Positions 1 to 18,970 of a stretch of 18,970 nt of DNA are shown in pieces. The notes under the pieces are model-generated. The model was not told the DNA's origin and ran no database searches. It saw only the letters and a program-made list of their open reading frames with translations. Source of the DNA: Candidatus Ratteibacteria bacterium (GTDB lineage: Bacteria; Ratteibacteria; UBA8468; B48-G9; DTJG01). The stretch spans positions 1 through 18,970 of the forward strand of contig JBMFLH010000034.1 of the NCBI GenBank assembly GCA_049971295.1, in the 5' to 3' direction. Position 1 is the first letter of the stretch, and each line of letters begins with the position of its first letter. The translations under genes were made by a program, and so were the position numbers.

Positions 1-779
1 ATGCTCGGACCTATCTTGACCTCTACCATCTGACCTTTCTTGATATACCCCGGTGTCTTCTTCTTGACTCTCTTGCTTCTCATTTACCTGAATGTTTGCT
101 GAATATATCCCAAAATTTATAAAATTTACTGCCCATTCAAAACTATCATATCTGCGAATGTGTACCTCAAGTATACCATAATCAGGTAATATCCCGCTTA
201 CATAACAGTACTCCCCATCAGGCACTGCGGTAATCCACTGGCTCCATGGCAAAACCCATTCACATTCATCATATTGAAAATCTTCTGGCTTTACTTTTGC
301 CCTGTATATCTTGGTCTCTCCTGTGAAAAATTCACCTACTACCGGTGTCTCTGACCAGCAACTGTCTCCATTGACTATCTCTACATCAAATACTGTCAGA
401 TATTCTTCTGCATAATAGATGGTACCTGGTTGATTGTCTGGTGTGAATCCTACTTGAACTACTATATCCCATGGCGTATCACTAACTTCTATCGGTTCTA
501 TCCATACATATTCATTATATTGCCATGTGATGTGCGCCTTATCTGCTCCCTGAATGATCTCCCACTGGTAACTACCATGTTGCTCTGGAAATACCAATGC
601 TTCTAATCCTATCCCCATTCCTACCAGAGGCATACTTGTTGGTCCCATGATCATCACCAATGGACCATCCTGCAGAATATTAACCCCTCTATCTGTACTA
701 CCATCATAATATCCCATACTTACCATCGCAAAAAAAATATCAAAAGGAAAATACTTAAGTGAAATTTCTTGCTCTTCAT
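1..779 (-). pseudogene. Frameshifted (or phase-variable) gene for a putative secreted/surface protein, 3' end outside the window
   Basis: Translated by hand; absent from the ORF track because it runs off the edge. SD AAGGAG (790-785) precedes ATG at 779, giving MKSKKFHLSIFLLIFFLRW* (stop 722-720). A second frame is open from 807 to position 1 (AMVSMGYYDGSTDRGVNILQDGPLVMIMGP...). Adding one T to the T8 run (A8 at 730-737 on +) joins them into MKSKKFHLSIFLLIFFFAMVSMG..., a typical Sec signal peptide followed by an acidic, W/Y/V-rich region. Confidence 0.75.
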
Positions 780-804
780 AGATTCTCCTTGTTTTCTTAA
801 TTTG

Positions 805-831
805 ATATTACCCCCCAGAGATTTTTGTCAA
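805..831 (-). promoter_or_regulatory. Candidate sigma70 promoter for the secreted-protein gene, with a G6 tract in the spacer
   Basis: The minus strand reads TTGACA(831-826)-aaaatctctgggggg-TAATAT(810-805). The spacer is 15 nt, shorter than the optimal 17. Confidence 0.45.
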
Positions 832-867
832 GATATGATAAAAGTTTCAACAAAAAGATCATCAGTG

Positions 868-897
868 TTCAGTAATTTATACCATTTAAGGTATAAT
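868..897 (+). promoter_or_regulatory. Sigma70 promoter of glycerate kinase-mfd, probably leaderless
   Basis: Perfect TATAAT at 892-897, 7 nt before ATG 905. Weak -35 (TTCAGT 868-873). No SD sequence before the ATG. Confidence 0.55.
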
Positions 898-904
898 ATT
901 ACTT

Positions 905-2044
905 ATGAAAATCCTGATATGCCCTGACTCGTTCAAGGGGTCCCTCAGTGCAAAAGAAGTGGCAAATACTATCCGGGTAGCAATGGGTAAAATTTTGCAG
1001 GATGCGACATTTAGCAGTATACCCATGGCAGATGGCGGTGAAGGAACTGTGGATGCACTTTTATCAGCGCTTGGCGGAAAAAAATTCAAAGTATCTGTAC
1101 TTGACCCTCTTGGAAGAAAAATCACAGCGGAATATACCCTGCTTTCTGATGGTACTGGAGTGATGGAGATGGCGTCTGCCAGCGGATTACCTTTGTTGAA
1201 GGCAGACGAAAAAAATCCCCTCATTACATCAACTTATGGAACAGGGCAGATAATTATTGAGATGGTAAAAAAGAAAGTAAAACATATTCTTGTTGGTGTG
1301 GGTGGAAGTGCTACTGTGGATGGTGGAATGGGAATGGCAAAGGCACTCGGAGTGAAGTTCTATTCAAAATCAGGGAAAGAATTAAAAGAAGGCGGCGGAT
1401 TCCTTGGACACCTTGCAAAAATAGATGTTTCTGGTATCAATCAGGATGTATTGAAAACAAAAGTCACTGTGCTTTGCGATGTCAACAATCCACTAACTGG
1501 GAAATATGGCGCAAGCAGGGTATTTGGTCCCCAGAAGGGGGCAACAGAAACAATGGTTGAGTTACTTGACAGAAACCTTCATCATTACGCCGCCATTATT
1601 AAAAAACAATTAAAAAAAGATATTGAATTGATTCCCGGGGCAGGTGCTGCTGGTGGCCTTGGGGCAGGTCTTGCTGCTTTTCTAAATGCAAATCTTGTTG
1701 AGGGAGCCAAATACATTGCTGAAAAAATTCAACTTGAAAGACACATCAAAGAATCAGATATCATTATCACGGGCGAAGGGAAAATTGATAGTCAGATAAA
1801 ATTCGGGAAAACCATTCTACATGTGATTGAAACAGCAAAAAGACACAAAAAACCGGTCATTGCTCTGTGCGGTCAGAAGACAGATGATACTAAGTTTCTG
1901 CACAAGGCAGGTCTGACGGCAATTTTCTCTATAGTGTGGGGTCCTGTTTCCCTTGAAGAAGCAATAAAGAAGGCAAAACTTTATCTTCAAACCACATCAA
2001 GGGAAATCGCCTGTTTAATAAAATGTTTCTCTCAGATCAACTGA
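905..2044 (+). CDS. garK: Glycerate kinase (GarK/GlxK family)
   Basis: 379 aa with the family motifs PDSFKGSL, PMADGGEGT, GVGGSATVDGG, FGPQKGA, GAGAAGGLGAG and ITGEGKID. Confidence 0.95.
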   Translation: MKILICPDSFKGSLSAKEVANTIRVAMGKILQDATFSSIPMADGGEGTVDALLSALGGKKFKVSVLDPLGRKITAEYTLLSDGTGVMEMASASGLPLLKADEKNPLITSTYGTGQIIIEMVKKKVKHILVGVGGSATVDGGMGMAKALGVKFYSKSGKELKEGGGFLGHLAKIDVSGINQDVLKTKVTVLCDVNNPLTGKYGASRVFGPQKGATETMVELLDRNLHHYAAIIKKQLKKDIELIPGAGAAGGLGAGLAAFLNANLVEGAKYIAEKIQLERHIKESDIIITGEGKIDSQIKFGKTILHVIETAKRHKKPVIALCGQKTDDTKFLHKAGLTAIFSIVWGPVSLEEAIKKAKLYLQTTSREIACLIKCFSQIN

Positions 2045-5001
2045 AAGCGCTGAAATCTTCAGAACTCTGGCTGGATACTTTTAAAAAAATAAAAAATCCG
2101 CAGAGACTTCATATTTGCGGAGCAAATTATGGTTTTCTTTCATTTCTTGTTTCCAGTTTTTATTTTGCTCAACCAGACACAATTTTTTTGCTAATTTGTC
2201 CGGACCCAGAAATCGCAGAGACATTTTACGCAAATATCCAGACGTTTTTACCTGACTGTGTATTTCTCTTTCCTGAAAGAGATGTACATCTTCCACCTGA
2301 CCACCCTGTTCAGGCAAAAGAAATAGAAAGGGTAAAAACCCTTGCCGATATCTGTGAAAAACAAAGAGGTGTTGTGATTACTTCAATCCAGGCAATTTCA
2401 GTTTCAATTCCTTCTGTCTCTGATTTCCTTTCCCATATCATTGAAATAAAGCCAGGTGCTGAAATACCACGCTCAAAACTTATTGCGCGATTGGTGGCTT
2501 ATGAGTATGAAGAAGTATCTGTTGTGGAAAATCCTGGTGAATTTTGCAGAAGGGGTGGAATTATTGACTTTTTCCCATTTGGGCAGCAACCAATTAGGGT
2601 TGAATTTTCCGCAGACACTGTCCAATCAGTAAGAACATTTGATGTGCGAAATCAAATGTCAACAGGAAAAATTGAGGCATGTAAACTTCTTTCATTGAAC
2701 GAAAGTTTTATCAGCGTTGAAAACAATGCCACTCTCTTTGACTATGCGGGAACAAATGCTCTGATTTTTTCATACGGTGCAAGGGCGTTCGAAGAAAAAT
2801 ACAAAAGGACTTGTGAAATATGCCATCGTTCATTGAAAAAGGATATTATTGAGCAAAAAATTCTGGATAAGTACTTTGCCAGTTCAATTCAACTCGAGAT
2901 TGAAGTACCTGCTGACGCAGAAATCGATAAAATCATAGTGTTTCCTGTGGATAGCCCAACAAGGTTTGGTTTTATAAAAGAACAATTTGTATGGAATCCA
3001 GTAAAAGATGAAAAGATATTCATCGTTGAAGAAAATAAAACGCATAGAGAAAATTTAAAAAAAATCCTTTCTGAACACAGTGTACGCATAGACGATAGTC
3101 AATTTCTTGATGGCTATCTTTCACATTCCTTTACATATCCTGGTATAAATTTAACACTTCTCAATACCCCCACAATCTTTAATGTGAAACCAGGAAGAGC
3201 TCTTCGCAGGTTTATGGAATCAGCGCCTGTAAGTCAAAGAGAAGAACTCGAAATAGGAGATTATGTTGTCCACTATCAGCATGGTATTGCAAAATTTGAT
3301 GGATTTGAAAAAATTGGACCAGAAGACGAGGAATTTATAAAACTTGAATTTGCGGACAGAGAAAAACTATATCTTCCATTGAGTGATATTGACTTCATCC
3401 ACAAATACATTGGAACAAAGGAAAATCCCGCTCTCAGCAAACTGGGTAGTAAGAACTGGATAAGAATAAGAGATAGTGTAAGAGAAGGAATCAGAAACAT
3501 TGCTGATCAACTTTATAAACTCTATATTGAAAGAAAACGCGGCACAGGTATTGTATATCCTGAAGATGATGAATTGCAAAGAATGCTTGAAGAATCTTTT
3601 CCGTACCAGGAAACTTTTGACCAGCTCAGGGCAATGGAAGAAATAAAAAGCGACCTTCAAAGTGGAAAAATTATGGACCGACTTCTTTGCGGGGATTCAG
3701 GCTATGGAAAAACAGAACTTGCTGTACGCGCTGCCTTCAAGGTCGTTTCTGGTGGAAAACAGGTGGCAGTACTGTGTCCGACGACTGTGCTTGCACAGCA
3801 GCATTTAAGAACTTTCAAACAGAGAATGCACGGTTTTCCTATCAATATTGAAATGCTTTCACGATTGTATCCAGATTTAAAACAAAAAAGAATTCTTGAA
3901 AATCTTGCAAAAGGAAACATTGACATCATCATAGGTACTCACAGAATTTTACAGGATGATGTAATATTCAAAGATCTTGGATTGCTTGTGATAGATGAAG
4001 AACAGAGATTCGGCGTTGTTCAAAAAGAAAAACTCAAAACAAAATTCAGGAACGTTGAAGTATTAACCCTGACCGCTACCCCTATTCCAAGAACACTGTA
4101 TCTCTCACTTTCTGGATTGAGGGATATCATCCTTCTTGAAACCCCTCCTGCTGGAAGATTATCGGTTGCCACATACATCGGCAGATACAATGATACCATA
4201 GTAAAAATGGCTATCATTAATGAACTTGAAAGACAGGGGCAGGTCTTTTATCTTCATAATAGAATCTATGACATAGCAAGGGTAAAAAATAAGCTTCAGC
4301 AGATGTTTCCTGCCACAAATATTGCAATCGCCCATGGACGAATGAAGGAACATGAACTTGCCGCTGTGATGGAAGATTTTGCTGATGGGAACATTCAAAT
4401 ACTTGTTGCAACAACCATTGTTGAAAATGGACTTGATGTTCCTAATGCAAACACCCTCATTGTTGATGATGCCCATCGTTATGGACTGGCAGACCTTTAT
4501 CAACTCAGGGGAAGGGTTGGTAGATACAAGGTAAAGGCATATGCATACTTCCTCATACCACAGCATCTACAGGTGGCAGGTCAGGTAAAAGAAAGATTGA
4601 AGGCGCTGGGAGAACTTGTTAAACCAGGCAGTGGAATGAAAATTGCATTGAGAGACCTGCAAATCAGGGGCGCCGGCGATATACTTGGGAAAAAACAAAG
4701 CGGTTACATCAATCAGGTAGGATTCCAGCTTTACTGCAGATTCTGGAAGGAAATTTCTTCACAATATACTGGGGAGACAGTGTCTGGACCAGAAGTAAAA
4801 CCAGTGATGCGTGGTTTTATTGATTCAGAGTGGATTCCTGCTGCAGGGTTAAGATTTGAGTTATATAAAAGAATTTCAGAAATCCAAAACATCCAGCAGG
4901 CAAGAAAAATCCTCGAAGAAATGGAAGATCGATTTGGCAATGTTCCTGAAAAGGTGAAAACACTGATCCTTTCACAGGCAAATAAAAATTCTTTTGACTG
5001 A
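2023..5001 (+). CDS. mfd: Transcription-repair coupling factor Mfd (compact, shortened C-terminus)
   Basis: UvrB-homology segment (GEFCRRGGIIDFFP), RNAP-interaction domain (GDYVVHYQHGIAKF), SF2 motifs GDSGYGKT, DEEQRFG, TATPIPRT and QLRGRVGR, TRG motif RDLQIRGAGDILG, and the start of the TRCF domain (RFELYKRI...DRFG). Overlaps garK by 22 nt. Confidence 0.96.
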   Translation: MFLSDQLKALKSSELWLDTFKKIKNPQRLHICGANYGFLSFLVSSFYFAQPDTIFLLICPDPEIAETFYANIQTFLPDCVFLFPERDVHLPPDHPVQAKEIERVKTLADICEKQRGVVITSIQAISVSIPSVSDFLSHIIEIKPGAEIPRSKLIARLVAYEYEEVSVVENPGEFCRRGGIIDFFPFGQQPIRVEFSADTVQSVRTFDVRNQMSTGKIEACKLLSLNESFISVENNATLFDYAGTNALIFSYGARAFEEKYKRTCEICHRSLKKDIIEQKILDKYFASSIQLEIEVPADAEIDKIIVFPVDSPTRFGFIKEQFVWNPVKDEKIFIVEENKTHRENLKKILSEHSVRIDDSQFLDGYLSHSFTYPGINLTLLNTPTIFNVKPGRALRRFMESAPVSQREELEIGDYVVHYQHGIAKFDGFEKIGPEDEEFIKLEFADREKLYLPLSDIDFIHKYIGTKENPALSKLGSKNWIRIRDSVREGIRNIADQLYKLYIERKRGTGIVYPEDDELQRMLEESFPYQETFDQLRAMEEIKSDLQSGKIMDRLLCGDSGYGKTELAVRAAFKVVSGGKQVAVLCPTTVLAQQHLRTFKQRMHGFPINIEMLSRLYPDLKQKRILENLAKGNIDIIIGTHRILQDDVIFKDLGLLVIDEEQRFGVVQKEKLKTKFRNVEVLTLTATPIPRTLYLSLSGLRDIILLETPPAGRLSVATYIGRYNDTIVKMAIINELERQGQVFYLHNRIYDIARVKNKLQQMFPATNIAIAHGRMKEHELAAVMEDFADGNIQILVATTIVENGLDVPNANTLIVDDAHRYGLADLYQLRGRVGRYKVKAYAYFLIPQHLQVAGQVKERLKALGELVKPGSGMKIALRDLQIRGAGDILGKKQSGYINQVGFQLYCRFWKEISSQYTGETVSGPEVKPVMRGFIDSEWIPAAGLRFELYKRISEIQNIQQARKILEEMEDRFGNVPEKVKTLILSQANKNSFD

Positions 5002-5060
5002 AAAAGTAAAATATGTTTTATTAAACACAGCCATTTAATTTTAAACAGTGGAGGAGAATT

Positions 5061-6020
5061 ATGCCAGCAAAATTTAATTTTCATCCAGCCGAGTTTTTAC
5101 CATTCAAAGATATCAAGGTGATTGAAAAGGTAAGAAAAATAAAAAAAGCCGATATTTGCAAACATCCGAATAAGAACTTCAAAATTAGCGTCATAGAAGA
5201 CCAGACAGCATTTGTCTTTGCATGGGCGCTTCACATTGTAAGTGGAATCAAGAAAGCCCTTGAAGAAGAAAAAAGGCATGTCATCATTCTTCCTGCGCCA
5301 AATCCCCAGTACGCGCTTGTTGCTGAAATGATTAACCAATTGAATATTTCCTGTAAGCATGTACACACTTTTAATATGGACGAGTACGCAGACGAAAACG
5401 GAAACACAGCTCCAAAAGATTGGAAAGGCGGTTTTCAATACTGGATGTGGCACGATTTTTTCAATCGCATCAAACCCGAACTTAGAATGCCAGAAAAACA
5501 GATACATTTTCCGAGCACAAAAAATGTCAGATATTACAGCAAATTGATTGAAGACCTCGGTGGAGCTGACATCTGCTATGGTGGAATTGGATGGTGCGGG
5601 CACATCGCCTTTTTTGAACCGCATCTTGGTATTGATTATGTCAATCACATTGAAGATTACCTTCAGATTGGCTCAAGAATCGTTGATCTTCATCCCATCA
5701 CATTGTGTCAGAACAGCCTTTTTGCTGATGCTGGTTGTTCTGGTGATATTGCGGCATGTCCGCCAAAGGCAGCGACAATAGGACCAAGGGATCTGAAAAA
5801 TTCTAAACTGGTAAGTTTCTGGAATGGTTTTTCTTATGGAGATGTATCCTGGCAAAGGTTTATTTCACGGCTTGCAGCGCACGGACCTGTTAGTCCACTT
5901 GTTCCAGCAAGTATTCTTCAGATACTAAATAGTGAACTAACTCTTTCAGGTAGTGTTGCTGAGGACTGTAAAACTGAAACAGGCGAAAGACGTATCCCGA
6001 TAAAATTTCCTGAACAATGA
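5061..6020 (+). CDS. Glucosamine-6-phosphate isomerase/deaminase (NagB/6PGL) superfamily protein, divergent
   Basis: Strong SD GGAGGAG. Motifs HTFNMDEY, GGIGWCGHIAFFEP and PASILQ resemble NagB (FNLDEY, GIGxNGHIxFNEP, PASxLQ), but the protein is longer and diverged. Confidence 0.75.
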   Translation: MPAKFNFHPAEFLPFKDIKVIEKVRKIKKADICKHPNKNFKISVIEDQTAFVFAWALHIVSGIKKALEEEKRHVIILPAPNPQYALVAEMINQLNISCKHVHTFNMDEYADENGNTAPKDWKGGFQYWMWHDFFNRIKPELRMPEKQIHFPSTKNVRYYSKLIEDLGGADICYGGIGWCGHIAFFEPHLGIDYVNHIEDYLQIGSRIVDLHPITLCQNSLFADAGCSGDIAACPPKAATIGPRDLKNSKLVSFWNGFSYGDVSWQRFISRLAAHGPVSPLVPASILQILNSELTLSGSVAEDCKTETGERRIPIKFPEQ

Positions 6021-7024
6021 AAATGAACATCAACCTTAAAGAAAAAATTATTGATATCCATTCACATTCTGGTGTTTCCCTTAAAGCGTATATGAACCAG
6101 GAATATCCGTATGCAGAAACCATTGAAGGACTGGCATTCAGACAGGAAACATATGGGATTGATGTCAATGTCGTGTTTCCTATGTCTTCTGATTTATTTT
6201 TTGACTTATATTACTTAAAAAAAGGTATATGTAAAAGCGCAAAAAGAGCCCTGTCTCCTGTCCCCTATGAAATTGAAAATTCTCTCTTACTGAAAGAAGT
6301 GTATAGTTTTTGTCCTGAATATGAAGGAAGATTTATTCCCTTTATTTCTGTTGACCCTGGTAGAGTAGTGAAAAAACAGGTAAAAAATATCCTGAATTTT
6401 GAAAAACAATACAAAATTTACGGAATAAAAATCGTCCCCGTAATATGCCAATCAAGTATTCTTTGCCTGCTTGATGAAGGAAAAGTATTTATTGACATTG
6501 CACGAGAAAGAAATTGGCCACTATTGATTCACACAACTGTTCACAAAGAAGAAAAATTTTCTCACGCGCGACTTGTTTTTAAGGTGATAGAAAAAAATCC
6601 TGATGTAAGGTTCTGCCTTGCGCATTGCATCGGATTTGATAAAAATTATCTTAACCTTGCTGATAGCATGGACCATGTATGGGTTGATACTTCTGCATTG
6701 ACAATTCAGGTCCAACTCGCAAGAGAAAATCATCCTATTGCTGCGCCAGAAAAAGACAGATTTGACGCTGATTATTCTGACCACAAAAAGGTACTGAGGT
6801 CGCTTGTTGAAGCATTTCCTGAAACAATCATCTGGGGTACTGATACACCTACCTATTCCTATATTGCAAGAAGAAAGCAGGGAACAGGAAAAGATTCTTT
6901 TGTTGAAATATGGCTGAAAGCCACATATATAGACGAGGTAGATGCCCTGAATGTTCTGCCTGAAAACATGAAAATGAACATCGCAAACAAAAACAGTATA
7001 AACTTTCTCTCTGGCGGATTATGA
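6017..7024 (+). CDS. Metal-dependent TIM-barrel hydrolase (Amidohydro_2-like)
   Basis: N-terminal IIDIHSH (HxH), GIKI, LLIH, CLAHCIG, WVDTS and WGTDTP. ATGA overlap with the upstream gene. Confidence 0.8.
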   Translation: MKMNINLKEKIIDIHSHSGVSLKAYMNQEYPYAETIEGLAFRQETYGIDVNVVFPMSSDLFFDLYYLKKGICKSAKRALSPVPYEIENSLLLKEVYSFCPEYEGRFIPFISVDPGRVVKKQVKNILNFEKQYKIYGIKIVPVICQSSILCLLDEGKVFIDIARERNWPLLIHTTVHKEEKFSHARLVFKVIEKNPDVRFCLAHCIGFDKNYLNLADSMDHVWVDTSALTIQVQLARENHPIAAPEKDRFDADYSDHKKVLRSLVEAFPETIIWGTDTPTYSYIARRKQGTGKDSFVEIWLKATYIDEVDALNVLPENMKMNIANKNSINFLSGGL

Positions 7025-7333
7025 AAATCACATTAGATTTTAATGGTAACATCAAAGTATTAGAAGGAAAACATGTACCCCAAGTTGCAGGACCCACAAA
7101 AAGAATTATCACAATATTTAAGAAAACCTGTGGGATGTAAGCCACTGGCTGAAATTGTCAGAGATAAAAAATTGTTCGGCGTTTGTATCGTCATTTCAGA
7201 CCACACAAGAGATGTCCCGAACAAAATTATTCTGCCAGTAGTAATAGATGAATTGTTTGCGTCAGGAGTATCTAAAAAATCCATTTTTATTCTCATAGGT
7301 AATGGTACTCATAGACCAACAACAAAGCAGGAA
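7021..7333 (+). pseudogene. larA: 5' remnant of a LarA-family nickel-pincer-dependent racemase/epimerase
   Basis: ATG 7021 overlaps the upstream stop (ATGA) and reads MKITLDFNGNIKVLEGKHVP. A +1 frameshift in the C4 run 7078-7081 continues into ...LRKPVGCKPLAEIV...CIVISDHTRDVPNKIILP...ILIGNGTHRPTTKQE, matching the LarA N-terminal signatures (PIG..PL, SDxTR, GTHR). About 100 codons remain of a normally ~420-aa protein. Confidence 0.8.
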
Positions 7334-7444
7334 AAGATGGTGGGATATGCAGTTGGTTCAAGTAATTCAATACCAGACTATGTACCGATTGAAAATTATT
7401 TGACAATGCTTGAAACAAATGCAAAATATGGTTTTATTTCATAA
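7327..7444 (+). pseudogene. 3' remnant of a uroporphyrinogen decarboxylase (URO-D/MtaA) family gene
   Basis: GYAVGSSNSIPDYVPIENYLTMLETNAKYG* matches the C-terminal motif of URO-D/methyltransferase-family proteins (GGYILxSxxSIxxxVPxENYxAM). Removing one G at 7342-7344 restores AGKDGGYAVG. Confidence 0.65.
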
Positions 7445-7459
7445 AGACAGGGAGAAGGT

Positions 7460-8524
7460 ATGAAAATCGAAAATCCATCAAAAAAAGAATATGAAAAAAT
7501 TATGCAGTTTCTTGAAGAATCTTTTGACCATTCAAGAGGGTTTTTTCATCTCAGTTTTCCTCAAGCAATGTCAAAAGATACGATGGACTGCGATAATGTT
7601 TTCATCATCAGAGAAAAAAATAGAATTGCATCTCTTGTTGGAATTTTCCCTCAACAAGTTTATTTACGTGGAAGGCAGGCAAATATTGGAGGAATTGGCA
7701 GTGTTTCCACTCACCCTGATTTTAGAAACAGGGGTTACATGAAAATTTTGATGGATTTTTGTATTGATGAGATGAAAAGAAGAAATTACGCATTCTCCAT
7801 CCTTGGTGGAGATAGACAGCGATACAACTTCTGGGGATATGAAACCTGCGGTACAAACGCTGTGATTACTTTTTCCCAGCGATCATTTGAAAAATCAGAG
7901 ATGGCACAAATCCTCCCTACTTTCAGGTACGATGGCTCAGAAGAGATTATTCAGAAAATCAAAGATGTACACGAGGAAATGCCATGTTACATAAAAAGAA
8001 ACACCAAATGGCTCGAAAAATTATTTAACGAAAGAATACACACTCAGCTTTATTACACAAAGAAAGACGACTTTGCGTATGTGGTTGCCATCGGAGAAAG
8101 GACTGAAAGAAAAATTGTTGAAATTGGAGGATGTAAAGAACTCTGGTGTCCGTTGATTTATTCGCTTCTGAAAAGATGGAACAATAATGCAGTGGATGTA
8201 TTATTTCCTGGAAATATTCCAGAATTTAATATCCTGCTTAAACACGCAGCGTGGTTCAGGATTGAACCATTTTTTATGATAAAGATTCTATCGTTTACAG
8301 ATACCATGAAATTTCTTTTCGGAGAGGATTTTCATTATGATTGCATGTTGCAAATGTCTGAAACAAAAGAAGTCATTGGTGATACTGGATGCAAGAAAAT
8401 TATTGAATTTGATGAGAAAACATGGTCAAGAATTCTGTTTGGTCCATCTTTTACAGAAACCCCTGATTGCCTGAGAAAAATCACGCCGGGACAGTTCTAC
8501 TGGTGGTATCTTGACCACATCTGA
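7460..8524 (+). CDS. GNAT-family N-acetyltransferase (Eis-like)
   Basis: SD-like GGGAGAAGG. Acetyl-CoA motif GGIGSVSTHPDFRNRGYM, followed by RYNFWGYE. The 354-aa length fits tandem-GNAT Eis-like proteins. Confidence 0.85.
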   Translation: MKIENPSKKEYEKIMQFLEESFDHSRGFFHLSFPQAMSKDTMDCDNVFIIREKNRIASLVGIFPQQVYLRGRQANIGGIGSVSTHPDFRNRGYMKILMDFCIDEMKRRNYAFSILGGDRQRYNFWGYETCGTNAVITFSQRSFEKSEMAQILPTFRYDGSEEIIQKIKDVHEEMPCYIKRNTKWLEKLFNERIHTQLYYTKKDDFAYVVAIGERTERKIVEIGGCKELWCPLIYSLLKRWNNNAVDVLFPGNIPEFNILLKHAAWFRIEPFFMIKILSFTDTMKFLFGEDFHYDCMLQMSETKEVIGDTGCKKIIEFDEKTWSRILFGPSFTETPDCLRKITPGQFYWWYLDHI

Positions 8525-8532
8525 AAATCAAT

Positions 8533-9759
8533 TTATTCAGAAACAGGATAACCCGCCTGCGCAAGAAGTTCCTTGAGCTTTTTCTGATCATTGAAATCTG
8601 TGCATATCCTGACCTGTTTGTTCTTAATGTCCACCTTTACTGATTTGATGCCATTCTCTGACAAAAGAATATTTTTAATGTTTCTCACACAGCCCTGGCA
8701 GGAAATGTCAGGAACATTGTAAACAAAGCAAAAATTGCTCTTTGTTCTTGAGAACTTAGACTTCATCTGATTGAAGATAAATACAAAAAATATGCCAATG
8801 AGAATCAATGAACTGATAAGAGAAAGCAAGCCCATAAATCTATTATGACTATGATGGAGTGGGTGAATGCCAACATTGAAATTAAACGAAAGTTTATCAA
8901 GAAACAGCCCAAATAACATTGCCCCTATGACTATAGAACCAAGATATATTGCAAGTTGTTTTTTCCCGAGAGTTTTTCCTACAAAAAGCATGGTCACAGA
9001 GTTTGTCGCTGGTCCTGCTATCAAAAAAACGAGACACGCGCCAGGACTTATTCCTTTTGCCGCAAGAGATGCCGCAATTGGTATTGAACCAGTTGCGCAA
9101 ACATACAACGGAATCCCGACAACAAGCATGATTAAGTAAGTCATCAGGCGGTTACCACTGTACATTGATACAATTTGTTCTGGAACAAAATAGGAAATCA
9201 ATCCTCCTATTATTACTCCAAGGAAAATCCATCTGGCAGTTGATTGATAAATTTCCCCAAAGCCATACCTCAATGCCTCTTTTATCCATGCTCCAGATGA
9301 ATGTTCACTGACTGCTGACACTTGTTTCACGCCAGAGGTATCTTCCTTTCCTGAAAAAATATCTGAAATGATCCCTGCCACAAATCCAATAACAACCGAC
9401 GCCAGAATTCTAAAAATCATAAATGTTCCACCCATCAAGCCGTATGTAGCAAATATTGAATCAATTCCTGTTGTTGGTGTTGAAATTAAAAAGGCAAGTG
9501 TGGCTCCTTTGCTTGCTCCTGATTTATACAAACCTGCTGCAGGTGGGATAACTCCACATGAACAGAGTGGAAGTGGCACCCCAAGTAATACTGCTTTCAG
9601 AATTGAAGAAAACCTTTTGTTGCCAAGGTGTTTGAAAACTTTCTCTGGTTTTAAAAAAACGCTGACAAGCCCTGCCACAAGGAAGCCAAACACAAGATAC
9701 ACACTCATCGCCATAAAAAGATTCCAGATTTCCTTAATAATTCCTGCAAATATTTCCAC
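8533..9759 (-). CDS. DUF318/ArsP-type (SO_0444-like) metal permease with His-rich linker and C-terminal HMA domain
   Basis: Multiple hydrophobic segments, the two family motifs PLPLCSCGVIP and LYVCATGSIP, HPLHHSH before the last TM segment, and a C-terminal HMA motif VPDISCQGCV...AGY. GTG start 1 nt after the larE stop. Confidence 0.85.
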   Translation of the reverse strand: MEIFAGIIKEIWNLFMAMSVYLVFGFLVAGLVSVFLKPEKVFKHLGNKRFSSILKAVLLGVPLPLCSCGVIPPAAGLYKSGASKGATLAFLISTPTTGIDSIFATYGLMGGTFMIFRILASVVIGFVAGIISDIFSGKEDTSGVKQVSAVSEHSSGAWIKEALRYGFGEIYQSTARWIFLGVIIGGLISYFVPEQIVSMYSGNRLMTYLIMLVVGIPLYVCATGSIPIAASLAAKGISPGACLVFLIAGPATNSVTMLFVGKTLGKKQLAIYLGSIVIGAMLFGLFLDKLSFNFNVGIHPLHHSHNRFMGLLSLISSLILIGIFFVFIFNQMKSKFSRTKSNFCFVYNVPDISCQGCVRNIKNILLSENGIKSVKVDIKNKQVRICTDFNDQKKLKELLAQAGYPVSE

Positions 9760-9760
9760 T

Positions 9761-10582
9761 TTACTTTTTTAATGGCAGGGTTTTATTCATACTGCCTGTG
9801 CGATAACCTTCAAGGTCCACAGTGATATAGGTATAACCGATTCTTTTCAGTCCTTTTACAATTCTTGTCCTGAATTGAATAATTTTTTCAAAGTCATCAT
9901 CAGATACTTCAATTCTGCAAATATTTCCATAATCTCTGACCCTGACAATTCCAAAATCAATCTTCGCAAAATACTCTTCTGCTTTCAAAATTCTTTTCAA
10001 TGTTTCCTGAGTAATTTTTTCTCCATACGGTATTCTTGAAGCAAGGCATGCCATAGGTGGTTTATTCCATGTCGGCAGACCCATTTCCTTTGAAAGAACT
10101 CTGATTTCTGCCTTTGTCAAATTTGCCATCTGCAGGGGTGAAATTACCCGATACAATGATTTTGCCTTATTTCCAGGTCTGTAATCAGACATGTCGTCAA
10201 CATTCGAGCCATCAGCAATTGCACTGTAATGATATTTTCTTGCAATTTCTGCCATCTGTGAAAAAAGTTCCTTTTTACAGTGAAAGCATCTGTCTGGAGG
10301 ATTGTTTGCCAAATTTTTATCAGTCAGTTTCCTTGATTTTAAGAAAAAAACCTCTACTCCAAGAGATTTTGCAAATTTCTTTGCGAAATTGATATCAGAA
10401 GGAACATCCAGTTCACTTTTTTCAATAAACGCAGCCACATTTTCTTTTCCAAGACAATCCACAGCAATTTTTAATAAAAAGGTGCTGTCAACGCCACCCG
10501 AATATGCAATTAGAATTTTTCCTGCTTTTTGCAAAATTTTTTCTAATGTTCTCTTTTTCTTCTCAATCTCATTCCGCAACAT
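9761..10582 (-). CDS. larE: LarE-family ATP-dependent sulfur transferase (PP-loop), three-Cys [4Fe-4S] type
   Basis: PP-loop AYSGGVDST, NPPDRCFHCK, DGSNVDD..DYRPG, WNKPPMACLASRIPYG, VRVR and DLEGYRTGSMN. Confidence 0.92.
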   Translation of the reverse strand: MLRNEIEKKKRTLEKILQKAGKILIAYSGGVDSTFLLKIAVDCLGKENVAAFIEKSELDVPSDINFAKKFAKSLGVEVFFLKSRKLTDKNLANNPPDRCFHCKKELFSQMAEIARKYHYSAIADGSNVDDMSDYRPGNKAKSLYRVISPLQMANLTKAEIRVLSKEMGLPTWNKPPMACLASRIPYGEKITQETLKRILKAEEYFAKIDFGIVRVRDYGNICRIEVSDDDFEKIIQFRTRIVKGLKRIGYTYITVDLEGYRTGSMNKTLPLKK

Positions 10583-10814
10583 TTACAACTTCCTTAATTT
10601 CAGGCACTCTTTCCTTGATTATTTTTTCCACCCTCATCGTCAGAGTAATCTGAGCAAAAGGACAACCTGCACAACTTCCAACGAGCTTCACCCTTGCAAT
10701 GCCATCTGAAACATCAACAAGCTCACAGTCCCCACCCTCTGCCTGAAGAAAGCTTCTAATTTCCTTCAGGGCATTTTCTACTTTTTCCTTTAATTGCTCA
10801 TTTGAAGCCATCAT
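10569..10814 (-). CDS. Stand-alone Nfu (NifU C-terminal) Fe-S carrier
   Basis: 81 aa, IRSFLQAEGGDCELV...VKLVGSCAGCP (CxxC). SD-like AAGGGG. Start at 10814 or 10811. Confidence 0.9.
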   Translation of the reverse strand: MMASNEQLKEKVENALKEIRSFLQAEGGDCELVDVSDGIARVKLVGSCAGCPFAQITLTMRVEKIIKERVPEIKEVVNVAE

Positions 10815-10829
10815 AGCCCCCTTTATTGG

Positions 10830-11222
10830 TTAAATATGCACCTTTTTTCTTTCTCTATAATCTTTGATCGCTGCCTGCAAACCCTCTTCAGCAAGAAGAG
10901 AGCAGTGTTTTTTTAGCGGTGGAAGTCCTTCAAGCACATCAATCACATCTTGATTTGTAATTTTTTCTGCCTCCTGAAGAGTTTTTCCTTTTGCCAGTTC
11001 TGTAATCACGGAACTGGTGGCAATTGCAGCACCACAACCAAATGTCTCAAATTTTATATCTTCAATGAATTCCTGTCCCTGTTCATTTTTGCCCACCCTG
11101 ATGTATATCCACATGACGTCTCCGCAAACAGGGTTTCCAACCTTTCCTATTCCATCTGGATTTTCAATTCTGCCCATATTTCTTGGATTTTTAAAGTGGT
11201 CCATCAATTTTTCGCTGTACAT
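10830..11222 (-). CDS. iscU: Fe-S cluster scaffold IscU/NifU-N
   Basis: YSEKLMDHFKNPRNMG, GNPVCGD, FGCGAAIATSS and LPPLKKHCS. SD GGAGG. Confidence 0.95.
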   Translation of the reverse strand: MYSEKLMDHFKNPRNMGRIENPDGIGKVGNPVCGDVMWIYIRVGKNEQGQEFIEDIKFETFGCGAAIATSSVITELAKGKTLQEAEKITNQDVIDVLEGLPPLKKHCSLLAEEGLQAAIKDYRERKKVHI

Positions 11223-11255
11223 CTTTCCTCCGTATGCTATCTTCTTTGTTGCTGT

Positions 11256-11292
11256 AAGACACTCAACTGAGCCATCCTGTCATAAATGTCTT
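11256..11292 (-). other. Predicted RNA stem-loop in the nadA-iscU spacer
   Basis: The mRNA reads AAGACAUUUA-UGA-CAGGAUGGC-UCA-GU-UGAGUGUCUU. The outer 10 nt pair (two G-U pairs), with a 3-bp upper stem. No U-tract follows. Confidence 0.45.
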
Positions 11293-11306
11293 CCTCTTTT
11301 TTCCTC

Positions 11307-12215
11307 TTACACATATTCAATCATCCTCTCCAGCGAATTTCTCGCTTTTTCCATTATTTCATCTTCAAGAATAATTTCACTATCCTCATTCTCAAGGCAG
11401 TTTTTCAATTTTTCAAGTGTTGTTTTTTTCATATTAAAACACATTCTTCCTGAACCAAGAGAAAAAAATTCTTTTTCTGGATTTTGTTTTTTCATTCTGT
11501 GAAGAATCCCCTGCTCTGTCCCGACGATAAAAGTTTTCGCTGAAGATACGCTTACCCTTTTCAACATACCTGATGTTGATAGCACAAAATCTGCATTTTC
11601 CTGTATTTCAGGATTACATTCAGGGTGAACGATAATTTCAGCATCAGGATACTGCTGCCTTGCTTTTTTTAAGTCAGAAAGAGTAAACTGCCTGTGAACA
11701 AAACAATATCCATCCCACAAAATTAACTTCTTTTCAGGAACCTGTTTTTGAACAAAATACCCAAGATTTTTATCAGGCAAGAATATTACTGTATCAGAAG
11801 GCACATTTTTAACCACAGATGCTGCGTTTGACGACGTACAACAGACATCACTGACTGCCTTTACTTCAGCAGATGTATTAACATAGGATACGACAAATGC
11901 ACCCGGATACTTTCTTTTTATTTCGACGACATCTTCGACTTTTGCCATATCAGCAAGAGGACATCCAGCATCCGACGCAGGAAGAAGCACCTTTTTCCCT
12001 GGATTTAAAATTTTTGCTGTCTCTGCCATAAATCTTACTCCACAAAGCACTATGATATTTGCCATAGTTTCTCTTGCTTTTCTTGCAAGTTCCAAACTAT
12101 CTCCAACAAAATCAGCGATGTCCTGTATCTCAGGTATCTGGTAGTTATGAGCCAGAATCACTGCGTTTTTGTTTTTTTGTAGATGTTTTATTTTGTCTAT
12201 CAGCAATTCATTCAT
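11307..12215 (-). CDS. nadA: Quinolinate synthase NadA
   Basis: ILAHNYQ, GDSLEL, CGVRFMAETAKILNP, three cluster Cys (AGCPLA, GYCFVH, MCFNMKK), YVNTSA and VHPEC. Confidence 0.97.
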   Translation of the reverse strand: MNELLIDKIKHLQKNKNAVILAHNYQIPEIQDIADFVGDSLELARKARETMANIIVLCGVRFMAETAKILNPGKKVLLPASDAGCPLADMAKVEDVVEIKRKYPGAFVVSYVNTSAEVKAVSDVCCTSSNAASVVKNVPSDTVIFLPDKNLGYFVQKQVPEKKLILWDGYCFVHRQFTLSDLKKARQQYPDAEIIVHPECNPEIQENADFVLSTSGMLKRVSVSSAKTFIVGTEQGILHRMKKQNPEKEFFSLGSGRMCFNMKKTTLEKLKNCLENEDSEIILEDEIMEKARNSLERMIEYV

Positions 12216-13372
12216 TTTTTGTTCCAGAATGGAGACATTTTTCTCAATTTTTCAACGATCTTCGGTAATACAAGCGCAGTTCTTTCAATATCTTCTATTG
12301 TGTTTGCCCTTCCCAGGCTGAATCTTAAAGAACCATGAGCGATTTCGTGAGAAAGCCCGAGCGCAAGAAGAACATGCGATGGCTCAAGCGAACCAGAGGT
12401 ACATGCAGAACCAGAAGACGCGCAAATCCCTTCCATATCAAGATGCAGCAACATACTCTCTCCTTCAACGTATTTCACGCAAATGTTCAATGTATTGTAA
12501 AGCCGTTTTTCTGGATGTCCGTTCACAATGATTTCAGGAATACTTTCAACAAGTTTCTTCTCAAGAAAATCCCTGAGTTGTTCCTCTTTTGATGCATCTT
12601 CTACCATTAAATTTTCAGCAATTTCACATGCCTTTCCTAACCCGATAATTCCAGGAACATTTTCTGTACCAGGTCTTAATCCCTTTTCCTGATGTCCTCC
12701 ATAGGTGATGGGTCTGAATTTTACCCCTTTTCTCACATAAAGAGCACCAATGCCTTTAGGTCCATAAAACTTATGCGCAGATAGCGAAAAAAAGTCAACA
12801 TTCAATTGTTTTACTGAAACAGGCAATTTCCCTGCCACCTGCACGCCATCACAATGGAATGCAATGCCATTTTCTTTTGCAATTCTTCCTATTTCTTCAA
12901 TCGGTTCAATTGTTCCTATCTCGTTGTTCGCCGCCATTATTGAAATAAGAATTGTCTCGTCAGTAATTGCCTTTTTTACATCGTCGGGATCTACAAGACC
13001 ATACTTATCAACAGGAAGATAGGTCACTTTGAATCCAAACTGTTTCTCAAGGAATTTACATGTATTCAATACAGCATGGTGCTCAATCAGAGAGGTAATA
13101 ATGTGATTGCCTTTATTTTTTTTCCACAAACATGTTCCAGTAATCGCGATATTATTGCTCTCTGTACCTCCGGATGTAAAAATGATTTCGTCAGGCGAGG
13201 CATCAAGCATTTTAGCAACACGTGCTCTTGCTTTTTCAACCGCTTCCTTTGTCTTCTGAGAAGGTGTATAGATGGAAGACGGATTGAAAAACATCTCTGT
13301 ATGCCATTTTTTCATCTCTTCAACAACAGCAGTATCGCAAGGTGTCGTCGCATTATGGTCTAAATAAATCAT
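12212..13372 (-). CDS. iscS: Cysteine desulfurase IscS/NifS (type I)
   Basis: IYLDHNATTP, FTSGGTESNN, PLP-lysine motif SAHKFYGPKG, RPGTEN and catalytic SSGSACTS. SD AAGGAG. Confidence 0.97.
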   Translation of the reverse strand: MIYLDHNATTPCDTAVVEEMKKWHTEMFFNPSSIYTPSQKTKEAVEKARARVAKMLDASPDEIIFTSGGTESNNIAITGTCLWKKNKGNHIITSLIEHHAVLNTCKFLEKQFGFKVTYLPVDKYGLVDPDDVKKAITDETILISIMAANNEIGTIEPIEEIGRIAKENGIAFHCDGVQVAGKLPVSVKQLNVDFFSLSAHKFYGPKGIGALYVRKGVKFRPITYGGHQEKGLRPGTENVPGIIGLGKACEIAENLMVEDASKEEQLRDFLEKKLVESIPEIIVNGHPEKRLYNTLNICVKYVEGESMLLHLDMEGICASSGSACTSGSLEPSHVLLALGLSHEIAHGSLRFSLGRANTIEDIERTALVLPKIVEKLRKMSPFWNKK

Positions 13373-13388
13373 TTGTCTCCTTTTTAAG

Positions 13389-13799
13389 TCAAAATTTGAT
13401 TTTTATTGCTCTTACCATACATCCCTTTACGCACAGCATACAGGTAATACACTTTTCATAATCAAAAATTACCTTCTTTGTGGATTGGTCATAATAAAAT
13501 GCGTTTGTCGGACACAGGCCAATGCATACACCGCAGTGAGTACAGACTTTATCATCCTTGATTATATCCTGCTTTAATCTCTGCAGTCCCACATTCTGAC
13601 TCTTCAAATCATTTAATGCCTGTTTTACAATCTTTTCTTCACCAGTAAACACAACAACCATCAGTCCTTCTTTCTGGGGAAGAACCTGCGCCTGAAGAAT
13701 GTTAAATTCAATGTCATACTTTTTCACAAGCGCTGAAATTGTTGGTTTATCAACCAGTTCTTTGGGAAATCTCAAAACAACCCTTTCACTGATAATCAT
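13389..13799 (-). CDS. NIL domain + 2x[4Fe-4S] ferredoxin (MA1822/MJ0099-like partner of the homocysteine sulfurtransferase)
   Basis: N-terminal NIL pattern (LRFPKELVDKPTISALVKKYDIEFNILQA...EG), plus CTHCGVCIGLCP and CITCMLCVKGC. ATGA-coupled to the DUF39 gene. Confidence 0.9.
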   Translation of the reverse strand: MIISERVVLRFPKELVDKPTISALVKKYDIEFNILQAQVLPQKEGLMVVVFTGEEKIVKQALNDLKSQNVGLQRLKQDIIKDDKVCTHCGVCIGLCPTNAFYYDQSTKKVIFDYEKCITCMLCVKGCMVRAIKIKF

Positions 13800-15001
13800 T
13801 GTTTTTTCTCCTTTATTTCAAAGCCCCTCATACGAATTCCTGTTTCCTTTCCAGGCAATTTTGCCACTGGATTTGTCAGTTCAAACTTTCCTTCTAAAAT
13901 CCATCTTTTCAATATCTGGGCGATTCTGCGAGCCATAAAGAAACTGGAGAGAGAACCTACAGGAATTGTTCTATTGCCAAGAGTGATTGTGCCAGAAAAA
14001 AGTTCAGCATAACTTACTTCTTCCAGGACCTCTGGCTTTCTCTCAGGATAACTACTGCTATAATCAACAACAGGCGCAAACATCTTTTCTGCCGGTACCC
14101 CGCACCATGCTGCAACTTTTTCATCTATCACTGGTATTGGAATACCTATCCCAACAACAAGCGTAACTCCATAACCAACAAAAGACGCTCCACGAACAAA
14201 TTCTCCGTTCATCTTCTTTAAGTCGCCAATGACTGCAAGGCTTCCTCCAGGCCTTTTTGGAACTCCTTCAGATGTTCTTTCAACACCAGGACTGTGCTGT
14301 GTTCCGTACCAGGCAACAAAGCCAGTACCTCCGCAAAGAAATATCCTTGTTCCTATACCAGTCGTGTAATATTCAGGGTCCCTGAGAAGCGGCGACAGTA
14401 TTCCTGCGGAACAAAAATTTGCGTTTCCAAAATTCGGCTTCAAAACTCCCATGTATGTGTAAAGCATTCTGTCTGAAGAATTAACAGCAACATTATAATT
14501 CTGATAACAATTTCGTGGATTAAACATGATTGCTTCGTTAACATCTCGTAATGAAAAATAACTCTTCAGTTCTTTCCTTGGATAACAATCTGTACCATAG
14601 GATGTCGCTTCAAGAAGAACCTCTCTGCCATTGACAAGCTCCTCAATCACAAAACCCCCACCATAACTAAATTCACCAGGATAATGAAGATTTCCAGGAT
14701 CATTTGGTGGAAGCGCTGTTGCGCCCAAATAAACATCCACAGCAGCAAGTCCTGTATAAGCGGGAACTCCATTAAGAAAACAGGTTCCGCCACCAATTTT
14801 GATTCTTGGTACAGGATGCCCGAAATTTAAATAGATACTACTTGAACACATCGGTCCAAATGTTCCGGTTGTTACAACATCGATTTCTTTTGCTGCTTTT
14901 GCTTCACCCTTTTTTATCACAATCTCCAGCATTTCTTCTGCTGTAACAACAATTGCCTGGCCCTTTTTTATTTTTTCGTTAATCTCTTCAATGGTCTTCA
15001 T
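13796..15001 (-). CDS. DUF39 homocysteine biosynthesis protein (L-aspartate semialdehyde sulfurtransferase, MA1821/MJ0100-like), without CBS domains
   Basis: KTIEEINEKIKKG, DVVTTGTFGPMCSS, GLAAVD.YLGAT, YGGG.VIEELV, GTDCYPR, NPRNCYQNY, TYMG.L, GTQH and GIGIPIP. I moved the start to ATG 15001, which has SD GGAGG at 15010-15006, instead of the track's 15022. Confidence 0.9.
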   Translation of the reverse strand: MKTIEEINEKIKKGQAIVVTAEEMLEIVIKKGEAKAAKEIDVVTTGTFGPMCSSSIYLNFGHPVPRIKIGGGTCFLNGVPAYTGLAAVDVYLGATALPPNDPGNLHYPGEFSYGGGFVIEELVNGREVLLEATSYGTDCYPRKELKSYFSLRDVNEAIMFNPRNCYQNYNVAVNSSDRMLYTYMGVLKPNFGNANFCSAGILSPLLRDPEYYTTGIGTRIFLCGGTGFVAWYGTQHSPGVERTSEGVPKRPGGSLAVIGDLKKMNGEFVRGASFVGYGVTLVVGIGIPIPVIDEKVAAWCGVPAEKMFAPVVDYSSSYPERKPEVLEEVSYAELFSGTITLGNRTIPVGSLSSFFMARRIAQILKRWILEGKFELTNPVAKLPGKETGIRMRGFEIKEKKQ

Positions 15002-15018
15002 CTTGCCTCCTGTATCGA

Positions 15019-15462
15019 TCAAATTGAAAACGTCACCGGTTCATCCATTTGCCTGAATTTTTCACTTTCTCTGACAAAATCCTGTAAGGTGATACTTTTC
15101 AACACTTCATCAACTTTTGCGTTTAACCTTTCCCATACTATCCTTGCGCCGCAATGAGATGAACGGAAACACACCTTCTCATCCTCAAGGCACTCAATTT
15201 TTTTTATTCCCTCAATCGCCTCAATAATTTCATAAAGGGTAATATTTTCAGGCGATTTTGCAAGAAGATATCCACCCCTTTTTGCTTTAATCTTTTTTAT
15301 AATCCCCTTTGTTTTCAATTGCATAAAAATGTGGTCAAGGTATTTCAAAGAAAGATTCTGCCTTTTGCTGATGTCTTTCAGCAACACTGCCTGTTTTTGA
15401 TAATTCATACCAAGTTCAATTAACGCCCTTACTCCGTATCTGACTCGAGTAGATATAAACAT
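15019..15462 (-). CDS. Rrf2-family transcriptional regulator with three Cys (IscR/NsrR-like)
   Basis: MFISTRVRYGVRALIEL, ISKRQNLSLKYLDHI, GGYLLAKSPENITL and C-x6-C-x5-C (ECLEDEKVCFRSSHC). ATG 15462 is preferred because it matches the family N-terminus. Confidence 0.92.
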   Translation of the reverse strand: MFISTRVRYGVRALIELGMNYQKQAVLLKDISKRQNLSLKYLDHIFMQLKTKGIIKKIKAKRGGYLLAKSPENITLYEIIEAIEGIKKIECLEDEKVCFRSSHCGARIVWERLNAKVDEVLKSITLQDFVRESEKFRQMDEPVTFSI

Positions 15463-15482
15463 ATGTCCAAATCCCATTGTCA

Positions 15483-15505
15483 AATTCTATTTATTTAGTG
15501 GGATT
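15483..15505. promoter_or_regulatory. Candidate Rrf2 operator just downstream of the -10 box
   Basis: Imperfect dyad AATCCCA-ctaaataaa-TAGAATT (minus strand; 5 of 7 arm positions symmetric) with an AT-rich centre, overlapping the expected transcription start. Confidence 0.5.
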
Positions 15506-15510
15506 AATTC

Positions 15511-15539
15511 ATTATATGTCTTTGTATCCGGTCTGTCAA
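15511..15539 (-). promoter_or_regulatory. Consensus sigma70 promoter of the rrf2-DUF39-iscS-nadA-iscU-nfu-larE-permease operon
   Basis: TTGACA(15539-15534)-17 nt-TATAAT(15516-15511), a perfect consensus. Confidence 0.85.
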
Positions 15540-15597
15540 GAAGATGTAGAAGTTGAGAAAGTCAGAAAATAGTTCTTTGGTTTTGGAAAAGATCGGG

Positions 15598-15631
15598 TAT
15601 AATCTTAAGTGAGTTTCATTAACAAAGGAGG
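15598..15631 (+). promoter_or_regulatory. -10 box and SD of the sugar-phosphate isomerase gene
   Basis: TATAAT at 15598-15603 with no clear -35. AAGGAGG ends at 15631, before ATG 15635. Confidence 0.5.
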
Positions 15632-15634
15632 CAA

Positions 15635-16474
15635 ATGGAGATTGGTTTTTTGACAGCACCTTTTGGAAAGCAAAATCTTGAAGCAGTACTCAATTTTGCA
15701 AAAGACAATGGCTTTCAGAAGATTGAAGTTTTATCTGTGCCTGGCGCAGGCCATATTGACCCGGACCAGGTGATTGCAGATTCTGGAAAGAAATTAAAGA
15801 ATCTTTTTCAAAGTACCGGTGTCAGACCTTCAAGTTATGCATGTTATGCTAATGTTCTGGACCCGGATCCTGAACGCAGACAACTGATTAAAAAACACCT
15901 CGAAAATCTCATTCTGGTGGCAGAATTGACTAATGTTGAAGTTGTCTGTACCATAGCAGGCATGCCTGTGAGTGGGAAAACAAAAATGCAAACCATTGAA
16001 GAGGATGCAGCTCCTTATTTTCAACAGCTATGCATTTTTGCAGCAAAACACAATATAAAAATTGCTCTGGAAAACTGGTTTGCAACAAACTTACAACACC
16101 TCGACCACTGGCAAAAACTTTTTCATCTTGTTCCATCTCCAAACTTTGGCCTCAATTTTGACCCATCACATCTTGTACATCAGGGAATTGATTATCTTTC
16201 TGTAGTAGATGAATTTGCAAGTCGAATTTTTCATACCCATGCAAAGGATTGTGAGATAAAAAAACATGTTTTGCAAAGAATCGGAAACAGAGAAAATGGA
16301 TGGTGGAGATATGTAATACCCGGATTTGGAGTTATTCGCTGGGGTGAGTACATTAGCCGGTTACGAAAAGCTGGTTATAATGGGGTTCTCAGCATTGAAC
16401 ATGAAGATTCGGCAGTAGGCCTTGAAGAGGGTTTTATCATCGGGAAAAAACATCTATCACAATTCATTGCATAA
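15635..16474 (+). CDS. Sugar phosphate isomerase/epimerase (xylose isomerase-like TIM barrel)
   Basis: Metal-ligand motifs IALEN, GLNFDPSH, HTHAKD, PGFG.I.W and LSIEHED. Confidence 0.88.
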   Translation: MEIGFLTAPFGKQNLEAVLNFAKDNGFQKIEVLSVPGAGHIDPDQVIADSGKKLKNLFQSTGVRPSSYACYANVLDPDPERRQLIKKHLENLILVAELTNVEVVCTIAGMPVSGKTKMQTIEEDAAPYFQQLCIFAAKHNIKIALENWFATNLQHLDHWQKLFHLVPSPNFGLNFDPSHLVHQGIDYLSVVDEFASRIFHTHAKDCEIKKHVLQRIGNRENGWWRYVIPGFGVIRWGEYISRLRKAGYNGVLSIEHEDSAVGLEEGFIIGKKHLSQFIA

Positions 16475-16481
16475 AACAGAT

Positions 16482-16510
16482 TTGCCAGTTTAGACATAAT
16501 GAGTTAAAAT
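16482..16510 (+). promoter_or_regulatory. Sigma70 promoter of pyrC, probably leaderless
   Basis: TTGCCA(16482-16487)-17 nt-TAAAAT(16505-16510), then 7 nt to ATG 16518. No SD sequence. Confidence 0.6.
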
Positions 16511-16517
16511 TTTTGTG

Positions 16518-17795
16518 ATGGACATATTGATAAAGAATATCCACATTATTGACCCTTATACAGGAACAGATGCAAGAAGGGATGTTTTGATTTCAGGCCG
16601 CTCTTACTTCAGAATTGATAAAAATATCCATAAAAGAGCATCAAAGGTTATAGACGGAACAAAATTCTGGCTTTTCCCCGGGCTGATTGATATGCACTGC
16701 CACCTTCGCGAGCCAGGAAATGAAGAAGAAGAAACCATCCTTTCCGGTAGTATTTCTGCAGCTGCTGGTGGTTTTACCACTGTGTGCTGTCAGGCAAATA
16801 CTGAACCTGCGATTGATAATAAGGTCGTTGCTGGTTATATTTTTGAAAAAGCCAGGAAATCTCCTATTACAGTACTCCCTTATGGCACAATTACTATTGG
16901 AAGAAAAGGTAGTGTTCTTTCTCCTATGGGTGAACTATCTGAAGCAGGTGTCATTGGATTTTCTGACGACGGAAACTGCGTAATGGATAGTTTGATATTT
17001 AGAAGAGCGCTTGAATATAGTAAAAGATGGGGAAAAATAGTTGTCTCTCACAGCGAGGACCAGATTCTTGCAAAAAACGGTGTGATGAACGAAGGAGTTC
17101 TTTCAACAAAGCTTGGTTTAAGGGGAATTCCCGCAGAAGCAGAGCACATAATGGTTTTCAGGGACATTGAACTTGCGAAACTAACAGGCGCGCAACTTCA
17201 CCTTGCGCATCTCACGACAAAAAAATCTGTAGAACTTGTTAAAGAAGCAAAAAAACAATCAAAAAATATTACATGTGAAGTCACGGTTCATCATCTTGTT
17301 CTCACAGAAGATGCGCTGGCAAATTATGACGCCAATGCAAAAGTCAGTCCGCCGCTTCGTACCCATGAGGACATTAGAGCCCTTATCAAGGGAATAAAAG
17401 AAAACATCATCGACGCTATCGTAACGGACCATGCTCCGCATTCTGAGGAGGAAAAATGCTCAGGAATTGAAAATGCTCCATTTGGAATGATAGGTTTTGA
17501 AACAGCACTCCCACTTGTGATGTCACTTGTTACCTACGGACTCAAACCCATTGACATTCTCCGAAAGATGACAGTTGGCCCTGCGAAAATATTAAAACTC
17601 GACGAAAAACCTATTTCTGACGGCAGTGAGGCAACATGTGTAATATTTGACCCAAAAAAGGAATGGATACTGACAAAAGAAAATATCTTATCTTTAAGCA
17701 AAAATACTCCATTTCTCAATAAGAAATTGGTCGGTAAGGTAATGTGCACCATTTATCGCGGAAACATTGTTTATTCTGACCCAGACCTGCTATAG
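16518..17795 (+). CDS. pyrC: Dihydroorotase (type I)
   Basis: PGLIDMHCHLREPG, AAAGGFTTV, FSDDG, HSED, HLAHLT, CEVTVHHL, KVSPPLR, TDHAPH, APFGMIGFET and SKNTPF. Start at ATG 16518 or GTG 16515. Confidence 0.95.
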   Translation: MDILIKNIHIIDPYTGTDARRDVLISGRSYFRIDKNIHKRASKVIDGTKFWLFPGLIDMHCHLREPGNEEEETILSGSISAAAGGFTTVCCQANTEPAIDNKVVAGYIFEKARKSPITVLPYGTITIGRKGSVLSPMGELSEAGVIGFSDDGNCVMDSLIFRRALEYSKRWGKIVVSHSEDQILAKNGVMNEGVLSTKLGLRGIPAEAEHIMVFRDIELAKLTGAQLHLAHLTTKKSVELVKEAKKQSKNITCEVTVHHLVLTEDALANYDANAKVSPPLRTHEDIRALIKGIKENIIDAIVTDHAPHSEEEKCSGIENAPFGMIGFETALPLVMSLVTYGLKPIDILRKMTVGPAKILKLDEKPISDGSEATCVIFDPKKEWILTKENILSLSKNTPFLNKKLVGKVMCTIYRGNIVYSDPDLL

Positions 17796-17822
17796 TTTTT
17801 CATACCCTACCAGGGGGTAAAC

Positions 17823-18673
17823 ATGAATATCATCGTGATTGTATCAGACACCTTAGAAGAGACCTGTTCACAGGAAGATTTATTTTCACTTACACTGATT
17901 GGTCACTATTAACCGCTGAAGAAACAGTAATTGCAGAAATACTGCGGGATAACGGCTACCTTTCAATTTTTATCGCTGATACTCCTCATACAACTGCCAG
18001 GATACAATTATCAGAGAGGGTTTTCTGCATGGTTAAAAATCAGAGGTCAGCAAGGCGATCCAATGATCACCCAGCCAAAAGAAATAGAACCCCTGTTCAA
18101 GAGAAAAACTGAGAAACCCTGAAAGGGTTAAGCAGATGCTCAGAAATAATCTGCTGAGAAATTCTGAAGAAGATTACTTCTGTGCCCAGGCAATGCGCCA
18201 GGCATGCATGTAGATTGAAAAACATTATGCCGGCGAAGAAGTGATTTATCCTGCCTATGGACCCTGTGATTGTTTAACTAAAAGAGAAATACAGCATATC
18301 AGGGCGCATTATGCCGGTGAAGTGACTCTTGTTGATATATGGATGGGACGACCATTTCAAAAAATTGAGAACCTGGGACTGTTTGAAAATACAATCGTTG
18401 ATTCACAACTGACCACGGCTTTTATCACGGAGAACATCACCTGATGGGCAAAAGCATTATCACTGAAAAATATCAGTGCCTTGCTCCACTTTATGAAGAA
18501 GTCACCCATATTCCACTGCTTATGTACATCCCTAAAGCAAAATCAAAAAGAATAAAGAGTTTGTTCAGGTACCAGATATTACTGCCACAATCCTTGACCT
18601 GGTCAGGGCAAAACATGATATCAGAATGGATGGAGTACCCTTTTTGTCTGAGAATCAATATTTGAGAAAATAG
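17823..18673 (+). pseudogene. Decayed sulfatase (alkaline phosphatase superfamily) gene
   Basis: SD-like AGGGGG precedes ATG 17823. Stitching frames gives MNIIVIVSDT / RRDLFTGRF...AEILRDNGY...ADTPH / GYNYQRGF...IRGQ / EEDYFCAQ...ACM*IEKHY...YAGEVTLVD.WMG...LGLFENT / TTDHGFYHGEH..MGK...LYEEVTHIPL / DITATILDL...MDG. There are several frameshifts, an in-frame TAG at 18211-18213, internal deletions and a missing C-terminus. Confidence 0.85.
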
Positions 18674-18916
18674 ATTTTTGCTTCCTGGCCTCCGGTATTT
18701 TCACTAAAATCACTAATGTCTTTGCCCACAAAACAATTTTTATTTCAGTATTTCAATAGAATCTTTACTAGTATCCGGCCTGCCAAAAACCCTTTGAAAT
18801 GGTTCAGTAAGGCATGTCCCTGTGTCATTATCTCATCCGTTTGAATGTGGATGCAATTATCTATCATACTTGTTCCGCCAAAAAATTCAACTTTTGCTAA
18901 ATTTCAAACCTACCTC

Positions 18917-18945
18917 TTGACAATTTGTAGCACATATTTTAAAAT
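18917..18945 (+). promoter_or_regulatory. Sigma70 promoter for a gene beyond the right edge
   Basis: TTGACA(18917-18922)-17 nt-TAAAAT(18940-18945). Confidence 0.65.
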
Positions 18946-18970
18946 TGTAACACCAAAATTTTTTCATTAG

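Follow-up and report, generated by a model that had tools for sequence, protein, structure and literature searches.

An operon layout of Rrf2/iscR-iscS-iscU-mnmA occurs in anaerobes. The minimal iron-sulfur (MIS) system comprises MisS and MisU and is described as lacking a carrier; the same source treats NifS-NadA as a known donor-acceptor pair, with the NifS of Bacillus subtilis dedicated to NadA (PMC13066941). A homocysteine pathway made up of DUF39 and NIL/ferredoxin proteins together with COG2122 has been described in Methanosarcina acetivorans and Desulfovibrio and is already known from bacteria, not from methanogens alone (PMC5764234). As to the nickel-pincer (NPN) cofactor, one study shows that Escherichia coli IscS feeds sulfur in vitro to the CxxC-C LarE of Thermotoga maritima, an organism whose two desulfurase genes lie far from larE (PMC9283937), and Lactiplantibacillus plantarum possesses a larA-B-C-E operon. 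Here we describe, in an 18,970-nt stretch of DNA from a Candidatus Ratteibacteria genome (hereafter designated the window), an operon that is a new arrangement of known parts, not a dedicated nickel-cofactor pathway; no such operon is described in the literature passages retrieved for larE, 4Fe-4S, cysteine desulfurase, and nickel-pincer.

Organization of the operon

Nine ORFs lie on the minus strand (the strand of all operon coordinates given below), at the coordinates and with the families assigned in a preliminary description of this DNA. The intergenic distances from rrf2 to the permease gene are −4, −4, 16, −4, 84, 15, −14, and 1 nt, computed with ATG at 15462 as the rrf2 start and TTG at 15022 as the DUF39 start. 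They reproduce the tight spacing reported earlier, with a sole larger gap of 84 nt between nadA and iscU, in which no terminator-like site was seen. A sigma-70-type promoter, TTGACA-17-TATAAT (15511..15539), matches the consensus at 12/12 positions and, as had been claimed, is perfect; of the 51 consensus matches that the window contains, no other reaches this score. Because 48.6 ± 8.8 matches are expected by chance, the weaker sites carry no meaning, and weak internal promoters in the operon were rejected as chance matches. A similar promoter pattern was found upstream of rrf2 in 12/23 relatives' loci (140 nt examined). This nine-gene operon is genuine and is conserved throughout the order; its genes are presumably co-transcribed, as judged from the sequence.

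MIS-like cluster assembly machinery

The NifS/IscS-type cysteine desulfurase (12212..13372; TIGR03402, 573.6 bits vs. a cut-off of 530.75) contains the PLP lysine K201 and the catalytic C324 and thus belongs to class I. The IscU/MisU-type scaffold (10830..11222; PF01592) falls just under the cut-off of its best family, TIGR03419 (185.4 vs. 187.9 bits); its three cysteines (C33, C63, and C107) and a SufU-model score of 68.9 against a cut-off of 92.5 indicate a U-type protein, not SufU. Among the literature matches listed for intein with IscU/NifU, no IscU intein appears in a title or the start of an abstract. A stand-alone Nfu Fe-S carrier with C48xxC51 is also encoded (10569..10814; PF01106). 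All three genes are single copies (iscS giving one tblastn match), and the operon holds the only ones found in the genome. No match to SufBD was obtained in this 92%-complete genome (search control, 14/14), and hscAB and iscA are absent within the operon.

Like MIS and the Rrf2-iscS-iscU-mnmA operon, the present operon starts with an Rrf2 gene, after which come genes for a desulfurase of class I and for a U scaffold with a single domain; it has no chaperone or A-type carrier gene, and sufBD was not found in the genome. It differs from them in adding stand-alone Nfu, DUF39, NIL-ferredoxin, nadA, and larE, and in that mnmA no longer belongs to it in this genus, where the permease gene occupies its position. 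Since the Nfu carrier is encoded in the operon, we term the system MIS-like, not plain MIS.

Rrf2 regulator and candidate operator

The Rrf2-family regulator (15019..15462) scores over the cut-offs of PF02082 and TIGR00738 and carries Cys-x6-Cys-x5-Cys (C98, C105, and C111, numbered in the 154-aa ORF starting at 15483); its best PDB match is 4CIC (E 7e-23). The IscR and CymR equivalog models both score under cut-off, TIGR02010 for E. coli-type IscR giving 107.8 vs. 207.55. The ligand set of E. coli-type IscR is Cys3-His, whereas the present protein has three Cys and an Arg at the position where His would stand. As both the IscR score and the Cys3-His set are lacking, the regulator is classed as Rrf2 family only.

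A candidate Rrf2 operator, an imperfect palindrome resembling ATTCTAC-N7-GTAGAAT (15483..15505), lies 6 nt past the −10 box and is matched at 10–14 of 14 positions in 10/10 family-level loci, suggesting that Rrf2 may bind there. With a matrix from the other nine sites it is the top-scoring site of the genome, a result that is partly circular because one of the nine is nearly identical. The genome-wide scan gave no convincing second site near genes of interest. Within 600 nt upstream of the genome's cysK, thi4, and mnmA, the best scores were 1.7–3.3 vs. 20.3, and a wider sulfur regulon is therefore without support; likewise, no operator-like site was found upstream of larB, larC, nadB, and nadC (scores 0.1–1.3).

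DUF39, NIL-ferredoxin, and NadA

The DUF39/HcyBio homocysteine sulfur-incorporation protein (13796..15022; PF01837, E 1e-140) is present in 37/41 genomes. As in the M. acetivorans/Desulfovibrio pathway, its gene adjoins that of a NIL-domain 2×[4Fe-4S] ferredoxin with two CxxCxxCxxxC motifs (13389..13799; PF09383 and Fer4), and a COG2122 (UPF0280)-like gene lies elsewhere in the genome (241.5 bits, under the model cut-off of 271), so that the pathway set is present; unlike in that pathway, DUF39 and NIL-ferredoxin here sit inside an Fe-S operon. Elsewhere in the genome, a Cys/Met PLP enzyme gene adjoins cysK, and we read its product as MetY-like.

Quinolinate synthase NadA, a [4Fe-4S] enzyme (11307..12215; PF02445 and TIGR00550 over cut-off), contains the cysteines C85, C171, and C259. 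Its gene adjoins the desulfurase gene, as in the B. subtilis NifS-NadA pair; in contrast to the dedicated NifS of B. subtilis, however, the single IscS here must serve all clients.

LarE and the nickel-pincer genes

The LarE sulfur insertase (9761..10582; TIGR00268, 315.8 bits vs. a cut-off of 150) is assigned to the [4Fe-4S]-dependent class and is predicted to bind a cluster and form P2TMN. It has the PP-loop motif SGGVDS and the CxxC-C cysteines C99xxC102 and C179, which are invariant in 15/15 aligned sequences. The best PDB match is L. plantarum LarE (E 3e-56), whose P2CMN phosphate-binding S180, R212, and R214 align with S182, R214, and R216, although the L. plantarum enzyme is of the sacrificial single-Cys type. 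The SGGxDS loop, CxxC-C, and phosphate-binding Ser/Arg/Arg are all shared with the T. maritima [4Fe-4S] LarE, and the genome resembles that of T. maritima in containing larB, larC, and a GntE2-like client (PMC9283937).

The preliminary description had stated that larB and larC are outside the window; both score over cut-off elsewhere in the genome, where nadB and nadC were also found, the four lying on four other contigs (larB on C8 and larC on C25). The genome thus contains the same three biosynthetic families as the L. plantarum operon, but the lar genes are unclustered and the nearby larA is dead. The intact LarA homolog (contig C2) is of the GntE type. Because LarE is of the [4Fe-4S] type and larB, larC, nadB, nadC, and a GntE-type client are in the genome, NPN synthesis is plausible. 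A difference from T. maritima is that the only iscS, iscU, and nfu of the genome stand in the operon that contains larE, which makes their products the likely native partners of LarE. A predicted structure of the IscS-LarE complex scored 0.00 against a mark of 0.32 and carries no weight for or against an interaction. Seven aldo-keto reductase matches were also noted in the genome.

A larA pseudogene (7022..7444, plus strand), which is joined to the tail of a uroD-like gene, was delineated by DNA alignment with the relative G005. The fusion corresponds to a deletion of ~1.87 kb at GGAAAAGA microhomology with a junction near 7330–7337, and the pseudogene has an additional 27-nt deletion and a frameshift near its start; the intact gene order seen in relatives supports the deletion origin. 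The distance given earlier for this remnant, ~1.2 kb past the operon end, holds, but the remnant belongs to a convergent operon encoded on the opposite strand and is not part of the nine-gene operon.

Conservation of the operon

Gene order is conserved in a neighborhood survey of 27 larE loci. On the same strand as larE are nfu (26 loci), nadA and iscU (21 each), iscS (20), NIL-ferredoxin (19), DUF39 (18), and rrf2 (14), with most misses falling at contig ends, and nfu is directly upstream of larE in 26/27. In relatives, the operon has further members, namely, cysK, a sulfide-dependent thiazole synthase gene (thi4), a ThiI-like gene, and mnmA. The linkage is not obligatory, because nfu-larE-mnmA is separate from rrf2-iscS-nadA-iscU in genus g2, larE is located elsewhere in G019, and iscS was not found in the two g7 genomes. 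With the order conserved and larB and larC in the genome, two of the outcomes that the preliminary description had named as refuting its reading did not occur.

All of larE, larB, and larC were found in 25/41 genomes, none in 12/41, and some in 4/41. Among 13 loci of larBCE-negative genomes, nadA is kept in 11 (contig ends truncate the other two), and mnmA comes 8–151 nt after nfu in 10/13, larE having been excised cleanly. In sister orders, where the layout rrf2-iscS-iscU-larE-mnmA is seen, larE never shares a contig with nadA (7/7 genomes), and iscS-iscU-larE occurs in 5/7 without nadA, DUF39, or nfu. In other lineages, iscS lies within 7 kb of larE in 6/80 loci, with different gene orders.

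LarA-family genes in larBCE-negative genomes

The 12/41 genomes in which none of larBCE was found are 84–97% complete and occupy four places on the DUF39 tree; a LarA-family gene is kept in 10 of them. Eleven such genes were aligned and are intact, with all binding residues kept, and purifying selection acts on those that could be tested (dN/dS 0.05–0.10 for the GntE type and 0.13 for the LarA type). The GntE-type homolog on contig C2 matches 4NAR (E 8e-63), and the alignment with 4NAR shows the cofactor/catalytic residues D, R, H, H, K, H, and K together with the E, V, A, H signature (PMC11770544); the seven LarA residues plus HEV and AH are unchanged in 18/18 sequences. The homolog thus keeps the cofactor-binding and catalytic residues like T. 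maritima GntE2 (LarAH20, PDB 4NAR; PMC7583248) but, unlike it, also persists in intact form in relatives without detected larB, larC, and larE. The GntE-type gene neighbors uxaE, gnd, and SDR genes in relatives.

Weak TIGR00268 matches (≤78 bits) in 5/5 larBCE-negative genomes were rejected as a substitute LarE, because two similar weak matches look, from their sequences, like GMP synthase B subunits; weak LarB matches in these genomes were PurE-sized. LarC2 gave nothing in 13/13 negative genomes (both positive controls matched), and querying plasmids with the GntE-like protein contributed nothing further. The literature searched discusses the converse case, genomes with larBCE but without larA; it yielded no report of genomes lacking larBCE yet having larA (counts may exist in subscription papers or supplements) and no NPN-independent LarA, and no match listed for salvage mentions 'pincer'.

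Permease

The DUF318/ArsP_1 permease with a C-terminal HMA domain (8533..9759; PF03773 and PF00403) passes NF033936 (346 bits vs. a cut-off of 300) and belongs to the SO_0444 Cu/Zn-efflux family, from which its metal and direction are predicted; the Shewanella founder is needed under Zn/Cu stress, according to mutant fitness (PMC3219624). It is the variable last member of the operon and was found in 19/27 larE genomes vs. 3/12 larBCE-negative ones, kin that are not independent. In three g8 genomes, perR precedes it, and flavodiiron, rubrerythrin, and ferritin genes come after it. A search of the genome gave no CbiM-type transporter, and nikR adjoins a different, His-rich membrane protein, which is the better candidate for nickel uptake. 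The suggestion that the permease supplies nickel thus finds no support, given its Cu/Zn-efflux assignment, the 8/27 larE genomes in which it was not found, and this better candidate.

Discussion

We consider it likely that the operon is a housekeeping hub for Fe-S and sulfur delivery that gathered its clients, an enlarged MIS-like Rrf2-iscS-iscU(-mnmA) operon. IscS would draw sulfur from cysteine and IscU would build clusters, which Nfu would pass as [4Fe-4S] to NadA for NAD synthesis, to the NIL-ferredoxin of the DUF39 pathway, and to LarE. By analogy with Thermotoga LarE and E. coli IscS, LarE probably also receives transferable sulfide from IscS and, with LarB and LarC encoded elsewhere, would make NPN for the GntE-type mannonate/gluconate epimerase. 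Rrf2 most likely uses its three cysteines to sense cluster supply and exerts repression of the operon from the palindrome near the transcription start. The clients would then be placed together on account of their need for a cluster or sulfur and not through any contribution to a single product. The permease, which is no Fe-S client, is left unexplained. The first proposal, that an IscS/IscU/Nfu machine and its clients are grouped behind an Rrf2 gene, is retained, with LarE of the cluster-dependent type by its motifs.

The further proposal that the operon is organized for NPN supply, with the ring from NadA, sulfur from LarE, and nickel from the permease, now appears unlikely. It accords with the presence of larB, larC, nadB, and nadC in the genome, with intact larA converging on the operon end in 6/7 same-genus loci that show it, with the skewed distribution of the permease among related genomes and the lack of a detected CbiM-type transporter, and with two WOR-1/Saganbacteria loci in which larE, a DUF318 permease, and nadA share an iscS operon. 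However, the retention of nadA without larBCE and its separation from larE in sister orders largely refute an NPN-supply role of NadA. Moreover, larB, larC, nadB, nadC, and the client lie on other contigs, the four biosynthetic genes have no operator-like site upstream, the window's larA has suffered a deletion and is encoded on the opposite strand, and the Zn/Cu-stress phenotype of the family founder, the perR-linked permease genes, and the protein beside nikR argue against nickel supply by the permease.

It is equally improbable that only larE-iscS-iscU(-nfu) are functionally linked, the rest reflecting genome compaction behind one strong promoter and the permease having joined recently as a hitch-hiker in place of mnmA in the genus. 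Genomes of the order are small (0.9–2.7 Mb), unrelated pilin-like, RseC-like, and HicA-type genes interrupt relatives' operons, and the last gene varies among the 27 larE loci (permease in 12, mnmA in 8, leaving out the G023 row, a cross-match to the ThiI-like gene); yet almost all of the genes that recur as additions encode sulfur or Fe-S enzymes, and DUF39, NIL-ferredoxin, larE, and iscS also occur together in an Omnitrophota locus (L108) of another order. Least probable, and very much so, is that the LarE-like protein is no NPN enzyme but transfers sulfur to tRNA or some other substrate, a role that would account for its position by iscS and mnmA: larE adjoins mnmA in 8/27 loci of the order and 5/7 of the sister orders, and the PP-loop fold is common to LarE and tRNA thiolases, but larE presence tracks the unlinked larB and larC, and the P2CMN phosphate-binding residues and the closest PDB structure are those of LarE.

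The operon is in itself a modest result that names IscS, IscU, and Nfu as likely native partners of a cluster-type LarE and offers a single cassette for studying delivery to LarE, to NadA, and into the DUF39 pathway. The cassette might also aid expression of cluster-type LarE in E. coli, for which PMC11796402 sees a need. The intact orphan LarA genes under purifying selection hint at cofactor scavenging or an unknown route. Tentatively, and with somewhat less than even confidence, we suggest that several lineages of the order have lost larBCE yet go on using epimerases and racemases of the LarA family, either as nickel-pincer auxotrophs taking the cofactor or a precursor from neighbors or by means of another cofactor or an unrecognized route. 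If true, conserved clients without cofactor synthesis would point to NPN salvage or, for the LarA family, to a second kind of cofactor chemistry, and this side result would matter more than the operon itself.

Structure and proposed control of the operon

The ORF reading of the window gave nine genes on the minus strand (15483 down to 8533), whose Pfam and NCBIfam families are, in order, Rrf2, DUF39/HcyBio, NIL-ferredoxin, NifS-type desulfurase, NadA, IscU-type scaffold, Nfu, LarE, and SO_0444-family permease with an HMA domain. Intergenic gaps of −4, −4, 16, −4, 84, 15, −14, and 1 nt confirmed the tight single-strand spacing of the preliminary description. Its single perfect promoter (15539–15511) was also confirmed, as the sole perfect site among 51 matches in the window (chance expectation, 48.6). 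The encoded proteins have every cysteine expected for cluster binding and catalysis. In the assembly (1.89 Mb, 92% complete), of which the window is one entire contig, iscS, iscU, nfu, nadA, larE, and DUF39 each occur in one copy by tblastn, and SufBD gave no match (control positive in 14/14); thus, the operon carries the sole Fe-S machine found in this genome.

The stretch from the −10 box to the start codon contains an imperfect palindrome, which occurs upstream of rrf2 in 10/10 family-level loci, with 10–14 of 14 positions matching. It is the top-scoring site of the genome (20.3, with a near-identical site in the matrix; the runner-up, 17.2, is within an ORF), and the 600 nt upstream of larB, larC, nadB, nadC, cysK, thi4, mnmA, and gntE, some of them perhaps mid-operon, scored 0.1–5.5. 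The Rrf2 protein, with 4CIC as its nearest structure, has three cysteines, and we infer that it represses its own operon.

Conservation and variation in relatives

The gene order was borne out by relatives: across 27 larE loci, same-strand neighbours recurred as nfu (26), nadA (21), iscU (21), iscS (20), NIL-ferredoxin (19), DUF39 (18), and rrf2 (14), the absences being mostly contig ends. As exceptions, nfu-larE-mnmA is separate from rrf2-iscS-nadA-iscU in one genus (g2), and larE lies outside the operon in one genome (G019); iscS was not found in either of two genomes of genus g7. The operon ends with the permease in 12 of the 27 loci and with mnmA in 8, leaving out one cross-hit. Some relatives' operons include further sulfur-related genes (cysK, sulfide-dependent thiazole synthase, and a ThiI-like gene), and some include unrelated RseC-like, pilin-like, or HicA-type genes. 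Many members of families f2 and f3 (L048:2648–3061, L055:7161–7556, L056:8417–8860, and others) have iscU and nfu separated by an RseC/MucC-family gene that the window lacks. Two same-genus relatives (L037:11976–13268 and L044:2939–4249) have a same-strand 430–436 aa ORF ahead of rrf2, also absent in the window, that of L037 having a weak spore-photoproduct-lyase-like radical SAM match. In four relatives, IscU has an insert reading as a LAGLIDADG intein (L065:1851–3356, L072:8640–10139, L076:8413–9927, and L184:6292–7764), placed just ahead of the first ligand cysteine in three and ahead of the second in one; all three inserts scanned gave Pfam intein and LAGLIDADG matches, and the window's iscU has no such insert.

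LarE and the reading of the operon as NPN supply

LarE has the motifs SGGVDS, C99xxC102, and C179, with the three cysteines invariant in 15/15 aligned homologs, and its S182, R214, and R216 correspond in the alignment to the residues by which L. plantarum LarE binds phosphate. According to PMC9283937, LarE of this SGGxDS/CxxC-C type binds [4Fe-4S] and achieves turnover when supplied with cysteine and E. coli IscS; the same paper describes the desulfurase genes of T. maritima as far from larE, unlike here. In the 41-genome set (the window's genome and 40 relatives), larE (strong match), larB, and larC were each found in 27, all three together in 25, none in 12 (larBCE-negative), and partial sets in four (G007, G009, G014, and G028; completeness 62–90%). 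These unlinked genes are gained and lost together, which argues that the LarE of the window makes the nickel-pincer nucleotide (NPN).

The preliminary description had suggested that the operon may supply NPN, with NadA for the pyridine ring, LarE for sulfur insertion, and possibly the permease for the metal. Such a supply role was not supported, since nadA is retained in the operon in 11 of 13 larBCE-negative loci (the 12 genomes plus one added genome, G041), the other two stopping at a contig edge, and since it lies on another contig than larE in 7/7 sister-order genomes. In 10 of the 13 loci, nfu is followed by mnmA within 8–151 nt, indicating that larE was excised; among the seven sister-order genomes, iscS-iscU-larE and larE-mnmA were each seen in five. 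From the arrangements in both groups, larE is linked to iscS/iscU, and nadA joined afterwards and separately. A NifS-NadA pairing is already known in B. subtilis (PMC13066941). The permease, found in 24/41 genomes (19 of the 27 with larE, 3 of the 12 larBCE-negative, and 2 others), somewhat favours the supply reading by this skew, in which kin are not independent. The founder of its family is required under Zn or Cu stress (PMC3219624), and in three genomes of genus g8 the permease follows perR ahead of oxidative-stress genes; that it guards clusters against copper is a reasonable guess. In one relative (G008), the permease gene is in three pieces (L040:5159–6380) and the other operon genes are intact.

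Beyond the phylum, a non-random sample (the best 80 of 540 confirmed larE loci) showed larB close by in 18 loci, larC in 14, iscS in 6, and nadA in 3. Two WOR-1/Saganbacteria loci (L109:7001–12776 and L111) read larE-rrf2-iscS-iscU-DUF318 permease-mnmA-nadA, and one Omnitrophota locus reads rrf2-cysK-nfu-DUF39-NIL-larE-iscS, that is, like components in different orders. The WOR-1/Saganbacteria permease shares 34% identity with that of the window, so Fe-S operons include this family more than once. Collectively, the observation of the preliminary description was confirmed and its interpretation supported in part: the operon is probably a housekeeping unit like the minimal iron-sulfur system, with known Fe-S and sulfur clients collected in it, one of which (LarE) would serve NPN synthesis.

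NPN, nickel, and homocysteine genes elsewhere

The larB, larC, nadB, and nadC genes, absent from the window, were all found in the genome above family cut-offs, on contigs C8, C25, C45, and C7, respectively. The gene immediately ahead of nikR (L198:1192–2483, contig C8) encodes a His-rich membrane protein of the DsbD_2 family, a candidate nickel importer; no CbiM was found in this genome. A COG2122-like gene scored 241.5 bits, below the model cut-off of 271. A Cys/Met PLP enzyme gene adjoins cysK, so DUF39 may not be the sole homocysteine route.

The larA remnant is present, as described earlier, and belongs not to the nine-gene operon but to a genus-conserved convergent one (5061–8524) of nagB-like, amidohydrolase, larA pseudogene with uroD-like tail, and GNAT genes. 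Same-genus relatives have nagB-like, amidohydrolase, larA, uroD-like, and GNAT in this order, with larA intact in 6/7 loci and split in G001. In the window, ~1.87 kb is gone between two GGAAAAGA words, fusing the beginning of larA to the end of the uroD-like gene, and larA also has a 27-nt deletion and a frameshift; these three lesions favour a true pseudogene over an assembly error. At its specificity positions, the relatives' intact LarA carries H-F-F and W, near the lactate racemase pattern. One intact homolog was found in the genome, on contig C2, matching T. maritima GntE2 (4NAR; E 8e-63) and keeping the residues for binding and catalysis as well as the GntE signature. Separately, seven aldo-keto reductase matches occur in this genome (contigs C3, C24, C114, C121, C6, C76, and C105), a family of which certain members use NPN (PMC13524815).

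Beyond the operon, a divergent xylose-isomerase-like TIM barrel gene and a dihydroorotase (15635–17795) are genus-conserved and apparently unrelated to it. Gene fragments at 17824–18665, where relatives have an intact 475–502 aa sulfatase-family ORF after pyrC, are apparently another decaying gene.

LarA-family genes without larBCE

Among the 12 larBCE-negative genomes (84–97% complete), nine have a GntE-like gene, three a canonical larA, and ten either. The 11 aligned genes, of GntE and canonical type and all intact, lie at L083–L091 (G021, G017, G039, G015, G032, G024, G026, G038, and G036) and at L092 and L093. Seven key GntE residues are unchanged in 18/18 sequences (the nine GntE-like ones, eight from larBCE-positive relatives, and the window genome's). 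GntE-like dN/dS in larBCE-negative genera, a rough measure with dS >2 in several pairs, was 0.047–0.099 in 10/11 pairs, one being saturated, similar to nadA in genus g9 (0.060–0.098, 6 pairs). Two aligned canonical larA genes of the three keep the key residues, with dN/dS of 0.13. By these sequence measures, the orphan genes are under purifying selection. Their neighbours include uxaE, gnd, SDR, and HAD protein genes, and one larA is beside an FAD-linked oxidase.

The larBCE-negative genomes occupy four places on a single-gene DUF39 tree (FastTree, 23 rows), so larBCE would have been lost on three or four occasions. No substitutes for larBCE genes emerged from more sensitive searches in the larBCE-negative genomes covered; all assemblies are metagenome-type drafts, and larBCE could have moved onto an unbinned element. 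A literature search of partial coverage found no publication on LarA clients kept without larBCE.
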